This document shows positions 1-52,747 of a stretch of DNA of 52,747 nucleotides, in pieces. Every line of letters begins with the position of its first letter. Position 1 is the stretch's first letter. The notes beneath the pieces were generated by a model, which was not told the origin of the DNA, did no database searches, and saw nothing but the letters and a program-made list of their open reading frames with translations. The DNA lies in assembly GCA_044354355.1 (NCBI GenBank), contig JBILAD010000001.1, positions 1-52,747 on the forward strand, read 5' to 3'. The stretch is from Candidatus Planktophila sp. (lineage in GTDB: Bacteria; Actinomycetota; Actinomycetes; Nanopelagicales; Nanopelagicaceae). The position numbers and the translations under genes are program-made.

Positions 1-615
1 GCATTTCATTCACCTGTGGCTGTGCTAATTGATCCAAACTTCTTGACAACTTTATCTGACCGAGATTTTTCTGCTGGAATGGCTGAAGTAATTAAGTGTG
101 GTTTTATTTCAGATCCAGAGATTCTGACGCTAGCAGGCTCACATTCTGTGGCCACCTTGCGCAAGAGCTCAGAAGTGATTGCGGAGTTGATACAAAGAGC
201 CGTGTCGGTAAAGGCTGAAGTTGTTTCGGCAGATTTCAAAGAGAGTTTTGCTCGAGAAGCACTTAACTATGGCCACACCCTTGGGCATGCAATTGAGATT
301 CATTCAAAGTACCAACTTCGCCACGGTGAAGCAGTATCTATTGGTTTGGTATATGCCGCAGAGTTAGCTTCTGCTCGAGGGTTGATCTCTGCAGAGGAGC
401 TAGCGCTGCATCGATCAATTCTTTCTGCTTATGATCTACCTATTTCATTTGATAGACAATCATGGCAAAAGCTCGCACCTCTATTGGCTTTGGACAAAAA
501 AGCACGAGGCAACACCATCAGATTCGTTTCGCTCAAAGGTATCGGTGCCACTATCAGGCTTGAAGATTTAACCTCCGTCGAACTTGACTCAGCTTATGAG
601 AGAATTACTTCATGA
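1..615 (+). CDS. aroB: 3-dehydroquinate synthase (5'-truncated by window edge)
   Basis: GMAEVIKCG, LNYGHTLGHAIE, HGEAVSIG and DKK motifs; frame open from base 1. Confidence 0.95.
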   Translation, partial: AFHSPVAVLIDPNFLTTLSDRDFSAGMAEVIKCGFISDPEILTLAGSHSVATLRKSSEVIAELIQRAVSVKAEVVSADFKESFAREALNYGHTLGHAIEIHSKYQLRHGEAVSIGLVYAAELASARGLISAEELALHRSILSAYDLPISFDRQSWQKLAPLLALDKKARGNTIRFVSLKGIGATIRLEDLTSVELDSAYERITS

Positions 616-1046
616 AGTTACTCGTTGTAAATGGTCCAAATTTGTCGCGTTTGGATATTAGAGATTCTTCCATTTATGGAGATCTCAATTACGGGGAATT
701 GAAATCAATGATTGAAATTGCCGCCGGGAAGCACGGCTTTGAAGCCGATGTGCGCCAGAGCGATGATGAGGCAACAATCATTGGTTGGTTGCATGAGGCA
801 GCAGATAACAAAACTCCGGTGATCATCAATCCTGCGGCCTTTACCCATTATTCGTATGCGATTCGAGATGCAGCCGAACTCGTGAAATCACCTTTAATTG
901 AAGTCCATCTTTCTAATCCTTTATCCAGAGAAGAGTTTCGTCACACCTCTGTGATTTCGGGTGTAGCCAATGGAACTATTGGTGGATTTGGGCCTAATTC
1001 CTATGTTTTGGCCATCATTGCCATGGCAAATCTTCTTGCCAAGTAA
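612..1046 (+). CDS. aroQ: type II 3-dehydroquinate dehydratase
   Basis: NGPNL, INPAAFTHYS, EVHLSN and REEFRH motifs. Confidence 0.96.
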   Translation: MKLLVVNGPNLSRLDIRDSSIYGDLNYGELKSMIEIAAGKHGFEADVRQSDDEATIIGWLHEAADNKTPVIINPAAFTHYSYAIRDAAELVKSPLIEVHLSNPLSREEFRHTSVISGVANGTIGGFGPNSYVLAIIAMANLLAK

Positions 1047-1131
1047 CTAAGCACCCCTTTTGAGCAGGTATCCTTACGCCTTCAATTACTTTTGAACTAG
1101 ACCAAATCGATAAAGAGCGGGTGGATTAGCT

Positions 1132-1692
1132 GTGGCATCAACGAATGATCTAAAAAATGGAATGACACTTGATATTGAAGGTCAGCTGTGGACAGTTGTT
1201 GAATTCCAGCATGTAAAGCCCGGCAAGGGTCCAGCTTTCGTTCGTACGAAGCTGAAGTCAGTGCTGAGCGGAAAAGTTGTAGATCGCACATACAACGCCG
1301 GAGTAAAGATTGATATCGCAATCCTAGAAAAGCGTGAAATGCAGTACCTCTACAAAGAGGGTGATGATTTTGTCTTCATGGATACAAAGACATATGACCA
1401 GATGACGATTAGTGCAGCAACCGTCGGAGATGCCGCTAATTACATGTTGGAAAATACAGAAGCGATCGTTGCGGTAAATGAAGGCAATCCTTTATACATC
1501 GAACTTGCTGCATCTGTTCCATTAAAAATCACCTACACAGAGCCTGGAATCCAAGGAGATCGTTCGTCTGGCGGAACTAAGCCGGCAACTGTTGAAACCG
1601 GTATTGAAATCCAGGTTCCACTATTTATCAAACAAGACGAAGTTGTTCTTGTTGATACACGTGATGGGTCATACCAGGGTCGCGCTAACTAG
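1132..1692 (+). CDS. efp: elongation factor P
   Basis: HVKPGKG loop and [11 protein letters not shown]; GTG start. Confidence 0.97.
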
Positions 1693-2114
1693 TGTCAGCT
1701 CGAAGTAAGGCACGTAAGCAGGCCTTGGATTTACTGTATGAAACAGATATCCGCGGAACTAACTTAGTTGAAACGCTGTTAGCGCGTGATATTCCCACTG
1801 AAGGCCCAGATGCTCGTCCAATCCGTGAATACACCCGTGAATTAGTCAACGGTGTATCTGATAATCGTCGAAAGATAGATGAGTTGATTACTACCTATGC
1901 ACAAGGCTGGGACATGGATCGTCTACCAGCGGTAGATCGAAACATCTTGCGCCTTGGTATCTATGAAATTCTTTGGTCAAATTCTGTTCCAACAAGTGTT
2001 GCCATTGATGAAGCATTGGATCTGGCGAAGGAACTGTCTAGTGATGATTCCTCAAAGTACATTCATGGGGTGCTTGGTCGTATTGCGAGCATTAAAGACA
2101 CTATTTCGATCTAG
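1692..2114 (+). CDS. nusB: transcription antitermination factor NusB
   Basis: ARSKARKQA, VDRNILRLG, IDEALDLAK; efp-nusB synteny. Confidence 0.95.
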   Translation: MSARSKARKQALDLLYETDIRGTNLVETLLARDIPTEGPDARPIREYTRELVNGVSDNRRKIDELITTYAQGWDMDRLPAVDRNILRLGIYEILWSNSVPTSVAIDEALDLAKELSSDDSSKYIHGVLGRIASIKDTISI

Positions 2115-2574
2115 GAAATCCGTACTCTGTTATTACTTTTTTGATTTCATCTTCGCCTAAGCCACTAAAAACCTGAAAGCTCTTGAGGTCTTGTGCTCGC
2201 AGAGAAATGACCTCACCATTCCAGTCACCACGCATGCGGGCTATATTTCTAATGATTTCAGTAATTTTCTGGGCTGAAGGGTTTGATGTCGTAAGTATTT
2301 TCCTTACATCGATACTGATTCGTTCTTCGGGCATAAAATTTCGAGGTGCTTCAAAGAGATCTGAAATTGGTATTGCATACAGATTCGCTATTGCGATTAA
2401 CTTGTGGGCACTTACCGAACGATCTCCGCGTTCGTAAGAGCCCAATGCAATGGCTGAAATCTGACCCTTTGATAGTTTCGCAGCCTGAATAAGGGTGAGG
2501 TGGCGTGATTCCCTGATGAGCCGCATCCTGGTGTGTAATGTTTCGATTTGTGTCTGAGCGTGAATAGTTTCCAT
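2101..2574 (-). CDS. bldD: BldD-family XRE-HTH transcriptional regulator
   Basis: GSYERGDR recognition helix; C-terminal RGD-X8-RxxD; position between nusB and pyrR as in Streptomyces. ATG 2574 chosen because TATCGT lies 7 nt upstream. Confidence 0.85.
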   Translation of the reverse strand: METIHAQTQIETLHTRMRLIRESRHLTLIQAAKLSKGQISAIALGSYERGDRSVSAHKLIAIANLYAIPISDLFEAPRNFMPEERISIDVRKILTTSNPSAQKITEIIRNIARMRGDWNGEVISLRAQDLKSFQVFSGLGEDEIKKVITEYGFPRSK

Positions 2575-2657
2575 GCTGATGACGATATTGCTACACAGAG
2601 ACTTGACCATTTCGATATCCACAAGCCAGCTCAATCAATGCTAATATCCGTCCTGCA

Positions 2658-2692
2658 TCCTTTAACGACCCATCCTGAGAGGTGGGAAAGGA
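2658..2692 (+). promoter_or_regulatory. PyrR-binding RNA stem-loop overlapping the pyrR Shine-Dalgarno
   Basis: TCCTTTAAcgaCCCATCCTGAGAGGTGGGAAAGGA: CUUUAA element, CCUGAGAGG loop, TCCTTT/AAAGGA basal stem; -10-like TAATAT at 2642-2647. Confidence 0.88.
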
Positions 2693-2699
2693 GATTTAC

Positions 2700-3233
2700 A
2701 TGAGCGTAGCCCTGTCCGCACAAGACATCACACGTGCGTTGACCCGTATTTCCCACGAGATCCTTGAGAGAAACCAAGGATCATCAAACATAGTTCTTCT
2801 CGGTATTCCTACTCGCGGCGCACATATCGCTGGTCGTATTTCAGCGATGATCACCGCCATAGAGGGTAGTGAAGTGCCTACTGGAACTCTGGATATCACC
2901 TTGTTTCGTGATGATTTAAGAATGCGTCCTCCGCGGGCGATCATGCCTACCAAGATCCCAACATCGGGGATCGAAGGCAAAGATGTGATTTTGGTTGATG
3001 ATGTCTTGTTTTCAGGACGAACCATTAGGGCAGCGTTAGATGCTTTAGGTGAAATTGGACGTCCTCGCACTGTGCAATTAGCAGCATTAGTGGATCGTGG
3101 CCATCGGGAGCTTCCTATTAAGGCCGATTTCATTGGTAAAAATCTTCCGACGTCAAAGAACCAATCAGTCAAAGTATTGCTGAGTGAGATTGATGGAAGA
3201 GATGAAGTAACGATTGAAGAGGGAACAGAATAA
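2700..3233 (+). CDS. pyrR: pyrimidine operon regulator / uracil phosphoribosyltransferase PyrR
   Basis: [44 protein letters not shown]; SD AAGGAG before ATG 2700. Confidence 0.96.
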
Positions 3234-4180
3234 TGAGACACCTTCTTTCAATTTCTGACCTTAGTAAATCAGATGCGATTTCTATTCTTGATACGGCAGC
3301 AGAGTTAGCCAGGGTTAGCGATGGCGCTGTAAAGAAGCTGCCGACACTTCGCGGACGCACTATCGTCAATCTATTTGCGGAGGATTCAACTCGCACACGT
3401 ATTTCCTTTGAAGCAGCAGCAAAGAGGTTGTCGGCAGATGTCATTAATTTTTCGGCAAAAGGTTCAAGTCTTAGCAAAGGTGAATCACTCAAAGACACAG
3501 CTATGACACTTCAAGCTATGGGCGCAGATGCCGTGGTGATTCGTCATCCAGCTTCGGGTGCGGCACAAAGATTGGCTGATTCAGAGTGGATGTCTGGCAG
3601 TGTGGTGAATGCTGGTGATGGTACCCATGAACATCCAAGCCAAGCGTTATTAGATGCGTTTACGATTCGCAAACACTTAGGTATGGGTGGAAGTGACCTA
3701 TCAGGTTTAAGTGTTGCAATAGTTGGAGATATCTTGCATTCACGTGTTGCCAGGTCCAACGTCTTGCTGCTCTCACTTTTGGGGGCAAAAGTTACTCTGG
3801 TTGCTCCACCAACTTTGCTACCAGTAGGGATTCACAACTGGCCTGCAACAGTTTCTTATGATTTGGATTCAGTTATTCCTCATGTTGATGTCGTGATGAT
3901 GTTGCGTGTTCAGCAAGAAAGAATGTCTGACCTTTTCTTTCCAAATGCGCGTGAGTATTCACGTTACTTTGGCCTAAATGCCGAGCGGATGTCCACCATG
4001 AAATCAGGTGCGATTGTTATGCACCCAGGGCCGATGAACAGAGGTCTTGAGATTTCAGCTGAAGTGGCCGATAGCGCCCGTTCTGTAATTACGGAGCAGG
4101 TAACAAATGGAGTTAGCGTGCGAATGGCAATTCTCTACGTCTTACTTGCTGGTGGAGCCTTAGAAGTTGGGAGCAATTAA
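3233..4180 (+). CDS. pyrB: aspartate carbamoyltransferase catalytic subunit
   Basis: [27 protein letters not shown]. Confidence 0.97.
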
Positions 4181-5488
4181 ATGACAACTGCTGATTATTT
4201 GCTTAAAGGTATCTCACTACCTGATGGGACCAAGACCGATGTTGCGATTGCTGGCGGTCTCATTTCATCAATGAGTTCTGATTTCAAAGGTGAAGTTAAG
4301 GTTGTTATAGATGCCAAGGATTGCGTTGTATTACCGGGCCTAGTTGATTTACATACACACCTACGTGAGCCAGGGCGAGAAGATGCCGAGACTGTTTTAA
4401 GTGGAAGTCGTGCTGGTGTCAAAGGTGGTTTCACCGCAGTTTCTGCGATGGCCAACACTTCACCCGTTGCAGATACAGCAGGTGTTGTTGAGCAGGTTTA
4501 TAGATTGGGTCAAGAGGCGGGATTGTTAGATGTCTTCCCGATTGGTGCGGTTACGCAAGGGCTAAAGGGTGAAGCCTTATCTGAAATAGGTGCAATGGCA
4601 GATTCGGTTGCTCGAGTGCGTGTATTTAGTGATGATGGCAACTGTGTTTCTGATCCGCTGGTAATGAGACGAGCGCTGGAATACATCAAAAAGTTTGGGG
4701 GAGTAATCGCTCAACACGCACAGGATCCAAGGATGACTGTGGGATCGCAAATGAATGAAGGCGAAATGTCGGCCAGGTTAGGTCTTAAAGGTTGGCCTGC
4801 TGTTGCAGAAGAGGCAATCATCGCCCGTGATGTTTTACTTGCCGATCACGTTAAATCTCGTTTACACATCTGTCACTTAACGACAGCAGGTGGCGTTGAG
4901 ATAATTCGCTGGGCTAAAGCCCGCGGAATTGATGTGACTGCTGAAGTAACACCACATCACCTTCTTCTGACAGATGATTTAGCTAGTTCGTATGACCCGG
5001 TCTATAAGGTCAATCCACCATTGCGAACTGAGGCCGATGTTCATGCACTGCGTGAGGCGTTAGCTGATGGAACGATTGACATCGTGGCCACAGATCATGC
5101 ACCGCATCCAACTGAAGCCAAAGAATGCGAATGGCAAGAAGCAGCATTTGGAATGCTTGGGCTTGAAACAGCTCTGTCTATTGTTCAAAGAACTATGGTC
5201 GATAACGGTTTGCTCAATTGGAGCCAAGTTGCCGATCGAATGTCGATCACTCCAGCACGAATCGGTGGATACGAAAATCATGGACAACCGTTGGCCGTTG
5301 GGTCTGTAGCCAATCTTGTTGTGATCAATCCAACGAGAAAATGGACCGTTGACCGCGATTTAGTTCTATCAAAGTCCTCTAATACTCCATACCATGGCCA
5401 TGAATTGCCAGGTGTAATCACTCATACCTTCTTTAAGGGTGAGGCAACGTATAGCAACGGAATCGTTTCTTCTATGGGAGGCAAGTAA
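4181..5488 (+). CDS. pyrC: dihydroorotase
   Basis: [24 protein letters not shown]. Confidence 0.96.
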
Positions 5489-6603
5489 TGTCTAGTGCAT
5501 ACCTTGTCCTTGACGATGGCCGAATTTTTGAAGGGACATCGTGGGCGGCTACCGGAAAAACATTTGGAGAAGCAGTTTTTCAGACGGGGATGACTGGATA
5601 TCAAGAAACATTAACAGATCCCTCTTATCACAAACAGGTCGTTGTAATGACTGCTCCACACATTGGAAACACTGGTGTGAATGATGCAGATAATGAATCA
5701 GCAAGAATTTGGGTGGCTGGCTTTGTTGTGCGAAATCCATCATCGATTACTTCCAACTGGCGAGCTCAAAATGATTTAGAGTCAGAGTTAATTGCTCAGG
5801 GCGTTGTTGGTATCCAAGGTGTTGATACTCGCGCAATCACGCGCCATCTTCGCGATCGTGGCGCTATGCGAGTTGGAATCTTTTCTGGCTTAGATCTTTC
5901 GCGTGAAGAAATGGTTGTGGAAGTTCGCAAGGCAGAGGCGATGGCTGGTGCATACTTAGTGCGCGATGTTTCAACGCCAGAAACTGTAGTTATTCCCGCG
6001 ATTGGTAAGAAAAAATTTACTGTCGCAGCATTGGACTTGGGTATAAAGGGAGCAACACCTCGAGCCTTAGCAGAGCGTGGTGTTGAGGTGCATGTAATGC
6101 CTTTTGATTCTTCAGCCGAGGCGATCATGTCCATTAAGCCCGATGGAGTCTTCTTATCTAATGGTCCAGGCGATCCTTCGACTATGACAGATGTGATTGA
6201 GGTAGTCCGCGAATTACTTCTGGCTGAGATCCCGCTTTTTGGAATATGTTTTGGTCATCAAATTTTGGGACGAGCTTTAGGATTTGAAACATATAAGTTG
6301 CAGTTTGGACATCGTGGAATTAATCAGCCGGTAATGGATAAGAACACAGGCAAAGTTGAGATCACAGCCCACAATCATGGTTTTGCAGTCAAAGCACCGA
6401 CTGATGTTGAGTTTGCAACTGTCTTTGGACGCGGAGAAGTTACTCATACCTGTCTCAATGATGGAGTCGTTGAAGGTTTACAACTTCTTGATCGTCCAGC
6501 CTTTTCAGTTCAATATCACCCAGAGGCTGCGGCCGGTCCCCATGATGCCGCCTATTTATTCGATCGATTCATAGATCTCATGTCAAAGAAGGTGCTTGCC
6601 TAA
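5488..6603 (+). CDS. carA: carbamoyl-phosphate synthase small subunit
   Basis: [28 protein letters not shown]. Confidence 0.97.
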
Positions 6604-9600
6604 TGGGTCTTGATACAACGATCAAAAGTGTTCTTGTAATTGGTAGCGGACCTATCGTTATTGGTCAGGCTTGCGAATTTGATTATTCAGGAACTCAAGC
6701 TTGTCGTGTGCTTCGCGCCGAGGGAATTCGTGTCATCCTGATTAACTCGAATCCAGCCACGATTATGACTGATCCAGAATTTGCTGATGCAACATATATA
6801 GAGCCCATCACACCAGAAATAATCGAGCGAATCATTGCGCATGAGAAGCCAGATGCAGTTCTGGCCACTCTGGGTGGTCAAACAGCTTTGAATGCAGCTA
6901 TTGGACTCTATGAGCGCGGCACTTTGAAGAAGTATGGCGTGAAACTTATCGGCGCCGATGTTGATGCAATTCATCGCGGCGAGAATCGCGAATTGTTTCG
7001 TGGAATCGTTGAGAAGGTCGGGGGCGAATCAGCTAAGTCCACAATTTGCCACACAATGGAAGAAATTATGGATGCAGTAGTTGTCCTTAATTATCCAGTT
7101 GTAGTTCGCCCATCTTTTACTATGGGTGGATTAGGTTCAGGAATCGCCTTTAACGAAGCAGAGCTTCGACAGATTGCAGGGGCAGGCTTGCGCCACAGTC
7201 CTACCTCAGAAGTGTTGCTTGAAGAGTCGATTATCGGATGGAAAGAGTATGAGCTAGAGGTTATGCGTGATCGTAAAGATAACGTTGTAATCGTTTGTTC
7301 TATTGAAAATCTTGATCCTATGGGTGTTCACACAGGGGATTCGATAACAGTCGCCCCGGCTATGACCTTGACTGATGTTGAATATCAAAAGCTGCGCGAT
7401 CTTTCAATGGACATCATCCGAGAAGTAGGTGTTGATACTGGCGGCTGCAATATTCAATTCGCAGTAAATCCTGACAACGGTCGGATCATTGTTATTGAGA
7501 TGAATCCTAGAGTTTCCCGTTCGAGCGCTTTGGCTTCTAAAGCAACCGGGTTTCCAATAGCAAAGATTGCAACGAAGTTAGCTATCGGTTACACAATGGA
7601 TGAAATCCAGAATGACATCACAAAAGTCACGCCGGCATCCTTTGAACCTACCTTGGATTATATTGTGGTGAAGGTTCCTCGTTTTGCATTCGAAAAGTTT
7701 GCAGATGCAGACCCTCGTCTAACAACAACCATGAAAAGCGTCGGCGAGGCCATGGCTATTGGTCGATCCTTCTCTGAGGCGCTCATGAAGGCTCTGAGAT
7801 CCCTAGAGCGTAAAGAAGCGATCTTCTCGTGGCCTGTAATAAGCGCGACCGAGTTGTCATCCCTTATGCAAGCGATGCGAATTCCTACCGAATACAGGTT
7901 ACAACAGGTGCAAAAGGCGATGTGGGCAGGTGCGAACATTGAGCAGGTCTATGAAGCAACAAAAATTGATCGATGGTACTTACGGCAAATTGAAATCATT
8001 AATGAGCAAGCATCGGTTATTGCGTTGCCGGGGGAGCTCTCAAAAGAGCTACTTCGGACAGCAAAGATGCAAGGCTTTTCAGATGCGCAAATTGGTTTAT
8101 TGCGTGGGGTTCCAGAGGATGAGGTTCGTAAGGCTCGTCATCACTTAGGCGTCAGACCGGTTTACAAAACGGTAGATACATGTGCTGCTGAATTTGAGGC
8201 ATTCACACCGTATTACTACTCAAGTTATGAGGAAGAGACTGAGGTTCGTCCACGAACTACTCCAGCTGTAATAATTTTGGGTAGTGGGCCTAACCGCATT
8301 GGTCAAGGAATTGAGTTTGATTATTCATGTGTTCATGCTTCTTTCACATTACGTGAAGCTGGATTTGAAACAATCATGATCAACTGCAACCCTGAAACGG
8401 TTTCAACAGATTATGACACGAGTAACCGCTTGTACTTTGAACCACTAACTCTTGAAGATGTTCTGGAAGTGGTCCATGCTGAAACACTTGCGGGCCCAGT
8501 TCTCGGAGTCATAACGCAATTAGGTGGACAGACTCCACTTGGTTTGGCTGCTGGATTAAAAGCAAATGGAGTCACGATCCTTGGAACCTCACCCGAATCA
8601 ATCAATCTTGCGGAAGAGCGTGGTGCTTTTGGAAATATCCTTGCCGAACAAGGTCTTACGGCGCCGCAATTCGGAATGGCTTCATCGCAGTTAGAAGCAA
8701 CCACTATCGCGCATGAAATTGGTTACCCGGTATTGGTCAGACCTTCTTTTGTACTGGGTGGACGCGGAATGGAAATTGTTTACGATGATGCCGCTCTCGG
8801 AGGATTCATCACACGAGCAACAGATATCACGCCTGATCATCCAGTCTTAGTAGATAGATTCTTGGACAATGCGATAGAAATAGATGTTGATGCTTTGTTT
8901 GATGGTCATGAGCTTTTCTTAGGTGGCGTGATGGAGCATATTGAAGAGGCGGGTATTCACAGCGGTGATAGCGCTTGCGTTCTGCCATCGATGACAGTGT
9001 CAGATGAACAACGCGCAGAGATAAAGGTAGCAACAGAGAGGATTGCTCGTGGTGTTGATGTTCGTGGTTTGATCAATATTCAATTCGCTATTGCTGACAA
9101 CTCTCTTTATGTTCTAGAGGCAAATCCACGAGCATCACGAACGGTGCCATTTGTTAGTAAGGCAACAGGGGTTGCGTTAGCAAAGGCCGCTGCGAGAATC
9201 TCAGTGGGCGCAACGATTGCTGAACTACGCGCTGAAGGAATGCTTCCAGCCACTGGTGACGGAGTCGCTCGTGGGGTCTCAGTCAAAGAAGCTGTCCTGC
9301 CTTGGAATCGTTTCCGTCGCACTGATGGCAGAGGCGTCGATGCAGTTTTAGGACCAGAGATGCGTTCAACCGGTGAGGTCATGGGTATTTCTCCAACCTT
9401 TGGTGAGAGTTATGCGAAAAGTCAGATCGCAGCTTTTGGTCCATTACCTAAGTCAGGAACAGTATTTATTTCCTTGGCAGATAAAGATAAGAGCACTGGA
9501 ATTGAACCTGCGAAGGGTTTTTCTGACCTCGGATTCCATATCCTTGCTACAGATGGAACAGCGCTCTACTTGCAAAAGCACGGAATAGAGTGCACGACGG

Positions 9601-9863
9601 TTCGTAAGAATTCTGAAGGAACTGGTGCCATGGGTGAAAAAACCATCGTGGACATTATTAACGCCGGTGAGATTGATTTAGTGATTAATACCCCGGTTGG
9701 CCGTGGAACACGCGCAGATGGTTGGGCAATTAGAACCGCTGCTGTGCAACGATCTATCCCATGTATAACAACGACGGCTGGATTTAGTGCTGCTGTGGAT
9801 GCAATTACCTTCCTGCAAAGCAGCCCGCTAAGCGTTAAATCATTGCAAGAGTGGTTGGCTTAG
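6603..9863 (+). CDS. carB: carbamoyl-phosphate synthase large subunit
   Basis: [17 protein letters not shown], duplicated ATP-grasp halves, C-terminal MGS domain. Confidence 0.98.
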
Positions 9864-10700
9864 ATGGCTCAGATCAACAAAAGCGCTCAGCAGCTATTGA
9901 CACCGATTGTTAGCAATAAAAAAGTCGGGCAATATCATCAGATAATCATTAACGTTGGCGATCTGGCAAGGCTGTGCAAACCAGGAAACTTTGTTGCAAT
10001 CAATGTTGGTGGTGATACCTCCAGCATGATTTTACGGAGAGCTTTTGCCATCTCACGTGTTTCAGTAAATTCCTCATTCGGTGGCACCATGGAACTCATT
10101 GTTGCCCCACATGGTCAAGGCAGTAAGTGGTTATGTGCACAAGGTGAAGGTGTTGTCCTAGACATTGTTGCGCCGCTAGGAACTGCTTTCGGAATTCCGA
10201 CTGAACCAGTTCCAGTCCTATTGGTGGGCGGCGGATATGGATCTGCGCCACTGTTTGGCCTAGCAGAAGTACTTAACGCTCGTGGTTGCAGAGTAGACAT
10301 GATTTTAGGCGCAAGTACCGCCTCAAAGATTTATGCTCCGATGGAAGGCAAGCGCGCAGTGAATTCAATGCGCATTTACACCGAAGATGGATCAATGGGA
10401 CAAGCAGGCCGTGTAACTGATCCAATCCCTGAAATAATCAAAGATTTGGATATTGCGGTTGTGTATTCCTGCGGTCCTATGCCGATGTTATCTGCGATCA
10501 CAAAGATAACTGATGAATTCTCTGTCGTGCATCAATGTGCAGTGGAAGAGGCCATGGCTTGTGGGATAGGCGTGTGCATGACTTGCGTCTTGCCGGTTGA
10601 AAATGAGGATGGAACTGTCTCCATGCTTCGTTCGTGCATTGATGGTCCAGTGATGGATGGCTCTAAAGTTCAATGGAACTTAGTTGGTAAACATTTATGA
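9864..10700 (+). CDS. pyrK: dihydroorotate dehydrogenase electron transfer subunit
   Basis: FNR-like GGGYGSAP and CGPMPM; 2Fe-2S motif MACGIGVCMTC...C..GPV. Confidence 0.92.
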   Translation: MAQINKSAQQLLTPIVSNKKVGQYHQIIINVGDLARLCKPGNFVAINVGGDTSSMILRRAFAISRVSVNSSFGGTMELIVAPHGQGSKWLCAQGEGVVLDIVAPLGTAFGIPTEPVPVLLVGGGYGSAPLFGLAEVLNARGCRVDMILGASTASKIYAPMEGKRAVNSMRIYTEDGSMGQAGRVTDPIPEIIKDLDIAVVYSCGPMPMLSAITKITDEFSVVHQCAVEEAMACGIGVCMTCVLPVENEDGTVSMLRSCIDGPVMDGSKVQWNLVGKHL

Positions 10701-11641
10701 GCAGCTTAGATTTTTCAACCACCATCGGAAACGTTTGGTTTCCGGCTCCGACATTTACCGCCAGTGGATGTGCAAGTTCAGGTCGGGAGTTGGCGCAGTT
10801 TTTCCCATTACGCGAAATGGGCGGAATAGTTACTAAGTCTGTGATGTCTAAGGTGCGCACGGGACGACCAACACCACGTATGGCTGAAACCCCGAGTGGA
10901 ATGCTCAATTCAATTGGCTTACAAGGCCCAGGCATTGATGCCTTTATTGCAAAAGATATTCCCTATTTGACCGAGCAAAAAGCTCGAATAATTGTCTCGA
11001 TAGCCGGAGAAACTGTCGAGGAGTATTCAACTCTTGCTAGGAAACTGCGTTCTGTTTCGGGAATAAGTGCGATTGAGGTAAATATTTCTTGTCCCAATGT
11101 TGAAAATCGAGGACTTGTTTTTGCCTGCGATCCAGAAGCTTCAAGGCGTGTTATCGATGGCGTTCGTCGAACTATTGGGGGAGAGCTTCCGATTATTGCC
11201 AAGCTTTCACCAGATGTAACTGATTTGGTGTCGATCGCTCGTGGTGTTGTTGATGCCGGGGCCGATGGTTTAGCGCTAATCAACACAGTTCTTGGAATGG
11301 TTATTAACGTTGACACGATGAGACCACATTTAGGCGGTAAGACAGGTGGACTTTCTGGTCCAGCAATTAGACCTATAGCTGTCCGTGCTGTTTACCAAGT
11401 CCATGCAGCCATGCCACAAGTTCCTATTTTAGGAATGGGCGGCGTTGCAACTGGAAAGGATGCCTTGGAAATGATTTTGGCTGGCGCTAGTGGCGTCTCA
11501 ATTGGTACAGCTAACTTCGGTAATCCAACAGCAATAATGAAGATTCAAAATGAACTAAAGCAATTATTGATTGATCGCGGTTTCACCTCGCTTAAGCAAG
11601 CTATTGGATATGCGCATCGAGCAGAAACGGAAAACAACTAA
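10697..11641 (+). CDS. pyrD: dihydroorotate dehydrogenase family 1B catalytic subunit
   Basis: MLNSIGLQGPG, EVNISCPN (Cys base), GGLSGPAIRP. Confidence 0.95.
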   Translation: MSSLDFSTTIGNVWFPAPTFTASGCASSGRELAQFFPLREMGGIVTKSVMSKVRTGRPTPRMAETPSGMLNSIGLQGPGIDAFIAKDIPYLTEQKARIIVSIAGETVEEYSTLARKLRSVSGISAIEVNISCPNVENRGLVFACDPEASRRVIDGVRRTIGGELPIIAKLSPDVTDLVSIARGVVDAGADGLALINTVLGMVINVDTMRPHLGGKTGGLSGPAIRPIAVRAVYQVHAAMPQVPILGMGGVATGKDALEMILAGASGVSIGTANFGNPTAIMKIQNELKQLLIDRGFTSLKQAIGYAHRAETENN

Positions 11642-12342
11642 TGCCTAAGGCACCCATTGTTTTAGCTGTTGACACGCCAGAGCTAGCAACGGCAATTGCA
11701 TGGGTAAAGGCAACTCAGGATCACGTGTCTGTTTACAAGCTGGGCCTTGAGTTTTATTTAACTTTTGGAAGTGATGGCGTCAAAGCCATCAAGGATGTTA
11801 CCGATTCTGACATTTTTCTCGATTTAAAGCTCCATGACATCCCACATACTGTGCGTGGGGCCGCTAAAGCGGTTTCACATTTAGCGCCACGCTTTTTAAC
11901 AGTTCATGCATCTGGTGGTGAAGCGATGATTAGGGCTGCCGTTGAATCTTCTCCTGAAACACACATAACTGGTGTGACGATATTGACCTCATTGTCAGAA
12001 GATGATGTTTCCAGTATTGGCTTTGAAAAGAATGCTCTTGATTCTGCCGTTGGTTTGGCAAGGATTGCCGTTACAGCAGGGGCTGGCGCAATTGTGTGTT
12101 CCCCTTTGGAGATTGCTGCAATTCGTTCTGCCGTCGGATCTGCTCCCATTATTATCACTCCAGGAGTTCGTCCGGCAGATACTGCAACAGGTGATGACCA
12201 AGTTCGCACCATGACTCCGAAGGCGGCTATATCTAGTGGCGCTAATTTCGTGGTCATTGGGCGTCCTATCACGCAAAGTTGGAGCCTTGGCTCCGATGCC
12301 ATGCAGGAACGTGCCGCATACATCGCATCCGAACTTATTTAG
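11641..12342 (+). CDS. pyrF: orotidine-5'-phosphate decarboxylase
   Basis: FLDLKLHDIPHTV, TPGVRP, VIGRPI. Confidence 0.96.
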   Translation: MPKAPIVLAVDTPELATAIAWVKATQDHVSVYKLGLEFYLTFGSDGVKAIKDVTDSDIFLDLKLHDIPHTVRGAAKAVSHLAPRFLTVHASGGEAMIRAAVESSPETHITGVTILTSLSEDDVSSIGFEKNALDSAVGLARIAVTAGAGAIVCSPLEIAAIRSAVGSAPIIITPGVRPADTATGDDQVRTMTPKAAISSGANFVVIGRPITQSWSLGSDAMQERAAYIASELI

Positions 12343-12363
12343 ATTAAGCGATAGATTTATCGC

Positions 12364-13239
12364 ATGGGATTACCACCGCAGTTAACACCCGAGCAGCGTA
12401 AAGAAGCTTTGCTCAAAGCTGCCATCTCGCGTAAGCGTCGCGCTGAAGTGAAAATGAAGATAAAGAGCGGTGAATTTACTATTGATTCGATTTTGGAGTT
12501 GGCTGCAACAGATGAAGCCGTTGCCAAGATGCGCGTGAAGGAGTTGTTGGAATCACTTTCTGGTGTTGGCAAAGTGCGAGCACAATCCCTTATGGAGCGT
12601 CTTAATATTTCTCAAACACGTAGGATTCAAGGATTGGGACGACTGCAAATTAAGCAACTTCGCGAGGAGTTCATGAAAGTTACACACACAGTTAAGCCAG
12701 GCAAATTGATAGTTCTTTCAGGACCAGGTGGCGTGGGAAAAAGTACTGTCGCAAAGAAGCTACGTGAAGTGGATGATTTTTGGGTTAGCGTCAGTGCAAC
12801 AACTCGCAAACCTCGTAGTAATGAAGTCGACGGCCATGATTACTTTTTCGTCAGTGATGAGGAATTTTCTCGGATGATTAATGAGGATGAATTTCTGGAG
12901 TGGGCTGAATTTGCTGGTAATCGATATGGAACTCCACAGAAAAAAGTTGAGCAGGCATTGCTATTGGGCAGAAATGTTTTGCTGGAGATTGAAATTGCAG
13001 GTGCCAAGCAAGTTAAATCACACCTGCCTCAGTCCGTTCTTGTATTTTTAGAGCCTCCTACCTGGGAGGAGTTAGTCGCTCGACTTGTGGCTCGGGGCAC
13101 CGATAGCCCGGATAGAAGGGCTGAACGCCTCCAATTAGCCCAAGAAGAGCTAGCTGCAGCCTCATTTTTTGATGTAGTCCTGATCAATGACCAGGTCGAT
13201 AGCGTGGTGGGGAAACTGATAGAGTTAGCCCATAATTAA
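12364..13239 (+). CDS. gmk: fusion of actinobacterial integration host factor (mIHF, about aa 1-103) and guanylate kinase
   Basis: N-terminus: LPPQLTPEQRKEAL, KMRVKELLESLSGVGKVRA, RRIQGLG (mIHF). C-terminus: SGPGGVGKST, SATTRKPR, YGTP (Gmk). No stop codon between them. Confidence 0.9.
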   Translation: MGLPPQLTPEQRKEALLKAAISRKRRAEVKMKIKSGEFTIDSILELAATDEAVAKMRVKELLESLSGVGKVRAQSLMERLNISQTRRIQGLGRLQIKQLREEFMKVTHTVKPGKLIVLSGPGGVGKSTVAKKLREVDDFWVSVSATTRKPRSNEVDGHDYFFVSDEEFSRMINEDEFLEWAEFAGNRYGTPQKKVEQALLLGRNVLLEIEIAGAKQVKSHLPQSVLVFLEPPTWEELVARLVARGTDSPDRRAERLQLAQEELAAASFFDVVLINDQVDSVVGKLIELAHN

Positions 13240-13284
13240 TAGCTCTTTATTAATTGAGTATTGATCAATGAAGCGGGGTACACC

Positions 13285-13533
13285 ATGGATGGAATCACGA
13301 ATCCACCGATTGACGAACTTCTAGACAAGAGTGGCTCTAAGTACAGCCTTGTTCTATACGCCGCAAAGCGCGCTCGTCAGATCAACGCCTATTACTCTCA
13401 ACTAGGAGAGGGCCTGCTTGAATACGTAGGACCACTCGTTGAAACTCATGTGCACGAGAAGCCACTTTCAATCGCACTTCGCGAGATCAATGAAGGTCTT
13501 CTTACAATCGAAAACCTCGAACCAACAGCTTAA
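13285..13533 (+). CDS. rpoZ: RNA polymerase omega subunit
   Basis: [39 protein letters not shown]. Confidence 0.97.
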
Positions 13534-13543
13534 AACCTTTCCT

Positions 13544-14728
13544 ATGTCACTTATCGGCCGTGAAGTTGTCCTCGGCGTTGGTGGCGGGATAGCAGCATAT
13601 AAATCCTGTGAACTGTTGCGTCGACTTCAAGATCGCGGCTATTTGATAACTGTTGTTCCGACTCCCTCTTCTCTGAACTTTGTTGGAAAAGCAACGTGGG
13701 AAGCACTCTCTGGACGCCCGGTGAATACTCAAGTGTGGGAGAACGTTCACACAGTTCCTCATATTGCCCTGGCAGAGGCAGCCAATTTCTTTTTGATAGC
13801 ACCAGCAACAGCTGATCTCATAGCCCGACTTGCTGCTGGACGGGCAGATGATCTTCTCACTAATTTAGTACTCGCATCGGATGCTCCAAAGATGTTAGTC
13901 CCTGCAATGCATCCATCTATGTGGCTAGATCCCGCAACTATTGCAAACGTTGAAACACTACGCACTCGTGGTTTCTTGATTATGGATCCAGATGTTGGCC
14001 GACTGACTGGCAAAGATTCTGGACCAGGACGTTTCCCAGAAGTTCCAGCAATAATTGAGAGATTCGATGCTGTTACTGGAAACATTCAGGACCTAAAGGG
14101 AAAGCGTGTGCTCGTTACAGCAGGTGGAACGCGTGAGGCGATTGATCCGGTTCGTTTTATTGGTAACAAATCCTCCGGTAAGCAGGGCATTGCCGTTGCA
14201 CTGGCTGCTCGTAACCGCGGTGCACAGGTTCATCTGATTGCTGCAAATTTTGACACCTCGGATTTAGTGGGGATCGAAGTATCTAAAGTGGAGAGTGCTG
14301 CAGATATGCAGAGAGTCTTGTCAGAGCAATTTTCAATGTGCGACATATTGATTATGAGCGCTGCTGTTGCCGATGCCCGACCAAAGAATTCCTCCCTTGA
14401 AAAGATCAAGAAAGCACTGTTAGGTAGTATTGAATTAGAGGAAAACCCTGACCTACTGGCATCGCTTGTATCACTGAAGAAAGAACAAGTGATTGTTGGA
14501 TTTGCAGCAGAGACAAAGGATCACCTGCAAGAGGCTCGCAGAAAGTTAGAGGCAAAGGGCTTAGATCTAATATATGTAAATGATGTTTCTGGCGGGGCGA
14601 TATTTGGTCAGGACCAGACTATGGGTACCATTCTCTTACGCAATGATGCGGATATAGCGGTCAAGGAAGTCTCCAAAGACGCTCTCGGTAATTTACTTCT
14701 TGATCAAGCCATCCGGCAGTTAGGTTAA
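13544..14728 (+). CDS. coaBC: bifunctional phosphopantothenoylcysteine decarboxylase/ligase
   Basis: [40 protein letters not shown]; start moved to the ATG after the rpoZ stop. Confidence 0.95.
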
Positions 14729-14730
14729 AT

Positions 14731-15921
14731 ATGTCAAAGCGACTTTTCACATCAGAATCAGTAACAGAGGGACATCCAGACAAGATTGCAGATGCTATTT
14801 CAGATGCTGTGTTGGATTCACTGCTTTCTCAAGACAAGAAGAGCCGCGTAGCAGTTGAAACACTCATCACAACAGGGCAAGTCCATGTTGCTGGTGAAGT
14901 TACAACTGATGGCTATGCAGATGTGATGGGAATTGTCAGAGATACCGTTCTTGATATTGGTTACGACTCATCTGACAAAGGTTTTGATGGCAACAGTTGT
15001 GGTGTTTCGATTTCGATCGGTCAGCAATCCCAAGATATTGCACAGGGCGTCGATGATGCATATGAGCACAGAGTTGCATCTGCCGTAGATCCTTTAGATC
15101 TACAAGGTGCTGGCGATCAGGGTTTAATGTTTGGTTATGCATGTGATGATACAAAGGAACTCATGCCTTTGCCGATCTGGTTGGCTCACGCACTAGCGCA
15201 GCAACTTACTAAGGTTCGTAAGTCTTGCGCCTTGCCATACCTTCGCCCAGATGGAAAAACGCAGGTAACAATTGAGTATGACGGTGATCGAGCAATAGCT
15301 CTCAACACTGTCGTCATATCAAGCCAGCACGCCGAAGAGGTCGATGTTGCAAAGAAGTTAACACCTGAGGTTATTGAGTATGTTATTGATCCAATTTTGG
15401 CCAGCATCGATCTTCCCAAATCTGATCTTCGCACTTTAATCAATCCAACAGGTCGCTTTGTTATCGGTGGACCAATGGGAGATGCAGGATTAACCGGTCG
15501 CAAAATTATCGTTGACACATACGGCGGTATGGCTCGACATGGCGGGGGAGCATTTAGTGGAAAGGATCCATCAAAAGTGGATCGATCTGCTGCATATGCA
15601 ATGCGTTGGGTTGCAAAGAACGTGGTTGCTGCAGGTCTTGCGCGTCGCTGTGAAGTTCAGGTTGCATATGCAATTGGCAAAGCACAACCAGTTGGAGTTT
15701 TCGTTGAAACTTTCGGTACCGAGACCGTTCCAGTTGCGAAGATTCAAGACGCAGTACTTGCAGTATTTGATTTGCGTCCAGCTGCAATCATTCGTGATCT
15801 TGATTTACTACGTCCGATCTACTCTCTGACTAGCGCATACGGTCACTTCGGCCGCGAGCTTCCAGAGTTTGCTTGGGAAAGAACTGATCGCGTTTCCGCC
15901 CTACAAAACGCAATCAAGTAG
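14731..15921 (+). CDS. metK: S-adenosylmethionine synthetase
   Basis: [35 protein letters not shown]. Confidence 0.98.
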
Positions 15922-15924
15922 TCG

Positions 15925-17805
15925 GTGGCTGCTCCGAAGCTCTTTCGATTAAAGGCTGAAGTTGCACCAGCAACTTCCGGGCCTAGAGCTTCGGTCTTGC
16001 CCTACGCACGCGTTCGAGTTGATACAGGTGTATTTCATTTAGATCAGCTCTACGATTATCAGATTCCAGAAAAACTCAGTTCTTCAATTCAGGTTGGAGT
16101 TCGGGTTCAACTACCTTTTGGTAGTCGTGAAACTGAAGGAATTGTGGTCGAGCGTGTTAGTACTCCGGAAAGAGCAGGGGATCTCAAGAGCATAACCAGA
16201 GTTCTATCAGAGATTCCTATTGCGACATTTCAGAGTCTGGATTTGATTGATCGCATTGCCAAGCATTATGCCTGCAATCCGTGGGATGTGATCCGTTCTG
16301 CGATCCCTCCACGAGTTGCCTCAGTTGATAAAACATTCATTGTCGATCAAACGCGACAATTGCATAAAGGCAAGCATTCTGTTGAATTCCAAACTCTTGG
16401 GCCGTTTAGCCAGACACATGATCAATTAGCTTCTATTGTCGCTGCCAATCGCAGCGACGGATCAGTGTTGATCATTGCTCCTGATGAGAAGGATGTGGAT
16501 CTGTTTGTTAAGGCACTTCAGATGCAAGACCTGCAGACATTAAAGCTAACTGCGGCAATGCCTCGTGAAGAGAGATATCGCAACTTTCTCCAGGCGATGC
16601 ATGGGCCGAACTCGATAGTAGTTGGAACCCGAAGCGCAATATTTGTGCCAGTCAAGAACTTAGCCACCTTAATTGTCCACAAGGAGTCTTCTCAAGATCA
16701 TTATGAGATCAGATCTCCTGGATGGAATGCACGAAAAGTCGCTCTCATTCGAGCAGAATTTGAATCGTTGAAGTTGATTCTCACTGGTTTCTCCCCATCT
16801 ATGGAGGTATCTCAGCTCATTGATGAACGCGCAGTTAAGTATTCGAATGTAAAGCAAATGGTGAACATAAGAGCATTTTCACCCAATGAAGGTGCCTTGT
16901 TGCCGGGTCGAATCTTTTCCGAAATTAAGAAGGCACTAGACAACGGTCCAGTGTTATTCATCGCACCTCGAAAAGGTTATGGAAATGCATTGCTGTGTGC
17001 TCATTGTCGAAATGTTGCATCCTGTGATTGCGGTGGTCGTCTATCAGTGTCAGCAAAAGGGAAAGCGCCTTCGTGCGTGCACTGCGGAAAAACCTTTCAA
17101 TCTTGGAAGTGTTCATTTTGTAATAGAGATAAACAGTATTTAGCTGGTCGTGGAATCGAGCGCGCAGCCGAGGAGATATCTCGAGCATTTCCAGGCTTCC
17201 CTGTTGTCATCTCAGCAGGTGAGGTCATCAAGGATCGTGTGGATGCAAAGCCGGCATTAGTTCTTGCAACTGCAGGTGCGCAACCACAAGTAGAGGGTGG
17301 TTACTCAGCGGTTGTAATCTTGGACGGAATGAGGTTCTTTTCCCATACAGATTTGCGCACCCAGGAACGTGCACGTGAGTTGTTCTTTGAGACATCCTCC
17401 CTCATATCAAAAAAAGGCATAGTCCTTCTCGTTATTGACGAATCCCATCCGGTGGTTTCTGCTATTGCCCGTTGGAATGTGGCCCCGCTGATCAAAAGAG
17501 AGCTCAGTGAACGCTCTGATCTGCATTTGCCACCATCAGTTTTTTCTACCGTACTTGTCATGGAGCAATCCATTGGCATACAGATCGTTAATGGACTGAA
17601 GAAAGCTCTAACAGATGGCCGAATTCCGGAGTCAGCTCGCATATATGGGCCGACGGAAATATCTAAAGGCCAGGTAAAAGTCGTAGTACATGCGGACATA
17701 AAGGATTCGCAAGATTTAACAGATGTTGTTCACGAACTACAGCGACGACGAAGCATTGCCAAGAAGGATCTTTTCACGCTTAGAGTTGAGCCATATTCAC
17801 TGTGA
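15925..17805 (+). CDS. priA: primosomal protein N' (actinobacterial type, degenerate helicase motifs)
   Basis: N-terminal DY..P...G.RV..PFG; VVGTRSAIF; eight-Cys zinc region; metK-priA-def-fmt synteny. Confidence 0.9.
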   Translation: MAAPKLFRLKAEVAPATSGPRASVLPYARVRVDTGVFHLDQLYDYQIPEKLSSSIQVGVRVQLPFGSRETEGIVVERVSTPERAGDLKSITRVLSEIPIATFQSLDLIDRIAKHYACNPWDVIRSAIPPRVASVDKTFIVDQTRQLHKGKHSVEFQTLGPFSQTHDQLASIVAANRSDGSVLIIAPDEKDVDLFVKALQMQDLQTLKLTAAMPREERYRNFLQAMHGPNSIVVGTRSAIFVPVKNLATLIVHKESSQDHYEIRSPGWNARKVALIRAEFESLKLILTGFSPSMEVSQLIDERAVKYSNVKQMVNIRAFSPNEGALLPGRIFSEIKKALDNGPVLFIAPRKGYGNALLCAHCRNVASCDCGGRLSVSAKGKAPSCVHCGKTFQSWKCSFCNRDKQYLAGRGIERAAEEISRAFPGFPVVISAGEVIKDRVDAKPALVLATAGAQPQVEGGYSAVVILDGMRFFSHTDLRTQERARELFFETSSLISKKGIVLLVIDESHPVVSAIARWNVAPLIKRELSERSDLHLPPSVFSTVLVMEQSIGIQIVNGLKKALTDGRIPESARIYGPTEISKGQVKVVVHADIKDSQDLTDVVHELQRRRSIAKKDLFTLRVEPYSL

Positions 17806-17825
17806 TCGATTGGTAGACTAACGCC

Positions 17826-18386
17826 ATGTCAATTCAAGAAATTCGATTTTTCGGTGATCCGGTGCTCACTACGCCTGCATCGATGGTTGTTGATTTTGAC
17901 AAGGAATTGCGTGTACTAGTCCAAGACTTAACAGACACGATGATTGATGCTCCAGGTGCTGGTCTAGCAGCTCCACAAATCGGAGTCCCTTTGCGAGTCT
18001 TTGTATGGGATGTTGATGAAGAGTTGGGTCACCTCATCAATCCTGTCTTGACTCTGAGCGAGGAGCTTCAAGAAGGTGAGGAGGGATGTCTTTCATTTCC
18101 AGAGATCCGCTATCAAACTCCTCGTGCAATGCGAGCAGTTGCTAAGGGATTCAATATGTATGGGGAGCCAATTACTGTAGAGGGTTCTGAGTTTTTAGCT
18201 CGCGCACTTCAACATGAGACCGATCATCTCAACGGAATTTTATTCATCGACAAGTTAAGTTCAGAGGATCGAAAGTTGGCGATGAAAGAGATCAGAGAAT
18301 CTGAATGGTTCAATATTGCTTCTGAACAAGGACGCACAATTCAAGTTAAAGATTCACCGCACACGATCTTCGGACGGAACTCTTAG
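17826..18386 (+). CDS. def: peptide deformylase
   Basis: GAGLAAPQIG, EGCLS, QHETDHLNG. Confidence 0.97.
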   Translation: MSIQEIRFFGDPVLTTPASMVVDFDKELRVLVQDLTDTMIDAPGAGLAAPQIGVPLRVFVWDVDEELGHLINPVLTLSEELQEGEEGCLSFPEIRYQTPRAMRAVAKGFNMYGEPITVEGSEFLARALQHETDHLNGILFIDKLSSEDRKLAMKEIRESEWFNIASEQGRTIQVKDSPHTIFGRNS

Positions 18387-19291
18387 TGCGTATCGGAGTA
18401 GCTGCTACTCCGGATGTAGCGATACCAACGTTGAATTGGTTACTGCAATCTGAGCATGAATTAGCGCTCATCATCACGCAACCAGATCGACCATCAGGTC
18501 GTGGGCGTTTGTTACAGCAATCAGTAGTCGGCACTTGGGCTCAAGAGCACGCAATACCGATCATCAAACCTGAGGGCTCACAGGAATTTGTGGGAAAGAT
18601 TGAAGAGTTGGATTTGGTCTTGACCATTGGTTATGGGGTGCTACTTCCCGAGAATGTCTTGTCTCTTCCTAGAAATGGTTTTCTTAATCTGCACTTTTCA
18701 CTTCTTCCCGCTTATAGAGGTGCAGCACCTGCTCAAAGAGCCTTGCAGAATGGTGATCTACAGACGGGCGTCTCGGTATTCCAATTAGATAAAGGGATGG
18801 ACACTGGACCTATCTTCACGCAGAAAACTATTGCAATAGATCCAATATGGAGAAGTTTTGAGTTATTACAACACCTAGCTGCGCTAGGTCCGGAGGTTGT
18901 CAGAGCTTCCTTCGAGATGATTGCAAATGGTCAAAGTTCTAGTGAACAGATTGGCATCCCATCGTTTGCACCTAAGATCACAAAAGCGGAAGCAAAAATC
19001 GATTTCACTCAGGATTGTGTACAGATTGCTAACGCAATCCGAGCTTTCACATATGAGCCTGGAGCATGGACAGTATGGAGGGATGAGCCATTCAAAATAT
19101 GTGCAACCAAACATTCAGATTTAGCGGTTGGAATACCTGGTGAGATTTCTGTAATCGATGACGCAGTCTATGTTTCTACAGGTACAAATACCTTAGAGAT
19201 TCTGCGTGTTATTCCAGCTGGTAAGAAAGAGATGGATGCAATCGATTGGGCTCGCGGAGCACGTTTGATCGGTGGTGAAATTTTTGGCTGA
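18386..19291 (+). CDS. fmt: methionyl-tRNA formyltransferase
   Basis: TQPDRPSGRG, NLHFSLLPAYRGAAP, MDTGP. Confidence 0.96.
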   Translation: MRIGVAATPDVAIPTLNWLLQSEHELALIITQPDRPSGRGRLLQQSVVGTWAQEHAIPIIKPEGSQEFVGKIEELDLVLTIGYGVLLPENVLSLPRNGFLNLHFSLLPAYRGAAPAQRALQNGDLQTGVSVFQLDKGMDTGPIFTQKTIAIDPIWRSFELLQHLAALGPEVVRASFEMIANGQSSSEQIGIPSFAPKITKAEAKIDFTQDCVQIANAIRAFTYEPGAWTVWRDEPFKICATKHSDLAVGIPGEISVIDDAVYVSTGTNTLEILRVIPAGKKEMDAIDWARGARLIGGEIFG

Positions 19292-20639
19292 GGCCCGCCG
19301 CAATACATTTAAGTCTCCGAAACCGGATGCTTCTCGCTTACTCGCCTTTGACCTGCTGACAGAAGTCAATCGCAACGAAGGATATTCAAACTTACTTTTA
19401 CCCCAAGCTTTAAATGCGAGTTCCATGGATGATCGTGATCGCTCATTAGTGACAGAACTTCTTTATGGAACTATTCGAATGCAAGGAAAACACGACTGGG
19501 TCTTGGCCCAAATCAGCGATAGACCGTGGTCCGAGGTAGATCCTGGCATTGTTGATATCTGTCGGCTCGGTGTTCACCAAATCCATGAGATGAGAGTTCC
19601 GGATCATGCTGCTGTTGCTGCAACCGTAGAAGTAGCACGAAAGCGCATTGGTGAATCAAAGGCAAGTTTTGTAAACGCACTTTTGCGAAGTGTGACACGA
19701 AAAACGATGACAGATTGGTTTTCACCGCTAGATTCCATATCCGATCCAGTTGAACGTTTATCTCTTCAATATTCACATCCAGAGTGGATCGTTTCTTCCT
19801 ATTATGATCTTTTGAAGAGCTGGGAAGAGGTAGAAGCTGCGCTGAAGATCAACAATGAGGCAGCAACTCCAACCTTGGTTTCGTGGCCAGGCTATTCAAC
19901 TCAGCAAGATCTCATCGATGTTGGGGGAGAGCCAACACAGTTTTCTCCTTACGGAGTTCATTGGAAAGGTAATCCCGGCGCACTGGATTTGATTAAGTCA
20001 CGAAAGATTGGCGTGCAGGATGAGGGCTCTCAGTTAGTTGCAGAGGTATTTGCAAAAGCAGCTACAGGCACAAGTTGGTTAGATATGTGCGCGGGACCAG
20101 GTGGTAAGGCAGCTCTTTTATCAAGTATTGCTCGACAACGAAGCATCACTTTTACGGCTAATGAAATTTCAGCTGCCAGAGCTGAACTAGTGAGCCAAGT
20201 TGTTCACGGGGACAGAGTTCTCGTGTCAGATGGGCGAACTATCGGTTCACTGACCGAAAAGTTTGATGCAATTTTGATTGATGCACCATGCACAGGTCTA
20301 GGTGCATTGCGAAGGAGACCAGAGGTTCGATGGCGCCGAACTTTGCAGGATTTGCGTGCTCTCACGCAGTTGCAACGTGAGCTAGTTGAGTCAGCTATCG
20401 AGGCTCTCAATCCTGGTGGAGTTCTTGGATATGCAACATGCTCTCCGCACCTGGCTGAAACAAGTATTCAAATTTCAGACATTAAGAAGAATCACTCTGA
20501 TCTTGTTCAAATCGCCGTCGATGAATATTTGCCTGCAGCCCTTGATGGGGCCACCCGTGATGGAGCAATGTCGTTATGGACACACAAACACGGTACTGAT
20601 GCCATGTATCTGGCGCTATTTCGAAAAGAGATTGGTTAA
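19272..20639 (+). CDS. rsmB: RsmB/Fmu 16S rRNA m5C methyltransferase
   Basis: NusB-like N-terminal domain; VQDEGSQ, DMCAGPGGK, DAPCTGLG, YATCS; exact start uncertain. Confidence 0.9.
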   Translation: MVKFLAEARRNTFKSPKPDASRLLAFDLLTEVNRNEGYSNLLLPQALNASSMDDRDRSLVTELLYGTIRMQGKHDWVLAQISDRPWSEVDPGIVDICRLGVHQIHEMRVPDHAAVAATVEVARKRIGESKASFVNALLRSVTRKTMTDWFSPLDSISDPVERLSLQYSHPEWIVSSYYDLLKSWEEVEAALKINNEAATPTLVSWPGYSTQQDLIDVGGEPTQFSPYGVHWKGNPGALDLIKSRKIGVQDEGSQLVAEVFAKAATGTSWLDMCAGPGGKAALLSSIARQRSITFTANEISAARAELVSQVVHGDRVLVSDGRTIGSLTEKFDAILIDAPCTGLGALRRRPEVRWRRTLQDLRALTQLQRELVESAIEALNPGGVLGYATCSPHLAETSIQISDIKKNHSDLVQIAVDEYLPAALDGATRDGAMSLWTHKHGTDAMYLALFRKEIG

Positions 20640-20648
20640 TATTTAGCC

Positions 20649-21317
20649 ATGACACGTGAGATTCGCATTACGCCAAGCATTTTGAATGCAGATTTCTCAC
20701 GACTTGACGAAGAAATAAGGCGCATCGCCGATGTTTCAGATCTTCTCCATCTAGATGTTATGGACGATGTATTTGTTCCTAACTTCACATTTGATTTTGA
20801 GGCGGCATCTGCAATTATCAAATCTTCGGTTCTAGCAGTTGATGCACATTTAATGGTCGCAAATGTTGATGAGATAGCGGTTCAATACGCCGAGATAGGG
20901 TGCGCCTCGGTAACGATCCATGCTGAAGCTACGAAGAACATTCCACAAACTCTAAAAAATATACGCGCAGCAGGTGCTCGATCTAGTCTTGGAATTAAGC
21001 CTAATACGGATATCTCGGATTATCAGTCAGTAATTGATGATGTAGATATGTTTCTGATTATGACTGTGGAGCCAGGCTTTGGTGGTCAAAGCTTCATGGA
21101 GAACATGATGGACAAGGTGCGCCGAACCCGAGAGATGATCGGGGATAGACCTATTTGGTTGCAGGTTGATGGCGGAATTTCGATGAAAACTATCGAAATC
21201 GCTCTAGATGCAGGCGCAGACACATTTGTTGTGGGCAGTGCTGTTTTCAACGCTCCTGATCCGGCGGCGATGGTGGTATCTCTACGAGAGTTTGCAATCG
21301 CACGCGAGAACAAGTAA
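20649..21317 (+). CDS. rpe: ribulose-phosphate 3-epimerase
   Basis: PSILNADF, HLDVMD, MTVEPGFGGQ, VDGGI. Confidence 0.97.
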   Translation: MTREIRITPSILNADFSRLDEEIRRIADVSDLLHLDVMDDVFVPNFTFDFEAASAIIKSSVLAVDAHLMVANVDEIAVQYAEIGCASVTIHAEATKNIPQTLKNIRAAGARSSLGIKPNTDISDYQSVIDDVDMFLIMTVEPGFGGQSFMENMMDKVRRTREMIGDRPIWLQVDGGISMKTIEIALDAGADTFVVGSAVFNAPDPAAMVVSLREFAIARENK

Positions 21318-21337
21318 CTCTCTAGTAAACTCACATC

Positions 21338-21601
21338 ATGAAATCATTTGATTCTTTGTGGGCTGAGCTAAGCGAAATAGCTCTGACTCGTCCCGACGGT
21401 TCTGGCACGGTCCAAGCGTTGGATGCTGGAGTCCACAGTATTGGTAAGAAGATTCTTGAAGAGGCAGGTGAGGTGTGGCTTGCTGCAGAACACGAATCAG
21501 ATGAGGCTTTGGCTGAAGAAATAAGTCAGCTTTTGTATCACCTGCAAACATTGATGCTGGCACGTGGCCTATCAATCAACGATGTTTATAAGTTCCTTTA
21601 G
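21338..21601 (+). CDS. hisE: phosphoribosyl-ATP diphosphatase
   Basis: [24 protein letters not shown]. Confidence 0.95.
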
Positions 21602-21610
21602 GAGAATTCA

Positions 21611-22456
21611 ATGTTGCGTATAGCAGTCCCCAATAAAGGCTCATTAGCCGAAAGTTCCATCCAAATTCTCAAAGAAGCTGGATATCGACAACGCACTGAT
21701 AGTCGTGACCTTGTATTGATTGATAACGATAATAGTGTTGAGTTTTACTACCTACGTCCTCGCGACATCGCTGTCTATGTTGGCTCAGGTGAACTCGAAG
21801 CAGGAATTACGGGGCGTGATCTTCTGATTGATTCGGCAGCCGAAGCAGATGAGATTTTGTCGTTGGATTTTGGCGGTTCAACATTTCGTTTTGCCGGACC
21901 AGCAGATAAAGAGTGGTCAGTTCAAGATATTGCTGGAAAACGAGTTGCCACTGCTTATCCTGGTTTAGTCGAGCACAGTCTTGCGGGTCTTGGAATTAAA
22001 GCGCAGATCGTTCGCTTGGATGGGGCTGTTGAAAGTAGCGTGAGACTAGGTGTTGCAGATGTGATCGCAGATGTTGTCAGCACAGGAAATACCCTGCGCC
22101 AAGCTGGATTAAAGATATTTGGCGAGCCAATACTGACAAGTGAAGCAGTGGTAATTGCACGCAGAAATACAGCTATTCCTGCTGAGTTGGAAATTCTTAC
22201 TCGTCGCTTGCAAGGAGTTGTTACCGCTCGGCGTTATGTCTTGCTTGACTATGACATCCCCAAAGATCTTGTCGAAAAAGCGTGTGCGATTACTCCTGGT
22301 CTGGAATCACCAACAATTTCTCCCTTGCAAAAGCAAGATTGGGTAGCCGTGCGAGCCATGGTTTTGCGTAAGGAAACAAACCAAGTGATGGATGAACTAT
22401 GGGCTATCGGTGCTCGCGGCATCCTTGTTACAGATATTCACGCTTGTCGTTTGTAG
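21611..22456 (+). CDS. hisG: ATP phosphoribosyltransferase (long form)
   Basis: IAVPNKG, RPRDI, DVVSTGNTL, TPGLESPTISPL. Confidence 0.96.
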   Translation: MLRIAVPNKGSLAESSIQILKEAGYRQRTDSRDLVLIDNDNSVEFYYLRPRDIAVYVGSGELEAGITGRDLLIDSAAEADEILSLDFGGSTFRFAGPADKEWSVQDIAGKRVATAYPGLVEHSLAGLGIKAQIVRLDGAVESSVRLGVADVIADVVSTGNTLRQAGLKIFGEPILTSEAVVIARRNTAIPAELEILTRRLQGVVTARRYVLLDYDIPKDLVEKACAITPGLESPTISPLQKQDWVAVRAMVLRKETNQVMDELWAIGARGILVTDIHACRL

Positions 22457-22461
22457 CTCTA

Positions 22462-23100
22462 TTACAACCCAATCAACTCAATAACCGTCTTCAAGGATGG
22501 TTCATTAATAGCCATATCGGCAGCCTCCACAACAACAGGTTTAGCGTTAAATGCGATACTCAAACCTGCGATGGCCATCATGCCCAAATCATTTGCTCCA
22601 TCACCTATTGCAACGGTGTTTTCCATCGCAACGTCACTAGCGCGGGCAAATTCTTTAAGTGCCTCAGCTTTAGCGACGCGATCTATAACAGGGCCAATCA
22701 ACCCGCCAGTTAGAACTCCATCGACTATTTCAAGGGTATTTGCTTTGTAATACTTGATAGATAATCCCTGAATCATTGGTTCAATGATGTTGATGAATCC
22801 TCCAGAAACAAGTGCAACGCTATGACCCAGAGCATGGAGATTATTGACTAGATCCTCTGCTCCATCTGTCTGTGAAATCTCACCTTGCACTTGACTAATG
22901 ACGCTCTCAGGCAAACCCTTAAGGAGAGCAACGCGTGCACGCAAACTGTTTTCAAAATCGAGCTCACCCCGCATTGCCGACTCAGTTATTCGAGCGACTT
23001 CACCTAGGACGCCAGCTTTTGCGGCAAGAAGTTCAATAGCCTCTTGTTGAATAAATGTTGAGTCAACATCTAGTTGAACCAATTTCTTAACAAATCCCAT
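22462..23100 (-). CDS. serB: phosphoserine phosphatase catalytic (HAD) domain
   Basis: DVDST, AMRGELDF, VSGGF, GDGANDL. Confidence 0.93.
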   Translation of the reverse strand: MGFVKKLVQLDVDSTFIQQEAIELLAAKAGVLGEVARITESAMRGELDFENSLRARVALLKGLPESVISQVQGEISQTDGAEDLVNNLHALGHSVALVSGGFINIIEPMIQGLSIKYYKANTLEIVDGVLTGGLIGPVIDRVAKAEALKEFARASDVAMENTVAIGDGANDLGMMAIAGLSIAFNAKPVVVEAADMAINEPSLKTVIELIGL

Positions 23101-23104
23101 GTGT

Positions 23105-23626
23105 TTAAAGAGCTTTCACTGTCACAGTGGTTGCATCTTCAAAGCTCACAGCTGACAGAGCCGCATCTATTGCTATTTTATCTACATCAGAAATTGTGAA
23201 GCATATAGAAACTGGATCATCTGCGGTTCGAATAACTCTGACGATATTCGCACCAGAATCGGTGATTGTTTTGGCAACGAGTGCAACTGCTTGTGGGTGC
23301 AACTTCGGCGCGCTCATGTGAACTTCTAGAAGGTTGTGGGGAGTAAGTGCCAAAGCTCCTTTGCCAAACAATGTTGCGATATCAACATCTAAAGTTAGTC
23401 CGCAGGAATTAAGGTCTTCTTCGATTGCACTTTGATGAGCAGGATTAGCACCGATTAATACAGTCAGGATCAATCGGTTGTTAATGATGACTTGTTCGAT
23501 ATCAATCACATGCACTGCAAATGGGGCAAGGGTCTGAAAAAGAGAAGCTGCTATCCCGGGCTTGTCGGTGCCAGTTAGAAGGATTAGACCGGTGAACTGC
23601 TCTGCTTGCGCGGTATTTTCTGTCAT
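23105..23626 (-). CDS. tandem ACT-domain protein (regulatory half of SerB2-type phosphatase)
   Basis: TGTDKPGIA...DIEQVII ACT signature plus a second, degenerate ACT; immediately upstream of serB. Confidence 0.8.
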   Translation of the reverse strand: MTENTAQAEQFTGLILLTGTDKPGIAASLFQTLAPFAVHVIDIEQVIINNRLILTVLIGANPAHQSAIEEDLNSCGLTLDVDIATLFGKGALALTPHNLLEVHMSAPKLHPQAVALVAKTITDSGANIVRVIRTADDPVSICFTISDVDKIAIDAALSAVSFEDATTVTVKAL

Positions 23627-23711
23627 AAGAAGGCAAGGTTATCGTGAATCACTCCTTGATAAGGCGAGGCTTTGAGGCTGGTTACTCATATAAGCACTAT
23701 CTTTTGCATCT

Positions 23712-24500
23712 ATGGGTACCACCGTTCTTAGCCTTAACGATGTCTCAGTTCGCAGAGGCGATCGAGTCATTCTGGGCCCATTGAACTTTTCCATAACCCA
23801 AGGAGAACGCTGGGTTGTCCTTGGTCCAAATGGTGCTGGTAAATCCACACTTCTGCAGATTCTTGCTACAAAGATGTTCCCGACTCAAGGCGTCGTTAAG
23901 GTTTTAGATAAACAAATGGGGATGGTCGATCTCTTTGAATTGAGAACTCGAATTGGTCTTTGCGGCTCTGTTATTGCAGAAGACATACCTTTTGATGAAA
24001 CCGTCAAGGACGTTGTTCTTACGGCAGCATATGCAATCTTGGGCCGCTGGAACGAAGATTACGACCTCTGGGATGAGTCGCGAGCAATGGCTTTGCTGAC
24101 CACCTTTGGTGTACGTGAACTTGGCGATCGCATCTATGGGACGTTGAGTGAAGGTGAAAAAAAGCGTGTTCAAATATCCAGAGCATTAATGACAGATCCA
24201 GAGCTTTTGCTTCTGGATGAACCAGCAGCAGGATTAGATCTTGGTGGTCGTGAAGATCTCTTGCGCAGGTTCGCTAATTTTGCAGCCGATCCCGCAGCAC
24301 CGGCGACCATCCTTGTTACACACCACATTGAAGAAATACCTGTAGGAACTACGCACGCACTTCTTTTGAAAGATGGTGCAATCGCAGTTTCTGGCCCAAT
24401 AGATCAAGTGATAACAACAGATCATGTTTCTGCCGTTTTTGGAACACCAATCACGGTAACACCAGACTCTGGTCGATACTTTGCCCGTGCAACTATTTGA
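23712..24500 (+). CDS. orphan ABC transporter ATP-binding protein
   Basis: GPNGAGKST, LSEGE, LLLDEP, VTHH; no adjacent permease. Confidence 0.92.
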   Translation: MGTTVLSLNDVSVRRGDRVILGPLNFSITQGERWVVLGPNGAGKSTLLQILATKMFPTQGVVKVLDKQMGMVDLFELRTRIGLCGSVIAEDIPFDETVKDVVLTAAYAILGRWNEDYDLWDESRAMALLTTFGVRELGDRIYGTLSEGEKKRVQISRALMTDPELLLLDEPAAGLDLGGREDLLRRFANFAADPAAPATILVTHHIEEIPVGTTHALLLKDGAIAVSGPIDQVITTDHVSAVFGTPITVTPDSGRYFARATI

Positions 24501-25122
24501 TCAACTGCACTCTGATTGGCAGAGGGTCTTAGAACCGCATAGTGAGCTGATACATCAAATTGAAGAGAAGTTAACTGGTGTTGAAGTAGCACCAGATTTT
24601 CAGCATATATTTCGCACGCTAACGCGGCCAATCAACTCGACTCGCGTTGTCATTTTTGGGCAGGATCCATATCCCACGAAGGGTCATGCTCATGGACTTG
24701 CTTTCTCAGTAGATAAGTCAGTTTCTCCCTTGCCACCATCTCTTCGAAATATCTTCAAGGAACTCGAAACAGATTATGGAGTGAACAGAACCAAGGGTGA
24801 TCTTTCAGATTGGTTTGATCAAGGTGTATTGCTAGTTAATCGGCTTCTAACTACCGAGTCTGGCACCTCACTGGCGCACAAGGATCTTGGTTGGCAGGTC
24901 ATAACGGATGCGGTTGCCCAGGAGTTAGGGCAAAATAATGTTGTTGCAATGTTGTGGGGAAAAAATGCTGGGGAGCTATCGCATTTCTTTCGCCCTGAAT
25001 GGCGTATTGAATCGGTCCATCCAAGTCCGCTTTCGGCATATCGTGGTTTCTTTGGTTCAAAGCCGTTCTCTAAATGCAATGAGATTTTGATTCAAAATGG
25101 GATCAGCCCCATACGTTGGTAG
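24481..25122 (+). CDS. ung: uracil-DNA glycosylase family 1
   Basis: GQDPY, GLAFS, HPSPLS; GTG at 24487 is an alternative start. Confidence 0.95.
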   Translation: MPVQLFDQLHSDWQRVLEPHSELIHQIEEKLTGVEVAPDFQHIFRTLTRPINSTRVVIFGQDPYPTKGHAHGLAFSVDKSVSPLPPSLRNIFKELETDYGVNRTKGDLSDWFDQGVLLVNRLLTTESGTSLAHKDLGWQVITDAVAQELGQNNVVAMLWGKNAGELSHFFRPEWRIESVHPSPLSAYRGFFGSKPFSKCNEILIQNGISPIRW

Positions 25123-25135
25123 TTGTTGAGGGCAA

Positions 25136-25169
25136 GCAAAAGGCCCCCGGTTTCCCGAGGGCCTTTTGT
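25136..25169. terminator. intrinsic (likely bidirectional) terminator between convergent ung and NCS2 permease
   Basis: GCAAAAGGCCCcCGG-TTTC-CCGaGGGCCTTTTGT hairpin; GAAA loop on the minus strand; A/T runs at both ends. Confidence 0.85.
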
Positions 25170-25181
25170 TATGAAGTTTTT

Positions 25182-26627
25182 CTAGCCAACCCAAGCGTTA
25201 ATTGGTGATGACAAGAAGTAGATCATGAATAGCCCTGATACTAGGAGAAGAAGTGGGTGTACTTCTTTTCCACGACCCTGAACCAAGCGAATGACCACGT
25301 GGGTAATGAATCCTGCGCCAATACCTACTGAGATGTTGTAAGTAAATGGCATCAAGATGATTGTTAAGAATGCAGGAATACCAATTCCTAGATCATCCCA
25401 ACCGATGTTCTTGATCTGGGACATCATGAGGAATCCGACAATGATTAGAGCTGGTGTTGCAGCCTCATAAGGAATGATTGCAACAAGAGGAGCTAAGAAT
25501 GTTGTTAGCAGGAATGCAATTCCTGTAACAATCGAAGCAAGGCCAGTTCGTGCACCTTCGCCAACACCTGCAGCTGACTCGATGTAGCTAGTATTAGAAG
25601 AAATACCAGCGGCACCACCTGCAGCTGCTGCTACAGAGTCAACCAACAAGATCTTCTGGATGTTGTCAACGTTGCCATCTTTGTCAGCTAGTCCGGATTC
25701 ATGACCGATAGCTGTAACTGTTCCGACTGTGTCGAAGAAGTCTGAAAGAAGCAATGTGAAGAGAAGCAGAATTGCAGCAACCAATGTAACATTGTCAACG
25801 CTAAATGCTCCGAATAGATCGAACTGTCCCGTGAAATCGAACTTTGGAACGGCAACGATTTCTGTTGGAACTGCAGGAATACCTAGTTGCCAACCGCCAT
25901 CAACGATGGTTGGTGGATTTCCTGGAGTGAAGTTTGGTTTGATGTTAAACGCCTGCTGGATACCGATAGCTAAAGCGGTTGCTGAAGCGATTCCAATGAG
26001 AATCGCGCCCTTAACCTTACGGACCATCAGTGCAATGATGAGAAGTGTTCCGAATACGAATACCACTGTTGGCCAACCAACTAGATTTCCGTTAACTCCT
26101 AGGCCAACTGGTACTGGACCAGAAGCCGTGCGACGAACGAAACCTGCATCAACTAGGCCGATAAGAGCAATGAATAGCCCAATACCTACTGAAATTGCAA
26201 TCTTGATTTGAGGTGGAACTGCCTTAAATACTGCAACACGGAAGCCAGTCAAAACTAGGACCAGGATGATTAGGCCCTCAAGAACAACAAGGCCCATGGC
26301 AGCTGCCCATGTCATCTGCGAAGCGATACCAACTGCTACGAATGTATTAAGACCCAAGCCTGTTGCAAGTGCAAGAGGGTAGTTGGCAACAGATCCCATA
26401 AGAATTGTTAGCACACCTGCTACTAGCGCAGTTGTTGCGGCAACCATTGCTGGTGCGGGAGCAGCTCCACCAAAGAGGAACTGACCATTTGCATCAGGTG
26501 AGTACGCCAAAATAATTGGGTTGAGGGCAACGATGTATGCCATTGTGAAGAAGGTAACTAGTCCGCCTCTAACCTCTTGGGCTATTGATGAACCTCGTTC
26601 TGAGATTTTAAAATATGAATCCAGCAT
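25182..26627 (-). CDS. NCS2/AzgA-family purine (nucleobase) permease
   Basis: GGLVTFFTMAYI, DFFDTVGT, YIESAAGVGEGARTG, MPFTYNI; SD AGAAAGG before ATG 26627. Confidence 0.92.
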   Translation of the reverse strand: MLDSYFKISERGSSIAQEVRGGLVTFFTMAYIVALNPIILAYSPDANGQFLFGGAAPAPAMVAATTALVAGVLTILMGSVANYPLALATGLGLNTFVAVGIASQMTWAAAMGLVVLEGLIILVLVLTGFRVAVFKAVPPQIKIAISVGIGLFIALIGLVDAGFVRRTASGPVPVGLGVNGNLVGWPTVVFVFGTLLIIALMVRKVKGAILIGIASATALAIGIQQAFNIKPNFTPGNPPTIVDGGWQLGIPAVPTEIVAVPKFDFTGQFDLFGAFSVDNVTLVAAILLLFTLLLSDFFDTVGTVTAIGHESGLADKDGNVDNIQKILLVDSVAAAAGGAAGISSNTSYIESAAGVGEGARTGLASIVTGIAFLLTTFLAPLVAIIPYEAATPALIIVGFLMMSQIKNIGWDDLGIGIPAFLTIILMPFTYNISVGIGAGFITHVVIRLVQGRGKEVHPLLLLVSGLFMIYFLSSPINAWVG

Positions 26628-26721
26628 GAATTGAGCCTTTCTGATTTTGTTAACGGGGGTGTTTGCGACCCCGTGTGCGTAAAGGGCGCACAACCCTGGG
26701 AAGATGCAGTGAGTCTATGGG

Positions 26722-27387
26722 CTACTTAGAGGTAACTCTTGAAACGACTCCCAGAGAAATTGCGATTGATTGACCTATTAATGTGGCAAACATGAGCGTG
26801 CCTAGGCCCACCGTGCCACCTAGAAGCCAACCAGCAACTAAGACCGTGCCCTCTATGCCTAACCGAACTCTGCCAATACGGATGCCGGACTTGTTGTGGA
26901 GCGCTGTCATCAAGCCATCTCGCGGACCAGGTCCTAGGCCACATGTTATGTACAAACTAGATCCAATTCCAACCATCGCTATACCTACCAGGCAATAAAC
27001 AATGCCAAACAAGTATGAATCCTGGGCCGGAAATATCGTGACACCAACTTGAATTGCAAGTGCGATGAGAGCGATGTTCGACAAAGTTCCAAATCCAGGC
27101 TTTTCCTTTAATGGAATCCAAAGAAGTAACACAAGTGTGCTGATGGCAAATGTTGACCACCCCATCGTTATATCCAAACGATTGGAAATACCTTGAGCTA
27201 ATACAGACCATGGCGCATTACCGATCTGACTTTGAATGAGTAAAGAATCCCCAAGTCCAAAAACAAACAAACCGAAAAATAGAACACCAGTACGAAGAGG
27301 GGAGAGGTCCCATCGTGATGTTCCGGTCCACGGAGTAACTGGAACTGTTTTATGAGGACGCAAGAACTCTAGAAAAGGATTGGACAT
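26722..27387 (-). CDS. YczE/YyaS/YitT-family membrane protein
   Basis: Duplicated motifs GNAPWSVLAQG and GPGPRDGLMTAL; GFGT and VGLGT; hydrophobic. Confidence 0.82.
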   Translation of the reverse strand: MSNPFLEFLRPHKTVPVTPWTGTSRWDLSPLRTGVLFFGLFVFGLGDSLLIQSQIGNAPWSVLAQGISNRLDITMGWSTFAISTLVLLLWIPLKEKPGFGTLSNIALIALAIQVGVTIFPAQDSYLFGIVYCLVGIAMVGIGSSLYITCGLGPGPRDGLMTALHNKSGIRIGRVRLGIEGTVLVAGWLLGGTVGLGTLMFATLIGQSIAISLGVVSRVTSK

Positions 27388-27407
27388 TGCATGAGTATAA
27401 TCAGCAT
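27388..27407. promoter_or_regulatory. bidirectional promoter with overlapping -10 hexamers for two leaderless genes
   Basis: TATAAT (+, 27396-27401) lies 6 nt before ATG 27408; TATACT (-, 27394-27399) lies 6 nt before ATG 27387. Confidence 0.7.
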
Positions 27408-28139
27408 ATGTTTCCGGGTGCAGGCACAATCATAAATATCATCACCATTATCTCTGGTGCCTCATTGGGTGTGCTCGTTGGCAATCGCATGAAAACACGA
27501 ACTAGGACTCTTCTGACCGACGTTCTAGGTCTGGTAACTCTTTTGGGTGCTGGTTCTGCGTTGATCCCATTGTGGTCAGATAGATATGTGCAAGCACTCC
27601 CGAAAGGCTGGACCTTACTCGTTGTCCTTGGTTCACTCTTGATTGGCGGACTGATCGGATCCGCTCTCAAGCTTGAAGACAAACTAGATTCACTCGGAGA
27701 GAGTTTGCGAATAAAGTTCAAAGCTTCTAGTGATTCACCCTTTGTTGAAGGCTTTGTCGCCGCATCACTTCTTTTCGCCATTGGACCATTGGCAATATTG
27801 GGAAGCATCAGCGATGGCATGGGCACGGGAATAGATCAATTAATTTTGAAAAGCACACTCGACTTTTTTGCCGCCATGGCTTTTGCAACATCTCTAGGGT
27901 GGGGAGTAGCAGTCTCAGCCATTCCAGTTGGCATATATCAAGGGGTTTGGACTCTTATCGGTTTTGGATTAGGCGAAATTCTAGATGGCTACCAGGTAGA
28001 TGCTATGACCGTAGTTGGCGGAATAATGCTTATTTGCATCTCACTGAGATTGCTCAACATCAAAAATGTGGCCGTTGGAAATCTTTTACCAGCACTTGCT
28101 ATCGCACCGATTTTTGCTTTAGTGGTTCATTCGCTTTAA
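27408..28139 (+). CDS. DUF554 family membrane protein
   Basis: GTIIN, GFVAASLLFAIGPLAILGSI.DG, KSTLDF, NLLPAL. Confidence 0.88.
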   Translation: MFPGAGTIINIITIISGASLGVLVGNRMKTRTRTLLTDVLGLVTLLGAGSALIPLWSDRYVQALPKGWTLLVVLGSLLIGGLIGSALKLEDKLDSLGESLRIKFKASSDSPFVEGFVAASLLFAIGPLAILGSISDGMGTGIDQLILKSTLDFFAAMAFATSLGWGVAVSAIPVGIYQGVWTLIGFGLGEILDGYQVDAMTVVGGIMLICISLRLLNIKNVAVGNLLPALAIAPIFALVVHSL

Positions 28140-28166
28140 TAGTGGCGTATGTACGAGATTGAGCTG

Positions 28167-28811
28167 CTACTCCTTGAAAGGTAGCGGAATCGATGATGTG
28201 TGAGCGGCCCCTGATACACGCGCAGTTACCTGGCGCATATGGTGCCTGCGGCACAATACTTCATAAGCAACATCAGCGCCTGTTGATACATCTCCAACAA
28301 CAACCTGTTCTCCCTCGACAACCATGACTCCACCAATTGTGCGGGCATTATGTGTGGCACGTGATCCACACCAACATAAAGCTTCAACCTGAAGGGTGTT
28401 CACACGATCTGCAAGTTCTACCAATCGAGCAGAGCCAGGAAAGAGTTTGGTTCTAAAATCTGCCAAGATGCCAAAAGCAAAAACATCAATACTTAGTCCA
28501 TCTACGATTCGGGCTAGTTGATCGATTTGAACACTTTCATAGAACTGTGCTTCATCACAAATAATGTAATCAATTCGCTCGCCCATGGATAGTTGATCCA
28601 CAACGAGTTTATGTAAATCCATTGACGGAGTAACTTCGATGGCAGGGCTCGAAAGTCCCAAGCGACTAGATATCACGCCGGTACCAGCACGATCATTATT
28701 GGTAAATATCAGCCCTGTTCGCCCGCGGCTCTGATGATTATGGGCTGTTTGCAATGCAAGAGTGGATTTTCCACTGTCCATTGTCCCGCAGTAATAAATC
28801 AACTCAGCCAT
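28167..28811 (-). CDS. tdk: thymidine kinase
   Basis: GTMDSGKST, SSRLG, DEAQF, Zn motif CWCG...YEVLCRRH; start at 28811 or 28820. Confidence 0.93.
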   Translation of the reverse strand: MAELIYYCGTMDSGKSTLALQTAHNHQSRGRTGLIFTNNDRAGTGVISSRLGLSSPAIEVTPSMDLHKLVVDQLSMGERIDYIICDEAQFYESVQIDQLARIVDGLSIDVFAFGILADFRTKLFPGSARLVELADRVNTLQVEALCWCGSRATHNARTIGGVMVVEGEQVVVGDVSTGADVAYEVLCRRHHMRQVTARVSGAAHTSSIPLPFKE

Positions 28812-28832
28812 GGAACGCATCTTGCCATAGCT

Positions 28833-30680
28833 CTAGGAAAATAGCCCTTTTTCCAAAAGTGCAGCTTCGAGTTGTGGCTTTAAAGCCAGAGCGGCGGCAA
28901 CAGAGATATGCGATGCATCACGATAAACAACGTAACCATCTTGAATAGCAAGGCATTGATCCGAACACAGCCACGGAGTCGGATCTATCTTTTGGAATCC
29001 GTTGATTATTTTGACAGGGGTCTCTTGAGTTGTGTTGCAGGATTTAACATCCTTAGATGCCAAACAATTAGGAATATCCCTTTGTGGCCGAGGAGTGTCA
29101 CTGATGTAGATCAGGTGGTCTGACAATCCTCGCAGAGAACTAAGTAATCGGATTTGCCCGTCTCTCCACCACTTGCTTTCACTTGGATAGCCACTTGGTG
29201 GAGAGAAATATTGGAAGCTACTCATTATTACTGCCTCGGGACGCAGTTGCTTAATCCTGTCTATTGCGTAATCACGCCATTTCTCGCAATGAATGTTCTT
29301 ATAGGCGCCTTGGTCGGCGCGTGGTACGTCAACAGATGGACATGCTGACTTGGTTAAAGAAACAAGTTTATAACCACGTTCATTTGCTAACTGTTCTAAA
29401 GCAGGAAACCATTGAGCTGCATGAGAATCTCCATACAGAACAATTGACTTCTTAGAACCCTTGTCACCGTAGATGCATTCACCAGACTTAGTTTCACCAT
29501 AGTTTGAATGGCAATCATCACCATAGACGGCGGGCTTTTGCATCACATCGACGAGATTGAACTTGTAGTCAGTTCCTCTAACGCTGATCATTGAAGATGA
29601 AGTGGAGGCGATCACAAGGCCTGCAACAAGGGAAACTATTGTGGTGACACCAAACAAAAGATAGATCTTCTTGCCAGCAATCTTCTTGTGTCGTATCGGT
29701 TGCTCAATGTATTTGCTGGTGAAATGAGCCAAAACGATCGTTAACAGAATGCAGAAAATACGTTCCCGGATGCGTAATGGTCGGCCAAGTGCGCTACTTG
29801 GCAGAACTAATGCCGGCCAATGCCATAGGTATAGCGGATAGGAAATCGTACCCAGCCATTGGGCGATGCGATTGTTGCTCAGATCATTAAATGCACGAGG
29901 CCATATCGCTATCGATCCAATGAGTGCGACAGTTGATAGAACTGGTAGCAGTGCATTGATCCCTGGAAATGCGGTGTTCTCATCAAACCGGAAGCAGGCA
30001 ATGGCTATTCCAATGACACCTAACCACGGAATGTATCTATTTTTCCAGAATGTTTCGGGAACGAAAAGAAGTAGAGCACCAAAGCCAAGTTCCCATGCTC
30101 TAGTTGGTAGTGAATAGAAGGCCCAAATTGGTGAAGTTTGAGTTTGATAAATAGAAAGAAGCAAAGAGAGAAAACTAGATATAGCAATGCCATAGAAAAT
30201 AGCTCGCTTGCCGTATCTGGAAAGGAAGAGGATGAAGATTGGCCAGATGATGTAGAACTGTTCTTCCACCGCCAATGACCAGTAATGGATAAAGGGGGAT
30301 GGCGTGGCATCTAGATTTTGGTAATCATTTTGCCACCAGGCAAATAGGTAATTGGAGACATAGGTTGCCGCCGCGAAGAGATCACGACCAAGGGCGTCTC
30401 GGGTAATAGCTGGAAGGACAAACATGCCTACAATTGCAGTAACAAAAAGAACAAATACAGAAGTCGGAAGTAAGCGTTTTATGCGGCGCTGATAAAAAGA
30501 ATGGAGATCCAATGTGCCCGTATTTTCGATCTCTCGAAGAATTAACCCAGTAATCAAAAATCCAGAAATCACATAGAAAATGTCTACACCAATAAAACCG
30601 CCCGGAAGCAATCTGGCATGAAATATTGTTACAAGGAGAGCAGCTAAGGCTCTTAAACCTTGAATTTGAAGTATGCGCAC
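28833..30680 (-). CDS. OafA/OatA-like acyltransferase-3 with SGNH domain (surface glycan O-acyltransferase)
   Basis: GLRALA, GVDIFYVISGFLI, HYWSLAVEEQFY, SYPLYLWHWP; SGNH GDSHA and DASH. Confidence 0.9.
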   Translation of the reverse strand: MRILQIQGLRALAALLVTIFHARLLPGGFIGVDIFYVISGFLITGLILREIENTGTLDLHSFYQRRIKRLLPTSVFVLFVTAIVGMFVLPAITRDALGRDLFAAATYVSNYLFAWWQNDYQNLDATPSPFIHYWSLAVEEQFYIIWPIFILFLSRYGKRAIFYGIAISSFLSLLLSIYQTQTSPIWAFYSLPTRAWELGFGALLLFVPETFWKNRYIPWLGVIGIAIACFRFDENTAFPGINALLPVLSTVALIGSIAIWPRAFNDLSNNRIAQWLGTISYPLYLWHWPALVLPSSALGRPLRIRERIFCILLTIVLAHFTSKYIEQPIRHKKIAGKKIYLLFGVTTIVSLVAGLVIASTSSSMISVRGTDYKFNLVDVMQKPAVYGDDCHSNYGETKSGECIYGDKGSKKSIVLYGDSHAAQWFPALEQLANERGYKLVSLTKSACPSVDVPRADQGAYKNIHCEKWRDYAIDRIKQLRPEAVIMSSFQYFSPPSGYPSESKWWRDGQIRLLSSLRGLSDHLIYISDTPRPQRDIPNCLASKDVKSCNTTQETPVKIINGFQKIDPTPWLCSDQCLAIQDGYVVYRDASHISVAAALALKPQLEAALLEKGLFS

Positions 30681-30682
30681 CT

Positions 30683-31210
30683 CTAGGAAACTACCAACGA
30701 TGTAACAGGGATATTTGGATACTTCGCGGCAAGTGTTGCTCTTCCCGGTAGGCCATCAATTTCAAGAAGTGCTAGAACATGAATGACTTCAGCGCCTAAA
30801 CGATGCATTAACTCAATTGCAGCCCCGATAGTTCCACCTGTTGCGAGCACATCGTCAATGAGCAAAACTTTTGATCCTTTTGATACGGCGTCCACGTGGA
30901 CTTCTAAAGTGTCGGAGCCGTATTCGAGTCCATAGGATTCTGAAATTGTGTTGTGTGGAAGTTTTCCAGCTTTTCGAATGGGCACAAAACCACTGTGTAG
31001 TTGATTTGCAACCGCGGAGGCAAAGATGAATCCTCGGGCTTCTATTCCAGCAATAAGTGTTGAAGAGTCGGCATAGCTTGCAAACTTTTCAGTGATGGCT
31101 ACAAATGCTTCTCCATGTGCCAAAAGTGGGGTGATGTCTTGAAATCTGATTCCTGGTTTTGGGTAGTCAGGGATTTCGCGGATGAGCAACAAGGCGTCAT
31201 CAATTTTCAT
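30683..31210 (-). CDS. apt: adenine phosphoribosyltransferase
   Basis: PDYPKPGIRFQDITPLL, EARGF, RKAGKLP, IDDVLATGGT. Confidence 0.96.
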   Translation of the reverse strand: MKIDDALLLIREIPDYPKPGIRFQDITPLLAHGEAFVAITEKFASYADSSTLIAGIEARGFIFASAVANQLHSGFVPIRKAGKLPHNTISESYGLEYGSDTLEVHVDAVSKGSKVLLIDDVLATGGTIGAAIELMHRLGAEVIHVLALLEIDGLPGRATLAAKYPNIPVTSLVVS

Positions 31211-31211
31211 G

Positions 31212-31295
31212 TGTCCGAGAGGGGACTTGAACCCCTAATCCCTTGCGGGAACTAACACCTCAAGCTAGCGCGTCTGCCAATTCCGCCACCCGGAC
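31212..31295 (-). tRNA. tRNA-Leu(GAG), CCA not encoded
   Basis: GTCCGGG/CTCGGAC acceptor stem, GGAATTGGCAGAC D-arm, CTAGC-TTGAGGT-GTTAG anticodon arm, long variable arm, GGTTCAAGTCC T-arm. Confidence 0.96.
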
Positions 31296-31338
31296 TAAGT
31301 GTTCGGAAAGAATAGCAATCAGGTGAGAGAATAGCGAA

Positions 31339-32652
31339 ATGACCACAACGACACACTCAGAATTAGAACTAGAAGCCATTCGCATTTGCCAAGAATTGAT
31401 CCGCATCCCTAGCGTGAATTTCGGCGATGGAAAAGGTGATGAGAAGGCGGTTGCAGCACACGTTGTGAAGTTGCTCAGTGAAGTGGGTATTGAATCTCAA
31501 ACATATGAATCAGCACCTGGTCGTTGCAATGTGATTGCTCGTATCAAAGGCTCTAATCCAAACCGACCTGGATTAGTTGTTCATGGTCACTTAGATGTTG
31601 TTCCGGTTAACGCTGATGATTGGTCGGTTGATCCTTTTTCTGCAGAGATCAAGGATGGATTTATTTGGGGTCGTGGGGCTGTAGACATGAAGAACATGGA
31701 TGCGATGATCATCGCAACAGTTCGTGACTGGGCTCGCACAGGTTATGTTCCAGAGCGCGACATCGTGTTGGCATTTTTTGCTGATGAAGAGGCTGGAAGT
31801 ATTTTCGGTTCACATTACATGGTCAAAAATCATCCTGAAGTATTTGCTGGTTGCACAGAAGCGGTTTCAGAAGTTGGTGGCTTTTCAGTAACAGTATCTG
31901 GCGGAAAACGCTTGTATCTGATCGAAACTGCTGAAAAGGGAATCCACTGGATGCGATTGATCGCAGATGGTCGCGCGGGTCACGGTTCCATGATGAATGA
32001 GGCAAACGCCGTTACTCGTTTAGCTGAAGCTATCGCCAAGATTGGTCAGTACGAATGGCCGCAGCGCTATAGCAAAACGGTGAAAGCCTTTTTCAAACGG
32101 ATTGCAGATGAGACTGGCAAGCCATACAACGAAGAGGATCTTCGCCCATTGCTCGATGAAATCGGTTTTGCTTCAACCATGATCGGTGCGACATTGCAGA
32201 ACACAGCAAACCCAACGATGTTAGAGGCTGGCTATAAAGCAAATGTCATCCCAGGTTCGGCAAGTGCTGTTGTGGATGGTCGGTTCATTCCAGGATTTGA
32301 GGATGAACTCAATGAAACTATCAAGTCATTAATCGGTGAGAACGTAAGAGTTGAAACTATCACTCGTGACAAAGCGCTAGAAGTACCTTTCGAAGGTGAT
32401 CTCGTTGAAGCGATGTGTAATGCATTGATTAAAGAAGATGCCGTCGCAATCCCTGTTCCTTATGTAATGAGTGGGGGAACGGATAACAAGGCACTTGCTG
32501 ACCTTGGAATTATTGGTTATGGCTTCTCACCATTGAAATTGGAAGCAGACTTTAACTTTACGGCCATGTTCCACGGCGTTGATGAGCGAGTTCCTATTGA
32601 GGGTCTTGCATTTGGCGCACGAGTTCTCAAAGAGTTTCTAGAAAACGCCTAA
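31339..32652 (+). CDS. M20/M25/M40 family metallopeptidase/hydrolase
   Basis: HGHLDVVP, WGRGAVDMK, ADEEAG, GGTDNK, HGVDER. Confidence 0.92.
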   Translation: MTTTTHSELELEAIRICQELIRIPSVNFGDGKGDEKAVAAHVVKLLSEVGIESQTYESAPGRCNVIARIKGSNPNRPGLVVHGHLDVVPVNADDWSVDPFSAEIKDGFIWGRGAVDMKNMDAMIIATVRDWARTGYVPERDIVLAFFADEEAGSIFGSHYMVKNHPEVFAGCTEAVSEVGGFSVTVSGGKRLYLIETAEKGIHWMRLIADGRAGHGSMMNEANAVTRLAEAIAKIGQYEWPQRYSKTVKAFFKRIADETGKPYNEEDLRPLLDEIGFASTMIGATLQNTANPTMLEAGYKANVIPGSASAVVDGRFIPGFEDELNETIKSLIGENVRVETITRDKALEVPFEGDLVEAMCNALIKEDAVAIPVPYVMSGGTDNKALADLGIIGYGFSPLKLEADFNFTAMFHGVDERVPIEGLAFGARVLKEFLENA

Positions 32653-33593
32653 GCACTCACATCGTTGAGTGCATTGCGAACGATCTCTGGCAATGAAATC
32701 TCTTCGCTCTTTAGAACGCCGCGAAGTTGTGCACCGGTGCGTGCTCCGATGAGTGAGGTTGTAACCCCTGGTGCATCTCTTACCCATGCGAGCGCAACTT
32801 CTAATGGGGAATAACCCAGACCTTCAGCAGCAACTGCGACAGCTTCAACTATTCGAGCTGATCGGTTATCTAGATACGGTTCTATGTGTTTAGCAAAGTG
32901 CGGGGCAGCACCACGAGAATCACTAGGGATTCCTTTGCGATATTTGCCAGTTAATACACCTCTAGCAAGTGGTGCCCAAGCCAGAAATCCAACGCCACAT
33001 TCTTGTGCGGCATCTAAGACTTCCTCTTCTACAGTGCGGTTAAGCAATGAATACTCATTTTGGACTGTAGTAAGCGGTGCTTTCATAGAGTTGGACTGTT
33101 GTTTTGTAGCAGCACGGGCTATCTGCCACCCAGAGTAGTTACTAATTCCGACATAGCGCGCTCTGCCCGTTGTGTAGGCATAATCAAGAGCTGACAAAGT
33201 GTCATCTAAAGGAGTTGAATCATCCCAGGCATGAATCTGCCAAATATCTACAAAATCTGAATTGAGACGGGCTAGCGAACGATCAAGCTCTGCGATCAAG
33301 GAATGCCTAGAAGCATCAATTCTTCGGACACCATCAGTAAATCCGATTCCAGCTTTCGTTGCGATAACCACTTCATCACGATTGAACAGGGTTCCGATGA
33401 GTCCGCCAATTACACGTTCACTATCACCATCACCGTATGTCGAAGCTGTATCAATAAAGTTGCCACCAGCATCTAAAAAGGCGCGACATTGGTCAGCGGC
33501 CTCTATTTCATCGGTGTCCCGGCCCCATGTCATCGTGCCAAGACCCAAGCGCGAGAGGGTAAGTCCGCTCGTACCTGCTCTGCGCTTTTCCAT
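32649..33593 (-). CDS. aldo/keto reductase
   Basis: LGLGTMTWG, IDTASTYGDG, IATKAG, VGISN, WAPLARGVLTGKY. Confidence 0.93.
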   Translation of the reverse strand: MEKRRAGTSGLTLSRLGLGTMTWGRDTDEIEAADQCRAFLDAGGNFIDTASTYGDGDSERVIGGLIGTLFNRDEVVIATKAGIGFTDGVRRIDASRHSLIAELDRSLARLNSDFVDIWQIHAWDDSTPLDDTLSALDYAYTTGRARYVGISNYSGWQIARAATKQQSNSMKAPLTTVQNEYSLLNRTVEEEVLDAAQECGVGFLAWAPLARGVLTGKYRKGIPSDSRGAAPHFAKHIEPYLDNRSARIVEAVAVAAEGLGYSPLEVALAWVRDAPGVTTSLIGARTGAQLRGVLKSEEISLPEIVRNALNDVSA

Positions 33594-33644
33594 GGGGCGA
33601 CCCTAGCAAGTGCAATGGTGAAAAGCTGCGATAGCCTTTGATTT

Positions 33645-34322
33645 ATGCGATTGGTTTTGATCAGACATTCACACTCCGAAGCCAATGCTGCCGGGATCCT
33701 TTCAGGACGATTACCAAATGTGCACCTTTCCGAAAAAGGGTTGGCGCAATCTGAGCAACTGGCGGTTCGATTAGGCAATTTCCCGGTATCAAATCTACGC
33801 ATCAGTCCCATGGAACGTTGCTTTGAAACTATTTCTCCGTGGATCAATTCAATTGTGATGCCTAACAACCCACGATTTGAACCGATCATTGATGAAGAGC
33901 TTACTGAGGTCGATTACGGACTATGGAGCGGCAAGAAACTATCTATTTTAAGTAAGAACAAATTGTGGAAAACTGTTCAAGAATCACCGAGTCGAATGTA
34001 TTTCCCTAAGGGCGAAGGAATTGCTCAGATGCAGTCCAGGGCGATGACATCGGTACATCAGGCAGTTTCTTCAAAAGCAAAGGGCTCTGCCGTGATTGTC
34101 AGTCACGGTGATGTCATCAAATCCATAGTTGCCTCCGCACTAGGAATGCATCTTGACGATTTCCAGCGAATTGTTATCGATCCCGCATCAATTTCAATTC
34201 TGGATTACTCAACTATGAAACCACGCGTTCTGCTGCTTAATGACTCTCGCGCAGTTGTTACAGATCTCCTTGTTGCTCCTAAAAGAGCAAAGAACCTTCT
34301 TGGTGGTGGTTCTGGTCGATGA
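33645..34322 (+). CDS. histidine phosphatase (MSMEG_4193-like putative phosphomutase)
   Basis: LIRHS (RHG variant), SPMERC, EVDYG.W.G, VSHGDVIK. Confidence 0.87.
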   Translation: MRLVLIRHSHSEANAAGILSGRLPNVHLSEKGLAQSEQLAVRLGNFPVSNLRISPMERCFETISPWINSIVMPNNPRFEPIIDEELTEVDYGLWSGKKLSILSKNKLWKTVQESPSRMYFPKGEGIAQMQSRAMTSVHQAVSSKAKGSAVIVSHGDVIKSIVASALGMHLDDFQRIVIDPASISILDYSTMKPRVLLLNDSRAVVTDLLVAPKRAKNLLGGGSGR

Positions 34323-34828
34323 GGTATGAGTTTGCACAACCCGATCGATTCGTAGCTGGAACAGTAGGCCAACCAGGGGAGCGCGCCTTCTATCTGCAGG
34401 TTAGGTCTGGTTCACGATTGGTATCGGTTGCGGTTGAAAAAGCACAAGTACAGGCGATAGCTGCCCGTCTTGAGGTAATGATTGCCGAAATCCGTAAATC
34501 AAGCCCCTTGCTAGGAATAGAAAAACTAGCAGTAGATGATGCACCTTTGGAATCTCCCATCGACGCAGAGTTTCAGGTGGGTGCAATATCTTTTGCCTGG
34601 AATGAAGAAATTGGATTGATCAGCGTCGAACTATTTGAATTAGAAGATGATGAAGAGGATTCTGAAGGTGATGTAGTTGAACTCACCATCAGTGTTGCTA
34701 TGGCCGTTGCTTTTGTTACTAGATCTAAGGCGGTAGTAAATGCGGGCCGCCTTCCTTGTCCTTTCTGTGGAATTCCTATCGATCCACGTGGTCACCTATG
34801 TCCGAGGGCAAATGGTTACAGACGATAA
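34319..34828 (+). CDS. DUF3090 family protein with C-terminal Cys/His motif
   Basis: DRFVAGTVGQPGERAFYLQ; GRLPCPFCG.P.DP.GHLCPRANG. Confidence 0.85.
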   Translation: MRYEFAQPDRFVAGTVGQPGERAFYLQVRSGSRLVSVAVEKAQVQAIAARLEVMIAEIRKSSPLLGIEKLAVDDAPLESPIDAEFQVGAISFAWNEEIGLISVELFELEDDEEDSEGDVVELTISVAMAVAFVTRSKAVVNAGRLPCPFCGIPIDPRGHLCPRANGYRR

Positions 34829-35522
34829 CTTCCAGACATTAACAAGTGGTGAGTTAAGCGTGACTGGCCGCTTGGTGGATGCATCCAATGCGACGTTGTA
34901 TGCAACAGCAACTCTTGAAGATGAGGCGATCACATGTATTTATAAACCAATAGCAGGCGAGCGTCCGCTCTGGGACTTTGCTGTTGGTTGCTTAGCACAC
35001 CGAGAATACGCGGCGTATCTGGTGAGCAGTCATCTTGGTTTTGATTTGGTTCCACTGACTATCTTGCGAGATGGTCCATATGGCTTTGGAATGGTTCAAC
35101 AATGGATTGACATTGATGAATCCATAGACCTTGCAAAGTTTTTTTCAACTGATCATCCCAGGTTGAGAGCTATGGCACTTTTTGATGCAATCATCAATAA
35201 CACTGATCGCAAAATTGGTCATCTACTACCAATAGATAATGACAATGTTTTTGGATGTGACCATGGAGTGACCTTTCACACCGAAGACAAATTACGCACT
35301 GTTTTGTGGCAATGGGCTCAAGAGCCATTTACCCCAGGGGAGATAGAGCTGCTACAGAAGGCGAAAGTGGAGTTATCTGGACAGCTAGGAGATTTGCTCG
35401 AGCCACTTCTGACACAAGAGGAGATTGAACAAACACAGCGCAGAGTTGCAGATCTTTTGGCTAGTGGAACTTTCCCCTTGCCAAATCCCGAGTGGCCCGC
35501 GGTCCCGTGGCCCGCTTTTTAA
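34812..35522 (+). CDS. SCO1664-family protein, PI3/4-kinase-like fold
   Basis: ASNAT, YKP..GERPLWDF, NNTDRKIGH, DHGVTF, KLRTVLW, VPWPAF. Confidence 0.85.
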   Translation: MVTDDNFQTLTSGELSVTGRLVDASNATLYATATLEDEAITCIYKPIAGERPLWDFAVGCLAHREYAAYLVSSHLGFDLVPLTILRDGPYGFGMVQQWIDIDESIDLAKFFSTDHPRLRAMALFDAIINNTDRKIGHLLPIDNDNVFGCDHGVTFHTEDKLRTVLWQWAQEPFTPGEIELLQKAKVELSGQLGDLLEPLLTQEEIEQTQRRVADLLASGTFPLPNPEWPAVPWPAF

Positions 35523-35542
35523 TTTAGGATTACGATACAGAC

Positions 35543-36784
35543 ATGAATTCGTGGAGTCAGGTTGCAATCCCGTCTATAGATTCCATAATCAGGTGGCCAG
35601 CTTTGATTCTTACTGATTCATCAACGGGTAAGAAAGCACCCCTTGAATCAAAGCCCGCCTATCGAATGTATGTGTGTGGAATAACCCCATACGATGCAAC
35701 GCACCTTGGTCACGCTGCAACCTACTTAACGTTTGACTTGATCAATCGATATCTTCGCGCCACCGGTTCTGAGGTTCGATATGTTCAAAACATTACAGAT
35801 ATTGATGATCCCTTATTGGAACGTGCGCATAGAGATGGAATCGACTGGAAAGATTTAGCGCACCAACAGATTGATCTGTTTCGAAACGATATGGTCAACT
35901 TAAGAGTGATCCCGCCGGCACATTACATAGGCGCAGTGGATGCAATTCCTTTAGTAACACAAACTATCGAACAACTTTCAACCAAGGATTCTGTCTACCA
36001 AGTAGACCAGGATCTTTACTTCAAGGTTCATGCTGATCCGCACTTTGGCGAACGCTCCCATCTTTCAACAGAAAAGATGTTAGAGATATTTTCAGAACGT
36101 GGAGGAGATCCAACGCGAACAGGAAAGGCTGATCCGCTGGATTGCTTAGTGTGGATGTCACAGCGTCCAAATGAGCCTGGTTGGCCTTCTCCATTTGGTG
36201 TTGGTCGCCCCGGTTGGCATATTGAGTGCACCGCAATCGCCATCCAATACCTTGAACCTGCTACTCATGAAGATGCATTGATCGATATTCAAGGTGGTGG
36301 ATCAGATTTGATTTTCCCTCATCATGAAATGTGCGCATCCCAGGCACAAGTGCTTTCAGGAAAGCCTTTAGCTAGCACCTACGTCCATGCAGGAATGATT
36401 GGGCTAGATGGTGAAAAGATGAGTAAAAGCAAAGGTAATTTAGTTTTTGTTTCTAAGTTAGTTTCAGATGGCCGTGATCCAATGGCTATCCGTTGGGCCC
36501 TGATGCAGAGTCATTACCGAAGTGACCGCATGTGGACCGAAGATCTTTTGATAACTTCTGAAAAAGAAATATCAGCACTGCGCAAAGCACTGAAGCAACA
36601 AGAAGTAGCACCTACGCAAGCTTTGATTCAACAAATTATCGATTGCTTGGCAAATGATTTAGATACTCAATCACTAATCCAAGCTGTAAACATTTGGGTT
36701 AATCAAACAAATGCTGGTGTTACAGGCGGGGATCCAAAATCTTTGATAGCTGTTATGGACGCTCTGATTGGGATCAGGGTTTAA
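35543..36784 (+). CDS. mshC: cysteine:GlcN-Ins ligase (mycothiol biosynthesis)
   Basis: CGITPYDATHLGH, ERGGDP, GRPGWHIEC, KMSKS; lacks the anticodon domain of CysRS. Confidence 0.94.
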   Translation: MNSWSQVAIPSIDSIIRWPALILTDSSTGKKAPLESKPAYRMYVCGITPYDATHLGHAATYLTFDLINRYLRATGSEVRYVQNITDIDDPLLERAHRDGIDWKDLAHQQIDLFRNDMVNLRVIPPAHYIGAVDAIPLVTQTIEQLSTKDSVYQVDQDLYFKVHADPHFGERSHLSTEKMLEIFSERGGDPTRTGKADPLDCLVWMSQRPNEPGWPSPFGVGRPGWHIECTAIAIQYLEPATHEDALIDIQGGGSDLIFPHHEMCASQAQVLSGKPLASTYVHAGMIGLDGEKMSKSKGNLVFVSKLVSDGRDPMAIRWALMQSHYRSDRMWTEDLLITSEKEISALRKALKQQEVAPTQALIQQIIDCLANDLDTQSLIQAVNIWVNQTNAGVTGGDPKSLIAVMDALIGIRV

Positions 36785-37644
36785 TCTTCGCTTTGTCGTC
36801 GTAAGTAACGTTCAAATTCTTTAGCAATCAAATCTCCCGAAACATCCGGCAGTTCGGCCGCATCCTTACTCTCCTCAAGTGCTTTCACGTACTCTGCAAC
36901 ATCTGTATCTTCGGCCGCTAGTTCATCGACAGATTTTTCCCAATCATCCGAATCAACTTGCAAGGGTCCGAGGGGGATTGATATATCAAGAAAATCTTCG
37001 AGTGAATTAATTAACGCTAAGGATGCTTTTGGAGAAGGGGAATTTGAGGCATAGTGAGGCACGGCTGCCCATAGTGAAATCGCATCTATGCCGCGTCGCA
37101 TGCAGCCATCTTGAATAATTCCGAGAATTCCAGTTGGACCTTCATACTTTGAAACTGAAACGCCAAGTCGATCTGCAATGTTTGGGTGGCCACCTGTGCC
37201 AGTAACTGTGATCGGACGAGTGTGCGGAGAATCTGCCAGCAGTGAACCAAGAGTGATCACCAGTGATACTTCAAGATCATCTGCTAGATCCAAAAGATCC
37301 GAAGTGAACTTTTTCCAACGCATTGATGGTTCAACACCTGTGACAATAACTAGGTCGCGCTTCATAGAGGGGATGGCTAATCCAAACACTTGAGTACCAG
37401 GCCATGTGATGCTTCGGATCGATGAGTCATCTATCGAGACTTGAGGTCTATTTACTTGAAAGTCATAGAAATCTTCAGCTTCCACATCAGCAATCAACTG
37501 TGGAACCACATCATCATCTTTTTCACGCCAAGCCGATAACAAGTGTTCCAAAGCACCTGAAGCACCTTCTGCAGCATCGTTCCAGCCAGTAAAGGCAACG
37601 ATCATTACAGGGTCGCGCAGCAGCGGTATGTTATGAATCTCCAC
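36781..37644 (-). CDS. PAC2 family (proteasome-assembly-chaperone-like) protein
   Basis: AFTGWNDAA, FYDFQVNRP, GSLLADSPHTRP, YEGPTGI, WAAVPHY, EFERYL. Confidence 0.88.
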   Translation of the reverse strand: MEIHNIPLLRDPVMIVAFTGWNDAAEGASGALEHLLSAWREKDDDVVPQLIADVEAEDFYDFQVNRPQVSIDDSSIRSITWPGTQVFGLAIPSMKRDLVIVTGVEPSMRWKKFTSDLLDLADDLEVSLVITLGSLLADSPHTRPITVTGTGGHPNIADRLGVSVSKYEGPTGILGIIQDGCMRRGIDAISLWAAVPHYASNSPSPKASLALINSLEDFLDISIPLGPLQVDSDDWEKSVDELAAEDTDVAEYVKALEESKDAAELPDVSGDLIAKEFERYLRRQSED

Positions 37645-37673
37645 GCCAGCAACCTTACGGTAACCTTCGGCAG

Positions 37674-40600
37674 ATGAACACGCCGAAAAAAGCAGAAGGA
37701 TTGCTCCGGCGCACCCTTGCCGAACGGGTAGTAATCGCCGATGGCGCTATGGGCACGATGCTTCAAGCAGCTAATCCTTCCCTTTCAGACTTTGAAAATC
37801 ACGAGGGTTGTAACGAGGTTTTAAACGTCAGCCGCCCAGACATTGTCCGTTCTGTGCATGAGGAATACCTATCTGCAGGTGTTGATGCGATTGAAACAAA
37901 TACCTTTGGTGCGAACTGGTCCAATTTGGCCGACTATGGAATAGAAGATCGAATTTACGAACTGGCTTTTGCTGGGGGAAAGATTGCGCGAGAAGCAGCA
38001 GATGCCTTCTCCACACCTGACAAGCCGCGTTTCGTTTTAGGTTCGCTCGGACCCGGTACAAAACTTCCAAGTCTTGGTCACACGACCTACGACAACCTCA
38101 AGATCGCTTACTACACCGCAGCAAGGGGTTTGGCTGATTCGGGTTGTGATGCGCTACTGGTTGAAACTTCGCAAGATCTATTGCAGGTAAAGGCAGCGGT
38201 TAATGGTTGCCGACAAGCAATTGATGAAGCAACACACGACATTGTTTTAATCGCACAAGTAACGGTTGAAACAACCGGAACAATGTTGATGGGTTCTGAA
38301 ATTGGTGCAGCACTTAACGCGCTAGAGCCTATGGGGATAGATTTGATTGGCTTGAACTGTGCCACTGGCCCTGCTGAAATGTCTGAGCACCTTCGTTACT
38401 TAAGTAAGAATGCGAAAGTTGCAATTTCGGTAATGCCTAATGCTGGCTTGCCGCAGCTAGGTCCAAATGGGGCGACATATCCACTGAAGCCAAATGAATT
38501 GGCAACAGCACTTGACGGATTTGTTACTGATTACGGAATCTCTTTAATTGGTGGTTGTTGCGGAACTACACCGGCTCATATGGCATCAGTTGTTGAGAAA
38601 TTGAGTAAAACAAAGATTTCAGTTCGAAAGCCAGCGCTCGACCCTGGCGCATCATCTCTCTACCAATACGTTCCTTTTAGACAGGACAAGACATACCTTG
38701 CTATCGGAGAACGAACCAACGCCAACGGTTCACGCGCCTTTCGGGATGCGCTACTAGCTGAAGATTGGGAGAAGTGCGTTGAAATCGCACGTGATCAAAT
38801 CCGAGATGGCGCACATATGTTGGATCTGTCTGTTGATTATGTCGGACGAGACGGCGCTGCAGACATGAGTCAGATCGCATCACGTTTTGCGACAGCAAGT
38901 ACTTTGCCGATCGTTCTAGATTCGACTGAACCCAATGTTTTAAAGGCTGGGTTAGAACACCTTGGTGGTCGATGCGTAATCAACTCGGTCAATTACGAAG
39001 ATGGAGATGGTCCTACTTCACGATTTGCAAAAATTATGCCTCTGGTCAAAGAACATGGCGCAAGTGTTGTTGCTCTGACAATTGATGAAGAGGGTCAAGC
39101 TCGAGATGCTGAATGGAAGCTTCGGGTTGCAAGGCGCTTAATCAACGATTTACACGATAACTGGGGCATGAATATCGGCGACATCTTGATCGACTGTCTG
39201 ACATTTCCTATTGCAACGGGACAAGAAGAAACTCGTAAAGATGGAATTGAAACCATTGAGGCAATCAAAAGGCTAAAAATGGAGTTCCCTGAAGTGCAAA
39301 CAACTTTGGGCGTGAGCAATGTTTCCTTTGGTTTAAATCCCGCTGCGCGAGTAGTTCTTAACTCTGTTTTCTTGCATGAATGCGTTCAGGCGGGACTTGA
39401 TTCGGCAATTGTCCATCCTTCAAAAATCACACCTATGGCCCGAATTGATGAACGCCAAAAGCAGGTGGCCCTTGATCTCGTGTATGACCGCAGAGTTTTT
39501 GATGGTGATGAGTGCACATACGACCCACTTCAAGAGTTCTTACAGTTATTTGATCGGGTTGAGCTAGCCACTAGCAAAAATGCTCGAGCCGAAGCACTTG
39601 CTGCACTACCTCTCTTTGAGCGTTTGCAGCGTCGAATTATCGATGGTGAAAAAGTAGGCCTGGAAGACGATCTGAAATCTGCCATGGATGAAGGCATGCC
39701 ACCACTGGAAATTATTAACTCACACTTGCTTGAGGGAATGAAGGTAGTAGGAGAGCTGTTTGGAAAAGGCGAAATGCAACTTCCTTTCGTTCTTCAAAGC
39801 GCTGAAGTGATGAAGACAGCTGTTGCAATGCTGGAACCATTCATGGAGAAGACAGGCGATGAAGGTCGCGGAACTATGCTTCTGGCAACGGTGCGCGGAG
39901 ATGTGCATGACATCGGAAAGAATCTTGTTGACATTATTTTGACCAACAACGGATATCGCGTGGTCAACATCGGTATCAAGCAAACAGTCAATCAGATTAT
40001 TGATGGTGCAATAGAGAGTAATGCCGACGCTATTGGAATGAGCGGGCTACTCGTTAAATCAACAGTAATCATGAAGGAAAACCTTGAAGAGTTAACTGCC
40101 CGCGGTTTAGATCAACGTTGGCCAATTGTTTTGGGTGGGGCAGCATTGACACGTGCCTACGTTGAGCAAGATCTGGCAGCAATATTTCCTGGTGAGGTGC
40201 GCTATGCGCGAGATGCCTTCGAAGGTTTGCGTTTAATGGATGCGATCATGGCGGTCAAACGTGGGGAAGAAGGTGCTGCTTTGCCCCCACTTCGTGAGCG
40301 ACGAGTAGCAAACACAAGAATTAAATCTGAAGAAGCACCAGTTGATACCAGTCGTAGTGATGTTGCTTCTGATAATTCGATTCCTAATCCACCGTTTTTT
40401 GGTTCCCGTGTTGTCAAAGGAATTCAGTTATCTGATTACGCAGGGATGCTAGATGAGCGGGCACTGTTTGTTGGACAGTGGGGACTCAAAGGTAACCGTG
40501 GAGAGTACGAAACCATGGTTGAAGATGAGGGACGTCCGCGTCTTCGTGCACTTATTAACGAGGTTCAATCCAAGGGTTGGCTCAATGCAGCCGTCGTTTA

Positions 40601-41174
40601 TGGATACTTCCCTTGCTATAGCGAGGGAAATGACTTGGTCATTCTTCATCATGAAGGCGAAGACAAAGGAAAAGAACGTATTCGTTTCTCATTCCCACGT
40701 CAGAGCCGAGATCGTCGCCTCTGCATTAGTGATTTCTTTGCCTCTAAGGAATCAGGAAAGACTGATGTTGTTGCTTTCCATGTCGTCACAATGGGTTCTA
40801 CCGTCAGTGAAGCTGCGGCAAAGTTATTTGCTGACAATAACTACCGTGAATATTTAGAGCTACATGGCCTATCCGTGCAGCTTACTGAGGCGTTAGCTGA
40901 ACATTGGCATGCACGTATGCGTGAAGAGCTGCAGGTTAAGTCTGAAGATTCATCTGATCTGCAAGGGATTTTGGACCAGGGATATCGCGGCTCTCGGTAC
41001 TCCTTTGGATATCCAGCATGTCCTGATCTTGAGCAACAGGTTCAGTTGTGTGAATTACTGGAGCCATCAAGAATTGGTGTGGAACTGTCTGAAGAATTCC
41101 AATTACACCCAGAGCAATCAACCTCTGCGATTATTGTTCATCATCCTGAGGCAAAATACTTCAATGCTAATTAG
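37674..41174 (+). CDS. metH: cobalamin-dependent methionine synthase
   Basis: DGAMGT, GGCCGT, GERTNANGS, DVHDIGKN B12 motif, RYSFGYPACP. Confidence 0.97.
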   Translation: MNTPKKAEGLLRRTLAERVVIADGAMGTMLQAANPSLSDFENHEGCNEVLNVSRPDIVRSVHEEYLSAGVDAIETNTFGANWSNLADYGIEDRIYELAFAGGKIAREAADAFSTPDKPRFVLGSLGPGTKLPSLGHTTYDNLKIAYYTAARGLADSGCDALLVETSQDLLQVKAAVNGCRQAIDEATHDIVLIAQVTVETTGTMLMGSEIGAALNALEPMGIDLIGLNCATGPAEMSEHLRYLSKNAKVAISVMPNAGLPQLGPNGATYPLKPNELATALDGFVTDYGISLIGGCCGTTPAHMASVVEKLSKTKISVRKPALDPGASSLYQYVPFRQDKTYLAIGERTNANGSRAFRDALLAEDWEKCVEIARDQIRDGAHMLDLSVDYVGRDGAADMSQIASRFATASTLPIVLDSTEPNVLKAGLEHLGGRCVINSVNYEDGDGPTSRFAKIMPLVKEHGASVVALTIDEEGQARDAEWKLRVARRLINDLHDNWGMNIGDILIDCLTFPIATGQEETRKDGIETIEAIKRLKMEFPEVQTTLGVSNVSFGLNPAARVVLNSVFLHECVQAGLDSAIVHPSKITPMARIDERQKQVALDLVYDRRVFDGDECTYDPLQEFLQLFDRVELATSKNARAEALAALPLFERLQRRIIDGEKVGLEDDLKSAMDEGMPPLEIINSHLLEGMKVVGELFGKGEMQLPFVLQSAEVMKTAVAMLEPFMEKTGDEGRGTMLLATVRGDVHDIGKNLVDIILTNNGYRVVNIGIKQTVNQIIDGAIESNADAIGMSGLLVKSTVIMKENLEELTARGLDQRWPIVLGGAALTRAYVEQDLAAIFPGEVRYARDAFEGLRLMDAIMAVKRGEEGAALPPLRERRVANTRIKSEEAPVDTSRSDVASDNSIPNPPFFGSRVVKGIQLSDYAGMLDERALFVGQWGLKGNRGEYETMVEDEGRPRLRALINEVQSKGWLNAAVVYGYFPCYSEGNDLVILHHEGEDKGKERIRFSFPRQSRDRRLCISDFFASKESGKTDVVAFHVVTMGSTVSEAAAKLFADNNYREYLELHGLSVQLTEALAEHWHARMREELQVKSEDSSDLQGILDQGYRGSRYSFGYPACPDLEQQVQLCELLEPSRIGVELSEEFQLHPEQSTSAIIVHHPEAKYFNAN

Positions 41175-41182
41175 TTTCACAC

Positions 41183-41854
41183 ATGAGTGATTTTTTCGAC
41201 GCAGTCTTTTTTGATATGGATGGCCTCATGGTTGACTCTGAACCAGAGTGGTTGTTATCTGAAATAGAGGTAACTGCGCCATTTGGTTATACCTGGGTAG
41301 AACAAGATCAGGTGGCATGCCTTGGGGGACCACTGTCTAAGGTGGGTCAATATATGTTTGATAGGTGCGGAAAAGTTGAATCACCGCAGTTCTTCACACA
41401 ATCACTCATTGACACACAAGTGGCAAGAATGCGTGGCAATACCCCAACTATGCCGGGGGCGATCGAATTAGTGCGCGAACTACAGTCACACGGTGTGAAA
41501 ACTGCATTAGTTTCAGCAAGTCCGAGGAACATTGTTGATGCTGTCTTGGACAACCTAGGCCACGACCTGTTTCCTTTCTCAATCAGTTCTGATGATGTTG
41601 AAAACACGAAGCCACATCCAGAGGCGTATTTGAAGGCAGCAACAATGAGTGGTTCGGATATTGCTAATTGTCTTGTGTTCGAAGATTCTTTAACGGGAAT
41701 GAGCGCAGCCATTGCCAGTGGAGCGCATCTGATCGGTGTTCCACATCTTGTCACTATCGAAGAGTCGACACGAGTTCGAGTAATTAAGTCACTCGAACAA
41801 TTATCTTTTTCAAAACTTATCGAATTGAAATCTGACTTTGCTGCAGTAATTTAA
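41183..41854 (+). CDS. HAD-IA family phosphatase
   Basis: FDMDGLMVDSE, KPHPE, FEDS. Confidence 0.9.
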   Translation: MSDFFDAVFFDMDGLMVDSEPEWLLSEIEVTAPFGYTWVEQDQVACLGGPLSKVGQYMFDRCGKVESPQFFTQSLIDTQVARMRGNTPTMPGAIELVRELQSHGVKTALVSASPRNIVDAVLDNLGHDLFPFSISSDDVENTKPHPEAYLKAATMSGSDIANCLVFEDSLTGMSAAIASGAHLIGVPHLVTIEESTRVRVIKSLEQLSFSKLIELKSDFAAVI

Positions 41855-42615
41855 TTGTTATGTGCAGGGCAGATACTTTTAAAGTAGCACCAGTCACATA
41901 AACGCGAAGGTTTAGCGGGCCAATACTCTTTTTCAATCGAAATGAAGATGTCTTTCGCAACGCGATGCAAAACCTTCTCGGTGGCCTCTAATTCGGCCAT
42001 CGTTGGATTACTTTTTACGAGTTTGCCGTCGCCCAGATAAATCAATTGCAAAAGACGGGGGAGTACTCCGTTGTTTTTCCAATACAAGAGCGCGTATACC
42101 CGAAGTTGGAAAAGCGCTTTTTCTTCCCAACCAGGTTTGGGTGCCTTGCCTGTTTTGTAATCCACAATACGAACTTCACCAGTTGGTGCCACATCTAAGC
42201 GATCCACATACCCATGAAGATAAACATTTGTATCAAAATCGTTCTCAAGATGCATTTCTCTATGAGTTGCATCAAAAGTAGTTGGATTTTCTAAGGTGAA
42301 ATATGTTGTCACCAACGCTGAGGCTCGATCTAGCCATTCCTTCTCATTGGTCACCATTTCCAAAAGCGCCGGCTTATCTGCTAATTGAGCGCTCCATCTC
42401 GATGGCAAAAGTTCGATTGCAGATTCAATGGTGCGACCAGCAGCTGGAATCTCGAAGAGATCCTGAAGAACGGTGTGTACAAGGGTTCCGCGTTCAGCAT
42501 CCAGGGATGGCGGCTCGGGTAACTTATCGATCTTTCGATACTTGTATTGCTGCGGGCAATTCTCATACTCACTGACAGCGCTAGGCGACAGACGTAAAGA
42601 TTGTTCGTTACTCAC
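41851..42615 (-). CDS. RecB-family PD-(D/E)XK nuclease with Fe-S Cys motif
   Basis: LSPS...CP, GTLVH, GYVDRLD, VDYKTG, QLRVY, CDWC.....C; GTG 42615 lies 7 nt after TATCTT and avoids overlap with trmI. Confidence 0.88.
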   Translation of the reverse strand: MSNEQSLRLSPSAVSEYENCPQQYKYRKIDKLPEPPSLDAERGTLVHTVLQDLFEIPAAGRTIESAIELLPSRWSAQLADKPALLEMVTNEKEWLDRASALVTTYFTLENPTTFDATHREMHLENDFDTNVYLHGYVDRLDVAPTGEVRIVDYKTGKAPKPGWEEKALFQLRVYALLYWKNNGVLPRLLQLIYLGDGKLVKSNPTMAELEATEKVLHRVAKDIFISIEKEYWPAKPSRLCDWCYFKSICPAHNN

Positions 42616-42666
42616 CTGGCTGAAGATACTCGTACTTCTCTCTTTAATTTCGCCTAAGATGCACCC

Positions 42667-43518
42667 GTGTCTAATCTTGGGTATTTCGGAGCCGGTGATC
42701 GCGTTCAATTGACCGACCCAAAAGGCAAGTTATATAGCTTTACGATCACGCCCGGGAAAGAGTGGCACACGCATAAAGGTTGGATAACCCATGACGATCT
42801 CATCGGTATGCCTGAAGGGTCGGTCGTCAGTACAACGGCTGGATTAAAATTCACCGCTTTCAAACCACTGCTTGCAGATTACGTTTTAACAATGCCGCGT
42901 GGTGCAACCATTGTGTATCCAAAAGATGCCGCGATGATTATTGGTGTTGCTGATATCTATCCAGGTGCCAGAGTTCTTGAGGCTGGAGTGGGAAGCGGTG
43001 CGCTGACGATCTCACTGTTGCGAGCAGCAGGTCCTACAGGAAAAGTGCATTCAGTCGAAAGGCGCGCAGACTTCGCCGATAACGCACGTTCCAATGTGGA
43101 TGCTTACTTTGAGGGTGTATTAGAAAACTGGAGTTTGATCGTTGGTGATTTGCAAGATCAGGAGTTTGATTCTGAATTTGATCGCGTTGTATTAGACATG
43201 TTGGCCCCATGGGAGTGCGTTGATATCGCCGCACGGGCATTGCGACCAGGCGGAGTTTTCTTGGCCTATGTGGCAACTTCTACCCAGCTATCTGCAACTG
43301 CCGAAGCACTTAAAGAAGATGGGCGCTTCACCGAACCTGAGAGCTCTGAAACATTAGTTCGTGGATGGCATCATGAAGGTTTAGCTGTTCGTCCACAGCA
43401 GCGAATGATCGGTCACACTGGATTCTTGATTCAAAGCCGACGCATGGCCCCAGGTGTTGAAGTTCTTGCTCGGCGTCGACGCCCTGCGAAAGGCGCATAC
43501 GGTGTCTCGGAAGATTGA
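42667..43518 (+). CDS. trmI: tRNA (adenine58-N1)-methyltransferase
   Basis: MPRGATIVYPKD, EAGVGSGAL, LDMLAPW, HTGFL. Confidence 0.95.
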   Translation: MSNLGYFGAGDRVQLTDPKGKLYSFTITPGKEWHTHKGWITHDDLIGMPEGSVVSTTAGLKFTAFKPLLADYVLTMPRGATIVYPKDAAMIIGVADIYPGARVLEAGVGSGALTISLLRAAGPTGKVHSVERRADFADNARSNVDAYFEGVLENWSLIVGDLQDQEFDSEFDRVVLDMLAPWECVDIAARALRPGGVFLAYVATSTQLSATAEALKEDGRFTEPESSETLVRGWHHEGLAVRPQQRMIGHTGFLIQSRRMAPGVEVLARRRRPAKGAYGVSED

Positions 43519-44440
43519 GCGATTAATCAATCTAACAATCGCACTGCTTGCAACAACTAGATACCTCACAAAAACTGAAATCTTTAGAAGTGTTAAAGGC
43601 TACGAAGGAAGCCCTGAAACCAAAGAGAGAATGTTCGAACGAGATAAAGATGATCTTCGCTCTCTCGGAATTTCTATTGATGTAGGAAGCTTCGATCCAC
43701 TATTTGCCGATGAGGCTGGATATCGGATTAAGGCCGAGAATTACCAACTGGATTTGGGTGAGATCACTCCAACAGAGATTTCACTACTTTCCTTGGCCGC
43801 AGATGCTTGGCAAGATGCAGCTTTTGCAGATGCAGCACAGAGTGCGATTCTAAAACTGAGCTCCTTTGGAGTTCCTGCCGACCCGATTGATATTCCTGGA
43901 GCATCACAAAAATTATCTAATAGCTCTGCAGATCTTGAAACAATAACTGGAGCGATTGGTACTTCAGATCTCTTAGTCTTTGATTATCTATCGACCGATT
44001 TAGTCGCAGAAGAACGCACAATCATTCCCATTGCTTTATCGAATAAGTCCGGATTTTGGTATGTATCCGGTGTCGATAATCAGCTCCAAGAGATTCGAAC
44101 CTTCCGTTTGGACCGAGTGCAAGGATCTTTAACGGTGCTAAAGAATATGGATGTTTTCGAATTCCCAGCAGATTTTGAACTCAATCAGGTCGATACGGCA
44201 TTAACCCTTCGCTTTGCCATCATTGATGTCCGAAAAGGCAAAGGGCATGCGCTTCGAACGCTTGCAACATCAGTGAAAGATCTAGGGGAGTGGGATCAGA
44301 TAAGAATTCCGATCTACACGATTGAGTATTTGACGGCGCAAATTCTTTGGCATGGCGAGGATGTTTTCGTTCATGAGCCAGTGGATTTGCGCGATTCCGT
44401 TATTGCACAGCTACAGGAATTGTTGATAAATCATGAGTAA
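43502..44440 (+). CDS. pafB: HTH-WYL transcriptional regulator PafB
   Basis: KIERLINL, RMFERDKDDLR.LG, WYVSG, RTFRLDRV. Confidence 0.9.
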   Translation: MSRKIERLINLTIALLATTRYLTKTEIFRSVKGYEGSPETKERMFERDKDDLRSLGISIDVGSFDPLFADEAGYRIKAENYQLDLGEITPTEISLLSLAADAWQDAAFADAAQSAILKLSSFGVPADPIDIPGASQKLSNSSADLETITGAIGTSDLLVFDYLSTDLVAEERTIIPIALSNKSGFWYVSGVDNQLQEIRTFRLDRVQGSLTVLKNMDVFEFPADFELNQVDTALTLRFAIIDVRKGKGHALRTLATSVKDLGEWDQIRIPIYTIEYLTAQILWHGEDVFVHEPVDLRDSVIAQLQELLINHE

Positions 44441-45350
44441 GAATGTCTCCGCCCCACTTTTGCGTACCGCACGTTTGCTAGATCTTGTACCGTACTTAAA
44501 TACTCACCAGGGTATTGCATTGAAGGAGTTGGCAACTCACTTCGATGTAACGCCCGCGCAGATGAGCGCTGATCTGACTACCTTGTGGATGTGTGGATTA
44601 CCCGGGTACACACCACTTGAACTCATGGATCTTGAATTTGAATCCGGTTACGTCACCATAAGAAATGCCACCGCTTTGTCAAAGCCAAGGACAATCACCT
44701 TCCAAGAGTGTGTCGCCTTACTGCTCGGTTTGGATTTGATCGCAGCCTCCCTGCCAGATGATCGCAACGATTTGTTAGTTGCGATAAGTTCTTTGCGCCA
44801 ACGCTTGACGGATTTGTTTGGGATCCCCGTGAAGGTTTCTGCAATACCCGCAGCGTCAGGAGAAATTACCAACGCAATCACTTATGCCGTGCAAACTAGT
44901 GGGGGATTGATCATTCGATACCACTCCCTTTATCGAGATGAGATCAGCGAGAGAACGGTTATGCCTATTGATCTTTATGAATCTAGTGGTCATCAATATA
45001 TGAAGGCTTTTTGTTTTGCAGCACTGGATTATCGTGAGTTTCGAGTAGATCGTATTGAAAGTGCGAAATCGACTATTGTTTCAACAGATGTGGTCGAGCA
45101 AAAATCGAGCCCAGAGAAAATCACCTACTCCATCACAGCTAAGCAACCCTCTAGAGATGTGGCAGAGCGCTTTGCCATAGCCGATATGCCAGCTGGGGTA
45201 TCTATTGAACTTTCTTCATACTCGCGTCAATGGATCGAAAGATCTGTCATGGCATCTGGAGGCGCAGTTCTCCTTAATTCTCCTTTGGCCATTCGTGACG
45301 AGGTCGCAAAAAAGGCTCAACTGATGCTTAATCGTTACAAAGAGGCTTAA
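44433..45350 (+). CDS. pafC: HTH-WYL transcriptional regulator PafC
   Basis: [25 protein letters not shown]; follows pafB. Confidence 0.9.
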
Positions 45351-45417
45351 TTTCCACTTTTCCCACGCATGGCTCTGGTGTAGCCTTAGATTAATCATTA
45401 GCCAAGGAGTAGGTACT

Positions 45418-45600
45418 ATGAATTTAGGTCCAAGAGAGATCGTCATTCTTTTAATTGTTGTCCTCGTTCTGTTTGGTGCTAAGCGCTTGCCTGATTCTGC
45501 TCGTTCACTTGGTCGCTCAATGCGAATCTTCAAGAGTGAAATGAAGGAAATGAAAGCTGATGATGGCGTGATAGAAGAAAACGACAAAACAGAGAAGTAA
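45418..45600 (+). CDS. tatA: twin-arginine translocase TatA
   Basis: Single TM followed by [24 protein letters not shown]; SD AAGGAG. Confidence 0.95.
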
Positions 45601-45604
45601 ATTG

Positions 45605-46420
45605 ATGGCACCGGCAAATGAAGCACGGATGCCACTGCTTGACCACTTACGAGAATTACGCAAAAGAGTTCTTCGTTCGGCAATAGCTGTATTAGTTGCC
45701 TTTGGTGCAGGGTGGTACTTCTACAATCCAATAATTACCACCCTTGCAAAACCAGTCTGCGACTTAAAGGCTGCTCAGCAAGCTGGTTCAGCCAGTTGCG
45801 GCGCGTTGTATATCAGTGGTGTTTTAGGTCCACTTGATCTGCAAATCAAAGTTGCTTTACTCGTCGGTGTAATTGTTTCTGCGCCTTTTTGGCTGTATCA
45901 GTTGTGGGCATTCATTGCTCCAGCACTTCATAGAAAAGAAAAACGAACTAGCGTTCTTTTTGTTGTTGCCGCAACACCATTTTTTGCAATGGGAGCGACC
46001 TTGGGATATGTAATTCTTCCAGTTGCAATCAAGGCACTCTTTGGCTTCACACCAGATTCAATCAGCAACCTGGTTCGTTTTGATGATTACTTAGATTTTG
46101 TTCTTAGACTTATTCTCTTAGTTGGATTAGCTTTTGAGTTACCGATATTTTTACTCACCTTTAATCTCATAGGCTTCATGCGTGGAAAAACTATTCTTAA
46201 ACCATGGCGAGCATGGGTCTTTGGAATATTCCTTGTTGTGGCAGCCTTTTCGCCAACGGCAGACCCACTGAGTATGGTTTTACTTTCTGCGCCGTTGATT
46301 GTTCTCTACTTTATGGCCGGTGGTATTGCTGTCCTGGTCGACAAACGCCGTGATAAAAAGCAAGAGTCTATTGAAACTGGGTCGATGGCAATTGAGGCAC
46401 CCACACCTATCAAGGAATAG
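45605..46420 (+). CDS. tatC: twin-arginine translocase TatC
   Basis: MPLLDHLRELRKR, YQLWAFIAPAL, AFELP, PTADP. Confidence 0.96.
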   Translation: MAPANEARMPLLDHLRELRKRVLRSAIAVLVAFGAGWYFYNPIITTLAKPVCDLKAAQQAGSASCGALYISGVLGPLDLQIKVALLVGVIVSAPFWLYQLWAFIAPALHRKEKRTSVLFVVAATPFFAMGATLGYVILPVAIKALFGFTPDSISNLVRFDDYLDFVLRLILLVGLAFELPIFLLTFNLIGFMRGKTILKPWRAWVFGIFLVVAAFSPTADPLSMVLLSAPLIVLYFMAGGIAVLVDKRRDKKQESIETGSMAIEAPTPIKE

Positions 46421-46436
46421 CCGATAAGGTGCTCGC

Positions 46437-47306
46437 ATGTGGGCGTTGGTCATAAATCCTGTTTCTGGCCAGGGTAGAGGCACCACAGTTGGAACCTACG
46501 TTGCTGGTTACCTCAATCAACACTCAATAGATTTCACAATTGTTACCGGTAATTCATCAATTGCTCTGAGCGATCATCTAAGAACCTTTATTAACAAAAA
46601 TCCAGATTGTGAAGGCGTGATCGCCGTGGGTGGCGATGGGTTAATGCACATAGCCTTGCAGTTGGTTGTTCCCTCTCAGATTCCCTTCACGATCATCCCT
46701 GCAGGGACAGGCAATGATTTTGTGCGCACATTGGGCTGGGATTTGGAAGACATTGATAAACAATTACATCAAGTCATTACCACTGCGCCTTCAGCTATAG
46801 ATCTTGGTCTCGTAGATGGTGAGTGGTTTGGTGCAATTTTATCTACTGGCTTTGATTCAGTGGTCAATGAAAAAGCCAACACCATGTCATGGCCCAAAGG
46901 GCCAATGAAGTACAACGCAGCCATCGCAATTGAGCTTCCGCGCTTTAAGCCACGTCATTATGAGATCACTCTTGATGACCGGACCATAGCGACTGAGGCA
47001 ATGCTGATTGCCGTTGCAAATGGTCGCTCATATGGCGCTGGGATGCTGGTGTGCCCGAATGCCAACATAAGTGATGGGCTTTTCGATGTCATGGTTCTAC
47101 ATCCCATCTCCAAATTCGAATTTATGAAGGTGTTTCCGCAAGTTTTTGCAGGGACTCATATCTCTCATCCAGCTGTTGAAATCGTTCGCAGTAAGAATGT
47201 GAGAATTGAGTCCAAGGCGGTTGCATACTCTGATGGGGAACGCATTGGACAACTTCCTATCTCGGCAGAGTGCATTCATGATGCGGCATTGACGTGGGTG
47301 GCATGA
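46437..47306 (+). CDS. diacylglycerol kinase/YegS family lipid kinase
   Basis: NPVSG, GGDG, PAGTGNDF, YGAGM, DGE. Confidence 0.92.
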   Translation: MWALVINPVSGQGRGTTVGTYVAGYLNQHSIDFTIVTGNSSIALSDHLRTFINKNPDCEGVIAVGGDGLMHIALQLVVPSQIPFTIIPAGTGNDFVRTLGWDLEDIDKQLHQVITTAPSAIDLGLVDGEWFGAILSTGFDSVVNEKANTMSWPKGPMKYNAAIAIELPRFKPRHYEITLDDRTIATEAMLIAVANGRSYGAGMLVCPNANISDGLFDVMVLHPISKFEFMKVFPQVFAGTHISHPAVEIVRSKNVRIESKAVAYSDGERIGQLPISAECIHDAALTWVA

Positions 47307-49678
47307 GTACGCCGGCGGAGCGATATGCCGCGGCTAAATTGCGCGGTCAGCATCCAATAACGACAGAGTTCATTCAGACCTTTGAATTTGAGTTTGATCA
47401 GTTCCAGATAACTGCTTGCCATGCTGTCGAAGACGGTAAGGGTGTCTTAGTTGCAGCTCCGACTGGTGCAGGTAAAACTGTCGTAGGTGAATTTGCTGCC
47501 TACTACGCATTACAAGCTGGCAAGAAGTGTTTCTACACAACACCGATCAAGGCACTTTCAAATCAAAAGTACTCCGAGTTCGTTGCAAAGTTTGGTGAAG
47601 ATCGAGTTGGTTTACTCACCGGTGACACTAGCATTAATGGTGAGGCCGAAATCCTTGTCATGACCACAGAGGTTTTGCGAAATATGTTGTATGCGGGATC
47701 TAACACCCTGACAAATTTGGGGTGCGTTGTTATGGATGAGGTTCACTATCTGGCAGATAAGTTCAGGGGAGCGGTCTGGGAAGAGGTGCTCATTCATTTA
47801 ATGGAGAGCGTTCAGGTCATTTCTTTATCTGCAACTGTTTCGAATGCAGAAGAGTTTGGTGAGTGGCTTGGCGAAGTTCGCGGCGAGACTGAAGTGATTG
47901 TGAGTGAAATTCGCCCAATCCCACTATTTCAGCATGTCCTCATTGGTAACCGTTTGTTGGATCTTTTTGATGCACCAGGTCGCGTTAATCCAGAAGTCTT
48001 AAATCGTGAGCGCGAGATGACTAGACGAGCTGCACTCGGAAGAAATCGCCGAGGCCGCTTTGCCGAACCAAGTGATCGCTTATCCCGAGCAGACATTATT
48101 GAAAAGCTACAAGGTGAGAGTTTGCTGCCTGCGATAACTTTTATCTTTTCCCGCATAGGTTGTGATGCTGCGGTCAAGCAGTGTCTTCAAGCCGGGTTGC
48201 GCCTAACCTCTACTGAAGAGCGCGAGGAAATCAAACGCACCGCACTTCGATACACCCAAAATATTGCAGAAGAGGATCTAGAGGTTCTCAATTTCAAGGA
48301 GTGGCTCACCGCATTGGAGCGCGGCATTGCCGCCCACCATGCTGGCTTGCTACCAAGTTTTAAGGGCGCTGTCGAGGATCTTTTCCAGCGTGGTCTAGTT
48401 AAAGCGGTCTTTGCAACAGAAACTTTGGCACTTGGTATCAATATGCCTGCGCGAACAGTAGTTTTAGAAAAGCTCATCAAATTCAATGGTGAAGCACATG
48501 TGCCCATAACACCGGGGGAGTACACCCAGCTCACTGGTCGAGCTGGTCGTAGAGGAATTGATATCGAAGGAAATGCTGTTATTCAATGGTCGCCAACAGT
48601 TGATTCCGCTTCAGCTGCAGGCTTAGCGTCAACTCGTACCTATCCATTGCGCTCTTCTTTTTCACCCTCATACAACATGTCAATCAACTTAATTGCTCAG
48701 TTCGGCAGAGACCGTGCACGTCGTTCACTTGAATCCTCATTTGCACAGTTCCAAGCAGACCGCGCAGTTGTCGGGCTAACCCGACAGATTCGAAAGAATG
48801 AATCTGCGATTGAAGAATTGAAGCGCGATTCTAGTTGTCATCTTGGTGAGTTTTCTGAGTATGCACGCCTTAGACGATCGATCAAAGAGGTAGAAGTTCT
48901 TTTGAGTAGACGAGATCAAAGAAAGACTTTCGATAATCGTCAACGCAGTCATATGGAAGGTGAATTAGCAGATCTACGTAAAGCGATGAAGAACCATCCT
49001 TCGCATGGCTGCGCAGAGCGAGAAGATCATGCGCGACTTGCAGAACGTGCTGGTCGCTTAACTAGGGAAAATGATGGTCTAACCGTGAGGGTAGAAAGTC
49101 GGACCCACGTCATTGCAAAAACCTTTGATCAAATATGTCGAGTTCTGGACCATTTGCAATACATCGAAGGCGAAAAGCCAACTGCGCAAGGAAAAATTCT
49201 TACAAAGATCTATGCAGAATCCGATCTCCTATTGACTGAATCCATTCGTAGAGGATTGTTAGATGATCTCAACGCTACTGAATTGTTATCAGTGGTTTCC
49301 TGCATAATCTTTGAATCAAGATCTGCAGAAAACCTGGCACCAAAGATGCCAAGTCAAAAAGTACAGTCAACTATCACTGAAATAATCTCTCTATGGGCAG
49401 CCCTTGAGGAGATTGAAAGTAACTTTGGAGTTAAAACTCAGCGCGAACCTGATGCTGGTTTCTGCTTTATCTCCTATAAATGGGCAAGCGGTAACTCACT
49501 TAATAGCGTTCTTAAGGGCACAGATATGTCTGTGGGAGATTTCGTGCGCTCTACAAAACAGCTCATCGATCTTCTCAATCAGATAGCCGGTGCAAGCGAT
49601 AAGTTACGCCCAGTCTGCAAAGATGCGGTCAAACGGCTAGACCGGGGAGTGGTCGCATACCTCATGGGGGAAATATGA
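47303..49678 (+). CDS. helY: Ski2-like DEAD/DEAH RNA helicase HelY
   Basis: APTGAGKT, PIKALSNQK, DEVH, SAT, QLTGRAGRRG; C-terminal GDFVR. Confidence 0.92.
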   Translation: MSTPAERYAAAKLRGQHPITTEFIQTFEFEFDQFQITACHAVEDGKGVLVAAPTGAGKTVVGEFAAYYALQAGKKCFYTTPIKALSNQKYSEFVAKFGEDRVGLLTGDTSINGEAEILVMTTEVLRNMLYAGSNTLTNLGCVVMDEVHYLADKFRGAVWEEVLIHLMESVQVISLSATVSNAEEFGEWLGEVRGETEVIVSEIRPIPLFQHVLIGNRLLDLFDAPGRVNPEVLNREREMTRRAALGRNRRGRFAEPSDRLSRADIIEKLQGESLLPAITFIFSRIGCDAAVKQCLQAGLRLTSTEEREEIKRTALRYTQNIAEEDLEVLNFKEWLTALERGIAAHHAGLLPSFKGAVEDLFQRGLVKAVFATETLALGINMPARTVVLEKLIKFNGEAHVPITPGEYTQLTGRAGRRGIDIEGNAVIQWSPTVDSASAAGLASTRTYPLRSSFSPSYNMSINLIAQFGRDRARRSLESSFAQFQADRAVVGLTRQIRKNESAIEELKRDSSCHLGEFSEYARLRRSIKEVEVLLSRRDQRKTFDNRQRSHMEGELADLRKAMKNHPSHGCAEREDHARLAERAGRLTRENDGLTVRVESRTHVIAKTFDQICRVLDHLQYIEGEKPTAQGKILTKIYAESDLLLTESIRRGLLDDLNATELLSVVSCIIFESRSAENLAPKMPSQKVQSTITEIISLWAALEEIESNFGVKTQREPDAGFCFISYKWASGNSLNSVLKGTDMSVGDFVRSTKQLIDLLNQIAGASDKLRPVCKDAVKRLDRGVVAYLMGEI

Positions 49679-50577
49679 CATTGATGCTGTTAGACAGCGC
49701 TTCTCTTTGGTACCGGGCTTACTACGGAATGCCAGACACATTATTGGCACCGGATGGAACTTCTGTAAATGCTATTCGTGGATATATTGATATGACGGCA
49801 CGATTAATGAATGTTTATAAGCCCGATCGTTTAGTTGCCTGTCTAGATGGAGATTGGCGTCCCAGTTGGCGCGTAGATATTTTTCCAGCCTATAAAGCTA
49901 ACCGTCTCGAAGAGGAAGGCGAAGAGGAAGAGGAACCAGAGACACTTACTCCTCAAATTCCGATTCTTCTAGATCTGCTGGATTTATTTGGCATACCCGT
50001 TGTTGGAGTTGATGATTACGAAGCCGATGATGTCATGGCCACTTATGCTGAAATTGAAAAAGGACCCATACGAATTGTCACAGGAGACCGAGATCTTTTT
50101 CAGATGGTTGATGATAAACGCGACATCAAAGTTGTTTACCTCGCAAAGGGAATCTCGCAACATGATTTAGTTGACATTAAATATGTGGCAGATAAATACA
50201 ACATTCCTGGTGATCGCTATGACCTCTTTGCGATGTTTCGTGGGGATCCATCAGACGGATTACCTGGCGTGAAGGGGATAGGTGAAAAAGGAGCAGCTGT
50301 CATCGCTAATCACTTCGCAACAGTAGAAGAAGCGTTAGATGCCGCTCACGCAGCACATGATTCGTTACCGCCGGCCCTTGCCAAGAAAATCATTGCCGGA
50401 GCTGACTATTTGAAGATCGCCCCGAAGCTAGTTCGGGTTGCACGTGATGCACCACTTCCAAAGGTTGATCTATCAATTCCTAAAGCTCCAAAAGATCTCT
50501 CCGAGATTTACCAGTTCAAAGAGCGTTACGCATTAGGTGCAAGCGTTGATCGTTTGATTAGTGCTTTAGGTTGGTAA
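49675..50577 (+). CDS. standalone 5'-3' exonuclease / flap endonuclease
   Basis: YKANR, YEADD, TGDRDLFQ, GDPSDGLPGVKGIGEK. Confidence 0.92.
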   Translation: MTLMLLDSASLWYRAYYGMPDTLLAPDGTSVNAIRGYIDMTARLMNVYKPDRLVACLDGDWRPSWRVDIFPAYKANRLEEEGEEEEEPETLTPQIPILLDLLDLFGIPVVGVDDYEADDVMATYAEIEKGPIRIVTGDRDLFQMVDDKRDIKVVYLAKGISQHDLVDIKYVADKYNIPGDRYDLFAMFRGDPSDGLPGVKGIGEKGAAVIANHFATVEEALDAAHAAHDSLPPALAKKIIAGADYLKIAPKLVRVARDAPLPKVDLSIPKAPKDLSEIYQFKERYALGASVDRLISALGW

Positions 50578-50584
50578 GTCTGCC

Positions 50585-51958
50585 TTGGTAAACCTTCTCT
50601 TATCCGTACTTGCAGGGTTGCTACTCAGTGGTGCATTTGAGCCAATAGCAAAGTGGTGGTTGGCACCTATCGCCCTCTTGGTGCATATGTATGCAATCGA
50701 GCGAACAGATCGCAGGGTGCTATCTGCCTTCGTATTTGCATTCACCTTTAATGCTTTTCTACTTCATTGGACTAGTACCTACGTTGGTTCAACACCTTGG
50801 ATCATTCTGAGCATTGGTCTATCTCTCCTATACATGCCTTTGGCATTGATTGGGCGTTGGGGGATAGCCGCTTATCCCTTGATATTTGTCATCCTTGAAG
50901 AAGTGCGAAATAGATTTCCCTTTGGTGGTTTTGGTTGGGCAAGAGTCGCATATTCTCAAGCAGATGCTCCGTATGCAGCGATCGCAGCTAGAGGGGGAGT
51001 GATATCACTTTCGGCGATAACTGTTCTTCTGGCTGCCTTTGTTTATTTTGCTGCGCAAAAAAATGTAAAACTGCTATTTGTCTTACCGTTATTGACTTTG
51101 CTAATTCCAAATAACATAGTTGAAAGTAATCAAACATCTGTTCTAATGATTCAGGGTAATGTTCCAGAATTAGGGTTAGATTTCAACGCTAGGGCTAAGG
51201 AAGTTTTCAATAATCATGTTGCACAAACAAAAGTTGCATTGGCTGAAAATAGGGAAGTCGACTTTATTGTTTGGCCGGAAAATTCAGTCGATGTAGATCC
51301 ATATACAAATAAAGATGTATATGAGCAATTAGAGTCTTTTGATAAACCACTGATCATCGGTGCGATCCTCGTAAAAGGCGAAAAACTATTTAATACTTCA
51401 ATATTGTGGGGCGATAAGATGCAAGATATCTATTTTAAGCAGCATCTAACTCCCTTTGGTGAATACATCCCATTGCGCTCTTTTGCTCAGAAAATCTCAC
51501 CTTTGGTCAATCAAGTTGATGATTTTTCACCTGGTAACGGGCAGAAAACCTTCACAATCGGTCGAGCAAGAGTCGCTCCGGTGATCTGTTTTGAACTCAT
51601 TGATGATGAAATCCTTGCAAAGGCGGCCAAAAATTCCAACATCTTGGTTGTTCAAACCAACAGTGCGACCTTTGGAACATCGGCAGAAAGTGCCCAACAA
51701 TTGTCGATAACCCGGATTCGAGCTATTGAGCATTCCCGAAATATTGCATCAGTGTCGACAACTGGAATTTCAGCAATTATCGATTTTGATGGAAAAGTAG
51801 TTCAACAGACATCTATGGGCACAGCCGAGCATGTATTTGCATCTGTTGGACTGATTGAACAGAGTTCCCTGAGAGATCGAATAGGTGATTGGGCCAGCGT
51901 TTTCACGCTCGTGTGGTTGCTCGTGGTTGCCCGTCGAGCGTACACCTTACGCCGATAA
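50585..51958 (+). CDS. lnt: apolipoprotein N-acyltransferase
   Basis: FPFGGFGW, QGN, VWPEN, KQHLTPFGEYIP, ICFE. Confidence 0.94.
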   Translation: MVNLLLSVLAGLLLSGAFEPIAKWWLAPIALLVHMYAIERTDRRVLSAFVFAFTFNAFLLHWTSTYVGSTPWIILSIGLSLLYMPLALIGRWGIAAYPLIFVILEEVRNRFPFGGFGWARVAYSQADAPYAAIAARGGVISLSAITVLLAAFVYFAAQKNVKLLFVLPLLTLLIPNNIVESNQTSVLMIQGNVPELGLDFNARAKEVFNNHVAQTKVALAENREVDFIVWPENSVDVDPYTNKDVYEQLESFDKPLIIGAILVKGEKLFNTSILWGDKMQDIYFKQHLTPFGEYIPLRSFAQKISPLVNQVDDFSPGNGQKTFTIGRARVAPVICFELIDDEILAKAAKNSNILVVQTNSATFGTSAESAQQLSITRIRAIEHSRNIASVSTTGISAIIDFDGKVVQQTSMGTAEHVFASVGLIEQSSLRDRIGDWASVFTLVWLLVVARRAYTLRR

Positions 51959-51975
51959 GTTACATTATGTAAAGT
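51948..51975 (+). other. dif site (XerCD chromosome dimer resolution)
   Basis: 11-6-11 layout TACGCCGATAA-GTTACA-TTATGTAAAGT; XerC arm ends in ATAA and XerD arm is TTATGTnAA, as in canonical dif; lies between convergent genes. Confidence 0.85.
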
Positions 51976-52012
51976 AAGATTGATCTAGACAAGCGTGGAT
52001 TAAGCACCACTC

Positions 52013-52747
52013 CTATCGATAATCATCCAAGGGCGTGCAGGCACAGACCAGATTGCGATCTCCATGGGCACCGTCAATGCGTCCCACAGGTGGCCAATAC
52101 TTCATCCGAGAGCCAATGGACTCACCTGCCACTAGACCATCTAAAGCAACCGGGTAGCCACCCTTTTCGCGGCTGTACTGCCTCTCCCACTGGCTTGTGA
52201 CCACAGAAAGGGCTGTATGGGGCGCATGGCGCAACGCTGAGCTCTCTATGGTGATTTTCCCGTCGATGACCTCTTGAATCTCAGCTCGGATCGAGATCAT
52301 GGCATCGATGAAACGATGAATCTCTCTGATGTCCTCAGATTCTGTTGGTTCAATCATCAAAGTGCCGGCCACGGGGAATGACATTGTCGGAGCATGGAAA
52401 CCGAAATCCATCAGACGCTTTGCAATGTCATCAACACTGACGCCAGAATCCTTTGTCAACCCTCGAATATCTAGGATGCATTCATGTGCCACACGACCAT
52501 TAGCACCGGTGTAGAGAACTGGATAGGAATCTTGAAGTCGAGCAGCCATGTAATTGGCAGACAAGATTGCTACCTGAGTTGAATGGGTAAGCCCTTCTCC
52601 CCCTAGCAATCGAATATATGCCCACGAAATAGGCAAAATACTTGCAGATCCAAATGGTGCCCCTGAAATAGGGCCAGGACCAGTTACTGGACCCGCTGAT
52701 GAATCCATCGGATGGTTAGGCAAGAACGGAGCAAGGTGAGCACGGGC
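52013..52747 (-). CDS. gcvP: glycine dehydrogenase P protein (3' part; runs off window)
   Basis: [44 protein letters not shown]. Confidence 0.96.

What the first reader, a model, noticed from the sequence alone, without database searches (positions are those of the whole stretch)
12364..13239. Nucleoid protein mIHF fused in frame to guanylate kinase, with a possible internal start
Seen: a complete mIHF (ending QLREEF) continues without a stop through a short linker (MKVTHTVKPGK) into a complete Gmk. An in-frame ATG at 12673 follows GAGGAG (12664-12669) by only 3 nt. Known: mihF and gmk are normally separate adjacent genes; mIHF is an abundant DNA-bending protein, and Gmk is a (p)ppGpp target in several phyla. 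Inference: every mIHF would carry Gmk, tethering GDP synthesis to the nucleoid or making chromosome architecture responsive to guanine nucleotides; free Gmk might be made from the internal start. This is my best candidate for an undescribed system.
Basis: partly seen in the sequence, partly recalled or inferred. Interest (0 to 1): 0.75.

Follow-up and report, generated by a model that had tools for sequence, protein, structure and literature searches.

The report
Nucleoid protein fused to guanylate kinase
In this lake bacterium the DNA-binding protein mIHF and the essential enzyme guanylate kinase are encoded by one continuous gene, a fusion shared by most of its family and by a second large family; the two halves likely work side by side, and in some relatives a conserved internal start likely also yields free enzyme.

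Summary
Confirmed and real. 12364-13239 encodes a 291-aa protein: actinobacterial IHF (residues 5-103) joined without a stop to guanylate kinase (113-289); it is the genome's only copy of either. The host is Ca. Planktophila. Of 200 Nanopelagicaceae genomes sampled, 166 are shown fused and 27 split; a second family (inferred Microbacteriaceae) is fused in 141 of 151, and 9 have deleted mIHF. Both domains keep their functional residues under purifying selection, but fused mIHF drifts faster. New here: in four sister genera, 63 of 67 sequences keep an ATG/GTG/TTG in the linker (54 with an SD), with compensatory TTG/ATG swaps, the signature of a selected internal start for free Gmk. In Planktophila the internal ATG is kept in only 46 of 109, so the window's own site is plausible but unproven. 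Nothing found shows the domains regulating each other, and the (p)ppGpp link is weak. The scan reported this fusion before on another genome (e1-5235839); I found no paper on it. Verdict: new variant of known parts, moderate interest.

The parts
11641..12342 (+). pyrF (OMP decarboxylase), upstream neighbour; 21-nt gap to the fusion gene
12352..12357 (+). TAGATT, -10-like hexamer exactly 6 nt before the ATG: likely leaderless promoter of the fusion gene
   Evidence: TAnnnT at this spacing in 101 of 108 Planktophila and 17 of 19 g19 sequences; genome background 99 of 596 first ATGs, 3 of 1564 inner ATGs
12364..13239 (+). mihF-gmk fusion ORF, 291 aa
   Evidence: AlphaFold pLDDT 95.5, pTM 0.71
12364..12672 (+). 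mIHF/sIHF domain (residues 1-103): long N-terminal helix, H2TH turn (GVGKVRA) and basic lid (ISQTRRIQGLG) intact; 21 K+R against 13 D+E
   Evidence: alignments to 4ITQ and 6TOB; the two DNA-contact regions are named in PMC3627587 section 24
12664..12669 (+). GAGGAG (Glu-Glu codons), SD-like; modest strength at usable spacing
   Evidence: both codons GAG in 16 of 16 nearest EEFMK sequences
12673..12675 (+). in-frame ATG (Met104), candidate internal start for a 188-aa free Gmk; unproven in this species
12673..12699 (+). linker (about residues 104-112); lowest-confidence part of the model
   Evidence: pLDDT 71 for residues 101-110; lid-to-P-loop length 24-25 aa in 102 of 103 Planktophila sequences
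12700..13230 (+). guanylate kinase domain (residues 113-289), P-loop at 12721-12744; no C-terminal tail
13217..13225 (+). TGATAGAGT, extended -10 motif (TGnTAnnnT) inside the last gmk codons: likely promoter of rpoZ
   Evidence: present in 201 of 201 fused Nanopelagicaceae sequences against 18 of 2814 control windows
13285..13533 (+). rpoZ (RNA polymerase omega), downstream neighbour
   Evidence: start placed at the in-frame ATG seen

Best explanation
The gene is an old, inherited fusion of mihF and gmk that encodes a two-domain protein whose halves likely do their usual jobs side by side: the mIHF half is predicted to bind DNA without sequence preference and the Gmk half is predicted to turn GMP into GDP. 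Shown: the fusion, its spread, intact functional residues, purifying selection on both halves, faster drift of fused mIHF, and its deletion in some relatives. Inferred: the fusion arose when a stop was lost or a frame slipped between two abutting operon genes; it ties mIHF output to that of a housekeeping enzyme, so mIHF is likely demoted from a very abundant chromosome organiser to a lower-copy DNA tether, with HU carrying the bulk role. In Planktophila the full-length protein is likely made from a leaderless mRNA starting at 12364. In genera g18, g20, g21 and g26 a selected SD-led start in the linker likely makes a second product, free Gmk; at 12673 in this species that is about even odds (0.45).
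For: Single copy in G000. Fused in 166 of 200 family genomes, split in 27 and in 141 of 151 genomes of family f23. The step is short: split sister genera overlap or abut the two genes (ATGA, TGATG, TAATG), G210 has them in frame with one TAA, and 53 of 400 phylum genomes have them in one frame with 1-3 stops. Invariant in 136 of 136 aligned fusions: mIHF R23, R26, G69, Q95 and Gmk S144, T147, R148, R151, Y160, E179, Y188, E208, R244, R255, E262. dN/dS 0.065 (mIHF) against 0.036 (Gmk) over 33 disjoint Planktophila pairs; mIHF/Gmk distance ratio 0.87-1.10 in split outgroups and g22, g24, g25 against 1.17-2.00 in fused groups. mIHF cleanly deleted in 9 f23 genomes, pyrF running up to gmk. HU present in 45 of 45 genomes. 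[quoted passage not shown] Internal start: best of 284 column pairs, 54 of 67 with start+SD, next non-overlapping column 0.25; in g20 the Leu codon is TTG in 16 of 16 sequences lacking the next-codon ATG (0 changes on the tree) and in 1 of 15 that have it (7 changes), the neighbouring Leu codon changing 5 and 7 times. Anti-SD present in 5 of 5 complete genomes.
Against: Fixation across two large families, with a narrow linker length (24-25 aa lid to P-loop in most Nanopelagicaceae, 24-35 in f23), fits a benefit as well as tolerance, and 53 of 400 genomes sit close to fusion without having fused. Faster mIHF drift is not specific to fusion: split g23 has ratio 1.50. The expression data are shallow and one value is suspect (the same 47.387 RPKM stands for acI-B gmk and for the inferred free mihF of acI-C); that free mihF is itself below the clade median, so low expression may precede fusion. 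RNA around the g20 internal start is more folded than most windows (median percentile 0.14), not less. No internal-start signal in g19+g28 (23 sequences), 63 Planktophila sequences or f23 (35). No protein, ribosome-profiling or enzyme data exist here.
Confidence: 0.6

Rival explanations
1. Adaptive coupling: the fusion is a nucleotide-sensing nucleoid protein or 'trigger enzyme'. GMP, GDP or (p)ppGpp binding to Gmk would change DNA binding by mIHF, or tethering would supply GDP at the nucleoid, and the internal start would set the ratio of tethered to free enzyme.
For: Fixed in two families, probably independently, plus one further genome (G895). Linker length narrow. Selection to keep free Gmk in four genera implies the fused enzyme is not equivalent to the free one. 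The genome has a Rel enzyme. A C-terminal eGFP fusion leaves sIHF functional and on the nucleoid (PMC3627587 passages), so Gmk would probably be carried to DNA.
Against: Linker sequence is not conserved between genera; the model's linker is its weakest part and pTM 0.71 does not fix the domain orientation; the Gmk half ends 173-178 residues after the P-loop motif in most Nanopelagicaceae groups, without the C-terminal tail that promotes pppGpp binding in B. subtilis GMK (PMC6783271 section 11; tail deletion had the opposite effect in E. coli, so this lowers but does not exclude sensitivity); mIHF was deleted in 9 f23 genomes and the genes are split again or still in g23 and g25. Nucleotides diffuse across a cell this small very fast (general knowledge), so tethering gains little.
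Confidence: 0.22
2. Functionally still two proteins: the full-length product is minor or is cut in the linker, so cells hold mostly free Gmk (internal start) and free mIHF (proteolysis or frameshift), and the 'fusion' is a gene-level economy only.
For: Selected internal start in g18, g20, g21, g26; exposed low-confidence linker; an out-of-frame TGA overlaps the internal start in g18, g20 and the window (NTG-A).
Against: No internal-start signal in g19, g28, most Planktophila or f23; no conserved cleavage or slippery motif seen in the linkers; the A after the start is what A-rich second codons give anyway (general knowledge), and g21 mostly lacks the TGA.
Confidence: 0.12
3. The mIHF half is a vestige on its way out, kept only as a translated leader for gmk.
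For: Faster drift in fused groups and complete loss in 9 f23 genomes; H2TH turn eroded in g18, g26, g27 and f23.
Against: dN/dS of 0.065-0.09 in Planktophila, g18, g19 and g20; invariant basic residues; net charge kept at about +8 to +12; no truncations among the fused Nanopelagicaceae examined.
Confidence: 0.05
4. Assembly or sequencing artefact removing a stop codon.
For: The genome is a 139-contig, 77%-complete assembly.
Against: Independent contigs cross the junction unchanged; complete single-contig genomes are fused.
Confidence: 0.01

Closest known systems
sIHF (SCO1480, PDB 4ITQ/6BEK) and mIHF (Rv1388, PDB 6TOB); NCBIfam NF041260, Pfam PF22525
   Same: Full-length match over residues 1-103 (E 2.7e-25 and 9.6e-22); both DNA-contact regions of sIHF (H2TH turn, lid) present; same place between pyrF and gmk.
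   Different: Carries a 188-aa enzyme at its C-terminus; leaderless-type start in Planktophila where the class outgroups are SD-led (8 of 8); drifts faster; apparently not highly expressed; dispensable in some relatives whereas essential in M. tuberculosis (PMC6155035).
Bacterial guanylate kinase (TIGR03263, PF00625; nearest structures M. tuberculosis 1S4Q/1ZNW)
   Same: P-loop, GMP-binding and lid arginines conserved; fold match TM 0.88 by target length, rmsd 2.2.
   Different: N-terminal DNA-binding domain; no C-terminal dimer tail of the S. aureus/E. coli type; in some genera predicted to be made in two lengths. Databases label the whole fusion only 'guanylate kinase'.
Bacterial genes with in-frame internal starts giving two isoforms (infB IF2-alpha/beta, clpB, cheA; recalled, not from a call)
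   Same: SD-led NTG inside an ORF that releases the C-terminal domain(s) as a second protein.
   Different: Here the site lies at an old gene boundary and would restore the ancestral free enzyme; evidence is comparative only.
Trigger enzymes / enzyme-DNA-binding bifunctionals (PutA, BirA, NadR, PepA; recalled, not from a call)
   Same: One chain with a metabolic enzyme and a DNA-binding part.
   Different: Those bind specific operators and are ligand-switched; mIHF-type binding is sequence-independent (PMC3627587) and no switching is shown here.

Membership tests
actinobacterial IHF (mIHF/sIHF) | profile score above the curated cut-off of NF041260 | tested here: met
   120.9 bits against 60
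actinobacterial IHF (mIHF/sIHF) | long N-terminal helix plus four-helix H2TH core with basic lid | tested here: met
   model helices 9-35, 40-49, 58-63, 70-79, 93-107; alignment to 4ITQ
actinobacterial IHF (mIHF/sIHF) | small stand-alone protein of about 105 aa | tested here: not met
   no stop after residue 103; only copy in the genome
actinobacterial IHF (mIHF/sIHF) | binds and compacts DNA, abundant on the nucleoid | not testable with these tools
   only indirect: residues kept; shallow RNA data suggest modest expression
guanylate kinase (EC 2.7.4.8) | TIGR03263 equivalog score above cut-off | tested here: met
   218.2 bits against 160.45
guanylate kinase (EC 2.7.4.8) | intact P-loop, GMP site and lid arginines (unlike inactive MAGUK domains) | tested here: met
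   roles of the residues recalled; P-loop columns were also a selection filter for the alignment
guanylate kinase (EC 2.7.4.8) | GMP + ATP to GDP + ADP activity | not testable with these tools
   needs assay; it is the genome's only Gmk match
(p)ppGpp-inhibited GMK (B. subtilis/S. aureus type) | C-terminal tail that holds the partner's lid open | tested here: not met
   domain ends about 9 residues after the end of its alignment to the 207-210 aa S. aureus chains; PMC6783271 section 11
(p)ppGpp-inhibited GMK (B. subtilis/S. aureus type) | inhibition by (p)ppGpp | not testable with these tools
   Rel present; the primary paper was not held
genes with a selected in-frame internal start | start-type codon with SD kept at nucleotide level beyond protein needs (sister genera g18, g20, g21, g26) | tested here: met
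   63 of 67 start, 54 of 67 with SD, best of 284 column pairs; compensatory TTG/ATG
genes with a selected in-frame internal start | the same in the window's genus | tested here: inconclusive
   ATG in 46 of 109; both Glu codons GAG in 16 of 16 nearest kin, but 6 of 31 Glu columns are fixed GAG in that set; Val at this position is GTG in 2 of 10 sequences shown
trigger enzymes (ligand-switched DNA binding) | ligand at the enzyme site changes DNA binding | not testable with these tools
   no data

The most novel reading that the evidence does not exclude
The most abundant freshwater Actinobacteria, and separately the Microbacteriaceae, have turned their nucleoid protein into a guanine-nucleotide-sensing chromatin enzyme: DNA binding by mIHF is switched by the nucleotide state of the attached Gmk, and a conserved internal start tunes the balance between a nucleoid-bound and a free kinase isoform, coupling chromosome state directly to GTP supply.
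Probability: 0.2. Interest if true: 0.78.

Novelty: new variant of a known kind. Interest (0 to 1): 0.5.

Why it matters
mIHF is essential and very abundant in mycobacteria, yet two large groups of Actinobacteria, including the dominant lake bacteria, make it only as a passenger on an essential enzyme, and some have dropped it. That is hidden in databases, which call the protein 'guanylate kinase', so inventories of nucleoid proteins in these groups are wrong. It gives a natural series (split, fused, fused with internal start, split again, lost) for asking how much mIHF a cell needs and whether a nucleoid protein can be wired to nucleotide metabolism. The internal start is a clean, testable case of a fused gene keeping its old second start under selection.

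Tried and rejected
Interface between the halves: one complex prediction (residues 1-104 with 110-291) gave no answer, score 0.00 against a mark of 0.32; it counts neither way. One origin for all fusions by transfer: the domain tree puts split g22 with the fused Nanopelagicaceae (support 97) and f23 apart (100), but holding all fused rows in one clade was not rejected (p-AU 0.168), so independent origin is favoured, not proven. One clean origin inside the family: rejected on RpoB (p-AU 0.004, 19 fused against 10 rows; fewest changes 2); gain and loss cannot be told apart. Ranking expression from public RNA runs: only contigs were available, which cannot rank genes; runs X17 and X19 gave 0 and 1 pieces. 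Local RNA folding as support for the internal start: mixed (g18 0.93, g26 0.96, g21 0.48, g20 0.14, nearest kin 0.50). A programmed frameshift to free mIHF: considered because of the overlapping TGA, dropped for want of a conserved slippery site. Phage records: none of 107 matching records covered 80% of the fused query. Literature: no paper on the fusion in searches (open-access PMC and bioRxiv only; most subscription papers are not searched). The primary paper on (p)ppGpp and GMK was not held. One search stopped on a script error and was finished. The careful RpoB tree did not finish; quick trees were used.

Full report
Observation. The window holds one open frame at 12364-13239 (291 aa) in the order pyrF, this gene, rpoZ, coaBC, metK. 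Residues 5-103 score 120.9 bits on NF041260 (actinobacterial IHF, cut-off 60) and 113-289 score 218.2 bits on TIGR03263 (guanylate kinase, cut-off 160.45). It is the only match for either domain in the genome (77% complete). Contigs from other public runs cross the junction without an indel, including two 100-nt contigs of an RNA run, which does not by itself prove transcription. The nearest named records are Ca. Planktophila.

Spread. Of 24 genus genomes drawn, 20 have the junction assembled and all 20 are fused; 3 gave no match and 1 a weak one. In 200 genomes of the family (with rows completed), 166 are shown fused (genera g1, g18-g21, g26-g29), 27 are split (all of g22, g23, g24, g25), 6 have one strong match that I did not open, and 1 has none. 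Among 400 phylum genomes the top 150 rows show 53 with the two genes in one frame separated by 1-3 stops (two of these, G630 and G624, are flagged unpublished) and only 4 fused, all of family f23. A class sample of 400 adds f23 again and one lone genome, G895, whose three family members checked are split; weaker fusions below the listed rows could be missed. In f23, 141 of 151 genomes from 96 genera are fused at the junction, 9 have Gmk alone and 1 is cut by a contig end. f23 is inferred to be Microbacteriaceae: its protein's best named match is a 298-aa Microbacterium gene annotated only 'guanylate kinase'. The ESM Atlas has clusters of 59-529 members with both Pfam domains under the same plain name. 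In the 9 Gmk-only genomes (1.2-2.2 Mb, 92-100% complete) NF041260 finds nothing over cut-off genome-wide, pyrF ends 5-68 nt before the Gmk P-loop in 8 of 9, and an f23-specific profile finds no remnant: mIHF was deleted.

History. On RpoB, split g24 and g22 branch first; split g23 and g25 sit inside the fused crown beside fused g27. Holding the fused genera together is rejected (p-AU 0.004; fewest changes 2, quick tree, 29 rows). So either one fusion was later re-split or it arose three or more times. The domain tree follows the species tree and separates f23, but a single fused clade is not rejected (p-AU 0.168). Split sister genera overlap or abut the genes, so fusion is one small mutation away.

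Are both halves alive? The mIHF half aligns end to end with sIHF and mIHF and keeps the H2TH turn and the basic lid that contact DNA in the sIHF crystal (PMC3627587, section 24 and passages read). In 136 aligned fusions R23, R26, G69, Q95 and eleven Gmk active-site positions are invariant (lid and P-loop columns were also selection filters and are not counted). The model is confident for both domains (pLDDT 95.5) and weakest in the linker (71), pTM 0.71; its best fold match is a guanylate kinase. dN/dS is 0.065 for mIHF and 0.036 for Gmk over 33 disjoint Planktophila pairs, 0.086 and 0.068 over 11 g20 pairs; in f23 mIHF exceeds Gmk in 14 of 14 pairs (absolute values unreliable at high GC). Relative to Gmk, mIHF distance from outgroups is 0.87-1.10 in split outgroups, g22, g24 and g25, and 1.17-2.00 in fused groups, but also 1.50 in split g23. 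So mIHF is kept but less tightly. HU is present in 45 of 45 genomes tested.

Expression signals. A TAnnnT hexamer lies exactly 6 nt before the first ATG in 101 of 108 Planktophila and 17 of 19 g19 sequences (window 12352-12357), against 99 of 596 first and 3 of 1564 inner ATGs in this genome: the mark of a leaderless promoter. In g18, g20, g21 and g26 it is nearly absent (2 of 66) and the gene starts within 5 nt of, or overlapping, the pyrF stop in 60 of 66; f23 is similar (22 of 24). An extended -10 motif in the last gmk codons is present in 201 of 201 fused family sequences against 18 of 2814 control windows, probably the rpoZ promoter. In a Lake Mendota metatranscriptome (PMC5574706; passages and rows of the supplementary workbook read) the gmk cluster has 0 RPKM in acI-A, 47 in acI-B and 22 in acI-C; acI-C has a separate gene between pyrF and gmk, which I infer to be free mihF, at 47 RPKM, below its clade median. 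The data are shallow and the two values of 47.387 are identical, so one may be an error. mIHF is among the ten most abundant proteins in M. tuberculosis (PMC6155035; passages and section 6 read).

The internal start. The amino acid changes among Leu, Met and Val while the codon stays a start type: g18 TTG 11, GTG 2 of 13; g26 TTG 3 of 3, where TTG is 22% of Leu codons. In g20 the Leu codon is TTG in 16 of 16 sequences without a following ATG and in 1 of 15 with one; on the tree it changes 0 and 7 times, the neighbouring Leu codon 5 and 7 times, and the ATG state 5 times. The anti-SD is present in 5 of 5 complete genomes. Against: local RNA in g20 is more folded than average, and kin are not independent. 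No such signal appears in g19+g28 (23), 63 Planktophila sequences or f23 (35). The window belongs to a Planktophila branch with the Met (46 of 109; 20 of the 46 with an SD; the group was defined by that Met). Its 16 nearest kin all write Glu-Glu as GAG GAG, but 6 of 31 Glu columns are fixed GAG in that set, and the window's SD (-5.3) is matched by 260 of 1564 inner ATGs. I put use of 12673 at about 0.45.

(p)ppGpp. The genome has Rel. GMK is inhibited in several phyla, and in B. subtilis this depends on a C-terminal tail of the partner subunit, while deleting the tail made E. coli GMK weakly sensitive (PMC6783271, section 11 and passages read); a passage in PMC6892785 says regulation differs within Actinobacteria. 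The fused Gmk has no such tail. The primary paper was not held. The link is therefore possible but unsupported.

Mechanism. Most likely (0.6) the fusion makes a two-domain protein whose halves work side by side, with mIHF output tied to that of a housekeeping enzyme, relaxed constraint on mIHF, and free Gmk restored by an internal start in one clade. Adaptive nucleotide sensing (0.22), effective separation by cleavage or internal start (0.12), a vestigial mIHF (0.05) and artefact (0.01) are the rivals.

Novelty. Seven searches (listings seen) found no paper on the fusion; the library lacks most subscription papers. The scan noted the same fusion and its presence in Microbacteriaceae earlier on another genome (e1-5235839); a word search for an internal start found nothing. 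The internal-start signature, the promoter turnover, the nested split genera and the loss of mIHF were worked out here. Both parts are known families; the arrangement is a new variant. Interest 0.5.

Noticed in passing
L264-L272 (G966, G1056, G968, G1058, G992, G1075, G1027, G1031, G1040; family f23): Nine mostly small, 92-100% complete genomes have no detectable actinobacterial IHF at all; pyrF runs straight into a plain gmk. On the RpoB tree the five tested fall in two separate groups, so the loss may have happened more than once.
   Followed up: partly
window 13217-13225: Extended -10 motif TGnTAnnnT inside the last gmk codons, in 201 of 201 fused family sequences: likely a separate rpoZ promoter. 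f23 has TAnnnT there in 30 of 35 and a Leu codon that is TTG in 79% against 8% background.
   Followed up: partly
window about 13147-13152 (Gmk Glu262 column, 144 codons after the P-loop motif): This Glu codon is GAG in 85-100% of sequences in Planktophila, g18, g20 and g21, above the gene averages of 44-60%; an unexplained nucleotide-level constraint.
   Followed up: no
L111 (G210, genus g23): mihF and gmk in the same frame, separated only by TAA directly followed by ATG: a one-base step from fusion.
   Followed up: yes
L274 (G895, family f123): A lone fused gene; three other family members checked are split. Possible third independent fusion or an assembly slip.
   Followed up: partly
G000 whole genome: 99 of 596 long ORFs have TAnnnT 6 nt before their first ATG, against 3 of 1564 inner ATGs: leaderless transcripts look common in this Planktophila genome.
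   Followed up: no
L391 (G982) and L109: G982 has the fused junction but a frame break inside Gmk, and L109's match spans 1028 nt instead of about 870; possibly sequencing errors or an insertion in an essential gene.
   Followed up: no
L261 (NZ_CP072877.1, 437223-442996): A Microbacterium record labelled 'plasmid' carries the chromosomal pyrF-gmk-rpoZ-metK region, with two Fic-family ORFs inserted between gmk and rpoZ.
   Followed up: no
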